64,000 bases of DNA from a virus. Position 1 is the stretch's first letter. Every line of letters begins with the position of its first letter. Below, piece after piece: positions 1-64,000 of this stretch. The notes under the pieces are model-generated. The model was not told the origin of the DNA. It saw nothing but the letters and a program-made list of their open reading frames with translations, and ran no database searches. Made by a program: the position numbers and the translations under genes. Location of the stretch: the IMG/VR virus record IMGVR_UViG_3300032286_001614, positions 7,746 through 71,745 of that record; one strand, written 5' to 3'.

Positions 1-10577: not shown

Positions 10578-11738
10578 TTAATAAAAATCTATATAATTAA
10601 AATCTAAGAAACTAAAGTCACCAGTGCTAAAACCTTCTCCTGTTGAATACACTTTAATTACATAACCAATAGTGCTACCTGAAAAAATATCATAACCAGA
10701 AACATTTGTTCCATTATTAAAATAATTTTTTATAGAAAAAAAACCAATTGAATTTCCAGAAATATAACCAGAACTAAAAGATGATTGACCAGTTAGTAAT
10801 CCTGTCTGATATAAATTTATACTATCATTAAAATAAAAAGTATTATTTTTTGTATATCCAGGAACTTGTTTTAAGTAATAAATATCTTTTGTTTTTCCAA
10901 TACCGCTATCAAAAGATATTTTATTTCCAGTATTATATATGTTAAAGTCTTCTGAAAAGAAGTTAAAATATTTTTTTGTAGAAGTAACTTTTATTGTTTG
11001 CCCATCACTAGATGAAGAAAGCATTAACAATTGAGCTGGAGGTCTTTGTTGAGATTGTTGATTAGATAACCAAAAACTAGATTTAGTAATAAAATCTAGA
11101 TTATCAAAAGATTCTCCACTAACAACTATTTCATTACTCCATTTTTGAGATCCATATCTTTTCGTTAAAGTATTATTTTTTTTATAAAAGCATGTAAATT
11201 GTCCAGTTGCAAAATCAAGATTTCTCCCAGTTACATAATTATAATTATTTAAATTTACTGAATTTACTAAAGTAGGACATTCACCTTTCCATCCAGTTTG
11301 ATATACTAATCCACTAATTAAAGAAAAAACTTTAATTTCTGGCTTTCCAACAAAGCCAACATTAGTATCTCCATTATCTTGAAATGCAATAACTGGATTT
11401 CCAGAATTATCAAAACACATTGAAAAATTTCTAAATCTATTTTTATCAGAAGAAATTAGTGCATTTCCAAACCAATTTAATTTTGTTCCAGTAAAATTTT
11501 TAGTTGGAAATTCATTATTTTGAAGTTTCCTTATTTTAATTTCGTTATTTTGAAAATATCCACCCCAAAATCCAGTAAAAAATTGACCACTAGGCAGTGG
11601 CACTCCAGTTTGATTTGGTCCAAACGAAACGAAATCATAACCATACGCATTCTCAAATTTGCCCCAATATTCATAGGGCAAATATTCTTTACCTGTTGGA
11701 ATATAAGTAATCAAAGTTGAATCCTCTTGTAAAAACAC
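10578..11738 (-). CDS. putative virion structural protein
   Basis: 386-aa aromatic/TG-rich ORF in structural operon. Confidence 0.55.
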   Translation of the reverse strand: MFLQEDSTLITYIPTGKEYLPYEYWGKFENAYGYDFVSFGPNQTGVPLPSGQFFTGFWGGYFQNNEIKIRKLQNNEFPTKNFTGTKLNWFGNALISSDKNRFRNFSMCFDNSGNPVIAFQDNGDTNVGFVGKPEIKVFSLISGLVYQTGWKGECPTLVNSVNLNNYNYVTGRNLDFATGQFTCFYKKNNTLTKRYGSQKWSNEIVVSGESFDNLDFITKSSFWLSNQQSQQRPPAQLLMLSSSSDGQTIKVTSTKKYFNFFSEDFNIYNTGNKISFDSGIGKTKDIYYLKQVPGYTKNNTFYFNDSINLYQTGLLTGQSSFSSGYISGNSIGFFSIKNYFNNGTNVSGYDIFSGSTIGYVIKVYSTGEGFSTGDFSFLDFNYIDFY

Positions 11739-12877
11739 TCTTCTGAAATAAACTGTTCTCCAAATTCATTTAATCCAGTTACAGATTGACAATAATCAAG
11801 AACATATGAATAAGGAGAATTACCATTAAATGCTTCCGTTATATATAAATTATTTTCTTTAGAGTTAAAATCACTTATATAACCCTTCCATGTAAAAGAT
11901 CCTAATAATCTATTTGAAATACTAGATGAAAATGAACTTGTAGTTAGTTTCAATCCTTTTATGAAGTATTCTATAGCTAATAAATCAGTGCATGGTTTTT
12001 TTATAATTATTTTTATATCTTTTGCTTTATCAGAACAATCTCTTTTTAATGAATCAGCTTGTAATTTTGTTAAAATAACATCGGCAGAAAGTTCTACTGC
12101 AATAGGCATTTTCATCTGTCTATTAGGAGAATATTTTCCAATAATATAATTTTCATCACGTTGAAAATTAATTCTTAATGTAAAATTTTGAATAAGACAT
12201 GAATTAGATCCAGACATATCTGTAGCAAAACCAAAATCAATTGGAAGTTCCATCATTACATCTCCATGAGTAAGTGCGGAAATTTGCTCTGAGAAATCTC
12301 CATTATCTTTAAAAAAAGAATTTCCAGAGTATATAGAGAATTTATTATTATAAAATTCTCCATCTTGATTTAATGCTGGACTATTTAAATTTATTGGAAG
12401 TCCTGTATAAGAATTAACATTTAATGCTTGACCATTTATATTGGAGACTACAAAACGTCCAACTTCAGCAGATACTAAGTATTCATTAATAAGACAATTT
12501 CCAAGCCCAAAGATATTACAATTATCAAAATTTGAGTAATTTACTTCTTTATTATTTTCAGATGCTACAAAATAAACATTTTTTTCTATATTAAGATTTT
12601 TGAATATAGAATCACCAGTTCCTTTTAATAAAAAACCAATCTTTTTTTCATTATCACCATTTGTAACTAAATAATTATAATTAAAATTTACTATTGGTGG
12701 TTTATTTCTTATATCATTAAATGATAAATCTGTATATTGAACTAGATCTCTATTCATATCTATAGAAAAATCGCAAGATTGAATTCTTGAGAGTTGTTCT
12801 ATATCTTTAAATCCAGTTTGAGTAGAAAAACAATCTCCAGAGGAAACAAATAAAGCTACATTGTAAAAATTATACAC
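11711..12877 (-). CDS. tail tube-like paralog
   Basis: Colinear motifs with 372-aa tube: ALFVSSG/AVFISSG, RIQS/RAQS, GLGN/SLGN, LNSPALN/LNSPAVN, MSGSN. Confidence 0.6.
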   Translation of the reverse strand: MYNFYNVALFVSSGDCFSTQTGFKDIEQLSRIQSCDFSIDMNRDLVQYTDLSFNDIRNKPPIVNFNYNYLVTNGDNEKKIGFLLKGTGDSIFKNLNIEKNVYFVASENNKEVNYSNFDNCNIFGLGNCLINEYLVSAEVGRFVVSNINGQALNVNSYTGLPINLNSPALNQDGEFYNNKFSIYSGNSFFKDNGDFSEQISALTHGDVMMELPIDFGFATDMSGSNSCLIQNFTLRINFQRDENYIIGKYSPNRQMKMPIAVELSADVILTKLQADSLKRDCSDKAKDIKIIIKKPCTDLLAIEYFIKGLKLTTSSFSSSISNRLLGSFTWKGYISDFNSKENNLYITEAFNGNSPYSYVLDYCQSVTGLNEFGEQFISEECFYKRIQL

Positions 12878-12880
12878 AAT

Positions 12881-13387
12881 TTATTGCCTTCCAATCTGAG
12901 GACCATATTGGTTTTGAGAATTATTAGCAGAAGTGTATTGATCTATTGTATAAAATTGAACTTGTCTTGCAACAGATAAACCACGATTATATAAATCAGC
13001 AGCTTCTTTAGCCTGTGTTGTATAATCTTTAGCTAAATCTTTTATTAATTTAGCTTCTGTTGCGCTATTAGAAAGAGATATTGAACTATCGCCTTCTCTT
13101 ACGCTTAAAACTCTTTTTACACCAGCAGCACCAAGATAGTTTGAAACTTGTTTTTTATAATAATCTCCAATATATAATAAAAATGAGATTGCTTGTTCTC
13201 CAGCATCAAGAGCTGGTTCTATACATCCACTCTCATTAACATAACATTTATATGTTAATCCGCCAAGTTGACCTAAAAATGAATTACTTACTAGTTTTCC
13301 ACTAATAAAAGAAATACTCGTAGAAGATGGCGATCCAATTTCTTCGTAAATATCATTCGCTAATCCTGAAATATAATTGCAGCTCAT
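12881..13387 (-). CDS. putative head-tail adaptor
   Basis: 168 aa with SVREGDSSI motif, downstream of capsid gene. Confidence 0.5.
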   Translation of the reverse strand: MSCNYISGLANDIYEEIGSPSSTSISFISGKLVSNSFLGQLGGLTYKCYVNESGCIEPALDAGEQAISFLLYIGDYYKKQVSNYLGAAGVKRVLSVREGDSSISLSNSATEAKLIKDLAKDYTTQAKEAADLYNRGLSVARQVQFYTIDQYTSANNSQNQYGPQIGRQ

Positions 13388-13415
13388 TTTGAATGATACA
13401 CAAAAAGTAGTTAAA

Positions 13416-13775
13416 TTAACGTCCGCGAGCTAATAAATTACTAATATCTTCTTCGTCTTGTTTTTTTAGTTTTGCTGTTACTGGATTTGAATCTTTTATT
13501 TCAACAAAAGCAAATTTTGTTTTTAAAAATTTAGTAATTAATCTATCTGTTAAAACAGCTCTTGAAACAGCATTTGGAATTATGCCGTGTTGAACAGCAT
13601 GACGCTGAAGATCAGCCATATTCATTTCTCTAATAAAAGACTCATATTCTGATTGAGTATTTTGTTTGTATGGAAATTGATTATATCCTACTAATGAATA
13701 TATAGAATCCTCTGGACCTTGTATCTTCATATTTCCTGTTGCAACTTTAGACGGAATTTTTTTTGTATTTGCCAT
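13416..13775 (-). CDS. hypothetical protein
   Basis: 119-aa ORF with upstream GTGTA motif. Confidence 0.7.
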   Translation of the reverse strand: MANTKKIPSKVATGNMKIQGPEDSIYSLVGYNQFPYKQNTQSEYESFIREMNMADLQRHAVQHGIIPNAVSRAVLTDRLITKFLKTKFAFVEIKDSNPVTAKLKKQDEEDISNLLARGR

Positions 13776-13865
13776 ATTTCCTTTTTCCTTTATAATTAGA
13801 GTTAGTATTGGAATTACACTAAAAATTATAGATATTATATTTTAATTTTAATAAAAATAAAAAAT

Positions 13866-13893
13866 AAAAAATCTCCACCTTTTGAGTGGAGAT
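13866..13893 (-). terminator. intrinsic terminator after major capsid gene
   Basis: ATCTCCAC/GTGGAGAT stem followed by a T-run on the minus strand. Confidence 0.8.
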
Positions 13894-13918
13894 AATTTAT
13901 CTTTAATTATTTAATAGA

Positions 13919-15058
13919 TTAGGTGATTAAACCAACTAAGCCACGGCTATCAAGAACAGCGCGACCTTCGCGAGTTGAACCATAGAAACCAATAGTATCT
14001 TGACGATTTAGGAACTGATCGTCTGGTGATAGGTTAAAGGTTTGACCTTCCGCACCAGCTTCGCTAAGTTTAACGAGAGGATTAGTTCCAGCAAGGTTAA
14101 GACCTACAATAATCTGTTCACTAGCTTGAGTGAAGGCGGAACCAGCATAGCTAGTGGAGCCAGCATATTTAGCAAACACTTTATTGTATCTACGATTTTT
14201 ACCCATTTCATAGGCGACAACTAATTCAACGCCGAAGAAGCTTGGGGTTCCAGCGAGATTCCAAACACCGTTACGAACGGCATCGGTAGCAGGAAGAACG
14301 GTAGATTCATCAGTATTTGGAACAGCTTTGGTATTAACAGGGTTATAGGCAATAGCGCGAATACTTTCAACCATTTCTGGGGAGAGTATAAGGTGAGTGA
14401 TTCCCTGTGAACCACCAACAGGAGTGCCACCGAACCAAGAAGGTTTAGTGCGGGCAGCTAGGGTAAAGAGACGATTGATATCATCCATACCGAATGAACC
14501 AGCAGTAGCAGCACGGAGAACCTGACGAGTATCAATAACTCCATCATCATCAGTGTCATACTGAGCATCAGCAATAGCTTTTAGAAGAATGTTGGCTGCA
14601 TTGATTTCTTGTTTAACAAGAACTTCTTGAGCAACACGATTCATAGTAGCAGCTACTACATTAACGCGAGCTTCGCGAGCATATTTTTTCTTCATTGATA
14701 CAGCAGTATCAAGAGAGTAAGTAGTTAAGAATAGCTCATCAAGACCACGAACTTCAGAAGTAGCAAGACCACCAGCGATTGATTGAGTCCAAACATTGAT
14801 AAAGTTACGATCTTTTACATCATAATAAACATCAAGTGGAATAGATGGAGCACTACCTTCTGCATAGGTATCAGCAGCATAAAGATTACCAATGATAGGA
14901 GCCTGTTCGATAACTTGCTGAATTACTGGCCCCATAAAAGCGGCGAACGCTTCTTGTGCAGCGATAGATTCAGTTTTATTACGTGAACCGAGTTGAGCGA
15001 TGAGTTTAGCAGCGTCAGAACCGGCTTTGATAGAAATTTTTCCGTATTGTTCTTTCAT
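13919..15058 (-). CDS. major capsid protein
   Basis: 379 aa, higher GC and biased codons, follows portal-protease-decoration genes, capsid-like C-terminus (IGFYGSTREGRAVLDSRGL). Confidence 0.85.
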   Translation of the reverse strand: MKEQYGKISIKAGSDAAKLIAQLGSRNKTESIAAQEAFAAFMGPVIQQVIEQAPIIGNLYAADTYAEGSAPSIPLDVYYDVKDRNFINVWTQSIAGGLATSEVRGLDELFLTTYSLDTAVSMKKKYAREARVNVVAATMNRVAQEVLVKQEINAANILLKAIADAQYDTDDDGVIDTRQVLRAATAGSFGMDDINRLFTLAARTKPSWFGGTPVGGSQGITHLILSPEMVESIRAIAYNPVNTKAVPNTDESTVLPATDAVRNGVWNLAGTPSFFGVELVVAYEMGKNRRYNKVFAKYAGSTSYAGSAFTQASEQIIVGLNLAGTNPLVKLSEAGAEGQTFNLSPDDQFLNRQDTIGFYGSTREGRAVLDSRGLVGLIT

Positions 15059-15086
15059 TTTAATAAATTATTTTTCTTATTATTGA

Positions 15087-15689
15087 TTATAAAGTGAATT
15101 TTATTTGGACATATCCACCGAAGGCAGAACCAGAGGTAGAAAGCACTTTGCAGACATCTAGACCAGAGCCAATATAGGAAGCAGCATTAGCGGCTGGAAT
15201 AAAGGCGATTTGACCAACAGAACCAGTAATGATACCAATAGAACCGGGAACTGGTGTTCCAACATAAGCAGCTTGTTTTAGAGTATAAATACCATCAGTT
15301 GCAACTGGAATAGTTTCACCAGAAGCTACGATTTGTTTTTCTGATTTTACGGCTGGGTCGAGTAGAACTACTTTTCTGCCTTGCTCGTCGAACTCAACAG
15401 TTCCATTTAGAGCTAGACCAAGAACAGCATATTTGTTATCGCCAGCAGCAGCATAACGAACTTTACGAGGTTGCTCATAGCGTAAGCTAACGGTTCCATC
15501 AAAGGAAGCGCCAGGACCGATAGAAGCAAAATCACCAGCAGAAAGTGCAGGATCTTGATTACCAGTTACAATGGAGACGAATCGACCACCGACACCAGTG
15601 GTGTTTAAAGAGTAGAAGTTAACAACACCCCAAGGATTTTCTTGCTTGAAGGGAAGGATGTCTACGTAAGTATTATTTAGTTGTGACAT
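15087..15689 (-). CDS. head decoration/cement protein
   Basis: 200 aa Gly/Ala-rich, between scaffold and capsid genes, same codon bias. Confidence 0.6.
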   Translation of the reverse strand: MSQLNNTYVDILPFKQENPWGVVNFYSLNTTGVGGRFVSIVTGNQDPALSAGDFASIGPGASFDGTVSLRYEQPRKVRYAAAGDNKYAVLGLALNGTVEFDEQGRKVVLLDPAVKSEKQIVASGETIPVATDGIYTLKQAAYVGTPVPGSIGIITGSVGQIAFIPAANAASYIGSGLDVCKVLSTSGSAFGGYVQIKFTL

Positions 15690-15766
15690 ATTATTTTATA
15701 TCCAGTTATTGGTTTGAAAGTTGATACACTATTTTTTATTATTTTATAGTAATATTAAGTTTTTTT

Positions 15767-17515
15767 TTATTTTTTTATACCAGCTACAGAAATTCCTTCT
15801 GAGAAAGCTTTTAATGTTTTCTCACGTAGATCTTCTGTTATAATGGGAGTATTTGGAACTTGAATATTGGAAGAATTTGCTGTTACTGATGCAATAACTT
15901 CTTTTAGATCTAATGTTTTTTCATCAAGTTCTACAGTAATTCCAGCTTTAGCCATTTTATCTTTCATATATTTAGCTTTTTCAGCTTTATATGTTTTAGT
16001 TTTTTCTTTCATTAATTTCTTTTTCTTTTCCATCCAAGATGCGAAAGATTCATCCGATTGGATTTCTTTTACTTCATCAACAAGAAGAGCGCGATCTTCA
16101 TCTTCTAGATCAAAAGTTTCATCTAAAGAAGCCATACGTTCATTGAATTTTTGTTCAGCAGCAGCAGAAGCTTGTTTTTGCTCAATCTCGGCTAGTTTAG
16201 TTTGAAGCTCTTCAACGGCTTTTCCAAGATTAGCAGCTCTTGATTCAAGTTCAGCTTTAAGTTTTTCAGTAGCAGCAGCAGCTTCTTCTTTTTCTTTTAG
16301 TTCAGCAGCATGTTTTTCTGAAAGTTCTTTAACTTTTTCTTCCATGAAGCCTTGAATTGAGGCAACAGCAGTTTTAGCTTCTAATTTAGTAAAGTCCGAA
16401 TAGTGGGACTCTAGTTCTTGTAATGATTTAATGACCATAGGAATTTTTAATTTAAGTTTATTTTCCGTTACACTTGAATTGGTTTCTTTTATAAAATTTT
16501 TAACTTTTAATATAGCACGAATCATTTTTGCTGGAACATCTTTACAATAAGAGCAGTTATAAATTGGCACGTTATTTAAAATAGAACCATCTTCCATTTC
16601 TAAATCGCAAATATGAACACCCATTTGTGTTTCTGCTTGTTTTGACAAATAACCTTTAAGCTCTTGTTTTAATTGATTAGCTTGTGAATCACATGGACAA
16701 TCCATATTATCCATTTCTTCGGTATCTTCTACATCAATTACTGAATTTTCATTTACAACTGCGATTCCTTTTATTCCAGAGGCAGGATTTTTTACAATCC
16801 CGGCACCGACTGGAAGTATTTCATCTTTTAGAACACGAAAAATAAGCATTCCACCATCTTGTCCAGAACCACCATTAGTTTTTAGTTTACTATCAAAATT
16901 ACTCCATTCAGGATTTTCTTTAGTAATAAAACGTGCATTTGGATTTAATGCATTTTTATCTGGACTAATACAAATCCAATAATCATTAAAAAGTAATTCA
17001 AAAGATGTAGATACTGCTAGGTAATTATCACTTTTTTCATTTGAAGCTTCTTCTATAAGATTACATAAATCAGGATCAACTACGCGCCATAAATATCCTC
17101 CAATAACTAATTGAACTGGATTAGATTGATTTTGTATTTCTTCTTCTTCAATAATTTCATTACTTGGATAAACAGACCAACCAACTTCATCAATTACTCC
17201 ACGAACCAAATCTCTATTATGTTCTGAATTTACTTGTTTATATTCAAACTTTTCAGCAATTTGTATTAAATCTTCAAAAAGAACACAATCATCATTTTTA
17301 TTAGCATAATTAGCTAAAATTAAATTACTTGCAAACACAAGTAAATCAGGATTTTCAATAATTTTATCTTTTATTTCTTGATTAAATATATTTACTAATG
17401 AATTAAGAGATGCTATTGCTAATTTTTGTTTTTCTTTTGGTTGTGCCGGAATACTTTTAGCATGTGTTTCTAAAAAAGTGCGATAAGCATAATCTTTTCC
17501 ATTAAAATGATACAT
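15767..17515 (-). CDS. prohead protease with C-terminal scaffold
   Basis: ANKNDD, VNSEH, STSFEL, GAGIVKNPA motifs of phage maturation proteases; long C-terminal coiled coil. Confidence 0.8.
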   Translation of the reverse strand: MYHFNGKDYAYRTFLETHAKSIPAQPKEKQKLAIASLNSLVNIFNQEIKDKIIENPDLLVFASNLILANYANKNDDCVLFEDLIQIAEKFEYKQVNSEHNRDLVRGVIDEVGWSVYPSNEIIEEEEIQNQSNPVQLVIGGYLWRVVDPDLCNLIEEASNEKSDNYLAVSTSFELLFNDYWICISPDKNALNPNARFITKENPEWSNFDSKLKTNGGSGQDGGMLIFRVLKDEILPVGAGIVKNPASGIKGIAVVNENSVIDVEDTEEMDNMDCPCDSQANQLKQELKGYLSKQAETQMGVHICDLEMEDGSILNNVPIYNCSYCKDVPAKMIRAILKVKNFIKETNSSVTENKLKLKIPMVIKSLQELESHYSDFTKLEAKTAVASIQGFMEEKVKELSEKHAAELKEKEEAAAATEKLKAELESRAANLGKAVEELQTKLAEIEQKQASAAAEQKFNERMASLDETFDLEDEDRALLVDEVKEIQSDESFASWMEKKKKLMKEKTKTYKAEKAKYMKDKMAKAGITVELDEKTLDLKEVIASVTANSSNIQVPNTPIITEDLREKTLKAFSEGISVAGIKK

Positions 17516-17547
17516 AATAAATTTATTACACTATTTTTCTAAATGTT

Positions 17548-17967
17548 TTAATCTTTATATTGCTGAAGAAGTAAAGAAAATTGTTCATTAGTTAAATTTA
17601 AATAATTTTTAAAAATAACTGATTGAGAAGAAAAAAGAGGATCGTCACTTCTTATAGAAATTGCATCATCCCAATCTTTTCTAGCTTGTGGAATAGAGTC
17701 TAATAAAGCATCAAATTGTTCTTCTTTTCCGAATTCACGTAATTTACGTCTAATAAATAATTTAGATAACTCTTTTGTCACTACTTTCGATGATTTTTTA
17801 TCTAATAAAATTAAATTATCTAGTGAATCATAAAAAATTACATTTTCACCTTCGACCACTTTGTTTATAACGTCTATTACTTTAAAAAATTCATTATTTA
17901 AATTTTTATGAGTAGCATTTTTTTCTTTAGATGGAATTATGATATATTTATTCATTTTATAATACAA
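17548..17967 (-). CDS. hypothetical phage protein
   Basis: 139-aa ORF; likely start at 17955. Confidence 0.6.
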   Translation of the reverse strand: MYYKMNKYIIIPSKEKNATHKNLNNEFFKVIDVINKVVEGENVIFYDSLDNLILLDKKSSKVVTKELSKLFIRRKLREFGKEEQFDALLDSIPQARKDWDDAISIRSDDPLFSSQSVIFKNYLNLTNEQFSLLLQQYKD

Positions 17968-18706
17968 GTGTCCAGTTTTTTGCTACTAGAGTAGCTCTAG
18001 CTGCTGCGCTTCCAGTAGTTACAGATCCAGTAGATTGAGAAGTATCTATAGTGCCATTTCTTGTTGATATGCAATTAGCAAGCGTTATGTAAATATTATC
18101 TTTATTTATTTCGCTAGAAAAATTAGTATCGAAATAAACACTGTTAAGTAATGGAAAACCACCGCTAGGTTCTAAAATAAAAGAGTTAAGATTGCAACTT
18201 GGAGTATTAATAGATATATTTATTAATTTTTTGCAATTACTAATATAAAAATCTATGCTATGATTATTATGTGGATTATAAAGATTTAAATCTGTTAAAT
18301 TATCAAAATCGTTTATTTCAAGATAACTATTTGTTGATGTCTCAATATCTAAATTAATAACATCAGAAGATACGTAATAATCCATAAAATTTGATGAAGT
18401 TCTTAAATTAAAACATATTGGAACACCAGCATCAATTCTTGTAGAGCCTAAAATCACACCTTGTGTAGATAAAAAACCTTTTAGTTGAGGTTGTATTCCA
18501 TATGGAGCAGATAGCTCCGTCAAAAGAGCTTTTTCTGTTCCAGATGAGTTTTTTGTTTTAAGAACGGTGTCACCGTTTCCATCATCTTCTGCGTATAAAA
18601 ATGTTTTATCAGCAGGAGGATTTCCTAAAGAATCAGGGTCGAATTCGGATAGAACAACGACTCCGTCTATGATTTTTTGATTTGATGCGGAAGGATTAAA
18701 GGTCAT
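17957..18706 (-). CDS. putative virion accessory protein with LRR-like segment
   Basis: 249 aa with NLTDLNL/KLINISI/LLNSVYF repeats. Confidence 0.5.
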   Translation of the reverse strand: MTFNPSASNQKIIDGVVVLSEFDPDSLGNPPADKTFLYAEDDGNGDTVLKTKNSSGTEKALLTELSAPYGIQPQLKGFLSTQGVILGSTRIDAGVPICFNLRTSSNFMDYYVSSDVINLDIETSTNSYLEINDFDNLTDLNLYNPHNNHSIDFYISNCKKLINISINTPSCNLNSFILEPSGGFPLLNSVYFDTNFSSEINKDNIYITLANCISTRNGTIDTSQSTGSVTTGSAAARATLVAKNWTLVL

Positions 18707-18720
18707 ATGAAAAATATAAT

Positions 18721-20652
18721 TTAGTTAATTGCGCTTTTGGAAAGAATGATTGCGTCAAATTCTGTTAGTTCATATTTAATAGCAATTTCATCAACAACTT
18801 TTGCAACAGCTTGGTTTACTGGTCTAGAATTATTTATATAATCTTTTATATTTGCATCGTTCCATTTTTCATAATCTTCGTGAACCATAATTTGCTTGGT
18901 TAAGGTATCAGCAACGCTAATTTGAGCTTCATTAAGATTACCTTTGACTTTAAATTCTTTCTTTAATTCATTGATAACATTATTTTTTAGCTTATCCGCC
19001 ATTAAAGATAACGAAGCAACTTTTGTCATTGAATATTTCTCTTCGTTTGCTTTTGTGCCGATAGGAGAAATCTTTTTTGAAGATTGCTTAGTATTGATTC
19101 CGGTTGGTCTGCCATTGCCACCATCTTGTGGTTTAGAACCCCCAAGCATTGGTAAATATAAACCATCATCTCTTTGTTTTTTATAAAGTTCTTGTCTGAC
19201 TAAATTACTTTCTATATCTGGTAAAATTCCGCTTTCCATCGCAGTAAATAATTCTTCTGGGCTTAATATCCCTAATTCAGCAAGTCTCAAATAAGTTCTT
19301 GCCGCTACATTTGGATCTTCTAATCTTATTTCTTCAAATTCTATATCAGGAACATTTTTAAAATTCATCGCCTGACAAATACGTTGAATTTCTGGAATTA
19401 GAAATTGAGTTAAAAATATTTTTTGCGCTTCTTTCATTCTTTCTATAAAAACTTTTGTTTTTATTTGAGCGTTCGCAAATTTTTCTCCATCGCCAGTTAA
19501 AATTGATTGCAATCCTTCTCTAATATCTTTTTCTACTTGAATATATTTTTCTGGACCAAGGATAGAACCAATGTCAGGAATAAGCCATTCGCCTTTAGTT
19601 GTATAATCAGCAACAAGAACACGCCCTAAAGTTTGATTTTTGAACATGTTCTGTAGATTAGATAAATTTTGTGGATTTATTCCGCCACCATACTGATCTT
19701 TCTTTTCACCAGTAGTAATCATTAAGATTACTTGCTCTATGGTTCTAGAAAGACTCATGTCCATCTTTTTTAATTCTAGTTTCCACTCAATATCATTTAA
19801 TACTGGGAAAATCATCGGAATTGCCATTGGTTCGTAGTCTTGTTTTTTATAAAAAACGTAACTTAAATTCTTTGGATCTAATGGAATTAAAATTTCATTA
19901 TAACCAGCACCAGCTTTTATTGATTTTTTTACATCAGCTGGAAGACTATTAAAGACTTGTTGATCTTCTTTAGTTTCAGATTTTTTTAATCTTTCTATCT
20001 CAAATGTAGAAAGAACTTTCACCCAATTTTGATCATGTCCCAATCCACCATTCAAATAAACTTGAGCTGGATTTAATATTGTATATTTAATTGGTAAATT
20101 ATTTTCTTTTGCGCCAAAAACACTTTGCATTTTACCATATTGGTCTTGAGACATTTTTCCATTAAATTTATAAATAAAAACATTTCCAGAACGATAATAT
20201 TCACGCATAAACTGTTGCGTAAAAAAATAAATACCAACTTTATTAAACCATTCTGTAAAAAAATCTTTAACAGTTTTATTAGATGTTTTTATATGTAGCT
20301 GACTACAAGAAAATTCTACACTTGCCTCCGTCGCATTTCTAACTATAGAAACATTAGAATATGCACGTTGACAAGTTTCAATAATTGAGCGCATACCAAT
20401 TAAACCATTTCTATTTTCCCAAGGAAGAATACCAGCGTTAATATTTTTATAACGATCTAGTGGAGAAATAGAAGCAGAAAATGAATTTCTTGAACCAGAG
20501 CCATCTGTGCCACAAACTGCTATTGCAGAATAGTGTGGTTGATCATCAAAAGATGCTAAAGCAACTGGAAATTCATTAGATGAATTGGAGTTTTGTTTTT
20601 TAGTCAAATTATTCCAATAGTCAGAATTCTTTTTTCTATAAACGCGTTTCAT
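18721..20652 (-). CDS. portal protein
   Basis: 643 aa between terminase and protease; EYYRSGNVF motif, GGNGRP C-terminal motif. Confidence 0.85.
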   Translation of the reverse strand: MKRVYRKKNSDYWNNLTKKQNSNSSNEFPVALASFDDQPHYSAIAVCGTDGSGSRNSFSASISPLDRYKNINAGILPWENRNGLIGMRSIIETCQRAYSNVSIVRNATEASVEFSCSQLHIKTSNKTVKDFFTEWFNKVGIYFFTQQFMREYYRSGNVFIYKFNGKMSQDQYGKMQSVFGAKENNLPIKYTILNPAQVYLNGGLGHDQNWVKVLSTFEIERLKKSETKEDQQVFNSLPADVKKSIKAGAGYNEILIPLDPKNLSYVFYKKQDYEPMAIPMIFPVLNDIEWKLELKKMDMSLSRTIEQVILMITTGEKKDQYGGGINPQNLSNLQNMFKNQTLGRVLVADYTTKGEWLIPDIGSILGPEKYIQVEKDIREGLQSILTGDGEKFANAQIKTKVFIERMKEAQKIFLTQFLIPEIQRICQAMNFKNVPDIEFEEIRLEDPNVAARTYLRLAELGILSPEELFTAMESGILPDIESNLVRQELYKKQRDDGLYLPMLGGSKPQDGGNGRPTGINTKQSSKKISPIGTKANEEKYSMTKVASLSLMADKLKNNVINELKKEFKVKGNLNEAQISVADTLTKQIMVHEDYEKWNDANIKDYINNSRPVNQAVAKVVDEIAIKYELTEFDAIILSKSAIN

Positions 20653-20699
20653 TCATAGGTAATACACTTAAAAGTTAAAAAATTTCTAACTTTCTCACT

Positions 20700-23600
20700 T
20701 TACCTAGCAAAGAAAAAAGTAAAAGTCTGAGAAGTATCTTCTTTTGGTAATGTTTGAGATTCTAAATAAATACGCAAACACCAATTAGCTAACATTAAAG
20801 ATGAGAAATTATCTTTTTTCGCTCTAGTTTTAGAAGTGCTTCTTTTCATTGATGACGGAAGATCAAATGATTGACTGCCACTTGGAGTAGAAGTCACTTC
20901 TATTAATGCACATTCTTTTTTAGTTAAATCTATTAAGAAATCTTGATGCTCAATAAAAGAATATACACTCTCTGAATTTCCATTAGAATCTTTAAAATAT
21001 GGATGAGTGTCTAATATGTTTGGTTTAAATTTAGACATTTCATCCGCTAATCCATCAACGGCACCAGCTTTTCCTGCGAATAATATGTTTTTGTAATCTA
21101 TACATGCTTGCAAATACTCAGCCGCCATTCTTTGCCAAGAACTTGAAAAGCCTTGTTTATGAACGATTCTTCTAGCTTGTAAATTATAACTCTTGGCTAC
21201 TTGTTTAGATATATCAGTTTGATCGTTCTTATTGAATTCAGCATCAATATCCCTAAGTTCTATACCAGAATCTTTAAATAATTTAGTTTCATTAGCTTGT
21301 GCCGTAAATTCATTATCGCCTTGGCTGGCATCAACACCAATATAGACAATATTAAAATTTGTTAATATATAATGCAAGTAAGCAACGTGGTCTTTATGTG
21401 CTCCCCCAGCTACAGCATACGAGTGAACTAACATACCTATTTTTCTATCACCTTTATCTACAATTTTTAGAACAGACATTGCAAAATCATCAGAAGCCTC
21501 TCCGCTTGATAAAGAAATATCTATACCTAAAACATATTCAGTACCTTTTTCACCAACAATCTCAATACAAGGTCTCTGACCGTCTGGAACTGTGCATTCA
21601 GCCATTTTAGATGCTTTAAAATATCCAGAACTGTCAGATACGAATATTGCACCATATTCTCTATCAACAACATTTTGTGAAATATCTCCACTTTCCACAT
21701 CTTTAATTATACCTGGATCTAACAAATCTTTTGGAATAGCTTTGTAACTAACTTGAGTAACGCTATATGTTGCAACTTTAAGGTCTTTTTCCTCGAAAGT
21801 TTCAATATTTTTAAGATATTGTTTATAAACCTTAAATAAATCCTCCCATTGATAAGAAGCTGAACTTAACAAAATCATTTTAGAAGTAGAGGCGAAAATT
21901 TCCCTATCCTCTTCTCTCATGAATCCACGCGAAATCAATTTATCTTCTAATTCACGTAGTTGAAGCTTTTCTTTGATGTTACCACCACTTACTAAGAATG
22001 GTTTAAGAATGGTTTCTATGATACCAAGACTTAATAATAAAGCTTCGTCAATGATTAGTCTTGAGCAGCGTAAACCTCTTAACCCTTCGCCACCAGATAA
22101 TGGAACAGCTGTAATTGTCGAACCATTAATAAAGGTATATTTAAATATATCATTTCTACGAGAAAGATCACCTTCAAGACATTGTTTGAAAAGAACACCT
22201 TCTGGAGAATTAGATAATTTCTCTAAATTTTCAAGTATTCGACGACTAGAACGAAAATTTTGACTTACAATAAGAGTATGAGTTCCGGGATTAAAAATGC
22301 AATCCAATACAGCCCATAATCCAACTAATGTGCTATTATGGTTTATAAATCCATTAGACCAATACATTTCACCGTTTGGAACATTAAAGTCTAAGCAATC
22401 ATGATCAAAATCCTCTATCTCCACAACTTCATCAAAAAAGAAATTTTCTTTTTGAATTTCAAGTAGATTTTCATATTTTTTTTCATCAAATCCAGCTTTT
22501 TTAGCAAATTCTAAATAATTAGCTAAAGTACTGTAAGACAAATGTTTTTGATTTTTTGTGCGCCTGATATTATTACGCCATTCGTCAGAAAGAGCTTTGG
22601 GTAATCTTTGTCCTGCTTTAATTTCTCGTTGGAAAAATTCTTTTGCACCGGGAATAACATCAATATTAGTGTTACGTTTTTTTTCTATATTTGCTCTTGA
22701 TTGTTTTCTGCTTAAACGAAAACCAATTTTTTTATTAAATATATCTACATTTTCTCCAGATATATCTATATACCAAGCTTTTCCAAAATTAGATAGTGTT
22801 TTTCTTTTATAAAATCTTGAAATAATTCCAAACGATAATAGACTTAAATGAATTTGCTTTACTAATTCTTCAGAAGTTGAGCAATAACTAATGCCCCCTG
22901 TTTTATAACATGTTCCATCCGTATCAAAAAGCCCCATTAAATAAAACTTTAAAGACTTCCTACATGCAAGAATTTTTTGCGGAATAACCTTATCGTAAGA
23001 AGTTGTTCTTTTTATGTTGTATTTATCAAATAACGGTTTAATTAATTTTGTCGAAAATTTTATATCAATTGCTTCAGATTTTTTCTTTTTTGTATAACTC
23101 ATAATCTCCCAATTATTATATACCCAATCAATAATCTCTTGGTCTATAGTTGTTAAACATGCGCCCGAAGATTTAGAAGTATAAGAACCGTCTCCAGCTA
23201 ACAATCCTAGAAAATAAGATTCTCTTTCTGAAAAATCACTAAAAGAATAGTTAATTTCGTTTCTTGAAATACATACTCTATCTCCATCTTTTATTTCCGA
23301 GAATTTTTTCCAAACTATAGAACAAGTTTGGAAGTCTAATACTTTGATTAGGTGATTAGTAGAGCCCTCAAGGAAATAACCATTGTTTGTTGTTACCCTT
23401 CTACATTTCTTTTTAGGCTGAATATATATTTTATCTGTTTTTTGCCAATCATTTCCATTCCATAAATAAATAGGATCAATATCTTTCCATCCCTCTATTT
23501 CAAAGGATAAATTTGGAAGCAAATCAGTTATTGTAATAATGCCAATATCTTTTGCAAGTAGTTTAGTGTTATTATGATAACTGAGCGTTTTGCCGCTACC

Positions 23601-23837
23601 CCTCCCCCAAACAGCTAAATTATAATTGCAATGAAACCAACTTTTTAGCAAGATAGCCTGACGAGGATGAAGTTTTACGCCGAATAAAATCTCAATCGTA
23701 AACTGAATATTATACATTAAGAATTGTCCAAGCCAATACTTTGCTTTTTCTTCATCAAGTTCTCCCTTGAATAAAGCTAATTCTTTATTTATATCTACTA
23801 TTCCACCTTTATCCCATTGAGGTTCAATCCAAGCCAT
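20700..23837 (-). CDS. terL: terminase large subunit containing an intein
   Basis: Walker A GRGSGK/ST split by intein, LRGLR and Walker B LIIDEA, nuclease VLGID..SDD, KDNFS. Confidence 0.92.
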   Translation of the reverse strand: MAWIEPQWDKGGIVDINKELALFKGELDEEKAKYWLGQFLMYNIQFTIEILFGVKLHPRQAILLKSWFHCNYNLAVWGRGSGKTLSYHNNTKLLAKDIGIITITDLLPNLSFEIEGWKDIDPIYLWNGNDWQKTDKIYIQPKKKCRRVTTNNGYFLEGSTNHLIKVLDFQTCSIVWKKFSEIKDGDRVCISRNEINYSFSDFSERESYFLGLLAGDGSYTSKSSGACLTTIDQEIIDWVYNNWEIMSYTKKKKSEAIDIKFSTKLIKPLFDKYNIKRTTSYDKVIPQKILACRKSLKFYLMGLFDTDGTCYKTGGISYCSTSEELVKQIHLSLLSFGIISRFYKRKTLSNFGKAWYIDISGENVDIFNKKIGFRLSRKQSRANIEKKRNTNIDVIPGAKEFFQREIKAGQRLPKALSDEWRNNIRRTKNQKHLSYSTLANYLEFAKKAGFDEKKYENLLEIQKENFFFDEVVEIEDFDHDCLDFNVPNGEMYWSNGFINHNSTLVGLWAVLDCIFNPGTHTLIVSQNFRSSRRILENLEKLSNSPEGVLFKQCLEGDLSRRNDIFKYTFINGSTITAVPLSGGEGLRGLRCSRLIIDEALLLSLGIIETILKPFLVSGGNIKEKLQLRELEDKLISRGFMREEDREIFASTSKMILLSSASYQWEDLFKVYKQYLKNIETFEEKDLKVATYSVTQVSYKAIPKDLLDPGIIKDVESGDISQNVVDREYGAIFVSDSSGYFKASKMAECTVPDGQRPCIEIVGEKGTEYVLGIDISLSSGEASDDFAMSVLKIVDKGDRKIGMLVHSYAVAGGAHKDHVAYLHYILTNFNIVYIGVDASQGDNEFTAQANETKLFKDSGIELRDIDAEFNKNDQTDISKQVAKSYNLQARRIVHKQGFSSSWQRMAAEYLQACIDYKNILFAGKAGAVDGLADEMSKFKPNILDTHPYFKDSNGNSESVYSFIEHQDFLIDLTKKECALIEVTSTPSGSQSFDLPSSMKRSTSKTRAKKDNFSSLMLANWCLRIYLESQTLPKEDTSQTFTFFFAR
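22335..23588 (-). mobile_element. intein (418 aa) with LAGLIDADG homing endonuclease
   Basis: Ends NGFINHN/S; LAGLIDADG motifs FLGLLAGDGS and YLMGLFDTDGT; removal restores GRGSGKST. Confidence 0.92.
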
Positions 23838-23853
23838 ATTTTTTTATTTTAAA

Positions 23854-24765
23854 TTATAATTTACCAATCTCATAGAAGTATTGCAAATCAACGGTCTTAA
23901 CTTCATCTCCCATTTCAAATAGTTTAATTAAAATACGAGAGGCTTCTTTACGACCATCGACAAATAAAAACTGTATGTTATCAAATTCCTTTATACAATC
24001 TCTTATATTTTTAAATACATGGTCTGGGCTAACTTTTGCAAATCTTGTCTCATATTGATAATCAAAAGATAATGATTTATTTATATCTTTTTCTATTAAA
24101 ATAATTAAATAAGCATTGGCTTCTTTAGCTCTAGCCATTTCTTTTTTAAGTCTTTCTATGTCTTTCCCAAATGAACCTACTAAATCATTCAAAGATTTTC
24201 TTTCGATTCTTATTCCTTTATCTAAATCTCCTGCCAAAGCATAGTCACCAAACTTCAATGTATCTACATAAGAATTTTTAAGAGATAAAGCCGCTTGCTC
24301 TCTAGTGTCGATTATAATCTTATAATCTTTTGGCAATTGAGTTGTGATTATCTCTTTTTTATAGTCAAATTTTATATCAAATCCAATACTTTTGCAGATT
24401 TCAGCGTAATCTGAATATTTTTCAAAATATCGAATATTGGGTGAATATAAACTTCTTAATTCAATATGATGTGGCGCACGAACAAGTTTTTTTTCTTCTT
24501 TTCTATATTTGAGATAATTTTTACCCCATTCAATACCTTTATCTGGATAAAGATTGCACCATTTATTTAGATTTTTTTTATCAATAAAATCTGATATGAT
24601 ATAAGTTTTATAATTCTTATATTCTATTTTTTCGCCTGTAAGTAAATCAAATCTTGGAAAATATTTTTCCCAATAGTCTTTTTGCGATATTTTTAATTTG
24701 CGCAAATGACCATGTAAATAATTTACATCTTCATGCTCAGTATTATCTATCGCACACTTAACCAT
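23854..24765 (-). CDS. ERCC4/XPF-family nuclease domain protein
   Basis: IIIDTREQ, GDY and IERKSLNDL motifs. Confidence 0.8.
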   Translation of the reverse strand: MVKCAIDNTEHEDVNYLHGHLRKLKISQKDYWEKYFPRFDLLTGEKIEYKNYKTYIISDFIDKKNLNKWCNLYPDKGIEWGKNYLKYRKEEKKLVRAPHHIELRSLYSPNIRYFEKYSDYAEICKSIGFDIKFDYKKEIITTQLPKDYKIIIDTREQAALSLKNSYVDTLKFGDYALAGDLDKGIRIERKSLNDLVGSFGKDIERLKKEMARAKEANAYLIILIEKDINKSLSFDYQYETRFAKVSPDHVFKNIRDCIKEFDNIQFLFVDGRKEASRILIKLFEMGDEVKTVDLQYFYEIGKL

Positions 24766-25879
24766 ATTTAGCTCTTTCTTTTGTTATTCCACCTATGAGT
24801 GCAATTACTGATTCCATGTTAGATAACTCATCAACTTCAGTAGCTTCAAGCATTTTTTGTTTTTCTGCTAATTTGAGTAACTGAATTCTTTTTTCTTCTT
24901 GTTTAACGGCATCAATAAGATTAATAATAGTTGCACTTTGTTGTATTCTATCTTTAATTCTTTTCGATCTATCACCAACAAGTTTCTCTAAAAGACTTTG
25001 ATATGTTTTTTTTGATTGATTTAATTTATCTCTTTGATTATTAATCGACTCATTAAAGGTCATTGTTAAGGCTTTCTTTTCAACTCCTTCTCCTTTTAAT
25101 GCTTCTTCTAACTGATTATCCATCAACTGAATAATTCTTTCTATTTGAGTAATTGTAACTATCTCAGAGCAAAGTGCAATATAATTATCAACTTCTTCTT
25201 CTAGAAGATCTGGTTTATCATAGCAATATCTAATAAATGATGATTCATAAAGATTTCTATCTGATTCTCTTGTATATTTAGATGCTTGCTGAATAAATCT
25301 TTCAGTATACATATATCCTAAAAGAGCTTGTAAATTTTTTATATCAATCGATCTTAAATCATTTTTATCTAAAACTTTACTTTTATCTCCGTTGAATTTA
25401 AAACGATATTTATTTACTCTGGTTACTAATCTATCAATCGAAGTTGGAGGTTGATAATCATCCCCATCACTTAATTTTTCATCATCAGGGATTTTATCTG
25501 GATCTATTTCCATACAGTAATTATACATAGCCTTAGATTCTGTATGTAATCTAGTTAATCTCTGATTATTAAAAGCAACTCTGGCTAATTCAAGCCAACT
25601 CATAGAACCTAAATTATTCCTAGCAAGTAATTTTTGCTCTGGTGTTAATTCTATTAAATTATCACCCTTTTCATACTTTGTAGTCTTAATTTTCGCATCA
25701 GGATTCATTTGCGAAATATAAGCCTTTATCGCTCTACCTTCTCTTGTAAGACCTGTAAGATTAATATTATTAAAAGCTCTTTTTGTTAATTCTTTTAAAT
25801 TTATCTTATCCCAATTTTCATCAAGAAATTTTTTTTGCTCATCTGTTAAAATTATTTCTTCTTTTTCAGAATCACTCAT
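24758..25879 (-). CDS. hypothetical protein, possible terminase small subunit
   Basis: 373 aa, repeated LTxEQK helical units and C-terminal coiled coil upstream of terL. Confidence 0.45.
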   Translation of the reverse strand: MSDSEKEEIILTDEQKKFLDENWDKINLKELTKRAFNNINLTGLTREGRAIKAYISQMNPDAKIKTTKYEKGDNLIELTPEQKLLARNNLGSMSWLELARVAFNNQRLTRLHTESKAMYNYCMEIDPDKIPDDEKLSDGDDYQPPTSIDRLVTRVNKYRFKFNGDKSKVLDKNDLRSIDIKNLQALLGYMYTERFIQQASKYTRESDRNLYESSFIRYCYDKPDLLEEEVDNYIALCSEIVTITQIERIIQLMDNQLEEALKGEGVEKKALTMTFNESINNQRDKLNQSKKTYQSLLEKLVGDRSKRIKDRIQQSATIINLIDAVKQEEKRIQLLKLAEKQKMLEATEVDELSNMESVIALIGGITKERAKYG

Positions 25880-26553
25880 TGTATATTTCCTTCTTCAAAA
25901 ATAATTATTTTAGCAGCTTCAACTATTTTTTTTCTAGTTTTATTTATAGTTTGATAACCATAAATATTTGAATTTGTAGCTTGTTTAAATTTTAAAATTT
26001 TACCAACTTCTTCCATTGATTTATGCTCAGTAAAAAGCAACTTATATATTTTTAACTCTTGTAAAGTTAAATAATTTGGCATTTTTTCATCTAGAAGTTT
26101 TTTATAATCATCTATATCTATAAAATCATTTTGTATATTATTAACTTCCTGAATATGAGCATCTAAAGACAATCCTTGTTTTATATTATATTCTGATTCT
26201 TTTTTTCTTTTCCATTTTTTGAAAAGAGGGCACTCTTCACATTGTTTCCCGCTTCTAGTAAATCCGCAATAACTATCACCTAAATTAAATTGACAACCTT
26301 GAACACATGGCCGTGCAAATTTTTGTAAATTATCACGTAAAATATTTATTATTGTATTACTTATAAGTCTATTTACCCAGTGTGTAAATTCCCCTTTTTC
26401 TGGATTAAAAGTTTTATATTTATTAAATATTCTAATCAATAACATCTGAGAAACATCTTCAAATGCAAGAGATGATAATGTCCAATTTGATTTTCGTTTA
26501 TTTATTTCCACCATTATTGATGGAATCATTTCTTCAAAAATGGGTTTCTTCAT
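25876..26553 (-). CDS. phage sigma-70-family factor (probable late sigma)
   Basis: Region-2-like FEDVSQ...FNPEKGEFTHWVNRLISNTIINILR; region-4 HTH SMEEVGKIL. Confidence 0.8.
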   Translation of the reverse strand: MKKPIFEEMIPSIMVEINKRKSNWTLSSLAFEDVSQMLLIRIFNKYKTFNPEKGEFTHWVNRLISNTIINILRDNLQKFARPCVQGCQFNLGDSYCGFTRSGKQCEECPLFKKWKRKKESEYNIKQGLSLDAHIQEVNNIQNDFIDIDDYKKLLDEKMPNYLTLQELKIYKLLFTEHKSMEEVGKILKFKQATNSNIYGYQTINKTRKKIVEAAKIIIFEEGNIQ

Positions 26554-26559
26554 TAAGAA

Positions 26560-26937
26560 TTAATCTAGTTTTTCTTGATGGAAATAAGCCTTTGAAGATA
26601 CTTCTATATCCGATGGAAGTTGCTCATTAAAACTAATATTAGGAATTTTTGCGCCATCTCTAAGAGATCCAATTGTAAATTTTTTTTGATTTTCTATAAC
26701 TATATCCGAAGATGAAGGATGAATTATTTCTCCGTTAAATTCCTCATCATCTTCATATACTATCTTAGTTTTAGTAACAGGACGCTTTTTCTTTACAATT
26801 AAAACCTCTTCTTCTACTTCATTTGAAAATGTTTTTAATGCAGAACTTAATGGTTTTTCACATTTTGAACAAACTTTATTTTCCCTCTGATTAGGAGTTC
26901 CGCAATGTGAACAATAGCGTTTATTTATAAGATTCAT
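26560..26937 (-). CDS. zinc-ribbon protein
   Basis: CSHCG...CSKC motif. Confidence 0.7.
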   Translation of the reverse strand: MNLINKRYCSHCGTPNQRENKVCSKCEKPLSSALKTFSNEVEEEVLIVKKKRPVTKTKIVYEDDEEFNGEIIHPSSSDIVIENQKKFTIGSLRDGAKIPNISFNEQLPSDIEVSSKAYFHQEKLD

Positions 26938-27019
26938 ATTACACTAATAATACATAAAATCATATCAAAATGTCAAATTTAATCACCTAGAAGTTAAAGT
27001 ATTTATTTATACTAAGTAA

Positions 27020-28915
27020 TTAAGATGAAATTTCCTGAAGAATTGAATTAGATAAGCGTTTATTAAAATAAAAAATACGAGCTATAGTTCCATATAATCC
27101 ATAACCATTAACTGGGGCTGCACCTAATCTCATTATAACTGGAGATGGAAGTGCTCCAAGATTATCTGTGCTTACAGCAGAACCCGAACAAGAAAAAGAA
27201 AAGTCATCAGTTTTTATAGCTAAAGCTGCTTTTACTGAAGTGCTTGATAAGTTTGTTAGATTTGCAACATTTGATCCGCCAACTGCAACAACTGCACGGG
27301 ATGCAGAACCAGATTCAAGTTGAATATAAATACGATTATTCAGGCTATTATCATCTATTGTTAAAATAGTTGCAACTGAAGTATTAGCAGCAAATGCTTC
27401 TATATAAATAGTTCCTTCATCTTGTCTATAAAAATTATATAAATTTTTAGTATTTACATTAACGATATCTGTAGATCTTGTAGCAGATGCTCCTACAGTT
27501 GGAATATAAGAACTAGCAAATGCACCAAGTTCAATCTGAACTTTATCTATTGTTATATCTAAAACCGATCCATTAGTATGAAATCTAAAACTAGCAAAAC
27601 TACTTGAAGATGCAACGAAAGTAGTTGATAAACGAACCCAAGAACCAACTGGCATATTAGTAGTATCAAATTGACATACATTTGATCCGGTTCCATCAAC
27701 CGCAATAAATATAGAGCCAGATGCACTTGTGTTTCTCTTAAACCAAGCTGATATTGAATAAGTGCTACCAGATATAAATACGGTTGATGCGTTAGCTCCT
27801 AATGCACCATTTGGATTAGACGAAGCCGCTGTTGTTCTAGCGGCAGTATATTTTCCATTAACTCCTATATCTGATGCCCAGACAGATCCAGTATTTGCTA
27901 TCCATCCTACGGGTGCAGAAGGAGAACCAGTCCAACCAGTAAACTCGGAATAAGTTATCAAGTTAGTTCGCGATTCCTCAATTAGTAGACCAAGTGGATT
28001 TTTAGTAATTGTATCATAAGTAAATCTTGGTCCATAATAAGATGAAGATGTTGTTATTAAATAAGATCTTGCCGAAGAATATCTTTCTAATTGCGCACCC
28101 CAAACATAAATACTGCTTAATCCATCACCATCATATATTGCACTATACCCACTATCTAGCATTTGTATTTTTACATTCTGACTTGTTCCAGCTCCTCTTA
28201 TAGCAGTTAAACTAATTCTATACCATCCATTAGGCAATGCGTTTATACTAGCTGATGATGAAGTCCATGATCCTGCTTGTGATGTTGATACTATCTGTCC
28301 TGATGTTAAATCAAAATCTGCATAAACATCTGCAGTAGTTAGATCTGTCATGTCTAACCTAACGCCAAATCTTTCTTTCGCTTTAACATATACAGAAAAA
28401 GTATGGACCCCCAAAGCAGTAGAAACAGTTTGATTTATCTCATGCGTTGAACCAACACTACTATCTTCTACTAATTGAGTCGCAGAATATGTTTGAATAG
28501 GTGATTTTATATTAATAGGACTATCTGACATTAAATATGGACTTGCTCGACTACTTGTCCAGCTAACATTGAATGCTTCACTTCTTAATAATAAATTCTC
28601 AGGCCCATATGCAGGTAAACCATTGTTATCAATTTGAATTGCTGCACTTGCTCTTGAAAAATTTATAACTTGACCATCAATAGGATTTAAATCTGGACAT
28701 AATATAAAATCTCTATAAAATAATAAATTTTTAAAAATATCATTCTTTTTGTTAAATTCAATTAATTTATTTGAATTTAAAATTTGCCCCATAAAAGGAG
28801 TTGCATATAAATCTCTTGCTTTTTTAACAAGAAATTTTAGTTCTCTATTTATTTTAAAAAAAGATTGTGGATCTTTATTATTTTTATTTTTTGAAAATTT
28901 TTTTTGATAAGGCAT
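27020..28915 (-). CDS. virion fibre/spike protein with carbohydrate-binding-like repeats
   Basis: GLLIEESRTNL, NGWYRIS, WGAQLE, ASSYIPT motifs. Confidence 0.75.
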   Translation of the reverse strand: MPYQKKFSKNKNNKDPQSFFKINRELKFLVKKARDLYATPFMGQILNSNKLIEFNKKNDIFKNLLFYRDFILCPDLNPIDGQVINFSRASAAIQIDNNGLPAYGPENLLLRSEAFNVSWTSSRASPYLMSDSPINIKSPIQTYSATQLVEDSSVGSTHEINQTVSTALGVHTFSVYVKAKERFGVRLDMTDLTTADVYADFDLTSGQIVSTSQAGSWTSSSASINALPNGWYRISLTAIRGAGTSQNVKIQMLDSGYSAIYDGDGLSSIYVWGAQLERYSSARSYLITTSSSYYGPRFTYDTITKNPLGLLIEESRTNLITYSEFTGWTGSPSAPVGWIANTGSVWASDIGVNGKYTAARTTAASSNPNGALGANASTVFISGSTYSISAWFKRNTSASGSIFIAVDGTGSNVCQFDTTNMPVGSWVRLSTTFVASSSSFASFRFHTNGSVLDITIDKVQIELGAFASSYIPTVGASATRSTDIVNVNTKNLYNFYRQDEGTIYIEAFAANTSVATILTIDDNSLNNRIYIQLESGSASRAVVAVGGSNVANLTNLSSTSVKAALAIKTDDFSFSCSGSAVSTDNLGALPSPVIMRLGAAPVNGYGLYGTIARIFYFNKRLSNSILQEISS

Positions 28916-28919
28916 AATT

Positions 28920-29186
28920 TTACAGAAAAACTCTTATAGGATTTAATGGAGCCTCTATACGAAACTCTTCAAGCCCAGAAGGAATAACAAACGAATCAGA
29001 AAGAACTCTTAAATTCCAATGATAAAAATCTTCATCTTCTTTTATTTTTCCAATAACGTCTATCGCATAATCATTTGCAAATTGATTAAAAATTAATTCA
29101 TTTTCTCCACTAACAATAAAACCAGCATCTAATGCTGATTGATATGCTACTCCAGAATTCGTAAATTTATAATATATAGTATCCAT
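28920..29186 (-). CDS. small fibre-associated protein
   Basis: DVIG...HWNLR...PLNPIRVF pattern, adjacent to fibre gene. Confidence 0.6.
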   Translation of the reverse strand: MDTIYYKFTNSGVAYQSALDAGFIVSGENELIFNQFANDYAIDVIGKIKEDEDFYHWNLRVLSDSFVIPSGLEEFRIEAPLNPIRVFL

Positions 29187-29203
29187 AGTTTATATTTTTT
29201 AGA

Positions 29204-29725
29204 TTATTTATTATTTATAGGAAAAAGTGCAATATTTGATACATGACCAATATAGTTATATGGTGTTACAAATCCGATACCACCATCTTCAGATCTATCC
29301 TTATCATGATTATTAATTCCAAAAGCAATAAATCCACGATCATCTTGTTCGCCAAGTCGATGAATAATTTTTTTTCCATATCTTGAATAAATTACAACAT
29401 AACCAGATTTTAATTCTGAATATGGCATTTTATCTAATCCAGCGTATGCAACAATAATTTTGCTACCAAGTGGATGAATAGGTATTAAAGGAGCCATACT
29501 ACCAGTTCCTGATACTGGAATTATAATTAATTCAAGTTTTTTTAATGAATCTTGAGCCTTTTCTGATGATTCAAATGTTCTAGCAATAGGAAGAGGTTCT
29601 AATTTAGGACCACATCCATAAAAAAATATTGATAAAAATAAAGCAATATATATTATTTTTATTTTTTTTATTTTATTCATGATTTTAATAATTAGTATTA
29701 AATTAAAAAGTATATCCAAGCGCAA
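29204..29725 (-). CDS. S24/S26-like peptidase, putative lipoprotein
   Basis: GTGSMAP and IIHRL motifs; hydrophobic N-terminus ending FFYGC; likely start 29680. Confidence 0.7.
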   Translation of the reverse strand: MRLDILFNLILIIKIMNKIKKIKIIYIALFLSIFFYGCGPKLEPLPIARTFESSEKAQDSLKKLELIIIPVSGTGSMAPLIPIHPLGSKIIVAYAGLDKMPYSELKSGYVVIYSRYGKKIIHRLGEQDDRGFIAFGINNHDKDRSEDGGIGFVTPYNYIGHVSNIALFPINNK

Positions 29726-32408
29726 CTAATAGTGTTTGTAAACGATCACGCAACGATTGAGCTTCAGATTGTGTTAGCTTAGTTCCTTGTATATATGCGG
29801 CAATTCTTGCCGATGAGTATGTTCCAGTATCTATACCACCAGCAATACTTTTTGATGCAAAAAGGCAAGGAACATAAGTTGGTGTATAAACTATCCTATT
29901 TGTACCTCTTGAATTTATTGTTGGGTTTGTGTCATACTGACTCCAATAATACACCGCTGCTGAGTTTGAAGCTGAACATACACCAATAGAAAAGCCTGTA
30001 GGGTCAGCGGGTAATGTTGAGCTGTAAGTACTACTATTCCTACCATAAGCAAAACCAAAACGCACATCTGTTGATTTATAACGAATTGCTATGCTATTTG
30101 AGTTAAGATCGATAGAATTTGCTCCTATTAAACAATCATTACTATTAGAAGTAAGAGATTCAATTAAATATACACCATACGATAAGTTAGCGGTGCTACC
30201 AAAAGAACTTATTGGAGTTAAATTATCTAAATATTTAGAAGATCCATCTCCTTTTAATCCAATACTTGCACCTGTGCTATTGTAATCAGAACTTGTAAAG
30301 TTATTATTAGATAAAGTTCCGTTACCTTTTAATTTTACAAATATATTATTAAAATTACTCTGACCAGCAAAAAGTCCATGATCTACTATTTTGTCCCATA
30401 TACCATCGGCTTTAAGGCCAATAATATAATTAGCAATTGCTGTTTGTCCATTAAAATTATAGGATGTATTTGAAAGATATTTCATTACATCTATATCATA
30501 ATATTCATCAGCATAAGTCGTTGATAATCTTAAATTATAATCAGACAACTGTTTTCCATAATAAATGAAACTGGCAATAGTTCCATTAAAAAAATTATTT
30601 GAACTCAGATTTCCTACAGCTCCAAGAGTTAATCTATCAACAGATGGAATTGCTACTGATAAATCTGAAGAAGTGCTACTACCATCATTTGATATAGATA
30701 CATAATCTTTTGAATATGAAATTGCAAATTTATATGGATTGATTCCAAATAATTTATTTGTTGAAAATTGCATATATTGGCCACCTGCCACAGTATTACC
30801 AATAGCATATATTATATTTTGCGAAGAAGTACTTGTGATAAATGCGCCAAAAGATTCAGTAGCAGCTGAATTACTAATCTGAAATGGAAATAAGAATGCA
30901 GATGATGGTAAAATTTGTAATTGGCTTGCTTCTAAAAGTATAGTTCCTTGAGTTTGATTATACCAAGATGAAAAATTATTTCCAGTTACCTGAATTACAT
31001 CTGCTGCGCGAGTTGTTGTTGCATTAATAGTTGGAATATATGAAGTAATAAATGATCCTGCTTCAAGTTGCATTCCCCAATATAATGCACTAATTGATAC
31101 CCCTGTATTAATTGATAAATCTGATACATTACTCACATGAAACTTTAATCCACTTCCACTTCCAGCCGAAGTAAATAAAGCAGAGATCCTATACCATCCA
31201 TTACCATATGAAGTAATTACTGGACTACTAAACTCAGTTCCAGTTATAGATCCAATTGTTCCATTTAGAATATCAAATGAAATCTGCTGTGTTGATGTAA
31301 CATAATGACCAAATCCAACATATCTTGCACTTTCATATTTAACAAATGCGCTCACTACATAAGCGACAGAGTTTGAAAACTGCGATGTTTCAGCTCTAGC
31401 TTGACTTCCTAATACAGATGTCATTCTTGTGGCATTATTTGTGCCATCTGGTGATATTCCCTGATTTGTAGATAAAGTTACATTTTGTAGATTCAGGTTA
31501 GTTCCGTCTGGGATACTTGGATAAATTAAATTTGTTCGTGATCCCTCTATTAATAAACCTAGTGATGAGTTAGTTAATGGATTATGTGTAAAACGAGGAG
31601 CACTTGCTGCTACATTTGTTGTTTTAACATATTGATTAGCAACCGAACCTGATTCGACCTGCACACGATCTATTGTCATTGTGGTTGCTCCAGATGCAGA
31701 ACCATAAGTATCAAAATAAATAGCTATCCAACTTTGACTTCCAGTAGCTCCTGATGTGACTGTGCGTGAAACACGTTTCCAACCATTCCCTAAATCTGTA
31801 ATTGAGGCATTAGTATCTCCAGTTATAGATCCTGTAGTTATATCAAATGTTGTTTGAGTGATCGTTCCGTTATTACTAAATTCAAAAATAATTTTAGAAG
31901 TTGTTCCAGCTTTAACTATTGCCCATCTAGTTGTTATTGTGTTATTTGTAACAGAAACTGCATTTGATAAATAACTACCAACACCTGCTTGACAAGTAAA
32001 AAGACAAGCATTATTAGGTAATCCATTAAACCCTACTTGATTTTTAACACATGTAGATGTTCCAGATTTGGACCAATTTGCTGTATCAAAATCTTCACTG
32101 TATGTTTGAAGATTTGAAGGGATTAACTCAATTAATCCAGAACTGTTTACTTGAGTTCCACCACTACCTCTTGAAAAAGAAATTTGAGGTCCATTTTTAT
32201 CTGGATTTAAAGTTTTTAAATTAGCAAAATTTCTATAAAAAGATATATTTTTCCATATACCTAATCTTTTTTGTATTGTTATATTTCTATGAATATCAAA
32301 TAATTGATTTAATGTAACTACTTGTCCATTATTCATGGATTGAGTTACTAATCTTTTTGCATCATTATCTATTCCATGCGCACGATAGCGAGGAGAAAGA
32401 CGACTCAT
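29703..32408 (-). CDS. virion fibre/spike protein, paralog of 27020-28915 with extra C-terminal domain
   Basis: GLLIEGSRTNL, NGWYRIS, QLEAGSFITSYIPT..TRAAD. Confidence 0.75.
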   Translation of the reverse strand: MSRLSPRYRAHGIDNDAKRLVTQSMNNGQVVTLNQLFDIHRNITIQKRLGIWKNISFYRNFANLKTLNPDKNGPQISFSRGSGGTQVNSSGLIELIPSNLQTYSEDFDTANWSKSGTSTCVKNQVGFNGLPNNACLFTCQAGVGSYLSNAVSVTNNTITTRWAIVKAGTTSKIIFEFSNNGTITQTTFDITTGSITGDTNASITDLGNGWKRVSRTVTSGATGSQSWIAIYFDTYGSASGATTMTIDRVQVESGSVANQYVKTTNVAASAPRFTHNPLTNSSLGLLIEGSRTNLIYPSIPDGTNLNLQNVTLSTNQGISPDGTNNATRMTSVLGSQARAETSQFSNSVAYVVSAFVKYESARYVGFGHYVTSTQQISFDILNGTIGSITGTEFSSPVITSYGNGWYRISALFTSAGSGSGLKFHVSNVSDLSINTGVSISALYWGMQLEAGSFITSYIPTINATTTRAADVIQVTGNNFSSWYNQTQGTILLEASQLQILPSSAFLFPFQISNSAATESFGAFITSTSSQNIIYAIGNTVAGGQYMQFSTNKLFGINPYKFAISYSKDYVSISNDGSSTSSDLSVAIPSVDRLTLGAVGNLSSNNFFNGTIASFIYYGKQLSDYNLRLSTTYADEYYDIDVMKYLSNTSYNFNGQTAIANYIIGLKADGIWDKIVDHGLFAGQSNFNNIFVKLKGNGTLSNNNFTSSDYNSTGASIGLKGDGSSKYLDNLTPISSFGSTANLSYGVYLIESLTSNSNDCLIGANSIDLNSNSIAIRYKSTDVRFGFAYGRNSSTYSSTLPADPTGFSIGVCSASNSAAVYYWSQYDTNPTINSRGTNRIVYTPTYVPCLFASKSIAGGIDTGTYSSARIAAYIQGTKLTQSEAQSLRDRLQTLLVALGYTF

Positions 32409-32421
32409 ATCAAAAGAATAA

Positions 32422-33237
32422 TTAAGTTAACTCCCAGATGATAAGAGAAGTTCCGCTTACTGAAACATCCCCTAAATAACGATCATCGCTAAAACTTTGA
32501 CCACCTTGACCAGTAACAGAACTTTGATTTAATATAAAATTAAAAGATCCAGTAGATGCGGGAGAAGAAGAAAGTCTTACATATAATGGATTGCTTGGAG
32601 AAGTATTTTGAACATACCAAAATTTTCTTGCATTATTTGCATAAAGAGCAATTCCAGTTTGTAATGCAGAAGATCCAAAAGATCCAGAAATAGAAGAATT
32701 ACTAACTAATGTTCCCTGTGGATTATAAGCTGTAACTGTATCATATTGATAATTTAAGTCAGTGCCTTCAGTAAGAACTGCTCCATTAACTTTATCAATA
32801 TTTAAAATAGAACTTGCTCCACTGCCATAAGTTGGATTAAAACCACTTAAAACATCAACAGCTCTTCCACCAATTGCCATGAAGTTGGTTGGAGAATAAC
32901 CACTTGCATTATCAATACGAATTCCAGTAACACCAATAAAACTATTTATTAATCTACCACTAATTGATGCTAAAAATAAAGTTCCACTTGTGTTAATTGA
33001 TTCAAGTTGATCGGTATTTAAATTTATCCCAGAAAGATTTACAGAATCAATACTAATATCGCTAGTCAAAGCTACTTTTAACGAGCCATCTGGATTAATT
33101 TGTAATGAAGACCATGCACCAGTTTGAGGATTTTGCGCTCCTGTGATTACAGCGGTTTGATCCCATCCATAAAGTGCCGATACGTTTTTAACTCCTTCTG
33201 GGGGAGCGGAATAATCTCTATTTCTTGAAGTGGCCAT
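32422..33237 (-). CDS. putative virion protein
   Basis: 271 aa S/G/T-rich, GTGTA motif upstream. Confidence 0.55.
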   Translation of the reverse strand: MATSRNRDYSAPPEGVKNVSALYGWDQTAVITGAQNPQTGAWSSLQINPDGSLKVALTSDISIDSVNLSGINLNTDQLESINTSGTLFLASISGRLINSFIGVTGIRIDNASGYSPTNFMAIGGRAVDVLSGFNPTYGSGASSILNIDKVNGAVLTEGTDLNYQYDTVTAYNPQGTLVSNSSISGSFGSSALQTGIALYANNARKFWYVQNTSPSNPLYVRLSSSPASTGSFNFILNQSSVTGQGGQSFSDDRYLGDVSVSGTSLIIWELT

Positions 33238-33286
33238 TGTAAAATAATTATAAGGTTAGTAAAGCTAAACAAATATTACACTTTTT

Positions 33287-33706
33287 TTATGTGAAATAAT
33301 ATTTTTTCCAAAATTCAATACTTTCATTAAAACCTTCATCAGTAAGCTCTCTTGGAGAATATTTAATACCCCACATTTTTAATAATTTAAGAGAGTTTTT
33401 TATTGCACTCATTTCAGCTTCTATGATTAAATCTAAATCACTTTCTACTAAATGTTCTTCAAAAAATTTACGAAATTTACCATCTCTATAATCATTAAAA
33501 TGTTGAAGTTCATGACATAAAACAGCACATCCATGATAAGTATATTTTATATCTTTATTTATTGTTATGATTATTTTTTTACAATCAAATAATCCATCGG
33601 CTCCATTATTCATTTCTCTATGATAAACTTTTATTCCTTTGCTTTTTATATGACAAAGGATTGCGTTATAAGGAGCCTTTGGATTTAACCATCCCATTTT
33701 ATTCAA
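33287..33706 (-). CDS. HExxH metallopeptidase-like protein
   Basis: LCHELQH plus downstream E (AEMSA). Confidence 0.65.
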   Translation of the reverse strand: MNKMGWLNPKAPYNAILCHIKSKGIKVYHREMNNGADGLFDCKKIIITINKDIKYTYHGCAVLCHELQHFNDYRDGKFRKFFEEHLVESDLDLIIEAEMSAIKNSLKLLKMWGIKYSPRELTDEGFNESIEFWKKYYFT

Positions 33707-34481
33707 TTGATGGATCGTATACGCCTTCTATTCTATCTAGAATATAGCCAAGAATAGGACTTCTAACGATATCTTTTCTAGTAAAAGAAAGCGCATAAAT
33801 TCCATAATTCATACTCTCTTGATTATTAAATAAATCAAAATATCTTATAAATTCAACTGGACCTCTAATATCAGCCTGAGATTCATCAGCTAAAAATATT
33901 AACTTTCCATATTTTCCTAAGCGACTAATGATTACTTTCATTTCGACTGGACCTAGATTTTGAGCTTCATCAACAATAACGAAACGAGCATTCCAATTTT
34001 GTCCACGAAGAAAGTTTGGGACTGTTCCGGCTATTCTATTTTCTTTAAGAAGCATTTCAGCTTCATTTTTTGGTAATAATTCTTCAATTTTATCATAAAG
34101 AGGTGCTAAATAAGCATTTGTTTTTTCTGCTTCAGTGCCGGGTAAGTGACCTATACTTTTGCCTACTTCAATTGGTGCTCTAATATATAAAATATCTGAT
34201 TGTTGTTTATTACTAAGAGCAATTAAAGCAGCGTAAACAGCTAAAAATGTTTTAGAGCTACCTGCTGGACCTTTAAGGAAAACAACATTCGTTTTTTTAT
34301 CTAAAATTACATCAAGAAATTTTTTTTGCTTCTCTGTAATATCTTCTCTATGATATATAGATAATTCTTGTTTTAATTTATCTCTTTGTGGTATTTTTTG
34401 AGATCTATCTTTTTTTACTACTTCCGAATCTGTGAATACTTCTTCTTTGATTTGTTTTTTCTTAGACATAAGTTTTATCAA
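33699..34481 (-). CDS. phoH: PhoH-family ATPase
   Basis: GPAGSSKT, IGHLPG, FLRG, IVDEAQN, SRLG, DIVRS motifs. Confidence 0.92.
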   Translation of the reverse strand: MIKLMSKKKQIKEEVFTDSEVVKKDRSQKIPQRDKLKQELSIYHREDITEKQKKFLDVILDKKTNVVFLKGPAGSSKTFLAVYAALIALSNKQQSDILYIRAPIEVGKSIGHLPGTEAEKTNAYLAPLYDKIEELLPKNEAEMLLKENRIAGTVPNFLRGQNWNARFVIVDEAQNLGPVEMKVIISRLGKYGKLIFLADESQADIRGPVEFIRYFDLFNNQESMNYGIYALSFTRKDIVRSPILGYILDRIEGVYDPSIE

Positions 34482-34618
34482 CGAAAAATACCCTTAATAA
34501 GATTGATTATTTTAATTATTTTTTCTTTTTTAAAAGCCTATTTAATATGGTGTAATTACTTTGTCTAAAAAAAACTTGACTTGAATGCATTAAAATTTGT
34601 ATTATTATATATACTATT

Positions 34619-35278
34619 ATGATAATCACAGCAAATGCTCCAGAAAATATTATCGAACATCCTGAAGATGGTCCAGCTAGATTTGCTAGACCAAAATACA
34701 TAACAGTTCAAGAATTCGATGAATCAACAGCGACAAGATTTACAGAAGGATTTAACTATTTGCTTAATCAACATCAATCTGTAATACCAATCTACATTTC
34801 ATCACCAGGTGGCGCAATATTTAGTTTAATGGGTATTCGTGACTTAATTGCTTGCTCACCAAAGCCAGTTATCACATTTACTGCTTCAATGGCAGCTAGT
34901 TGTGGTGCGCTATTATTAGCTCTTGGAACTAAAGGATATAGATATGCTTCACCAAACGCAATGATTCTTGTCCATGAAGCAAGCACAGCCTCAGAAGGCA
35001 AAACATCTGAAATTATCAATGAAGCTTTATATATTAAAAAGTTAAATGATGAATTACTAGAATTATTAGCTCAAAATTCTAATAAATCAAAAGATTTCTA
35101 TCAAAAACTTATTAAGAAAAATAATAATGCGGATTTATTCATTACTCCCACTCAAGCTAAAGAATGGGGAATCATAGATCATATTGCTGTTCCTAATATA
35201 GAAATGAATATCAGTGTGGACTATAAAGTAAAACCTCTTTATCCAAATAAGATAGAAAAAATAAAAAAAGTAAGATAA
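34619..35278 (+). CDS. clpP: ClpP-family protease
   Basis: YISSPGG, AASCG (Ser), ILVHE (His), DLFITPTQAKEWGIIDHI. Confidence 0.9.
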   Translation: MIITANAPENIIEHPEDGPARFARPKYITVQEFDESTATRFTEGFNYLLNQHQSVIPIYISSPGGAIFSLMGIRDLIACSPKPVITFTASMAASCGALLLALGTKGYRYASPNAMILVHEASTASEGKTSEIINEALYIKKLNDELLELLAQNSNKSKDFYQKLIKKNNNADLFITPTQAKEWGIIDHIAVPNIEMNISVDYKVKPLYPNKIEKIKKVR

Positions 35279-35426
35279 TATAGTGACATTATGGCACAAA
35301 AATAATCGCTAAATATTTTATTGATTATTTATTTATATTTATGTAAACTATTACAATCAAATAATTTACATAAATTAAAATAGCCAAAATTATCGCTGGT
35401 ATATAAATAGCTAAAATATTTTTACT

Positions 35427-35828
35427 ATGTATAATAATATATTACAAGAAAATAACTGCAAAAACGAAAATTCAATAATCAACAATGATTTTAATTCTTT
35501 TGATGATTTTTTTAATAAAAGTTTTGAAAAATTAAATTATTCATATTCATCACGTTTAAAATTAAAGGAAATAGATTCTAATTATGAATTTGCAATTGAT
35601 CTTCCTGGCTATTGTAATAAAGATATTGAAACATCAATTGATAATTATATTTTAACTATTATTGCAAAAAATGAAAAACGTGGCGAAATAAAAAGAAATG
35701 TTTCTATTTCATCTATAAAAGATAATATTGATATAGAAAAAATTTCTGGAAAAATAGAAAATGGTGTTTTGACTATTAAATTAGGCAAAATAGATAAGGA
35801 AAAATCTAAAAAAATAAAAATTGATTAA
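35427..35828 (+). CDS. small heat-shock protein (Hsp20)
   Basis: IDLPG...ENGVLTI alpha-crystallin motifs. Confidence 0.88.
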   Translation: MYNNILQENNCKNENSIINNDFNSFDDFFNKSFEKLNYSYSSRLKLKEIDSNYEFAIDLPGYCNKDIETSIDNYILTIIAKNEKRGEIKRNVSISSIKDNIDIEKISGKIENGVLTIKLGKIDKEKSKKIKID

Positions 35829-35830
35829 AT

Positions 35831-35859
35831 AAATCCTAGTCAAAAAACTGGGATTTTTT
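35831..35859 (+). terminator. intrinsic terminator after Hsp20 gene
   Basis: AAATCCTAGT/ACTGGGATTT stem plus T-run. Confidence 0.7.
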
Positions 35860-35914
35860 ATAAAATTTATAAAAAAATTGACATATTATCTGTAAAATAT
35901 ATATATCATATGAT

Positions 35915-36214
35915 ATGGATTCAAAAAAATCTTGGCGTGAAAGAGATAAATGGTTAGAAATGGTTGGAGTATCTACTGATGATTTACTAAATGGATCTTA
36001 TTATATAGAAAAACTTAAATATCCACCTTGGGATAAAAGAAATAATGGAAAATCAGATCAGGATACTGAGTTAAATAACAAAATTGGATATGGGAAATAT
36101 GCACAAAAAAGTTATGAATGGGTAAAGAAAAATGATTCGCGCTACTTTGATTGGATGTGTGAAAATATAAATAAATTTAGAATTGAAGCAGAAAAATTAC
36201 AACTAATAGATTAA
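35915..36214 (+). CDS. hypothetical protein with GKY...YxxW small domain
   Basis: IGYGKYAQKSYEWV...DSRYFDWM; upstream TTGACA. Confidence 0.65.
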   Translation: MDSKKSWRERDKWLEMVGVSTDDLLNGSYYIEKLKYPPWDKRNNGKSDQDTELNNKIGYGKYAQKSYEWVKKNDSRYFDWMCENINKFRIEAEKLQLID

Positions 36215-36228
36215 TTTAATATAAAAAA

Positions 36229-36657
36229 ATGAAAAATGAAAATAAAGAAAGTGTCCAACGTGAACCAGAAGAATTGGTAAGTTCATCAAAATACTTACTT
36301 GAATTAATCCAGATGGATTTAAATTTTGGGCGTAATGATACTATTGCTGCGCGAGCAAAAGCAGCTTTTGAATTAATCTATGAATTAGCTAATTTATATC
36401 AAGAAAAATCAAAAAAAGAAATAAATGCAGAAGATGCTATAGATTATTATCAGCAAAATGGATTTTCTTTTGAAAAACCAAGATCAGTAGGGCTTTATTC
36501 TTTTGTTTGCAAAGATTTTGATTGGGAACAAACGCTCGTAGCTATAACAAAAAATGATTATCAAATTTTAAATGTTCACTGTGCTAAAATAGGCGAAAAA
36601 TCTGTTGATCAATATTCAAATGATGTTAAATTTCCAATGTGGAAAAAATTAGCTTGA
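36229..36657 (+). CDS. hypothetical protein
   Basis: 142-aa ORF. Confidence 0.65.
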   Translation: MKNENKESVQREPEELVSSSKYLLELIQMDLNFGRNDTIAARAKAAFELIYELANLYQEKSKKEINAEDAIDYYQQNGFSFEKPRSVGLYSFVCKDFDWEQTLVAITKNDYQILNVHCAKIGEKSVDQYSNDVKFPMWKKLA

Positions 36658-37062
36658 TTTAACATGATTGGAAAATTCGTAACCTGATTGTTGCGCCATA
36701 AAAAGAATAAAATCATGAATTGTTTTACATTTAGCCATTACTCCTACATTATTAAAATCTTCTTCGGTTAAATCAAATCCTTCCAGTATCATCCATTTTA
36801 TTCTTCCGAAATCTTTTACTAAAAAGAATATTGAATTTGTATGTAAATCACGACCAACAAATCCAATTAGCCCACATTTTTTATTTTTAATTGTATAATA
36901 ATAACTTTTTTTAATTTTTATTTCTAAAATTTCTAAAAATTTTAATAAATTATAAGTATTAATAAGACTAAGTTGCAAAGTTCTAATTTGATCATAAAGT
37001 TCTTTATCTTCAAATTCAGATTTTAAGATTAGGCCATGTATTTCTGTTGGTTTTTTTGCCAC
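36649..37062 (-). CDS. hypothetical protein
   Basis: 137-aa ORF, GTGTA motif upstream. Confidence 0.6.
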   Translation of the reverse strand: MAKKPTEIHGLILKSEFEDKELYDQIRTLQLSLINTYNLLKFLEILEIKIKKSYYYTIKNKKCGLIGFVGRDLHTNSIFFLVKDFGRIKWMILEGFDLTEEDFNNVGVMAKCKTIHDFILFMAQQSGYEFSNHVKSS

Positions 37063-37296
37063 ATTTGATTTTACACTTTACGTGGACGCTTTATTAAAAA
37101 AAGCATTATTAAAAATATTCCCATAATTAAGCCATAACAAGAAGATTCGGGCATAACTTGAAAAGGTGGACATTTTTTTGATTAAAATCAAACGGCTCAC
37201 CAGAATATTCTATAACTATATTTTCTTTTTGTTCTTCCATAATACAATATACTATATTAAAGCTTATTTGAGTTAAATGCAAGAAAAATAATTAAT

Positions 37297-38355
37297 TTAT
37301 TTTCTTTGATAATCTTTTAATATTTCATCTATATGTTTTATAACGGATAAATCATCTACTTTTGTTCCATCTTTTTGATATTTTGTATTCCATTCAGAAA
37401 GAACTGGTTTTAATTCATTATATAAATCGGGCTTATCGTCTTTAATATCTTGCAAAGCATTTATTAAATTTTCATTAGTTTTATTACTAACCGTATGTCT
37501 TATTATTATTAAATAAGCAACATAAGCAAGACCGCATAAGAGAATAATATTAATATGAAGCGGCTGAATAAAAGGGATTGCTAAAGCAATTGCCCCAGTA
37601 ATTGCGCTAAAATACCCAGACTCTTTTCTAAAGAGCGGTAAATATATTGCGACTAATAATCCAGCAAGAGAACAAATGCCAAGGGTAGTCATTATTAATT
37701 TTTTATTTGATTCAATATATTTTTTATCTTCAGCATTTGATTTTTCTTTATCAATTAATTTATCATTAATATTATTTAATTCTTGTTGTTTATTGAATAA
37801 TTTTTCATTCCCCGCACGTTCTATTTCTGATTTTTCCGCCTCAATTTTTTTGACAAGCTCTTCCTTCTCTTTGCTCGCGGCTACAAGTTCGGCATTTTTC
37901 TTGATAATTTTATCATTAGTTTTCTTTAAATCATCTAAAGAGGTAACTTTTTCATCCAATTCCCTAGTTAAGCGAATATTTTCTTGATTAACTGCCTCTA
38001 AAGTCGGGCCGAGACCCAAAGACGCGAGTGCTTCCTTAACTCTATTGTTAACTATAATATCTAATCTAGTAGGGATTTTATAAAACTTAAATGCATTATC
38101 TGCCGCCCAAACACTATTCGCGGCTGACTGTAACTGATTATTCTTATTAAGGATAACATTGTTAAGACTTTCTTTAATCTCAATTTCCTTTTTATCAAGC
38201 GCAATTTTATTATTTGCTTGTATTTTATTTATTTCCTCTTGAATAACATCCTTCTTAACATAGCCCACTTTATTCAAAAAAGATTGACACCCCCCGGTTA
38301 AGATTACGAATGATAAAAATATTATGGAATATAATATGCGTTTGTTAGTATTCAT
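37297..38355 (-). CDS. lipoprotein with coiled coil and C-terminal membrane helices (possible spanin/lysis protein)
   Basis: Signal peptide ending LTGGC, long coiled coil, about three hydrophobic segments. Confidence 0.6.
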   Translation of the reverse strand: MNTNKRILYSIIFLSFVILTGGCQSFLNKVGYVKKDVIQEEINKIQANNKIALDKKEIEIKESLNNVILNKNNQLQSAANSVWAADNAFKFYKIPTRLDIIVNNRVKEALASLGLGPTLEAVNQENIRLTRELDEKVTSLDDLKKTNDKIIKKNAELVAASKEKEELVKKIEAEKSEIERAGNEKLFNKQQELNNINDKLIDKEKSNAEDKKYIESNKKLIMTTLGICSLAGLLVAIYLPLFRKESGYFSAITGAIALAIPFIQPLHINIILLCGLAYVAYLIIIRHTVSNKTNENLINALQDIKDDKPDLYNELKPVLSEWNTKYQKDGTKVDDLSVIKHIDEILKDYQRK

Positions 38356-38704
38356 TTAACTTTAAGTTACACTTATATATGTATATTGATTGTTCGATAA
38401 AGGTTTAATTTAAAATTCAACCGGGGATTTTTTCAAATCTACTTTATTAACAGATACCTGTTAATGATTAGATTTTACAAAAAGGGGTATCCCCCTTTTA
38501 AGATATGTATAGGGTATATAGAACATTTATTGAGGGAGAATAATAAAGCAAAAACTCATCCTGAAGTTGATTAAAGCTTTTTTTCATTAAAAACTTAAAA
38601 TAGTTGAATAAACGGATTTTTCCGTTACATATTGAGAATAGTTCAATAAACACGTTTTTTTAGTAGAAATTGAGAATAAGGCCCGCCCGCTGGTTTGTCC
38701 GCCC

Positions 38705-38814
38705 TACGTAGTTCTACGTATTCAAAAACGGGGTATGGGTAGAAATACGTATCCCAAACCTTATACGTAGTGATACGTAGCTATTTTGGGTGTCGGACTA
38801 CGTATTTACACCCA
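38705..38814. repeat. cluster of four 16-bp palindromic TRSGTA-N4-YACSYA sites (six TACGTA hexamers)
   Basis: TACGTA at 38705, 38715, 38746, 38764, 38774, 38799. Confidence 0.85.
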
Positions 38815-39011
38815 CTTTTTTACACCTGTAAATGAATTGTAAAAAATTGATTCTATGGGGTTTTTAGACGTTTTTAAGGGTGAACCTATACGAAGGCATA
38901 CCCCGCAAAAGAAAACGCCTTAAAACGCAAGGAAAGGCCATTTGCTGCGATTTGCAATTTTATGGCGAAAAGGCCATTTTTCTAGGTGTTTCTACGTATT
39001 GGGAGGACATG

Positions 39012-39043
39012 AAAAACCCCGCCCTATTTAATAGAGCGGGACT
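39012..39043 (-). terminator. intrinsic terminator, near-identical copies at about 40682 and 41103
   Basis: CCCGCCCTATTTAATAGAGCGGG hairpin with A-run on plus strand. Confidence 0.75.
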
Positions 39044-39102
39044 TGTTTTTTATATTTGCCTAGTTATTAAACACCCAATCAATATTAATATTATTATTAA
39101 TA

Positions 39103-39591
39103 TCATTTGCGAGCGGGAAAAAGAGTTTCGTTTTCCTTTACAAACGAATATAATGTTTGATAAGAATAAAAGTTTAACTCTTTTTCAATCTCCGAAACTT
39201 GTTTACCCGCTTTATATAAAGCTTGCGCTTGTTTGATAAAATTTTGCGCTTTCACGTTTTCTTTATCATTCAAATCACCTTTGGTAAACTTTACCTTTGA
39301 AGATTCTACCTCTTCATTATTCATTCTCCGGCAAATTATTGCGAGGTTTTCAATCCCGCCTAAAGCGGGTGCAATCTCGCAAAGGATAATGCGGGAAAAT
39401 TTTTCCTCGTTATTGCCATGAGTTTCCTCATGCTTTCGTTTGGATTCTTCCAAGGCGGATTCTATAAACTTTTCTGGCAATCCCGCTTCGACAAAAGCTT
39501 TTCGCAAACCTTCACCATTGAAAACCGGAGAAGCGGGAATGCTTTTCAAAGCTTTCATGGCATTAGACAAGGCATTAATAATATCTTTCAT
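39103..39591 (-). CDS. putative HTH DNA-binding protein, paralog of 46162-46653
   Basis: C-terminal QVSEIEKELNFYSYQTLYSF HTH-like motif; clear similarity to paralog. Confidence 0.7.
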   Translation of the reverse strand: MKDIINALSNAMKALKSIPASPVFNGEGLRKAFVEAGLPEKFIESALEESKRKHEETHGNNEEKFSRIILCEIAPALGGIENLAIICRRMNNEEVESSKVKFTKGDLNDKENVKAQNFIKQAQALYKAGKQVSEIEKELNFYSYQTLYSFVKENETLFPARK

Positions 39592-40091
39592 GATAATAAT
39601 CTTTCAATAATAAAAAACCTTTCAACGCGAAAGGTAGCGTTTCGTTTTTCAACGCACAAACGAACAAAGCGGAAAACTCTCAAAGAACGTGTTGGAATCA
39701 CTTCCAACAAATAAGAGGAAAAACTTTTCCGCCGAAAGCTCAAGATCTTTTTCAAAAAACTTTTATGCGTAGAAACACGTATCTTTTCGCGTGAAAGGAA
39801 AACCGGTTGGAAGGCAAATCTTTTCCTAAAAAAAGAAAAGCCATAAGATATTCTAATAGTGAATTAAGGATAAATAATATGTAAAGTTACGATTACTATA
39901 TATACAAGTTACTATTTATTTATTTGTATTTCGTATTTATTTATTCCTATTTATTATTTTGTTATTTTGTTATTTGTATTTAGTATTTCTTTATTAATAT
40001 TTCATATTTGATATTTATTTTTTATTAATATTTATTTGGACACAAAAAAAAGCGACTCCTTTTTTGGAGCCGCTTGTTATTTAATGATCTG

Positions 40092-40295
40092 TTAGAACAA
40101 ATTGATCGATATATTCTGACGGTCATCCGATGTTAAACATACGAAATCAAAAAAGTTTTTTTGAGAAAAAGTCCTCTTTTTTTCTCCAAACTTTTCCGTT
40201 ATTTTCTTTATTAACGGGAACTTTCCATTTATTACCAAACGATTGGTAACTTTTTTTCCGGTTGCACCAGCTGATTTTACGATCTTGATTTTCAT
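40092..40295 (-). CDS. small early-type hypothetical protein
   Basis: Start corrected to MKIKIVK; own promoter and terminator (40045-40075). Confidence 0.65.
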   Translation of the reverse strand: MKIKIVKSAGATGKKVTNRLVINGKFPLIKKITEKFGEKKRTFSQKNFFDFVCLTSDDRQNISINLF

Positions 40296-40449
40296 TTTGT
40301 TTTTTGGTTTTGATAGGTTGGGTTGACGAATAAGAACATACATCATTTACGGGTTAAAACAAGCTTTTTTTTTATTTTTTTAAGTATTATTTTTTTATTT
40401 TTTTTAAAAAAATGCTTGTTTTTTCCGATGGATATGCTATCTTATTATT

Positions 40450-40545
40450 CTAGTTAGGACTTATTCTCCTAGCGTGTGACGGATAAAACCGAACGATTGG
40501 GGGACCGGAGGCTGGACTAATTCCTCAAATTGCGGGCACGTTTGG
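40450..40545. ncRNA. putative small structured RNA, copy 1 (30-nt core 40484-40513)
   Basis: Core TAAAACCGAACGATTGGGGGACCGGAGGCT between convergent sigma70-like promoters; covarying stems. Confidence 0.55.
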
Positions 40546-40727
40546 AAAATTATAACATATTTTCCTTTTAAAGTCAAGCTTTTTTTAAAAAAAATTAATT
40601 ATTTTTTTATTGAAAAATAGTTTTTTATTTAAAGTCAAGCTTTTTTTAAGAAAAATATTTAGGGAAAAATTAACGCAAAAAAAATCCCACCCTAAATTAA
40701 TAGAGCGGGACTTGTTATTTTATTTTT

Positions 40728-41003
40728 TTAACAAAACTTTGCTTGAGCGGTCCGACCCGCAGGAATCCATTTTCCGTTATTTTTATTTAGGATAAAGATT
40801 CTTGGAATTCCCTGCTTTATTGCGGGAATAACTTTAACTTTTCCGAGAAAAGATTCTAGCGTGGAATATATTCCGGTAGGAATAAGAACTTCTTTTCCTT
40901 CCAAGTTAAAATCCTTTGGAAGTTTATTCTTATTCCCAGAAAGGATATAACGCAAATCTTTCATCCGAACCGGATATTTTGTGAAGGTTTTATAGTTTTT
41001 CAT
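40728..41003 (-). CDS. small early-type hypothetical protein
   Basis: Promoter-ORF-terminator cassette. Confidence 0.7.
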   Translation of the reverse strand: MKNYKTFTKYPVRMKDLRYILSGNKNKLPKDFNLEGKEVLIPTGIYSTLESFLGKVKVIPAIKQGIPRIFILNKNNGKWIPAGRTAQAKFC

Positions 41004-41142
41004 ATATTTTTGTGTTTTGGTTTTTGTTAGTGGTTAACTGACAATATATAATATGCTTTATTTTCAGGAAAAAACAAGCTTTTTTTTAAAAAAAAATAAA
41101 AAAAAATCCCACCCTAAATTAATAGAGCGGGACTTAGATTTT

Positions 41143-41487
41143 TTAACAATCAGAAGAAGATAATGCGCATACTATCAAACTATCTGTATTTTGTTTATAA
41201 AGTTTCCTAGCAAACTGCAACGCATCATAAGATTCGTATTTATTGAAACATTGAACTTTATATTTATAGTCAAAATATTCGTTATCGAAATAAATCTCAA
41301 CCGAAAATCCAGTAAGGGAATAATCTCCGATTGCGCGAACTTGAATAGTAAACTTATTCCAAACGTAAACTTCGCTATAATGATAATTTGAAGAATCAGA
41401 AACTTTATTTACCGAAAACATTTTATTGAATTCGGAAATAAAATCCGTAACGATTTTTTTATCTTCTTTCGTGAACTGAGGAATCAT
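41143..41487 (-). CDS. small early-type hypothetical protein
   Basis: Promoter-ORF-terminator cassette. Confidence 0.7.
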   Translation of the reverse strand: MIPQFTKEDKKIVTDFISEFNKMFSVNKVSDSSNYHYSEVYVWNKFTIQVRAIGDYSLTGFSVEIYFDNEYFDYKYKVQCFNKYESYDALQFARKLYKQNTDSLIVCALSSSDC

Positions 41488-41634
41488 AATTTTTATCGGG
41501 CTAGGGTTAATTTTGCTAGTTGGTTTTACTTAACGATAAATAATTTACCATATTTCTGGTAAAAAACAAGCTTTTTTTTAAAAAAATAAAATAAAAAAGG
41601 CGACTCTTTTTAGAGAATCGCCTTTTTGTTTTAT

Positions 41635-41826
41635 TTAAACTATAGTTTTCATTCGTAATTCACGAAGCTTATTTATCATTTCCGCCGCCGACACCCAATT
41701 ATTTTCTTCTCCGTGAAATTTACTTGAATTCAAATAAATGCAAATATTCGTAAGATCCTCTTGAATATCGTGCAATTTATTTTTTAGCTCTTCATTTTCT
41801 TTATTTAGGCGGGTGATATAGTTCAT
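41635..41826 (-). CDS. small coiled-coil hypothetical protein
   Basis: Promoter-ORF-terminator cassette. Confidence 0.7.
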   Translation of the reverse strand: MNYITRLNKENEELKNKLHDIQEDLTNICIYLNSSKFHGEENNWVSAAEMINKLRELRMKTIV

Positions 41827-41941
41827 GGTGGTTTTGTTGGTTAACGATAAATAAGATAACAGATACGTTACCTAAATCAAGCATTATTTTAAAAAAATAA
41901 AATAAAAAATCCGCTCCTTTTTATAGAAGCGGATATTTTAA

Positions 41942-42193
41942 TTAAACAAAAAATTCAAATTTTTTACCCATATAAGGGATTTGGTGAATAGCCCAACTCC
42001 ACCCTCTTTTATTTAAAAGACAAGTGGACGTTCTAGATAAAACAACTCCATCCATTATTTTGTTATCAGCTAATTTTATTTTTTGATATGTCAATTCATA
42101 TCCACGCTTTGGTAGATTTTTATTTATTTTTCCAGCAGCTTTATCTGAAATAGTATAAAAGCCAGAGTCTAAATATTTTGCGGTGAATTTCAT
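41942..42193 (-). CDS. small early-type hypothetical protein
   Basis: Start corrected to MKFTAK; own promoter and terminator. Confidence 0.65.
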   Translation of the reverse strand: MKFTAKYLDSGFYTISDKAAGKINKNLPKRGYELTYQKIKLADNKIMDGVVLSRTSTCLLNKRGWSWAIHQIPYMGKKFEFFV

Positions 42194-42336
42194 TTTTATA
42201 GGTGGTTTGGGTTGACGAATAAAACCATATATCATTTGCAGGCTAAATCAAGCTTTTTTTTAATTATTTTAATTATTTTTTTTATTTTTTTTAAAAAAAC
42301 ACTTGTTTTTTTCTATTAGTGTGCTATTCTATTTTT

Positions 42337-42432
42337 CTAGTCAAGGTTTATTCCCTTGGCGTGTGACCGATAAAACGGAACGATTGGGGGACCGGAGGCT
42401 AGACTTTTTTTTTAAAATAAAAAATAGTTTGG
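42337..42432. ncRNA. putative small structured RNA, copy 2 (core 42371-42400)
   Basis: Core TAAAACGGAACGATTGGGGGACCGGAGGCT; same convergent promoter layout. Confidence 0.55.
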
Positions 42433-42533
42433 AAAATTATAACATATTTTTTATTTTAAATCAAGTATTTTTTTTATTTTATTTAAAAAATTTTCCCCAA
42501 CAAATTAATGTCGGGGAATCGTTTTTTTAAGAA

Positions 42534-42951
<418 letters not shown>

Positions 42952-43027
42952 GACGCTATAAATCTAGCAAATACGGCAGGTAAATCAAGCTTTTTTTAAT
43001 TATTTTAATTATTTTTTTTAAAAAAAT

Positions 43028-43285
43028 TTAAATTAATTCAATCTTTCTATATTCCAATTTAAACTGTTTAATTCCCTTATACTTTTCTTTTAACTTGGGA
43101 ATATAAGAATTCGCCTGTGCTTTTGTTTCAAATTCCGTGGCCAAACTCCATGCAAATTCGCACATAGAAAAATTTTGAGTCGGCGAATTAATAAAATAAA
43201 GATTACGGCGGCAATTAATATCTGTTTTCCCAATGATTGCGAAAACATATTTAAATTTTTTATTTCTATTTTTATTTTTACTCAT
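43028..43285 (-). CDS. small early-type hypothetical protein
   Basis: 85 aa with upstream GCTTGTTT..TGCTATCTT promoter. Confidence 0.7.
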   Translation of the reverse strand: MSKNKNRNKKFKYVFAIIGKTDINCRRNLYFINSPTQNFSMCEFAWSLATEFETKAQANSYIPKLKEKYKGIKQFKLEYRKIELI

Positions 43286-43374
43286 ATTTTTTTGCGGTTA
43301 ATGGTTGGCTGAATCTATAAGATAGCATAAACAACGAATTAAACAAGCTTTTATTTATTTAATTTTAATTAAAA

Positions 43375-44015
43375 TTAATTTTGCTGCAATATCTGGGTTA
43401 ACCTAAAACTTTTTAAGGCTGCTGCGTAGGAAATTAAATACAATTTCCCCCTTTAAATAAAAAGGGAGAAAAGTTATATTATTTACCTGAGTTAACCTTT
43501 TTTAAGGTGTGGTGAGGTTTCATTATATAGCAGGGCAACTTATGATTTTTAATCATTCAATATTTTATTTATCGCTCAAAACTTACCTCTAAAGCGCGAT
43601 TGATATTTTTAATTATCAAACGAAATATTGTCCTTATCCGTAGATAAAAGGTCGGGGGTCAGATATTTAAATTATTAATTTAAATTTTTGATTCATCCCT
43701 GCAATGGCATTTATTTATTATTAGCTACGCTAATTTAGTAAAAATAAAATAGTTTTTTAATTTTCCTAGAATTTGCATTTCGCAGGACTAGGGCACGAAG
43801 AAACTTAACTTCGCTGCATTATTTTAATGCCCTTGTAACTCTCCTTATCTTTTCAGCGCACCCGCTATCATCACGACATGAGGTTTAATTATTTCTAATT
43901 CGCTTACTTTCAGAAGTGCCTTCCAATTTTCATTGGATTGGACTTAATCTTTACAAGTAGATTGTTAAACAGTTAAATTAACCAAAAAGAACTAATTGAT
44001 CCCGAGTATCAATCA
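43375..44015 (-). ncRNA. putative large structured non-coding RNA (~640 nt), family not recognised
   Basis: No ORF of 60 aa or more; many nested helices, GAAA and cUACGg tetraloops on the minus strand, promoter at 44021-44050. Confidence 0.65.
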
Positions 44016-44057
44016 TAAGTATAATACACCTTATTCCTAATAAATGTCAAAGTTTTT

Positions 44058-44576
44058 TCAAATATTTTTAAGAATCTCTACATATTTTTTTCCCCTGCCT
44101 CCGGTTTGCTTATACCAGCGCGAATCTTTTAATTCCGCCGCCGCTTTATTATAATCTTTCTTTTCAATTGCCGCAGTAAAATCTTTGAATTTTTTAATTC
44201 TATTTGGCCCCAGATTGTAAGCTAGGCTTATTAATATTATTTGAACATTTTGTGGTTGCGAATTGAAAGATTTAAACTGTTTATGCGCAATCTGTTCTGC
44301 GATTTTTACATCCTCTTTTAACCATTTATTAAGTAAACAATTATCAATATTTTGCCCAACCTTATACTTATCTTGTAAACCCTTAGATTCTAAATTTGTT
44401 CCGCCACCAACAGTTTTATGTCCAGTCGGGCAAATATATACTTTATTGCTCCATCCTTCGTATTTAATAATATGCGTTTTAATATTATCGAATGAAGGCG
44501 CGGCATTAATAATAGACGCGCCGCCAATAATAATACCGATTGAGATAAGTTTAAGATTTTTATAGAATGTTTTCAT
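44058..44576 (-). CDS. lysozyme (GH24-like) with N-terminal hydrophobic segment
   Basis: KYEG...YICPTGHKTVGGG, AYNLG, AAAELKDSRWYKQ. Confidence 0.88.
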   Translation of the reverse strand: MKTFYKNLKLISIGIIIGGASIINAAPSFDNIKTHIIKYEGWSNKVYICPTGHKTVGGGTNLESKGLQDKYKVGQNIDNCLLNKWLKEDVKIAEQIAHKQFKSFNSQPQNVQIILISLAYNLGPNRIKKFKDFTAAIEKKDYNKAAAELKDSRWYKQTGGRGKKYVEILKNI

Positions 44577-44600
44577 ATAATTTATTTAATTTAACTTAAT

Positions 44601-44819
44601 TTATTCTGCGCGATAAATTTCCAAAGATTCCCACGATGGAATATCATAAGGGGAACAAACTTCCTTATTCCTTTCCTTACGAAATTGCATTTCCTTATTA
44701 TAACTTGCGCGACTAACAATAATATTTCCGCCGCCGCCATAAGGCAAAAGACGAACTTCTTTAGAAACAACTCCGTAGTCATCAATAAAAGAATTGATGG
44801 TTGATTTAATATTTTGCAT
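44601..44819 (-). CDS. small hypothetical protein
   Basis: 72 aa in operon with lysozyme. Confidence 0.65.
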   Translation of the reverse strand: MQNIKSTINSFIDDYGVVSKEVRLLPYGGGGNIIVSRASYNKEMQFRKERNKEVCSPYDIPSWESLEIYRAE

Positions 44820-44832
44820 ATGATTCGTTTTA

Positions 44833-45033
44833 TTAATTGGTGTGATTCAAGAAAATTTTATATCCTTTATTATTAACAAGAATTTCCACTTCCTCACTCG
44901 TTACTTGCGAAATGCTCGCAAAGTTTCCAGCAAGTTTCCTAGAAAGATTCTCGGCGAGAATAATATCTTTAGAATTAATAACTTGAACAAAATTCCCGAA
45001 GGAATGATTTACTGCGAAGTAATAATTTTTCAT
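44833..45033 (-). CDS. small hypothetical protein
   Basis: 66 aa, promoter at about 45065-45095. Confidence 0.65.
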   Translation of the reverse strand: MKNYYFAVNHSFGNFVQVINSKDIILAENLSRKLAGNFASISQVTSEEVEILVNNKGYKIFLNHTN

Positions 45034-45295
45034 AACGATGTGGTTTTAAGTTAACTGAGCCAATAGAATACGTTAAAATTAGGTATTATTCAAGTAAATA
45101 ATTAAAAAAAATTCATGCCTTAATATTGACTTACGTAATTTTGCAAATTAATTGCGTTTTAAAGTTTACCTATGAAAAAGTGTTTTTTTTCACTGGGTTT
45201 TAATAAAACCGAAAATTACGTAAGTCATTTAGATTTTTTTTAATTTTCTTTAAAAAAAAGCTTGTTTTCTTCTTTGGATATGCTATCTTATTTCC

Positions 45296-45420
45296 ATCGA
45301 CAGGACTTGTAAGGGGCCAAATTAATGAAACCCCATCTCTCCTGAAAGATTTGACCTTTAAAACGGAACGATTGGGGGACCGGAGGCTACGCAAATTTCT
45401 TGGGGCACAAGCCCGTTTGG
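45296..45420. ncRNA. putative small structured RNA, copy 3 (core 45359-45388)
   Basis: Core identical to copy 2; first stem CAGGA/TCCTG expanded with a GGGG/CCCC insert. Confidence 0.55.
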
Positions 45421-45445
45421 AAATTTTACCACAAAAAAACTTTAA

Positions 45446-46096
45446 TGTCAAGCTTTTTTTTAATTTTTTTTCTGAAATAAAAGAATACCCCTTCCCGCCC
45501 TTGGGAAAATATATTATTCCTAGAGCTTGTCAAGCCTATTTTTAAAAAAAATGATACGTATTAATACGTATTTTTAAATAAAAAAAATGCTTGACTTATT
45601 TATAATTAACTATATATGCGAATTTTCAAATAGTGATTTTTTAAAAAAAGTCAAGAATAAAATTAATTATTTTTTTAACCTAAAGATCAGCCCCAGCCCC
45701 ACCCTGGAAAAATATACTATTTTGCGTAAATGTCAAGCATATTTTTTTATTATTTTTGCGCTTATATTTATTATTTTTATTAATGTCAAACATATTTTTT
45801 AAAAAAAATTTTGTTTATATTTATTATCTAAATTATTGTCAAGCATTTAATTAAATTATTTTTTAAGAATTAAGTCCGCCCCAGCCCCACCCCGGAAGTA
45901 AATCATAAAACGGTTTGCTTGTCAAGCATATTTTTTATTTATTTTTTTTATTTTTTTAAAAATTATCTTGACATTATTATTATTTCTGTTATACGCAAAT
46001 TTAATGAAATTGCGCATTTTAACACAAAATTTAATAAAAGTCAAGCAATTTTTAAATTATTTTTTGCCTTATATATTATTATAAATTAATGTCAAA
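45446..46096. promoter_or_regulatory. array of TTGAC/GTCAA sites with A/T tracts and C-rich boxes
   Basis: About 11 TTGAC(A/T) hexamers on both strands, no credible ORF. Confidence 0.65.
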
Positions 46097-46161
46097 CAAT
46101 TATTAAAAAAAATATATAATAAAAAGGCCCGACTTTTATTAAGTCGAGCCTTTGTTTTTAA

Positions 46162-46653
46162 TTAATTACGCTTAGGAAAAATTTCTTTATTATCACGAAT
46201 AAAACTATTCAGCGTCGCATAAGAATAGAAATTTAATTTTTCCACAATTTCACTAACTTGCTGATTATTATCATTATAAAGAATCTTAACTTTATCTAAA
46301 AAGTTTTGGGATTCTTTATTATTTAAATCAGACAATTCTTTAATAGTGAATTTGACCTTAGAATTTTCAATTTGCTCATTTTTAATTGTGCGAATTAAAG
46401 AAGAAAACTCTTCGATCCCACCCAGAACAGGAATAATTTCATTAAGAATAATACGAGCGATTTTCTGAGTATTATCGCCGTGAATTTCATTATGTTTATT
46501 ACGCAATTCTTCAATTGCGCTATTAACAAACTTTTCTGGCAATCCCATTTTAGAAAATTCAGCTTTAATATTGCTATCGTCAAAAATTGGCGATGCAGGA
46601 ATATTTTTAATATTCTTAACGGAGTTTTGCAGGGCATTAATAATTTCTTTCAT
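46162..46653 (-). CDS. putative HTH DNA-binding protein, paralog of 39103-39591
   Basis: QVSEIVEKLNFYSYATLNSF; terminator at 46121-46153. Confidence 0.7.
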   Translation of the reverse strand: MKEIINALQNSVKNIKNIPASPIFDDSNIKAEFSKMGLPEKFVNSAIEELRNKHNEIHGDNTQKIARIILNEIIPVLGGIEEFSSLIRTIKNEQIENSKVKFTIKELSDLNNKESQNFLDKVKILYNDNNQQVSEIVEKLNFYSYATLNSFIRDNKEIFPKRN

Positions 46654-47857
46654 AACAATCTTTCTTTTTTTATATATAGGTTAATAATAACAAATCCAAT
46701 TTTTTAAAAAATCGCACAAATTGGTTAAGCGGAAAAATAATAATAACAGGCGCAGGAATTTTTTAAACCCTATCCCAGCGCATTCGACTTTCAAAAAGCA
46801 AACCTAGCATGGATAACGAAGTAATTTTCCGCGTTATGGTCAATCTTTTTTTTAAAAAAAACATGGGTATTTCTACTTAGAAAAATATGTCATTTTACCT
46901 CTGAAAAAACATCATTTTAAGCATCATTTTTAATAGGGGAAATATGATAAAAAAATATATAATATTATGTTTTAAAAAATGAGATAATAAATAGAAATGA
47001 ATGCCATTACCCTCCCCCCTCTCAATCTTTATTTATTTATTTATTTGTCGTTTATATTTCATTAATATTCCATGAGTATTTTATCTATTCCCTATTGTTA
47101 TTTCCCCCTATATATTTATCTCATTTGTTTTATTGTCTATATATAATATAATTGAATAGAGTGATTTATTTGTTATTTTTATGTTGTAATAATTATGTTT
47201 TAATTAAATCAAATAATTACATAAATCTCTTACAATAAGAGTTATATAGAAATTATTTGATTTAATATTTTTGTTCAATTTTCCTTTGATTTATTTGCTC
47301 AAATTTTGAGCATATTATAGCATAAAAAATGAAGCACAAATGAGTAAAAAAAATGAATAAAAAAAACGACTAAAATTAAGTAAGAATTTGCCGTTCTAAA
47401 TGTCCCATTTTATTAAGTGATAATTCCAAAATTATATTGTAAAATTAATATTTATTTTTGATTTACGATAATAAAATTCATTATTTTAGTGTAAATGAAA
47501 TCCGCTGATTATTTGCCATTTAATAATTTCAATAATAACCTTAATAGTTAATTTTGCAAATAATCTTATCGTTTATTAAACTTAGCTTTTTTTATTTATA
47601 AAATAGCCGATTTTTAGCCTTCTGAAAGTAGGGTCTGAAAATGGCAATTTTTGCCTCATTAAATGCCCGCAAATGGTGTTTTAACGCATTAAAAAGGTGC
47701 AAGGGTAGTCTGGACTAGGTTAAACGCTAGAAAACGCGCCAAAACGTAAGGAAAATGCTTATTGAGAACGTGTCTCATCTAAGGGTAAAAAAATATATAA
47801 ATAAAAAAATCCACCCGATTTATGGATGGATTGTTTTATGTTAAACTATTATCTTTT

Positions 47858-48217
47858 TTACTGCTTTAATGCAATTTTTATCTTTTTAAGAGTTTCTTCC
47901 TGAAGTAAATTATAATAAGAACTTTTATAAGATTCTGAACCTTGCATATAATATCTAACTCCCTCCGGCCAACCAATAACACGGTCAAAAAACATTTGAT
48001 AAACACGCTCAGTAACTTTTCCAGTAACTTTAGAAACTTTATTCGCGCTATTTAGTATCTTATTGAATGCTTCGTAACCATTAAGATCGGGCTTTTCTAA
48101 ACATTCAATCAGCCTAGCGATAACTTTTCTATCGGCTTTATTGATATATTCCGGCGTATCCCATATGGTTTTACGGCATTGCTTTTTGTAACAATAAAAA
48201 GAAGATGAAAGGCTCAT
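47858..48217 (-). CDS. hypothetical protein
   Basis: 119 aa, terminator at 47803-47833. Confidence 0.7.
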   Translation of the reverse strand: MSLSSSFYCYKKQCRKTIWDTPEYINKADRKVIARLIECLEKPDLNGYEAFNKILNSANKVSKVTGKVTERVYQMFFDRVIGWPEGVRYYMQGSESYKSSYYNLLQEETLKKIKIALKQ

Positions 48218-48239
48218 TTTAAATAATAATTATATTAAA

Positions 48240-49559
<1,320 letters not shown>

Positions 49560-49672
49560 GGTTTTTTGATTGAGTCTATACTATAAAGGAAATAGCGGAT
49601 AAGTAAAGAAAATAATGCTAATAATAAATAAAAATGGGGCCAAGAATTAATCTTGACCCCATTTTTTATTAA

Positions 49673-50683
49673 TTAAACTACAACGTCCTGATTTTCAACG
49701 TGCCACTTGATGTAAGTTGAAGTTTCCTTCATCTTTGGATTTTTCGTTACGATAAGTTTTACGGCGAAAGCCTCATATTCTTTTGGCAAACGCTTTAAAT
49801 AAGTAACGATGGAATTGAAAGTTTTCTCATCCTTCGATTTATTGGCGAGAGCGGTCAAAACAAAATAAAGAACGTCCGGCTTGCTTGGAATATCTGCGCC
49901 AGACGGATTATTAATAATTTCCGTTGGAAGTTTTGCGATTGAAGTGCAAATTTTATAAAAAGCCATGAATTCAGTAGCAAAAGATTCGCCAACTGAACCA
50001 GACCAAACTTCATGATTAATAACGCCATTATTAATCCAACGTCCGAGATTTGCAATTGTGCGCGGGCAGGCGAAATTTTCGATATTCTTATTTTTAGAAT
50101 CGAAAGTTGAAAGCATTGAAGGTTTTGCTTTGATATAAGCAATCAATTCATGCGGCATATTATTATTAATTGCCCAATTAATCCATGAATCACCGTCAAT
50201 TTCAATTTTGAATATGCCAGCAAAACGTGAAAGAAGAGGAGTAATTAATCCAGAAACACCAGCATTATCTGTTTTATCGTTTGTCGCGGCAATAAAACGA
50301 ACCTTGTCAGAAATTTTCTTTCCGTTAATTTCACGGGCAAGAATAATTTGCATAACAGAAGCTTGAACACTTTGAGGAGCTTGTCCTAAATCATCAAAAA
50401 AGACGACCAAATCTTTTTGAGCGGTCATCATTTTTTGTAAATCGCCGTAGGGAATAAATTCTGCCGTCAATTCATTATTAACAACACCGGAAACAGGCAA
50501 ACCCTTAAAATCAACAGGATTTGAAACAATAGGATGTTGAATCATTAATTCAAATCCCATTTTGTTAATAACAATATCAGAAATAACATCTGATTTGCCG
50601 ACGCCTGGCGCACCCTTTAATAATATATTCATATTATTTTTAATTGCGATAGGCAAAACATTATATAATTCAGTGATTTTCAT
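49673..50683 (-). CDS. MoxR-like AAA+ ATPase
   Basis: GAPGVGKS, VFFDDL, IAATN, PLLSRF, CPRT; start corrected to MKITEL. Confidence 0.88.
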   Translation of the reverse strand: MKITELYNVLPIAIKNNMNILLKGAPGVGKSDVISDIVINKMGFELMIQHPIVSNPVDFKGLPVSGVVNNELTAEFIPYGDLQKMMTAQKDLVVFFDDLGQAPQSVQASVMQIILAREINGKKISDKVRFIAATNDKTDNAGVSGLITPLLSRFAGIFKIEIDGDSWINWAINNNMPHELIAYIKAKPSMLSTFDSKNKNIENFACPRTIANLGRWINNGVINHEVWSGSVGESFATEFMAFYKICTSIAKLPTEIINNPSGADIPSKPDVLYFVLTALANKSKDEKTFNSIVTYLKRLPKEYEAFAVKLIVTKNPKMKETSTYIKWHVENQDVVV

Positions 50684-50822
50684 AGTTGGTTTTTGGGCTA
50701 GGTCAAAACAATAACACAAATAGGGAGTGAATCAAGGTTTTTTTCTATTTTTTTTAAATAAAATATAATAAAATAAAATAAAAAGGGGCGGCTAAATTAA
50801 TAACCACCCCGATTAAAACTAA

Positions 50823-51722
50823 TTAGAACGCGAAATCATCCATAACAGAAGAAATCTTTTCAATCGCAGCCTTGGTTTTAATAATTGCATCTGCACGACC
50901 AGCGTCGGATTCACGAATATTTTCCGCATCCATGCCGCAAATATTCTTTTCAATAGAATCAAGAGTATCAGAAATCTTTTTATTGTCATTAATATTAAGT
51001 TCGCGAACCTCACGAATAATTTCGCAAACATTACTGACATTGGAAGTATGAAACTTAGAATCAAAATCCTGCAAACGATTAACTAGATGATTTAATTTAT
51101 CATTAACACGATTCAAAACATCCATTTCCGCATTTTTAACAGCGGAATTGATATTATCTTCAATTGATTTATTAATTTCTTCAATCTCTTCGTTTGAAAG
51201 AGCATTGCAACGGAAATCATTATCCTGAACAGGCGCAACATTTACTTTAGCATAAAAAGATTCTTTAAAAGAATTTATGCTAGGATAATCGGCGCGATTA
51301 AACATAACGCCGAGACTTTTACGTTCTACATAAAAATCATTATCAATAATTGACTGATATTCGTCGCAGGCTTGGTTTACAAGATCATAAAATTTACGAA
51401 CATTATCTTCCAATTCCGATTTAACTTTAGCATAATTGGAAATTTTAATAATACGGTTGCCATCATTTCCCCATGCGGCAGTTTTGGAATAAAAATCCAA
51501 GCGCATCTTTTGAGAAAAAGAAACAACAGCGGCAGTTGCTTTATTGCGCAATAAAGATTTATTCACACGAATATAATCCGTTGAACCACCGACATTATTC
51601 GCAGTTTCCTGCGATTGTTTTTTATCTTTTTTATTAACAGAAAAAGTTCCGATATTAATCGAAACTAGAATTGCTTTTTCAGCAAGTGATTTAACTTTAA
51701 CAGTAGGATTATTGTTTTCCAT
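50823..51722 (-). CDS. DUF3150-like helical protein associated with AAA/VWA pair
   Basis: 299 aa, FNRADYPS motif, upstream of AAA and VWA genes. Confidence 0.6.
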   Translation of the reverse strand: MENNNPTVKVKSLAEKAILVSINIGTFSVNKKDKKQSQETANNVGGSTDYIRVNKSLLRNKATAAVVSFSQKMRLDFYSKTAAWGNDGNRIIKISNYAKVKSELEDNVRKFYDLVNQACDEYQSIIDNDFYVERKSLGVMFNRADYPSINSFKESFYAKVNVAPVQDNDFRCNALSNEEIEEINKSIEDNINSAVKNAEMDVLNRVNDKLNHLVNRLQDFDSKFHTSNVSNVCEIIREVRELNINDNKKISDTLDSIEKNICGMDAENIRESDAGRADAIIKTKAAIEKISSVMDDFAF

Positions 51723-51821
51723 TATGGTTTTTGGGTTGAGGACAATAGAATAGACTAAGCAGGGTAAGAATCAAGTTTTTTTTTCGTTTTTTTAAAAAAA
51801 ATTAACATCAATAATTATCAA

Positions 51822-52304
51822 TCATAAGCACAATTCTTTAATCATCTTATAATTAATATTTTGAGAATCAAGGGCTATTTGCATATCTTCAAGGCATTCA
51901 TTTAAAAATGCCCCGCTTAAATAAACTTCATCATTTTTTAATTCACGAATCCAATCTTCTATAAGAACAGCTTCAGAATGATTACCACCATTAACAAAAT
52001 TATTGGGTTCATTTTTTATATTTTCTTTATCCCATCCATAAGCATATTCATGATAATCTGTTATAAAAGTTCCAATGTTAGGATATTCATTATAAAAATC
52101 ATATTTTCCTTTAAAGCCATGACCATTTTTAAAAAACCAACTTGGCAATTCAAAATTTGTCAGAATAACTTTATCGAATTTATTTGCTTCTAAATATTCG
52201 CCAAACTTATATTCTAATTTCCAGAATGAAGTTCCGGCATTTTTATAACCACGTTCCCAAATTCCCTCTAAATGATGAATGATGATTGTTTTCATTTCAA
52301 TCAA
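51822..52304 (-). CDS. hypothetical protein
   Basis: 160-aa ORF with own promoter. Confidence 0.7.
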   Translation of the reverse strand: MIEMKTIIIHHLEGIWERGYKNAGTSFWKLEYKFGEYLEANKFDKVILTNFELPSWFFKNGHGFKGKYDFYNEYPNIGTFITDYHEYAYGWDKENIKNEPNNFVNGGNHSEAVLIEDWIRELKNDEVYLSGAFLNECLEDMQIALDSQNINYKMIKELCL

Positions 52305-52361
52305 GATAGATTAAATCTAGGATAAATCAAGAAAATTATTATTTTTATTTAAAATTATTTA

Positions 52362-52553
52362 TTATCGCATCATACGACCTAAATAAGAACCATAACAATT
52401 TCTGCGAGTTTTCTTTTCAATCATTTCCCTTTCTTCTTTTGTAACAAGTAAAATTTCCCCGCCAGTTTTATGTCCATAATGTTGAATTGCAAACATTTTT
52501 GGGCGTGGGCCATTAATAATATCGTTAAGAGAAGCAGCTTTTACGAGAGCCAT
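52362..52553 (-). CDS. small hypothetical protein
   Basis: 63-aa ORF, co-oriented. Confidence 0.6.
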   Translation of the reverse strand: MALVKAASLNDIINGPRPKMFAIQHYGHKTGGEILLVTKEEREMIEKKTRRNCYGSYLGRMMR

Positions 52554-52579
52554 TTTAATAAAATGATTTTAATTAATTA

Positions 52580-52807
52580 TTATTCTTGATTAGATCTCCA
52601 AAGTTTAGGCCCATAGCCTTCATATCCTTCTGTAACTAGAAAACGAATTTCTTTATTTTCTTTAATCCAATATCCATTTACAGTCCATTTTTTCTTAATT
52701 TCGTCATAAACGGTATCATTAAGAGCGCGAAATTCATGATATTTTCCATTGCAAGATTCATAGAATATTTCATCTTTTTTAATTTCTTTTATGTGAATGA
52801 AGCGCAT
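52580..52807 (-). CDS. small hypothetical protein
   Basis: Start corrected to MRFIHI. Confidence 0.65.
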   Translation of the reverse strand: MRFIHIKEIKKDEIFYESCNGKYHEFRALNDTVYDEIKKKWTVNGYWIKENKEIRFLVTEGYEGYGPKLWRSNQE

Positions 52808-52880
52808 ATTTTTAGGTAGTTTGGGTTGATTCGCCAAAATGATACTCTATTTGCAGAAAAAGCCAAGCATTTTTTTAAAA

Positions 52881-53087
52881 TTATTTTAATTTAATTTCCC
52901 TATTTCCGGTTCTATCAAAAACAAAATCATATTCAACTCCGCCTGCTTTTGCCCAATCAGGAATTATATGATTCTTAATTAATAAATCTACTTTTTCGGC
53001 AGAATATTCTCCAAAAAAATGGGTTGTATAAACAAGATTTGTTTTTTTAGAACAATATTCTAAATAATGATATTGTGCAATATTCAT
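52881..53087 (-). CDS. small hypothetical protein
   Basis: Overlapping operon. Confidence 0.65.
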   Translation of the reverse strand: MNIAQYHYLEYCSKKTNLVYTTHFFGEYSAEKVDLLIKNHIIPDWAKAGGVEYDFVFDRTGNREIKLK

Positions 53088-53287
53088 TCTACTTCGTCGC
53101 TTTGAATCTTTTGCTCAAGAATAATAAACTTATATGTATTCTTTTTAATTAACTCATCTTTTATTTGCCGCGCAATCTCAATTTTATCTGTTTGCGCCCA
53201 AACATCAAAAGCCCAGCCTTTATTTCTGACTAAGCCGACTGAATATTTAGTATCGTTGCCATCAAATAGAATTTTCATGCGGCGCAA
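53084..53287 (-). CDS. small hypothetical protein
   Basis: Overlapping operon. Confidence 0.65.
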   Translation of the reverse strand: MRRMKILFDGNDTKYSVGLVRNKGWAFDVWAQTDKIEIARQIKDELIKKNTYKFIILEQKIQSDEVE

Positions 53288-53796
53288 AGCTCATTTAATC
53301 TTTTTTCACAATGATTAATTTCTGATTGTAGTTGATATTGAGTATCATAATCTTTTGTGTTTAATAATTCTTTTTTAGAATTATCAATTATATTTTGATA
53401 ATGACTTATTGAGAATCTGTGCTCCTCTTCTTTTGTATATCCTGCCATTTCCCCACGATAACCAAGGGCGCGTAAATGCTCCTTAGACAAAATCAGAGGC
53501 TTGCCATATATTTTAATAAGATGATTAAATTCTTCTATATCAGAAATTACTGATTGTTCAAATCTTTCCAAATCAAAATCAATAGTTTGTGCTAGTGAGC
53601 ATTCCCCATTTGAAATTTTTTGATAATATTTATGAAATAAACCATCAGACCAACCAAAAATTTTATCAGAATCTCCTCCAAGTGGGAAAGATTCGCGTGG
53701 ATCAAAATAATTACCTTGCCAAGTGATTGTTTTAAAAGATAGGTCGAGACTGAGATTATAAGCCTCATTCATTAAATCTTGCAATGATTTATTCAT
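53275..53796 (-). CDS. hypothetical protein
   Basis: 173-aa ORF. Confidence 0.7.
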   Translation of the reverse strand: MNKSLQDLMNEAYNLSLDLSFKTITWQGNYFDPRESFPLGGDSDKIFGWSDGLFHKYYQKISNGECSLAQTIDFDLERFEQSVISDIEEFNHLIKIYGKPLILSKEHLRALGYRGEMAGYTKEEEHRFSISHYQNIIDNSKKELLNTKDYDTQYQLQSEINHCEKRLNELCAA

Positions 53797-53797
53797 A

Positions 53798-53980
53798 TTA
53801 ATTATTAATAAAGATTTGTAAAAATTGTTTATCTCTTAGATATAATCCAGCATTAATTTGACGATAAGATTTATTTGAATTTGATTTAATATAATTTTTC
53901 TGATAATTCCAATATCTAAGCACACGTTCACGCAATTTTTCTTCTGTCCAACCTAACTCAATTAATTTAAATTTTGTCAT
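53798..53980 (-). CDS. small hypothetical protein
   Basis: 60 aa, promoter at about 54000-54030. Confidence 0.6.
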   Translation of the reverse strand: MTKFKLIELGWTEEKLRERVLRYWNYQKNYIKSNSNKSYRQINAGLYLRDKQFLQIFINN

Positions 53981-54035
53981 TGTAGTTTTGATTCACTCTC
54001 CATAATAGATTAACAGAGGGTAAAGTCAAGCATTT

Positions 54036-54191
54036 TTATGGATTTTTCGGCGGATTTATTCCAATAAAAACATTAGGTCTATCTGTTAAAAGATAATGTT
54101 TCCACCAAGTCATATTATAACCTGACTGAAAATAAATAAATCGCCCGCATTTTGATTTAATATGAGGTAAACGCTGGATATTATATAACAT
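54036..54191 (-). CDS. small hypothetical protein
   Basis: Start corrected to MLYNIQ. Confidence 0.5.
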   Translation of the reverse strand: MLYNIQRLPHIKSKCGRFIYFQSGYNMTWWKHYLLTDRPNVFIGINPPKNP

Positions 54192-54192
54192 T

Positions 54193-54447
54193 TTAATTAA
54201 TTTCAAAATCTGAAATTTCAACATCTTCAAGTGCTTCTTGATAAACAACTTTACCAATCATTTGAAATGGGTCTAATTGAATAACTTTACCACAATCAGT
54301 ATTTTCCGCACAATGGGAAATTGTGGTAGCATATTTTCCAGAATTCAAACCGTCGATAAACTCTTCATCGGATATATCAATAAAAAGCTCAATATCTTGT
54401 AGGATATTTCCATTTATTTGCGCGAAGATAGATATGTTTTTGTTCAT
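54193..54447 (-). CDS. small acidic hypothetical protein
   Basis: 84-aa ORF. Confidence 0.65.
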   Translation of the reverse strand: MNKNISIFAQINGNILQDIELFIDISDEEFIDGLNSGKYATTISHCAENTDCGKVIQLDPFQMIGKVVYQEALEDVEISDFEIN

Positions 54448-54451
54448 TTTA

Positions 54452-54748
54452 TTATAGGAGTTTAAATGCTTTTTTGAGAGCGGTTTCTAGCGTAACATCA
54501 TTTGTATTATCAGGATAAAGGGAAAAATGCCAATCAAAATCTAAAACTCGCTTTCTATTATTAAAACGTGGATGGGAATCATCAAAACGCTTTTCATCAC
54601 AAATATGATGCCAAATTGTCCACATTTCAAATGTTTTAATATCGCCTTTCTTGTTTTTAATATCTTCTAATACAGAAGGAAAACGTGCGATAAGATAATT
54701 ACGAATATTATCTACCATCATATTAAGAGTATCAGGTTTTACTTTCAT
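54452..54748 (-). CDS. small hypothetical protein
   Basis: 98-aa ORF ending NDVTLETALKK. Confidence 0.7.
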   Translation of the reverse strand: MKVKPDTLNMMVDNIRNYLIARFPSVLEDIKNKKGDIKTFEMWTIWHHICDEKRFDDSHPRFNNRKRVLDFDWHFSLYPDNTNDVTLETALKKAFKLL

Positions 54749-54809
54749 AGTGATTTTAATTTCGCTACTAAATTAGCACACTCAAAACAAATTGCAAGAA
54801 AATAATAAA

Positions 54810-55115
54810 TTAATTTGGCTCTATCCAACATTCATGACCATGATCATAATCATAAAAAATCTTATGACCTTTTAGAGTATGCTTCCCCACATATTCAAAA
54901 ACACCAGCAATATATTGAACATCTTGATATTCTTTTATATCATAAAGACGTATTCCTCCGTAGTAATCAACACTTTTAAGTTTTCCTACGGTTATTTTTG
55001 TTTGTCCATATATTCCGACACAATGTTTAACTTTATATTCTTTATTTTCTACGAGTGGATTGCCATCTTTGTCAAGATAGGTATAAAACTCTCCGTTTGT
55101 GCTTTTAATTTTCAT
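54810..55115 (-). CDS. small hypothetical protein
   Basis: 101-aa ORF. Confidence 0.65.
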   Translation of the reverse strand: MKIKSTNGEFYTYLDKDGNPLVENKEYKVKHCVGIYGQTKITVGKLKSVDYYGGIRLYDIKEYQDVQYIAGVFEYVGKHTLKGHKIFYDYDHGHECWIEPN

Positions 55116-55116
55116 A

Positions 55117-55470
55117 TTAAACTTCTAGTGGATCTTTTTGTTTATTTTTAGTAAAATCGTGCAATATAACTGGTTGATTATGATTATCCTTAAAAACAAT
55201 ATATTTAACAGAACGTAGTTTTCCTTTGGATTTTTCAACCAAAATATCATTTACGCAAGCATTAACGAAAGAAACAACTTTTTCATTAGTTATCTGAGTA
55301 ATGAAAGATTTTCTAAACCAACGCTGCATTTTATAATGCACCGATGATTTAGATTTAATTTTTTGATGCGCCAAACCCAAAACAAAAATTTGATAAGGGC
55401 GTGGATTTTTAAAATCCCAAGGCATATTTGGAATTGAATTATTATTTATTGGTAAACGATTGTTTTTCAT
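55117..55470 (-). CDS. hypothetical protein
   Basis: 117-aa ORF with promoter. Confidence 0.65.
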   Translation of the reverse strand: MKNNRLPINNNSIPNMPWDFKNPRPYQIFVLGLAHQKIKSKSSVHYKMQRWFRKSFITQITNEKVVSFVNACVNDILVEKSKGKLRSVKYIVFKDNHNQPVILHDFTKNKQKDPLEV

Positions 55471-55561
55471 GAATAGATTGATTCACGACAAAAGACTACC
55501 ATAACCCACGCCCAAATCAAGATAATTCTTCGATTTTTTTTATTTATTTGTCGAGTTATTA

Positions 55562-55936
55562 TTAATAGATAGCACCGTTTAAATTACAGATACAAAATTC
55601 TTTAGTATATTCTTTGTCTTCATAAATACTAAGTATAACAGATTTTGCATTCTGCATAATTTCAATATATTTTGACGGCATTATCGCCATAATATTATTT
55701 TCTACTAGATTTTTTAAATCTTGTATATTTTTCAAATCCACGTAAAGAAAAAATGGTGATTCTAATTCTTCAAGACGAATTAATACATTTTTAGGATTTT
55801 CTGAAACAATATTTTCTTGTAATATTTTATCTATATCTTTTTTATTACCTTGATAAATATCACGATTATATGCTGTTATTAAATCTTTAATCTCTTCTAT
55901 TGAAGCCTTAAATTCTATACATTTTTCTATTTTCAT
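55562..55936 (-). CDS. hypothetical protein
   Basis: 124-aa ORF. Confidence 0.65.
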   Translation of the reverse strand: MKIEKCIEFKASIEEIKDLITAYNRDIYQGNKKDIDKILQENIVSENPKNVLIRLEELESPFFLYVDLKNIQDLKNLVENNIMAIMPSKYIEIMQNAKSVILSIYEDKEYTKEFCICNLNGAIY

Positions 55937-56152
55937 ATTATTACTTTTTATTTTGATTTTTAATTAGTTGTTTTAGTCCGATAAGAGTGTCGGCACGAAA
56001 TTTATTTCCAAAATCATCTTTTCCCATCCATTTGATATGGGCGATATTTTTAAAAATAGTAAAATTAAAATATTTACTATGATAGATAGTTGAATAATCG
56101 TTAAACATAAAGATTTAAAAGTAGTATATCAGAATGAGAAGTCAACTGATTT

Positions 56153-56667
56153 TTAACTATTTTCAGGATATTTTTCAAAATATTTATAAGTCTTAAATTT
56201 ACTTTTTACCAAACTCCAATACATTTTAAATGCAAACACACGCGAATAACACCAGCGGTCGGAAAAATAAGAAAGATTTCCCTCAAGATAATAGAGAACA
56301 TTGTAAAATGATTTACGTTCATCTCGTTTGTGATTTAACTTATTGTAAACACCTTGGTCATCTTTTATTTTTAATGTTTCATAATCAATCGCATTGAGAT
56401 AATTCCACTTGTAAAATAAGCAACTGCTCCGTCAATTTCATCCTTATCACAAGGTTTGACATAACGCTCAAGATATTTAATAAAAGCGGTTATGCGCTTA
56501 TCCAGCGCAGCCATCTTTTGTTTTGTATAAACAGGATACCAATCTTCCGGTTTATGAAAATCGTAACTAATTGAATAGTCGCGTTTAATATTCCCGCTGA
56601 TTAAGTTAATAATCGCGCAGGACTCATCAATCATATAACCACGGGTAGTTCTCTTTTTAGTTGGCAT
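56153..56667 (-). pseudogene. frameshifted hypothetical gene (about 171 aa if repaired)
   Basis: Track ORF 56371-56667 plus a start-less -1 frame open from about 56433 to TAA at 56153. Confidence 0.55.
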
Positions 56668-56672
56668 TTTAT

Positions 56673-56906
56673 TTAATATAATTCAGCGGCTTTTTTGATA
56701 ATTTGTTCGTCGTAAATACAGGATTTATGATTTGCTAAATAAGAATCAGCAATCGTTCGCGCAACCATAGCGTCGTCTAAACCTAAGTCAATACTTATTT
56801 TTGAACGAATATGCGAAGCATTTGAGCGATTAATATAATAATTATTATTTAATAGATTGCGAATATAATCCGCTGAATATGTATAAGGATAACGATGGTC
56901 TTGCAT
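56673..56906 (-). CDS. small hypothetical protein
   Basis: 77 aa, RYPYTYSADYIR. Confidence 0.7.
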   Translation of the reverse strand: MQDHRYPYTYSADYIRNLLNNNYYINRSNASHIRSKISIDLGLDDAMVARTIADSYLANHKSCIYDEQIIKKAAELY

Positions 56907-56908
56907 TT

Positions 56909-57103
56909 TTAATCTTTATTTATTTTTACAGTTTCCCATCCATGATCCATTTCTTGCGTGATATGAGTCCAATTATTATAAGAGCGACCACGGTTTATTC
57001 TTTCGGCTTGAGCTAAAATTTTTGCTTCTTTCCAACCAAGAACATTAAAAAGTTCTATATGACAACCATCATCAAAATAAACCCAAAAGTCATAAGTTTT
57101 CAT
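56909..57103 (-). CDS. small hypothetical protein
   Basis: 64-aa ORF. Confidence 0.65.
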   Translation of the reverse strand: MKTYDFWVYFDDGCHIELFNVLGWKEAKILAQAERINRGRSYNNWTHITQEMDHGWETVKINKD

Positions 57104-57120
57104 AATTATGATTGCATTTT

Positions 57121-57498
57121 TTAGAAAGCAAAATCAGCAAACCGTGAATAAATATATTCCTTTATGTTATTACGGTTTTTGCCAGTAATCTTAACATTAA
57201 AATCATTCATCAAATCGGGCGTGATGATAATTTTATGTTCAGACCATCCATCATAATATCCATTTTCATTCATATGATGAAAAGCAGTATCAAAGACAAG
57301 TTTATTATCTTTGGATTCATCCCAATTAAATTTAGTTCCATTATCAAAACCGGAACCGCGAGGAAGATATTTTTTAACTAAATCTTCAAGATTATTGGCG
57401 TGCCTATCTTCCCATTCCTTATTTCCTGATTTAATGCAATTATTATAAGCATTAAATGTTTGAGCGACATCTTGATAGAATTTATATGCAGAAGACAT
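57121..57498 (-). CDS. hypothetical phage protein
   Basis: LPRGSGFD...FHHMNENGYYDGW. Confidence 0.75.
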   Translation of the reverse strand: MSSAYKFYQDVAQTFNAYNNCIKSGNKEWEDRHANNLEDLVKKYLPRGSGFDNGTKFNWDESKDNKLVFDTAFHHMNENGYYDGWSEHKIIITPDLMNDFNVKITGKNRNNIKEYIYSRFADFAF

Positions 57499-57638
57499 TG
57501 TGAATAAATTTCCGTTTATTTATTTAGTGGAGAGTTTCAAAACGGAACTAAAAATTATCTCTCGTAACAAGCAAAACCTTAGCAGGAATATGGCTAAGGT
57601 CAAGCAGTTTTTTTAAAAAAAATTAAATATTTTTTATT

Positions 57639-58037
57639 TTACTCACATCGGGAAATATCTCGTCCATATTTTTTATTTGCCCATACAAAGGCATCTGAAA
57701 TATCAAAATATTTGGCATTTCCTTGCCAATCTATTACAACAGAAAATCCAACAAAGTAGCGTAATTTTTCATTACCAATTTCTTGAACAATTGCAACTTC
57801 ACCTTCTGATAAATGTTTAGATAGCTCGGTAATAAATTCAACTTCAGTTGAATCTTCACCATCTTCACTCATCATATAATCTGGGATACCACTTTCAGTA
57901 GAACCGAAAGCAATATATTCTTCATTTTTTTTAGAAAAAGTTTCTAGTGAATCGAATTTACTAATCCAATTTTTAAATTTTTCAAGGTCTTTTACCTTAA
58001 AAAAGTTACTTAAACAACTTGCATAATAGTTTGCCAT
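57639..58037 (-). CDS. hypothetical phage protein
   Basis: MANYY..SNFFKVKD...GNEKLRY. Confidence 0.75.
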   Translation of the reverse strand: MANYYASCLSNFFKVKDLEKFKNWISKFDSLETFSKKNEEYIAFGSTESGIPDYMMSEDGEDSTEVEFITELSKHLSEGEVAIVQEIGNEKLRYFVGFSVVIDWQGNAKYFDISDAFVWANKKYGRDISRCE

Positions 58038-58043
58038 AATATT

Positions 58044-58078
<35 letters not shown>

Positions 58079-58080
<2 letters not shown>

Positions 58081-58396
58081 AATAAAGATTCTTTTCGATT
58101 TTGTTATTAATTCTTATCCTCAAACATTTAAAAACACGACTTGTTTTTGTTTCCCAATGACGAGGATATTGCCCATTACCTTTACAATCATCGCATTCAT
58201 CCTCATATTTAGGATGTATTCCTATTCCCGCGCAAATAACGCATCTTGAATTATTTTCCCAAGGTTTTGTCTCAAAATGCCGGAAAAAGAAAATTCTATC
58301 ACTAATAATGTTTTTCCAATAATTATACCAGTCTGGCCATGAATCGGGAGTAAAACGCCAATAATTATCGCGCAAGTATTTAATTAGTTTAATCAT
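58079..58396 (-). CDS. hypothetical protein with DnaJ-type CxxCxGxG zinc motif
   Basis: CVICAGIG...CDDCKGNG; start corrected to MIKLIK. Confidence 0.65.
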
Positions 58397-58398
58397 TT

Positions 58399-58725
58399 TT
58401 ATGCAAATTTTTCTTTCCGCCAATATTGAGGAATAGATTTATTAGGAATCTCTAATTCTTGCACAACCTTTTCGCATTTATACAAATAATATCCTTTTTC
58501 TCGATTCCAACCAATTAATTCAAATCCACAATATTTTTCAATAAAAGAGAAGACATCTGTATTCCATCCCTTTTTATGAAAAATAATGTCATCATTAAAA
58601 GTAACAATATCTTCTGGTGTTTTATCGTTTAGATTTAAACCATAACAAATTGCATATTGTTTAATCACATCATTTCCCCACTTAAAATGGGAAACAAGCG
58701 TAAATTTATCAAGATTTAAGTGCAT
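58399..58725 (-). CDS. hypothetical protein
   Basis: Start corrected to MHLNLD. Confidence 0.6.
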   Translation of the reverse strand: MHLNLDKFTLVSHFKWGNDVIKQYAICYGLNLNDKTPEDIVTFNDDIIFHKKGWNTDVFSFIEKYCGFELIGWNREKGYYLYKCEKVVQELEIPNKSIPQYWRKEKFA

Positions 58726-59059
58726 AAAATTTCCAAATATAATCTTTTTTACAATCATAATTAACCGTAATTCTTTCTCCATCGGAAACAGCTAAAGTGC
58801 CATCGCCATCCCAATAATAAGCTAAACAAATTTTAGGATTATCTTTATCTTGATAGAAATAAATATTATAATCTTCAGCATCATCTGGATCATAGAATCC
58901 TAAATATTCATAATAATCATGCGGTAATGGATTGCGAACGAAATTAGATTCTACATTAAAGTTAGAATAACATCCGTAACCTTCTTTTGTAAAAAAAGTA
59001 TGGCGTAAAAGTTCGCCAAAAATGTTTGGGTCTTGAATATTTTTTGTATCAATATTCAT
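58709..59059 (-). CDS. hypothetical protein
   Basis: 116-aa ORF, YYWDGDGTL. Confidence 0.7.
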   Translation of the reverse strand: MNIDTKNIQDPNIFGELLRHTFFTKEGYGCYSNFNVESNFVRNPLPHDYYEYLGFYDPDDAEDYNIYFYQDKDNPKICLAYYWDGDGTLAVSDGERITVNYDCKKDYIWKFYALKS

Positions 59060-59061
59060 AT

Positions 59062-59331
59062 TTAAAAAGCGTGCATTTTAAATTCTTTATCTTCCTCAAA
59101 AATAACTCTTATCGCATCGCCGTGGTCGTAACATTCAATTTCATCAACGCGCATTTTAGAAATATCTCCATATACGCTTTTTAAAGTCTTTTCATCGTTA
59201 TGCTTTAACATCATTTTAAGATGAAATTCAGCAGAATTCTTATCATCAAAATGCTTTCGCCCTTGATTTGCAAAAGCTAGTTCACGATAACCATCTTTAT
59301 TAACACAGGTAATTGCGTAGCGGATTTTCAT
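59062..59331 (-). CDS. small hypothetical protein
   Basis: 89-aa ORF. Confidence 0.7.
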   Translation of the reverse strand: MKIRYAITCVNKDGYRELAFANQGRKHFDDKNSAEFHLKMMLKHNDEKTLKSVYGDISKMRVDEIECYDHGDAIRVIFEEDKEFKMHAF

Positions 59332-59339
59332 TTTTAATA

Positions 59340-59630
59340 TTATTTAATATTATTCTTAATCCAAGCGGCAATTTTAGTGGGTTCGCACCCAGCATATTCC
59401 CAATCGCGCACCATTTTATTAAAGTCACGAATCTTCATATCTTTTTCATACATATGAAAAGTTTTGGTGCAGTCGCCATTAAATAAATCATAAATAGCGG
59501 CATGGATATTGGATGCTCCACCGGAAATTTTACCACTTACTGATTTACCATTTTCAGAATAAGTAAATGCGTAATAACAATTTCCAGCAAAATCAGGACG
59601 AGAATTATAGATATAGATAGTTGAGTTCAT
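59340..59630 (-). CDS. small hypothetical protein
   Basis: 96-aa ORF with promoter. Confidence 0.7.
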   Translation of the reverse strand: MNSTIYIYNSRPDFAGNCYYAFTYSENGKSVSGKISGGASNIHAAIYDLFNGDCTKTFHMYEKDMKIRDFNKMVRDWEYAGCEPTKIAAWIKNNIK

Positions 59631-59815
59631 GATTGACGCGATTAATATAGCGGACTGATAAGAAAAGTCAAGTGATTTATGAAAAAATTTTTAGATTTTT
59701 ATGTTCTAAACGTGCAATTATCACTATTGATTTTCTTCGCACGCTCAGTAGCTTGTTTAGCAGCAGAATATATAGAAATACCTTTTTCTATTTCAATAAA
59801 AATAGCCATGTTGAT

Positions 59816-60022
59816 TTAATTTGAAATATAATGTTGCACCTCATAAATATCATCTATTGGAGGCTTAATAAGCATCCATTGACCAACCATAGAAATAACC
59901 AAATTATTTTTGGCATTCTTACGAGGAGGTTTTGCATCAATTTCCCGCGAATGAAAGAAATCCTGCAAATCCTTGCGGGATAGATAAAATTTATTATTAG
60001 GATTATGATTTAGATTTAACAT
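59816..60022 (-). CDS. small hypothetical protein
   Basis: 68-aa ORF with promoter. Confidence 0.6.
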   Translation of the reverse strand: MLNLNHNPNNKFYLSRKDLQDFFHSREIDAKPPRKNAKNNLVISMVGQWMLIKPPIDDIYEVQHYISN

Positions 60023-60132
60023 ATTTATGGTTTTTTTAGGTTGTAGTTATGGCGAACGAAAAGACTCTAGCACAGGCTTGGCTAGAGTCAAGTATTTTTT
60101 AAAATATTTTTCGTTTTTTAAAAAAAATCGTA

Positions 60133-60342
60133 TCAACTTAAATACTTCTTTACAATCTTCTCCCTATTCCTAAATTTATGTTTATATTTATATTTTATAT
60201 AATATCTATTATATTTAATACGGCATTCTTCAGAAAAAGTTCCGTAAGGTTGATAAAACCAACATTCCTGTCCCTCTCCAATAATACTTATTTCCCAAGG
60301 TGAGAAAAAATATTCGTATAGATTAGTAATAAATTTAAACAT
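60133..60342 (-). CDS. small hypothetical protein
   Basis: 69-aa ORF. Confidence 0.6.
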   Translation of the reverse strand: MFKFITNLYEYFFSPWEISIIGEGQECWFYQPYGTFSEECRIKYNRYYIKYKYKHKFRNREKIVKKYLS

Positions 60343-60346
60343 ATAA

Positions 60347-60397
60347 TTAAAATCTTTCGTCTTCTTTTAATTTTCCATTTTCATCTGAATAAAAAAA
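60347..60397 (-). pseudogene. orphan 3' remnant of the deaminase-like gene
   Basis: Translates FFYSDENGKLKEDERF*, matching LFYSDSDGMMQQRSIK* of 61560-61976. Confidence 0.65.
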
Positions 60398-60452
60398 ATA
60401 ATATTTTAATGCAATTAAGCATAAAATAAGTGTAACAAATTGCATTAAAATT

Positions 60453-61571
60453 ATGAAAATGGAATACTCTTTTAGCGACCCACTTCCTGAGATAAATGGA
60501 TTAATAGGCATATATGCTATATCTTCTAGGTATGATTCTAAGAATTATGTTGGACAGTCTTCTAATAAAAGAGGAATATTAAAAAGATTTCTTCAACATA
60601 AAGGAAATCTTAAAAAAGGAACTCATGATAATATTTTTCTTCAAAGAAGTTTTAATAAACATAAAGAAGAAAATTTTGTTTTTAGAATTTTAGAAATATG
60701 TGATGAAACTGATAATTTAAATCTTAAAGAAAAATACTGGGTTGAAAGACTTGATTCAATGTATAACAAAAATGGATGGAATATTGATTATATAGATGAA
60801 AATGGAAAAAGAAGATGTGATTATAGACCAAGATCAACGAGAAGTTTTGAAATAATGAGTCCGAGCGGAGAAATTATTCGTGGCAATAATATGAAAAAAT
60901 TTGCTATTGAAAATGGGCTTGATGATGGTGCCTTATGCCGTCTTATCAATGGAAAGCAAAAAGAAACAAAAGGGTGGAAATCTTTACATCCAGATATACA
61001 AAAAAAAGAAATTATCAAATATCAAGCTCTAAATCCAGATGGAATTTTATATACATTTACTAATAAATCAGATTTTTGTAAAGAACATGATTTGAATTAT
61101 TCAAATTTTTGTGCCATGATGAAGGGAAGGGCTAAATCATGTAAAGGCTGGACTAATCCAGAATATAAAGATAAAGAAATAATAAAGTATGTTAAATCAA
61201 AGAAATTTATTGATGGAAAAACTATTGTTTTTGGAGATTTTATGCTTTATGATGAAAATTATAGAATAATAAAATTTACTAATCTAAATAAATTTGCATT
61301 TGAAAATAATTTAGATTTTGAATATTTAAGGTGTGTTCTAAGAAAGAAAGGCCCAAATTCAATTGGAAAATTTAGATCATTAAGATGTAGAGTTTTTACA
61401 TTTTATGATTTTATTAATAAAAAATATTATCATGAAACACATTTAGTTAGACTTCAAAAATTATTGGGCATAACAGCAAACCAAATAAAACAGGCTAGAA
61501 AAGGATTAAAAACTAATACAAATTTTATATATATAAAAAATTATAAATTTGAAGAAATATTACTTGATTGA
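60453..61571 (+). CDS. free-standing GIY-YIG homing endonuclease with repeated C-terminal DNA-binding modules
   Basis: GIYAI..NYVGQS, R..QH, HDN..LQRSFNK, E; repeats of SPxG..NxxxFxxExxL...KGW; opposite strand to neighbours. Confidence 0.88.
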   Translation: MKMEYSFSDPLPEINGLIGIYAISSRYDSKNYVGQSSNKRGILKRFLQHKGNLKKGTHDNIFLQRSFNKHKEENFVFRILEICDETDNLNLKEKYWVERLDSMYNKNGWNIDYIDENGKRRCDYRPRSTRSFEIMSPSGEIIRGNNMKKFAIENGLDDGALCRLINGKQKETKGWKSLHPDIQKKEIIKYQALNPDGILYTFTNKSDFCKEHDLNYSNFCAMMKGRAKSCKGWTNPEYKDKEIIKYVKSKKFIDGKTIVFGDFMLYDENYRIIKFTNLNKFAFENNLDFEYLRCVLRKKGPNSIGKFRSLRCRVFTFYDFINKKYYHETHLVRLQKLLGITANQIKQARKGLKTNTNFIYIKNYKFEEILLD

Positions 61572-61976
61572 TCTTTGTTGCATCATTCCATCCGAATCAG
61601 AGTAAAAAAGTCTTTTTGCATTCAAATTTCTAAGTAAATTAAAACAGTTTATACAAAAATCACTCATCACTGGCTGTCCACGTCGATTAATACGAACATT
61701 CAATATGGTATAATTACTTAGATCTTCTTCGCCAAGACGTATTGCGAGGCTGCATTCTGAATGCAAATTGGGACGATATTCACCTGGAAGATTTTTATGA
61801 TTCTCATAACGTCCCCATTTGTGATATGGATGAATTTTTGTATAGGAATTTTGTCCAATACAAACAATACGAGATTTACGAACAGCAAATGAACAATGAT
61901 ATGATTTGCCTTCAATATCTTTTGGCATTAATGCTTTTGCAATCTCTACTGCGCGGTTATATATTCTTTGATTCAT
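61560..61976 (-). CDS. cytidine/dCMP deaminase-like zinc protein
   Basis: IGQN, LHSE, SDFCINC (HxE...CxxC). Confidence 0.75.
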   Translation of the reverse strand: MNQRIYNRAVEIAKALMPKDIEGKSYHCSFAVRKSRIVCIGQNSYTKIHPYHKWGRYENHKNLPGEYRPNLHSECSLAIRLGEEDLSNYTILNVRINRRGQPVMSDFCINCFNLLRNLNAKRLFYSDSDGMMQQRSIK

Positions 61977-62041
61977 GGCAAAAAGAATAGCTTGATAACC
62001 GTAGTCGTCAAGCTATTTTTTAAGATTTTTTTTAAAAATTG

Positions 62042-62227
62042 TTATGTCATCAAATGAGAAAAAGCGGTTTGTATAACTTGATATTTGTCCCAACCACTTG
62101 CTGAAAATTCATGCTCTTCCGACATGCATTCCCAAATCTTTTTTTCTTCATCATAATACATATTAAAACCAATTTTCTCTAATTCTTTTAAATAGAATGC
62201 AACTTTTTCATAATATTCATTTTCCAT
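62042..62227 (-). CDS. small hypothetical protein
   Basis: 61-aa ORF. Confidence 0.6.
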   Translation of the reverse strand: MENEYYEKVAFYLKELEKIGFNMYYDEEKKIWECMSEEHEFSASGWDKYQVIQTAFSHLMT

Positions 62228-62234
62228 ATTAATA

Positions 62235-62741
62235 TTATCCTCCTCTTTCGCCGCGATAAGGTGAAAGTTTATCTTTTATTATTTCTCCATTTTCGTAAAC
62301 TAATTCCCATTTATATCCGCCGCCACCATCATAAGATTTCATTTTAAAACACACTTGCGGATACATTTGAGCTAATTTATTAACAACAGGAATTGGAGGA
62401 GACCAAGCCGAACAAAAAGAAAAAGATATAGAAGATACTCCCTTTATAATTTCTTGCCCTTCATAAGTTCCCCATTTAGTTCCCCAATTTTCGCAGCACC
62501 ATTCATATCCACCTTGATTAAATCCATCGGCAGGTTTTTTCGACAAATCGGCATCTGGATTATCTCTATTTTGTATATCCCATGCCTTTGCAATTTCATC
62601 TAATTCCTTGTATTCAGAAGGATATGGAATAACAGCATCGCAATTTAATTCACCATTTTCGTTAAAATATTTTTTAACGATTTCATTCAAAATGGCTTTT
62701 GGGCCTGATATATTTAGGTCTGTTTCGCAATGGTTAGGCAT
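62235..62741 (-). CDS. DUF1281/YubB-like ferredoxin-fold protein
   Basis: MPNHC..., YEWCCENWGTKW, F.SAWSPP motifs. Confidence 0.75.
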   Translation of the reverse strand: MPNHCETDLNISGPKAILNEIVKKYFNENGELNCDAVIPYPSEYKELDEIAKAWDIQNRDNPDADLSKKPADGFNQGGYEWCCENWGTKWGTYEGQEIIKGVSSISFSFCSAWSPPIPVVNKLAQMYPQVCFKMKSYDGGGGYKWELVYENGEIIKDKLSPYRGERGG

Positions 62742-62762
62742 TTTAGTATATATTTTTTATTA

Positions 62763-64000: not shown

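Follow-up and report, generated by a model that had tools for sequence, protein, structure and literature searches.

The stretch of viral DNA analysed here (the window: 64,000 nt, positions 7,746 to 71,745 of IMG/VR record IMGVR_UViG_3300032286_001614) contains three copies of a 30-nt core, all on the plus strand (at 40484, 42371 and 45359) and found with 0 mismatches. Each copy is part of a cassette located between putative early genes of an uncultured freshwater phage. The initial annotation, made from the letters alone, had described these three copies and proposed a multicopy early small RNA that might act as decoy or guide; all three were recovered, and the core had no match in any of 100 dinucleotide shuffles. 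The full record of 71,745 bases contains three forward copies and no reverse copy. A covariance model of the family scored the copies at 77.5, 75.1 and 70.8 bits (copies 1 to 3) and identified no further ones, whether within the window or across the remaining 7.7 kb of the record. The features of the three cassettes are the following.

40416-40443, plus strand: promoter of copy 1 (TTGTTT, 16 nt, TGC-TATCTT), inferred start at about 40450
40450-40573, plus strand: predicted RNA body of copy 1, start site and body inferred from motifs
40454-40472, plus strand: 5′ hairpin of copy 1, with UGA at 40477-40479
40480-40491, plus strand: short hairpin of copy 1 (CGG, AUAAAA, CCG)
40492-40510, plus strand: invariant stretch of copy 1, AACGAUUGGGGGACCGGAG
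40544-40573, plus strand: possible end of copy 1 (A/U hairpin plus U4)
40549-40577, minus strand: facing promoter of copy 1 (TTGACT-17-TATAAT, TG; 11/12)
42303-42330, plus strand: promoter of copy 2 (TTGTTT, 16 nt, TGC-TATTCT), inferred start at about 42337
42337-42460, plus strand: predicted RNA body of copy 2, with 5′ hairpin at 42341-42359 and UGA at 42364-42366
42367-42378, plus strand: short hairpin of copy 2 (CCG, AUAAAA, CGG)
42379-42397, plus strand: invariant stretch of copy 2; this copy also has GGCUAGAC followed by a U9 run
42436-42464, minus strand: facing promoter of copy 2 (TTGATT-17-TATAAT, TG; 10/12)
45262-45289, plus strand: promoter of copy 3 (TTGTTT, 16 nt, TGC-TATCTT), inferred start at about 45296
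45296-45420, plus strand: predicted RNA body of copy 3
45301-45305 with 45340-45344, plus strand: outer 5′ stem of copy 3 (CAGGA with UCCUG)
45313-45334, plus strand: GGGG/CCCC hairpin inserted within the outer stem of copy 3
45355-45356 with 45365-45366, plus strand: short hairpin of copy 3, weakened (CC with GG)
45367-45385, plus strand: invariant stretch of copy 3; a GGGC/GCCC hairpin and then GUUUGG are also present
45423-45451, minus strand: facing promoter of copy 3 (TTGACA-17-TAAAAT, TG; 11/12)

All the copies collected share one plan: a UGA is followed by a hairpin of 3-4 bp, whose loop is of the AUAAAA type, and then by AACGAUUGGGGGACC, a nearly invariant G-rich stretch that usually continues as GGAGGCU and gives way to variable sequence (the layout can be written UGA-hairpin-AACGAUUGGGGGAC). 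In the cassettes, a variable 5′ hairpin precedes the UGA, a few bases after the inferred start. The GGAGG to which the initial annotation had drawn attention is present in the window but is not conserved, the relatives having GGAGC, GGAGA or GGCGG.

The promoters given by the initial annotation were confirmed on both strands, those of the plus strand by direct reading. The plus-strand sites at 40416, 42303 and 45262 fell short of the threshold of the consensus scan (8/12). That of copy 1 has the GCTTGTTT...TATGCTATCTTAT form seen ahead of minus-strand genes, and in the window the element's promoter is of the AAAGCTTGTTT type that phage genes use. In every lineage, the element's own promoter was a motif of the resident phage's type. 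In G001, the motif TTGACATTTTATAAAA occurred 10 times, eight of them oriented like the genes and having an ATG at a distance of 35-36 nt (six cases) or 49-50 nt (two cases) from the motif start; one of the two on the other strand sat 63 nt before the element. The predicted promoter lies 45-75 nt upstream of the element, copies being 2-3 kb apart, and the element begins a few bases from the inferred start site in every lineage. The facing minus-strand promoters are near-consensus sigma-70-like sites (10-11/12, each with TG) and rank among the best of their kind in 39800-46200, a region in which promoter-like sites as a class were not enriched (41 vs 34.8 ± 6.0 in shuffles). The inferred starts are about 93, 93 and 121 nt apart, in keeping with the ∼95-125 nt originally said to be enclosed, and the two transcripts would overlap at about 40450-40542, 42337-42429 and 45296-45416. 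No ORF of at least 40 aa starts inside these inferred overlaps on either strand, and a further promoter serves the next minus-strand gene. By the criteria of the scan, copies 1 and 2 lack a clear intrinsic terminator downstream, so the predicted RNA may not be a discrete small species.

A scan of metagenome contigs with an 18-mer returned 32 loci, 15 of which were members as judged by their flanks and 17 unrelated; viral contigs added L006, L048/L050, L049, L094 and L122. The covariance model gave 25 matches (22 distinct) in 16 sources, divergent extra copies included. Copy number was three in the window's phage, four in each of L024 and L032, and two in each of L039 and L094. The AT-rich group (G000, L024 and L032) shares 0-2 ORFs with the GC-richer loci; despite this near-absence of shared proteins, a stretch of 15-19 nt is identical in the two groups, across genomes of 30% and 45% G+C. 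The window, L024 and L032 are syntenic and differ by whole gene modules bounded by cassettes: a 304-aa gene lies between two copies in L024/L032 and is absent in the window, and the L024 cassette at 6350 has no counterpart in the window. The contigs of many relatives end <1 kb from an element. In two sets of loci, the AT-rich group and the L021/L035/L048/L050 lineage, the shared neighbour ORF families lie almost all opposite the element's strand, and same-strand neighbour clusters overlap opposite-strand ORFs. No plus-strand genes were found downstream of the element in the window and its close relatives; in L012/L030, the neighbouring genes and promoters all run in the element's direction.

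Reading of the loci identified a facing promoter of resident type after all 11 AT-rich-group copies, and a facing promoter also after L006, L022, L035, L037, L048 and L039:924. None was seen in L012/L030, L021/L039:98 or L049, and in L021/L039:98 a same-strand promoter follows the element. The convergent arrangement that had been reported for the window thus accompanies most copies of the family, but is missing from these. In the GC-richer group, each locus has a single occurrence of a hairpin motif, GACUACCCCUGACUCAAGUAGU, which lies where the facing transcript would begin and is found nowhere but next to the element.

The 5′ stems first noted in the window (UAGGA/UCCUA, CAAGG/CCUUG and CAGGA/UCCUG) and the compensatory swap of the short hairpin (CGG/CCG vs CCG/CGG) are present, and both helices covary once relatives are added, as the initial annotation would have it. 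The fold alignment comprised 22 distinct copies, L094 and L122 being additional. In the short hairpin with its 3-bp extension, 96% of 124 cells were paired and 13 were changed on both sides, a score reached by none of 500 shuffles. In the 5′ hairpin of nine AT-rich-group copies all cells were paired, and three of the six pairs were changed on both sides. G-U pairs occurred at pair 9/29 (GU in 2 rows), pair 4/33 (UG in 18 rows) and the outer 5′ pair (UG in 5 of the 9 AT-rich-group copies); the RNA was assigned to the plus strand because these would be A-C mismatches on the opposite strand. The shared direction of the element and all its neighbouring genes and promoters in L012/L030 supports this assignment. 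Single-sequence folds were no more stable than shuffles for two of the three plus-strand copies. The pyrimidine side of the 5′ hairpin is an alternative pairing partner for the G-run, which suggests that the invariant tail may be masked; this pairing was no better than chance (mean z -0.78).

Comparison of the whole window with Rfam 15 (4227 models), a check that the initial annotation had called for, gave no match at gathering score; with the limit set at E 10, the three copies likewise matched nothing, and neither did the elements in six relatives' loci with the limit at E 5. The proposed search of host genomes for the core led to no family members: 185,579 bacterial species genomes contained eight matches, all outside the family. 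In the same genomes the exact 18-mer was present in no bacterial RNA gene, on either strand, which makes a long RNA-RNA target in the host unlikely. In G000's window, G001 and G002, the only complement of the core was the element's own antisense strand. Mimicry of the sarcin-ricin loop was considered and rejected: GAGGACCGGAG of variants L048 and L024:8482 also occurs in a sarcin-ricin loop oligonucleotide (PMC3496166), and alignment to rRNA was at chance level. Seven family members aligned to the 6-kb rRNA locus of one genome gave local scores of 20-21 (shuffle mean 20.8-21.5), with the 23S rRNA helix 95 loop never the best match.

The cassettes form a sequence family with two covarying helices, an assigned strand, promoter motifs and no conserved reading frame. 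The covarying helices and the failing frame uphold the view that selection acts on nucleotides and RNA fold rather than on a peptide, and the cassette is predicted to be, probably, a new small regulatory or decoy RNA. Our preferred reading, held tentatively, goes further: a structured small RNA, transcribed independently, that would use its invariant tail to dock a conserved, probably host, factor, with a convergent antisense promoter at most copies. Each cassette would be the gene for a structured non-coding RNA read from the plus strand, which a phage-type promoter would start a few bases ahead of the variable 5′ hairpin. The invariant stretch beside the small hairpin could then be where a factor docks, most likely a host protein that very different phage-host pairs have in common. 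Because the stretch is identical where the AT-rich and GC-richer groups share 0-2 ORFs, this partner would lie outside the phage; since the phage records are about half complete, a shared phage protein is also possible. That the partner is a protein at all we infer purely by argument. Acting in trans, the RNA would be a sponge, a decoy or an adaptor, and several copies would raise its dose. At most copies, the strong convergent promoter would make a fully complementary antisense RNA, and the two transcription units might silence each other through polymerase collision and RNA duplex formation, giving a timing switch at the borders of early gene modules. An RNA counter-defence of broad distribution seems unlikely; here the invariant hairpin-plus-tail would mimic the RNA ligand of a conserved immune effector of the host or of a rival phage, the shared effector would account for letter-for-letter retention in unrelated freshwater phages, and the copies would raise the dose. 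Such a ligand might, for example, be the repeat handle of an as yet uncatalogued CRISPR effector.

The initial annotation had itself offered an alternative, a gene for the short peptide MT(D/F)KTERLGDRRL, which was rejected as most improbable. The GTG/GTG/TTG-started frame does exist in the window copies, stays free of stops across the core in each of the 15 variants examined, has a GTG or TTG 18 nt before its CGA codon in 12 of them, and renders several differences synonymous. In the 4-bp-stem variants L012, L032:4199-4254 and L039:98-153, however, the GUGA is shifted by 2 nt and the start falls out of frame; L012 is devoid of any start codon, and in all three the residues before RLGDRR differ (EAIKRQ vs TDKTE) while the nucleotides are conserved. 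The frame has no ribosome-binding motif, its stops would yield from 14 to >60 residues, and the swaps counted as 'synonymous' are those of bases that pair with each other. A repeat acting at the DNA level is more plausible than that, though still unlikely: promoter/stem-loop border cassettes would drive module shuffling by recombination, with the core as a DNA site, on the model of the PeSL cassettes of T4-type phages as presented in excerpts of PMC2839356 and PMC4122927. The cassette-bounded modules that distinguish the syntenic window, L024 and L032 fit this idea, as do the contigs ending close to an element, which is expected of repeats that break assemblies. Recombination substrates, however, need neither covarying hairpins with G-U pairs on one strand nor conservation across phages without shared genes; further, the phage is not T4-like (its best cultured terminase relative has 24.6% identity, and PHROGs agree), and cumulative GC skew showed no extremum, and hence no sign of an origin, at the cassettes.

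Greater weight, though with considerable doubt, can be given to a purely cis-acting switch in which the convergent promoter pair would itself be the functional unit. Plus-strand transcription would collide with, and be antisense to, the strong minus promoter feeding the next early module, shutting it off, and cassettes co-oriented every 2-3 kb would lay antisense RNA over the whole early region. P22 Pant/Psar and the face-to-face promoters of coliphage 186 are precedents for shut-off of this type. The frequency and rank of the facing promoters argue for such a switch, as do the GACUACCCCUGACUCAAGUAGU motif, the opposite-strand neighbour families, and the finding that, in three phage records, the core is strongly complementary only to its own antisense strand. 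Interference, however, needs no particular transcribed sequence, leaving the identical 15-19 nt stretch and the covarying hairpins unexplained; in addition, L012/L030, L021/L039:98 and L049 show no facing promoter, and it is a non-coding leader, rather than a ribosome-binding site, that the overlap would cover. HK022 put, a promoter-proximal two-hairpin antiterminator RNA present in several copies per genome, offers another analogy, and an improbable one: nascent hairpins and conserved stretch would bind the transcribing host RNA polymerase, which would then read through the terminators after every early gene. The closeness of the element to the inferred start in every lineage, its two hairpins, the failure to find a consistent terminator of its own and the same-strand genes that follow it in L012/L030 are consistent with this, and host RNA polymerase is conserved enough to explain identity across unrelated phages. 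The argument is one of position, however, and antisense RNA is all that read-through would yield in the window and its close relatives, which lack plus-strand genes downstream. Slimmer still is the chance of an RNA anti-defence decoy of the Racr kind, in which a solitary, promoter-driven CRISPR repeat or other defence RNA ligand would sequester an effector. The conserved part (∼36-50 nt, with an internal hairpin) is multicopy, solitary and directly behind a promoter (within 250 bp upstream), with no adjoining cas genes and no Cas family among 20 ORFs scanned with Pfam or 20 with PHROGs; solitary repeat units are described in matching terms in the available text of PMC10651486. The core shares AACGATTG and GGGGAC with the Cas12j-2 repeat (PMC11048056), and the second motif of the GC-richer group shares GACUACCCC with the LwaCas13a repeat (PMC11281484). 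The former likeness amounts to 14/36 letters in two blocks (8+6) with the repeat's hairpin missing, far below the SRUFinder rule, which asks for identity and coverage of 90% or more relative to a known CRISPR repeat (as worded in that portion of PMC10651486), and two different repeat types match equally well, as would be expected by chance. Both resemblances are short blocks at chance level. In IMG/VR, the 14-mer matched once at each of 75 loci and lay in no array, none of the eight bacterial-genome matches lies in an array, and no Rfam CRISPR-DR model matched even at E up to 10.

Identity over 15-19 nt between genomes of 30% and 45% G+C points to one conserved molecular partner, and finding it could bring to light a process or defence of the host with which many freshwater phages have to cope. 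To our knowledge, few small RNAs have been described from virulent, uncultured phages, and very few are common to phages without shared genes. The covariance model provides a ready marker for phages of ∼140-150 kb barely linked by protein searches, and the cassettes mark the borders of early gene module exchange.

Among known systems, P22 sar/ant and lambda OOP/cII have what is predicted for the cassettes, a short non-coding transcript with its own promoter facing a stronger one, and RNAs that overlap by about 90-120 nt. The element has no sequence or Rfam relationship to sar or OOP, its predicted overlap does not cover the start or end of a known gene, and, unlike them, it is multicopy and conserved also in phages without the facing promoter. 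Compared by position and hairpin count only, it resembles HK022 put as a promoter-proximal, two-hairpin RNA present in several copies, with host polymerase as a possible partner, but sense-strand genes downstream are absent in the window's phage. Racr RNAs, as characterized in the section of PMC10651486 available, are likewise small, solitary, promoter-proximal, hairpin-bearing RNAs in phage intergenic DNA for which dose matters, although neither of the two repeats compared (Cas12j-2 and LwaCas13a) reaches 90% identity to the element. Unlike the PeSL cassettes of the excerpts from PMC2839356 and PMC4122927, the cassettes have a structured core, predicted to be transcribed, that unrelated phages carry in identical form, and they lie in a phage that is not T4-like; what the two have in common is that both are repeated regulatory cassettes bordering small early modules that vary among close relatives.

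The 64-kb window derives from a 71.7-kb IMG/VR virus record with a G+C content of 0.30 and a completeness rating of ∼47%. It encodes a tape measure protein, tail proteins, a terminase, a lysozyme, ClpP, Hsp20 and a MoxR-like ATPase; a close cultured relative was not found. The 30-nt core is present at 40484, 42371 and 45359, always on the + strand (0 matches in 100 shuffles), with no further element copies in the whole record. When aligned, the three cassettes showed a mean identity of 77% over ∼230-260 nt. A plus promoter (TTGTTT-16-TGC-TAT(C/T)(T/C)T) sits 45-75 nt upstream of each copy, and is of the type (A-tract, GCTTG(T/A)TT, TATGCTATCTTAT-like -10) that also precedes the surrounding small minus-strand genes. 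Facing each copy is a near-consensus sigma-70 promoter that carries a TG extension (scores 11/12, 10/12 and 11/12). These facing promoters rank among the best sigma-70-like sites of 39800-46200; this A/T-rich DNA shows no overall enrichment of promoter-like sites (41 vs 34.8 in shuffles). The cores, the plus-promoter type and the scores of the facing promoters together bear out the initial annotation, which had described three dispersed cores between convergent promoters. A DNA comparison of the cassette region with 50,697 phage records returned no match other than one of 54 nt and low value. The cumulative GC skew has no extremum at the cassettes and gives no hint of a replication origin there.

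Relatives of the element were found in other phages. The exact core 18-mer occurred at 32 metagenome loci, of which, judged by their flanks, 15 are family members and 17 are not; viral contigs added the members L006, L048/L050, L049, L094 and L122. A covariance model built from 12 copies gave 25 matches (22 distinct, from 16 sources), including copies with core changes (GAAUGG, UUAGGGG, AAUGAGUGG, UUGGAGG and GGCGG). Four copies each were present in L024 and L032, two loci closely related to and syntenic with the window, two each in L039 and L094, and one apiece in three GC-richer viral records searched over their full length. Several contigs stop <1 kb from an element, and further copies may be hidden. 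In the window, L024 and L032, which form an AT-rich group, the copies share one orientation, are spaced by 2-3 kb and run antisense to flanking small genes, each with its own promoter and a minus-strand terminator; the modules of genes between cassettes vary among the three. The AT-rich group and the GC-richer loci have 0-2 ORFs in common, and the latter show a loose kinship among themselves, all records being partial. No neighbouring gene common to both groups was found. A check of host genomes for the core, suggested in the initial annotation, yielded no family members: the 18-mer occurred at eight sites among 185,579 species genomes, each lying in unrelated coding-like DNA of high-G+C MAGs.

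The element consists, in order, of a promoter, one or more variable 5′ hairpins, a UGA (mostly within GUGA), a 3-4 bp hairpin, the stretch AACGAUUGGGGGACC, a less constant part ((G/A)G(A/C)G(G/C)CU-NCNC-AAAU) and free sequence, the conserved layout being UGA-hairpin-AACGAUUGGGGGAC. The loop of the short hairpin is AUAAAA, with the variants AUCAAA and AUAAAC, and its stem occurs as CGG/CCG, CCG/CGG, GGCG/CGCC, GGU/ACU or GGG/CCU. In a model-fitted alignment, which leans towards the model's structure, 96% of 124 cells of this hairpin with its 3-bp extension were paired and 13 had both sides changed; none of 500 shuffles reached its covariation score, and in slid controls pairing dropped to 27-58%. 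The 5′ hairpin was proposed from the outset to covary, and it is indeed kept in all nine copies of the AT-rich group, with every cell paired and three of six pairs changed on both sides (stem versions UAGGA/UCCUA, CAAGG/CCUUG, UUAAGG/CCUUAA and UUAAGA/UCUUAA). In L032:2068, CGU/ACG has become CAU/AUG, a single compensatory change in favour of a 3-bp helix adjoining the short hairpin. RNAalifold favoured a single long hairpin that pairs AUUGGGGGA with the pyrimidine strand of the 5′ hairpin. The duplex energies of such long-range pairing of the G-run were not better than those of mononucleotide shuffles (mean z -0.78 upstream and -0.26 downstream), so the tail may be either free or masked. K-turn and hammerhead-like readings were dismissed on inspection by eye, as was a sigma-54 promoter (GG-N10-GC), since L006 and L012 have lost the GC.

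The resident promoter of the GC-richer phages is TTGACATTTTATAAAA (L244-L247 in the viral record G001, L248-L249 in G002). In G001 the motif occurs ten times, eight of them on the gene strand. The distance from its first base to an ATG is 35-36 nt in six of these eight, suggesting that many early messages of these phages are probably leaderless, and 49-50 nt in the other two. Of the two opposite-strand instances, one precedes the element as its putative promoter. Another + strand promoter motif lies at G001:C1:44191, 770 nt upstream of the element's own promoter. After it comes GGCGAGGCUGCGC, a sequence similar to the 3′ portion of the G001 core and perhaps a decayed copy. A second hairpin motif, GACUACCCCUGACUCAAGUAGU, was found once per locus in L006 (12160-12185), L022, L035, L037 and L048, only 3′ of the small-RNA core and at the start of the predicted facing transcript, whose promoter has no ATG. 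The register of its stem differs between L006 and L035, with pairing retained. In a lineage whose element runs parallel to the genes (L030, 3658-7015; L012, 8629-11090), 10-11 tRNA genes are clustered within a few kb.

The cassette island of the window has other features. Paralogous proteins of 162/163 aa (39103-39591 and 46162-46653, minus strand), with no Pfam match, flank it on both sides; a homologue with 72% identity occurs in L004, a locus with no element copy. Identical minus-strand terminators lie at 40682-40713 and 41104-41135, with a G-U pair on the minus strand that is an A-C mismatch on the + strand, and L004 has a near-identical one. The region 45450-46160 holds an array of TTGACA-type promoters without genes, three of them followed by the minus-strand G-run boxes GGGCGGGAAGGGG, GGGUGGGGCUGGGG and GGGGUGGGGCUGGGGCGG; the predicted transcripts would be G-rich in very A/T-rich DNA, like the small-RNA core. 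Finally, 43360-44050 (minus strand) contains an ORF-free stretch of ∼570-640 nt, with no Rfam match, between a strong promoter and a terminator:

44050-44021, minus strand: promoter of the ORF-free stretch (TTGACA-18-TATTAT, 11/12)
43471-43444, minus strand: terminator of the ORF-free stretch

L024 lacks this stretch in the corresponding syntenic interval, where 70 nt separate the homologue of 43028-43285 from that of the lysozyme gene. The stretch may encode a large non-coding RNA and be present as an insertion.

The initial annotation had offered a GTG/GTG/TTG-started peptide as an alternative. All 15 variants keep the frame CGA-UUG-GGG open, with a GUG or UUG located 18 nt upstream in 12 of them. 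Where the stem has an extra pair (three variants), the GUGA is displaced from the frame by 2 nt; L012, one of these three and present in five metagenomes, lacks a start codon, and the residues preceding RLGDRR vary where the nucleotides stay conserved. On these grounds a peptide gene was rejected, a reading with hardly any credibility left; the pattern indicates selection acting on RNA or DNA rather than on protein. Nor is a leader ORF that stops at the UGA of the GUGA motif a general feature, as it is missing in copy 3 of the window, L012 and L022.

The element is likely an independently transcribed, structured small RNA. Its invariant tail, beside a hairpin with a conserved loop, would be a putative docking site for a factor that highly dissimilar phage-host pairs have in common. 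This factor seems more likely to be a host protein than an RNA because the species genomes hold no long complement, the three phage records hold none and the phages have no candidate protein in common. When the window, G001 and G002 were searched on both strands (ungapped, G-U allowed), only the element's own antisense strand beat shuffled cores, and a target inside these phages was rejected. Several copies would raise the dose, and the convergent promoter, found in most copies, would provide mutual antisense and collision control. As a whole, with its mechanism part inferred, this statement is tentative, and somewhat more likely to be wrong than right. A switch acting purely in cis by interference is unlikely, though to be kept in mind; no facing promoter was seen in L012/L030 or L021/L039:98, where a same-strand promoter follows instead. 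A put-like antiterminator is improbable, and a border repeat acting at the DNA level equally so; the G-U pairs of both helices are compatible with the + strand only. A decoy resembling Racr (RNA anti-CRISPR, a solitary repeat unit) is slightly less probable still. The core shares 8+6 letters with the Cas12j-2 repeat (PMC11048056), and the second motif of the GC-richer group nine with that of LwaCas13a (PMC11281484). These are short blocks only, far from the 90% rule for calling solitary repeat units (PMC10651486). No arrays carrying the core were found, and a gapped scan gave single matches only among the matches listed, which says little. The 14-mer (DNA, RNA and reverse-complement forms) was absent from the main texts of the searched papers.

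Among known RNAs, the sarcin-ricin loop has 11 letters in common with two element variants; mimicry was rejected as this is at chance level, an alignment to an rRNA locus scoring no better than shuffles. A literature search with an 8-letter word returned unrelated papers only. The comparison with Rfam foreseen in the initial annotation produced no known family in the window, in its 5.3-kb region at E up to 10, or in the loci of six relatives. Judged from sequence, the element appears to represent a new RNA motif family with good support, and of a general kind already known, namely phage small RNAs paired with an antisense partner. What sets it apart is that phages without shared genes conserve it letter for letter.

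What the first reader, a model, noticed from the sequence alone, without database searches (positions are those of the whole stretch)
43375..44050. Unrecognised ~640-nt highly structured ncRNA downstream of the lysozyme gene
Seen: an ORF-free stretch packed with helices. On minus: CCAAT-GAAA-ATTGG (43923-43936), AATTA-GAAA-TAATT (43887-43900), TTATC-TACG-GATAA (cUACGg, 43634-43647); AGGGCA/TGCCCT (43790-43833) enclosing two hairpins; long-range GCAGGG/CCCTGC (43530-43702) enclosing CAATATTT/AAATATTG and further stems; TCTCCCTTT/AAAGGGGGA with a G-U pair that works only on minus. Upstream are TTGACA (44045-44050) and the late GTGTA motif (44025-44029). I found no RNase P or tmRNA hallmarks and no convincing intron core. 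Known: phages carry large ornate RNAs of this size class (ROOL, GOLLD). Inference: a new or divergent large phage ncRNA, possibly expressed both early and late.
Basis: partly seen in the sequence, partly recalled or inferred. Interest (0 to 1): 0.85.

Follow-up and report, generated by a model that had tools for sequence, protein, structure and literature searches.

The report
ORF-less promoter-to-terminator cassette in phage
A 700-base stretch without any gene, sitting behind a phage lysozyme gene, is a dispensable module that probably makes a non-coding RNA, but the evidence that this RNA is exceptionally structured is only modest.

Summary
It matches no known RNA family: Rfam gave 0 hits at gathering score and only noise at E<=10. 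It is not a decayed gene. Six read-through frames hit 0 Pfam or PHROG families, and there is no codon-usage signal.

New here: the stretch is a discrete 700-nt module (43353-44052, minus strand). It is present in one close relative (L083, 13 differences). It is cleanly absent from two others (L084, L085), where the lysozyme stop abuts the next gene's promoter. It begins with a near-consensus sigma-70-like promoter and contains a terminator-like hairpin about 575 nt downstream.

It diverges about 3-fold less than third codon positions of its neighbours (p=0.009). One hairpin carries a compensatory change.

"Highly structured" is overstated:
- Fold z is -2.2 to -2.7 on minus and no better than on plus.
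- Local z-scores are ordinary.
- Another non-coding stretch nearby scores -4.5.

No expression data and no divergent homologues were obtainable. Verdict: a plausible new accessory phage ncRNA gene, unproven.

The parts
43353..44052 (-). The 700-nt presence/absence module. It runs from just after the A-run behind the lysozyme stop codon to the A-run before the next gene's promoter.
   Evidence: It is present in the window and in L083, and absent in L084 and L085. Junctions were read from alignments A2, A3 and A4. There are 13 differences in 700-703 nt between the window and L083.
44021..44050 (-). Sigma-70-like promoter P1: TTGACA, an 18-nt spacer, then TATTAT. It overlaps the GTGTA motif at 44025-44029.
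   Evidence: It matches 11 of 12 consensus positions and is the best of 15 promoter-like sites in 42500-44700. It is identical in L083, with no difference between 43973 and 44052. Function is inferred from consensus only.
43436..44016 (-). Predicted non-coding transcript of about 575-580 nt, from just downstream of P1 to the U-rich tract after the terminator hairpin.
   Evidence: Its ends are inferred. The RNAalifold consensus has 179 pairs: 1 compensatory, 1 kept with a one-sided change, and 0 broken. No RNA data were available.
43444..43471 (-). Terminator-like hairpin with an 11-bp stem that includes a G-U pair, a 6-nt loop, and a U-rich tail.
   Evidence: One search reports it on the minus strand only. 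It is identical in L083.
43796..43813 (-). Hairpin CGAAG / CUUCG with an 8-nt loop. It carries the only compensatory change: A-U at 43811/43798 becomes G-C in L083.
   Evidence: Differences are listed. Pair probability is 1.00. Pair 206/219 has both sides changed. The same allele is seen in contigs of runs X2, X4 and X5.
43923..43936 (-). GAAA-capped hairpin with a 6-bp stem.
43887..43900 (-). GAAA-capped hairpin with a 5-bp stem.
43634..43647 (-). UACG-capped hairpin; the stem counts 7 bp when G-U pairs are allowed.
43319..43346 (-). Promoter P2 of the next gene (TTGTTT, 16 nt, TATCTT). It belongs to a repeated promoter family and marks the 3' boundary of the module.
   Evidence: The pattern has 7 matches in the window against 2.16 expected; 4 of them lie at 40416-45289. 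It is conserved in all four sequences. It matches two other places in the genome.
44058..44576 (-). Upstream neighbour: phage lysozyme gene (172 aa).
   Evidence: Pfam PF00959, E 6.8e-13. PHROG endolysin families also match.
43028..43285 (-). Downstream neighbour: an 85-aa ORF with no known family.
   Evidence: No Pfam or PHROG family. Its codon-usage score is positive. It is conserved in L083, L084 and L085.

Best explanation
The segment is an accessory, ORF-less transcription module in the variable small-gene region of an uncultured freshwater phage. A host-type (sigma-70-like) promoter directly behind the lysozyme stop codon drives a non-coding RNA of about 575 nt. The RNA ends at an intrinsic-terminator-like hairpin, and the next gene's own promoter follows.

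The RNA is predicted to fold into a chain of mostly short hairpins, three of them capped by GAAA or UACG loops, closed by a few long-range helices. It most likely acts in trans as an RNA, for example as a regulator or as a decoy for a host factor. It is not essential, because close relatives lack it.

The module was gained or lost as one unit by recombination at the -35 regions of the two flanking promoters, which share AAAA(A/G)CTT.

Shown: the non-coding nature, the module boundaries, the presence/absence pattern, the lower divergence, and one compensatory pair. Inferred: transcription, the transcript ends, the fold, action in trans, and the recombination mechanism.
For: - Non-coding: no ORF. 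Six read-through frames gave 0 Pfam and 0 PHROG families at E<=1. Best-frame codon-usage scores are all negative (-3.2 to -17.1), against means of +3.7 to +15.0 for seven neighbouring or control genes.
- Transcription signals: an 11-of-12 promoter match at the 5' edge and a hairpin plus U-tract about 575 nt downstream, both on the gene strand. Both are identical in L083.
- Discrete module: present in 2 of 4 related loci. In L084 and L085 the lysozyme stop is followed directly by the next promoter.
- Shared by descent: in the lysozyme 5' part, the window and L083 differ at 10 of 426 sites. Each differs from L084 and L085 at 23 of 426.
- Constraint: the element has 13 differences in 700 nt. Third codon positions of the flanking genes have 12 in 228, and first plus second positions have 7 in 456. 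Fisher p is 0.009 for the element against third positions.
- Structure: the A-U pair at 43811/43798 becomes G-C. One further change keeps its pair as G-U. No predicted pair is broken, and 8 of 11 substitutions fall in unpaired columns of the consensus fold.
- Folding: minus-strand z is -2.68, with 0 of 100 shuffles as low, against -0.95 and -0.04 for coding controls.
- Strand hint: 3 tetraloop hairpins on minus and 0 on plus.
Against: - No RNA data of any kind were available.
- Only two near-identical alleles exist in everything searched, so covariation rests on a single pair.
- The consensus fold was fitted to both sequences. In the window-only fold, two substitutions (43749, 43485) would break predicted pairs.
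- Fold z is modest and is as good or better on the plus strand. Local z-scores are ordinary. A different non-coding stretch scores -4.48.
- Three tetraloop hairpins in 577 nt also occur at two other places in the window, both under listed ORFs.
- The promoter pattern is not enriched in the window: 3 matches against 1.81 expected. Terminator-like sites are not enriched either: 3 overlapping calls against 1.7 expected.
- The low divergence could reflect recent exchange rather than selection, because the flanks are mosaic.
- Absence from close relatives shows the element is dispensable.
Confidence: 0.45

Rival explanations
1. Non-functional filler. The segment is the remains of a former gene module, or spacer DNA, that is on its way to being deleted. 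The hairpins are what AT-rich sequence gives by chance.
For: - The element is absent from L084 and L085 with no visible consequence for the neighbouring genes.
- Fold statistics are modest and not strand-specific.
- The tetraloop count is matched elsewhere in the window.
- The region is a mosaic in which modules come and go.
Against: - No protein-family trace in any of six frames, and no codon-usage patch.
- Divergence is about 3-fold below third codon positions of the neighbours (p=0.009).
- One compensatory pair and no broken pair in the consensus fold.
- The promoter and terminator are perfectly kept in both alleles.
Confidence: 0.25
2. A cis-acting transcription-control module rather than a trans-acting RNA. 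It would be a long structured 3' extension of the lysozyme message, plus a terminator that insulates the next gene, plus an extra promoter. The sequence between would matter little, or only for mRNA stability.
For: - No terminator-like site lies between the lysozyme stop and the element, so read-through would enter it.
- The only terminator-like hairpin lies near the module's 3' end.
- The region is rich in repeated promoters.
- PeSL cassettes, which combine a promoter and a terminator, are known drivers of such indels in T4-type phages (abstracts of PMC2839356 and PMC4122927).
Against: - An insulator needs tens of bases, not 575.
- The constraint extends over the whole 700 nt.
- A compensatory change lies in an internal hairpin far from the promoter and the terminator.
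Confidence: 0.2
3. An ORF-less mobile element in its own right, such as an intron-like or retroelement-like sequence that inserted into the A-run behind the stop codon.
For: - Clean presence/absence, with A-runs on both sides and an A-rich 3' end.
- Divergence rises sharply in the flanks next to both junctions: 19 differences in the last 93 nt of the lysozyme gene and 6 in the 64 nt after the module, against 13 in 700 inside it.
Against: - No group I or group II intron model, nor any other Rfam model, matches even at E<=10.
- No terminal inverted repeats were seen among the inverted repeats listed.
- There is no second copy in the 71.7-kb record, in 552 kb of held loci, or in the collections scanned.
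- No reverse transcriptase was found among the window proteins scanned.
- The lysozyme tree fits a single gain or loss.
Confidence: 0.05
4. A divergent member of a described large RNA class such as ROOL, GOLLD, OLE, HEARO, RNase P, tmRNA or a self-splicing intron.
For: The size class and the phage context resemble ROOL and GOLLD, which the abstract of PMC12286853 describes as large ornate bacterial RNAs (search listing). Their link to phages is my recollection.
Against: - 0 matches at gathering score across the whole window.
- The best of 8 sub-threshold matches is a 19-bit microRNA model at E 0.62.
- ARAGORN finds no tRNA or tmRNA.
Confidence: 0.03

Closest known systems
Modules bounded by PeSL cassettes (promoter-early stem-loops) in the hyperplastic regions of T4-type phages (Arbiol et al. 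2010, PMC2839356; Comeau et al. 2014, PMC4122927; abstracts read)
   Same: - It is a variable region of small non-essential units.
[quoted passage not shown]
- Insertions and deletions between close relatives have end points at these regulatory sequences. Here the indel ends at the -35 regions of two promoters, and one of those promoters belongs to a repeated family.
   Different: - This phage is not shown to be T4-type; its terminase is at most about 26% identical to any cultured phage.
- The terminator hairpin and the next promoter lie about 95 nt apart rather than forming one compact cassette.
- The microhomology is only about 8 nt.
- The module carries no ORF at all.
Large ornate RNAs found in phages and prophages: ROOL and GOLLD
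   Same: - Length of several hundred nucleotides.
- Phage-borne.
- No associated ORF.
- Many hairpins, some GNRA-capped.
   Different: - No match to any Rfam model. That ROOL and GOLLD are among Rfam's models is recalled, not checked.
- No multi-sequence conservation or covariation is available.
- Fold z-scores are modest.
- There are no tRNA genes nearby. The usual tRNA neighbourhood of those RNAs is recalled.
Phage 'morons': accessory units with their own promoter and terminator inserted between two genes (concept recalled from the lambdoid phage literature, not read here)
   Same: - It is inserted precisely between two genes that are adjacent in relatives.
- It has its own promoter-like and terminator-like signals.
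- It is dispensable.
   Different: Morons as described carry a protein gene. This unit has no coding capacity.

Membership tests
Any Rfam 15 family (recalled to include ROOL, GOLLD, OLE, HEARO, group I and II introns, RNase P, tmRNA, 6S) | Scores at or above the family's gathering threshold with its covariance model | tested here: not met
   There were 0 matches in the whole window at gathering score. At E<=10 on 43200-44150 there were 8 matches of 14.6-20.6 bits, against gathering scores of 38-80.
tRNA / tmRNA | Cloverleaf or tmRNA architecture detectable by ARAGORN | tested here: not met
   0 genes in the window.
Decayed protein gene (for example a free-standing homing endonuclease) | Residual similarity to a protein family, or residual codon bias, in some frame | tested here: not met
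   Six frames read with X at the stops gave 0 Pfam and 0 PHROG families at E<=1. All 20 sliding windows have negative best-frame codon scores.
PeSL-bounded module (T4-type hyperplastic region) | Strong sigma-70-like promoter at the module boundary | tested here: met
   P1 matches 11 of 12 positions at the 5' boundary. P2 lies at the 3' boundary and is conserved in 4 of 4 sequences. These are consensus matches only; activity was not tested.
PeSL-bounded module (T4-type hyperplastic region) | Promoter joined to a stem-loop terminator as one small repeated cassette | tested here: inconclusive
   The P2-type promoter is repeated: 4 copies at 40416-45289, with matches. However, the terminator-like hairpin at 43444-43471 lies about 95 nt before P2 and is not part of the repeat.
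PeSL-bounded module (T4-type hyperplastic region) | Indels between close relatives end at these cassettes | tested here: met
   The empty sites of L084 and L085 join the lysozyme stop to P2. The filled sites carry P1 at that point. AAAA(A/G)CTT lies at both junctions.
PeSL-bounded module (T4-type hyperplastic region) | Host phage is a T4-type myovirus | tested here: inconclusive
   The large terminase finds only distant matches of 22-26% identity in 91 of 50,697 phage records. The lineage is unassigned.
Structured functional ncRNA (generic) | Statistically supported covariation across divergent homologues | not testable with these tools
   Only two alleles, 98% identical, were found. They show one compensatory pair.
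Structured functional ncRNA (generic) | A discrete transcript | not testable with these tools
   No RNA run was available to lay. All four runs laid were DNA contigs.

The most novel reading that the evidence does not exclude
A previously undescribed family of large (about 575 nt) phage-borne structured RNA. It is carried as a stand-alone promoter-to-terminator gene that is shuffled as a module among freshwater phages. It has a defined multi-domain fold built on GNRA- and UNCG-capped hairpins and a function in host takeover or counter-defence.
Probability: 0.2. Interest if true: 0.6.

Novelty: new member of a known kind. Interest (0 to 1): 0.3.

Why it matters
If the transcript exists and folds as predicted, it would add an RNA-only accessory gene to the small-gene region of an uncultured freshwater phage lineage. 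Such regions are normally read as collections of orphan proteins. It would also show that the module shuffling known from T4-type phages moves non-coding genes as well.

As it stands, the value lies in the correction. The stretch is an optional module with modest structural signal. It is not a demonstrated ornate RNA.

Tried and rejected
- Known RNA class: rejected by Rfam at gathering score and at E<=10 and by ARAGORN.
- Alternative genetic codes opening a frame: codes 4, TAG=Q and TAA=Q give nothing convincing.
- Decayed gene: no family in six read-through frames and no codon signal.
- Homologue hunting that found nothing:
  - blastn 'distant' against 50,697 phage records.
  - Exact-motif scans of viral contigs and genome contigs.
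  - Lysozyme as a single query in viral contigs gave 78 loci, all at 48% identity or less and mostly 26-34%. None of them holds the element by nhmmer.
  - The lysozyme alignment in viral contigs gave 29 pattern matches and 0 relatives.
  - The DUF2201 protein gave 7 pattern matches and 0 relatives.
  - The 85-aa neighbour gave 58 pattern matches and 0 relatives.
- Sequencing runs: 6 runs were listed and no RNA holder was listed. Four DNA-contig runs were laid. They showed only the L083-type allele inside the element, and '7 more' variant rows were not shown. No contig spanned the empty site in these runs. Parts without cover are not evidence.
- Earlier scan notes: the look-up by sequence returned only notes on this same window and one unrelated genome. 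The 'relatives' scope returned nothing.
- Partner proteins: no reverse transcriptase, RNA-guided nuclease or RNA-binding family was found among the window proteins scanned.
- Tetraloop enrichment looked significant against shuffles but is not unique in the window.
- A 16-nt perfect complement between 43674-43689 and the end of the 85-aa ORF (I6) was set aside. It is an AT-rich near-palindrome.
- Replication origin: rejected for this segment because close relatives lack it.
- Supplements of the papers were not opened.

Full report
**Setting.** The window is bases 7746-71745 of a 71.7-kb virus record that CheckV rates as 47% complete. It has about 29% G+C, and nearly all its genes lie on the minus strand. 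The large terminase finds only 22-26% identical matches among 50,697 phage records, so the lineage has no cultured relative. The finding lies in a stretch of small genes and many promoter-like sites. Upstream is a lysozyme gene at 44058-44576 (PF00959, E 6.8e-13). Downstream is an 85-aa ORF of no known family at 43028-43285.

- 43310-44060 is the longest part of the window without a stop-free frame of 50 aa on either strand.
- No start-codon ORF of 30 aa lies inside it. The longest stop-free run is 46 aa, on the opposite strand.
- Recoding TGA, TAG or TAA opens no convincing frame.

**Is it more structured than chance?** Only modestly.
- The tool's z of -4.68 rests on 20 shuffles.
- With 150 shuffles of 43440-44013, the minus strand gives z -2.19 (2 of 150 as low) and the plus strand gives -3.61.
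- With 100 shuffles of 43375-44020, minus gives -2.68 (0 of 100). Two coding controls give -0.95 and -0.04. Another non-coding stretch, 47200-47845, gives -4.48.
- In 120-nt windows the element is ordinary: 13 windows, minus-strand z from -2.25 to +0.22. The strongest local signals lie outside it, near 42400-42600.
- Three GNRA/UNCG hairpins with stems of 5 bp or more occur on minus and none on plus, against 0.26 in shuffles (4 of 1000 reach 3). Two other places in the window, both under listed ORFs, also reach three.

**What it is not.**
- Rfam 15 gives no match at gathering score in the whole window. At E<=10 on 951 nt it gives only eight 15-21-bit matches to unrelated small models.
- ARAGORN finds nothing.
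- The six frames, read through with X at the stops, match no Pfam or PHROG family at E<=1.
- A codon-usage log-odds trained on 36 long ORFs of the window is negative in all 20 sliding windows of the element (-3.2 to -17.1). Its mean is positive for the lysozyme gene, four small neighbouring ORFs and the terminase.
- The segment is therefore non-coding and carries no recognisable trace of a former gene.

**The new fact: it is an optional module.**
- The lysozyme has relatives at 94, 93, 81, 73, 62, 63 and 50% identity in the protein collection.
- A scan of metagenome contigs with the lysozyme alignment returned three loci.
- L083 (95% lysozyme identity) carries the same element. L084 and L085 (92%) do not. 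In those two, the lysozyme stop codon is followed by an A-run and at once by the promoter of the 85-aa ORF.
- The unit is 43353-44052. At its 5' edge the sequence reads AAAAAC-TTTGACA. At its 3' edge it reads AAAAGC-TTGTTTA. The indel therefore joins the -35 regions of two promoters across an imperfect 8-nt repeat.
- The 3' promoter (TTGTTT, 16 nt, TATCTT) belongs to a repeated family. It has 7 matches in the window against 2.16 expected, 4 of them at 40416-45289, and matches.
- This is the pattern described for PeSL-mediated module shuffling in T4-type phages (abstracts of PMC2839356 and PMC4122927). The cassette architecture here is looser, and the phage is not shown to be T4-type.

**History.** In the first 426 nt of the lysozyme gene, the window and L083 differ at 10 sites. 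Each differs from L084 and L085 at 23 sites. The two carriers are therefore sisters, and one gain or one loss explains the pattern. The last 93 nt of the window's lysozyme gene form a divergent patch, with 19 differences from L083 and 18 from L084. This shows recombination close to the junction.

**Signs of function.**
- Between the window and L083 the element has 13 differences in 700 nt. Third codon positions of the lysozyme 5' part plus the 85-aa ORF have 12 in 228. First and second positions have 7 in 456. The element differs from third positions with Fisher p = 0.009 and resembles constrained positions.
- The promoter (no difference between 43973 and 44052) and the terminator hairpin (no difference between 43353 and 43484) are identical in both alleles.
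- In the RNAalifold consensus of 179 pairs, one pair (43811/43798, A-U to G-C) changed on both sides. One pair changed on one side and stayed paired. None is broken. Eight of 11 substitutions and the 2-nt deletion lie in unpaired columns.
- Caveats: that fold was fitted to both sequences. In the window-only fold, two substitutions would open predicted pairs. Low divergence could also come from recent exchange.
- Contigs of four public DNA runs showed only the L083 allele and added no further variation.

**Transcription signals.**
- TTGACA-18-TATTAT at 44050-44021 is the best promoter-like site in 42500-44700 (11 of 12). The hairpin at 43471-43444, with its U-rich tail, is the only terminator-like site there, and it is on minus.
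- Neither class of site is enriched over shuffles. Their weight comes from position and orientation, not from statistics.
- GTGTA on minus is rare overall: 27 sites against about 70 expected from base composition. It often sits behind A-runs upstream of late-region genes. The copy at 44029 is the only one above 38.9 kb.

**Reading.**
- Most likely (0.45): an accessory ORF-less gene for a non-coding RNA of about 575 nt that acts in trans.
- Rivals: inert filler or a dead module (0.25); a cis-acting terminator and promoter insulator with a long lysozyme 3' extension (0.2); an autonomous ORF-less mobile element (0.05); a divergent known RNA class (0.03).
- No partner such as a reverse transcriptase or an RNA-guided nuclease was seen among the proteins scanned.
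- Expression and covariation, the two decisive tests, could not be run with the data at hand.

**Verdict.** The segment is a real, discrete, non-coding, apparently constrained module with no known family. The claim of an exceptionally structured, ROOL/GOLLD-like RNA is not borne out by the statistics. Interest is 0.3.

Noticed in passing
window 47149-47860 (also 46705-46962): This is a second ORF-free stretch of 712 nt. It is very AT-rich, at 18-22% G+C. Its fold z is stronger than the element's: -4.48 for 47200-47845 on minus, with 0 of 50 shuffles as low. It lies at the minimum of cumulative GC skew in 40-48 kb. It could be a replication origin or another non-coding RNA region.
   Followed up: partly
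window 40355-40657, 42243-42476, 45346-45471; L083 1998-2232, 2884-3108, 4070-4370; L085 2495-2687: A dispersed repeat of about 200-300 nt, 71-90% identical between copies, recurs in the window and in the related metagenome loci. It coincides with the repeated TTGTTT...TATCTT promoters. The strongest local fold z in the scan is here: -5.34 at 42400-42519.
   Followed up: partly
window 44058-44150: The last 93 nt of the lysozyme gene form a divergent patch. They show 19 differences from L083 and 18 from L084, while L083 and L084 differ at only 7. The stop codon is TGA, TAA and TAG in the three lineages. This is a recombination tract abutting the module.
   Followed up: partly
L084 2190-2750 and L085 2085-2650; L083 1587-2182: Downstream of the 85-aa ORF, the relatives carry extra sequence that is missing from the window. 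It includes another small ORF and a promoter followed by a G+C-rich segment. The whole neighbourhood is a mosaic of modules.
   Followed up: no
window 20700-23837 (minus): This 1045-aa ORF combines an N-terminal part that matches helicase/RecA-like annotated phage proteins (residues 68-505) with a terminase large-subunit part (residues 502-875). I did not examine this.
   Followed up: no
window, minus strand, 2049-44029: GTGTA is under-represented on minus: 27 sites against about 70 expected from base composition. Many copies follow A-runs in intergenic DNA just upstream of structural genes. This is compatible with a phage-specific late promoter element.
   Followed up: partly
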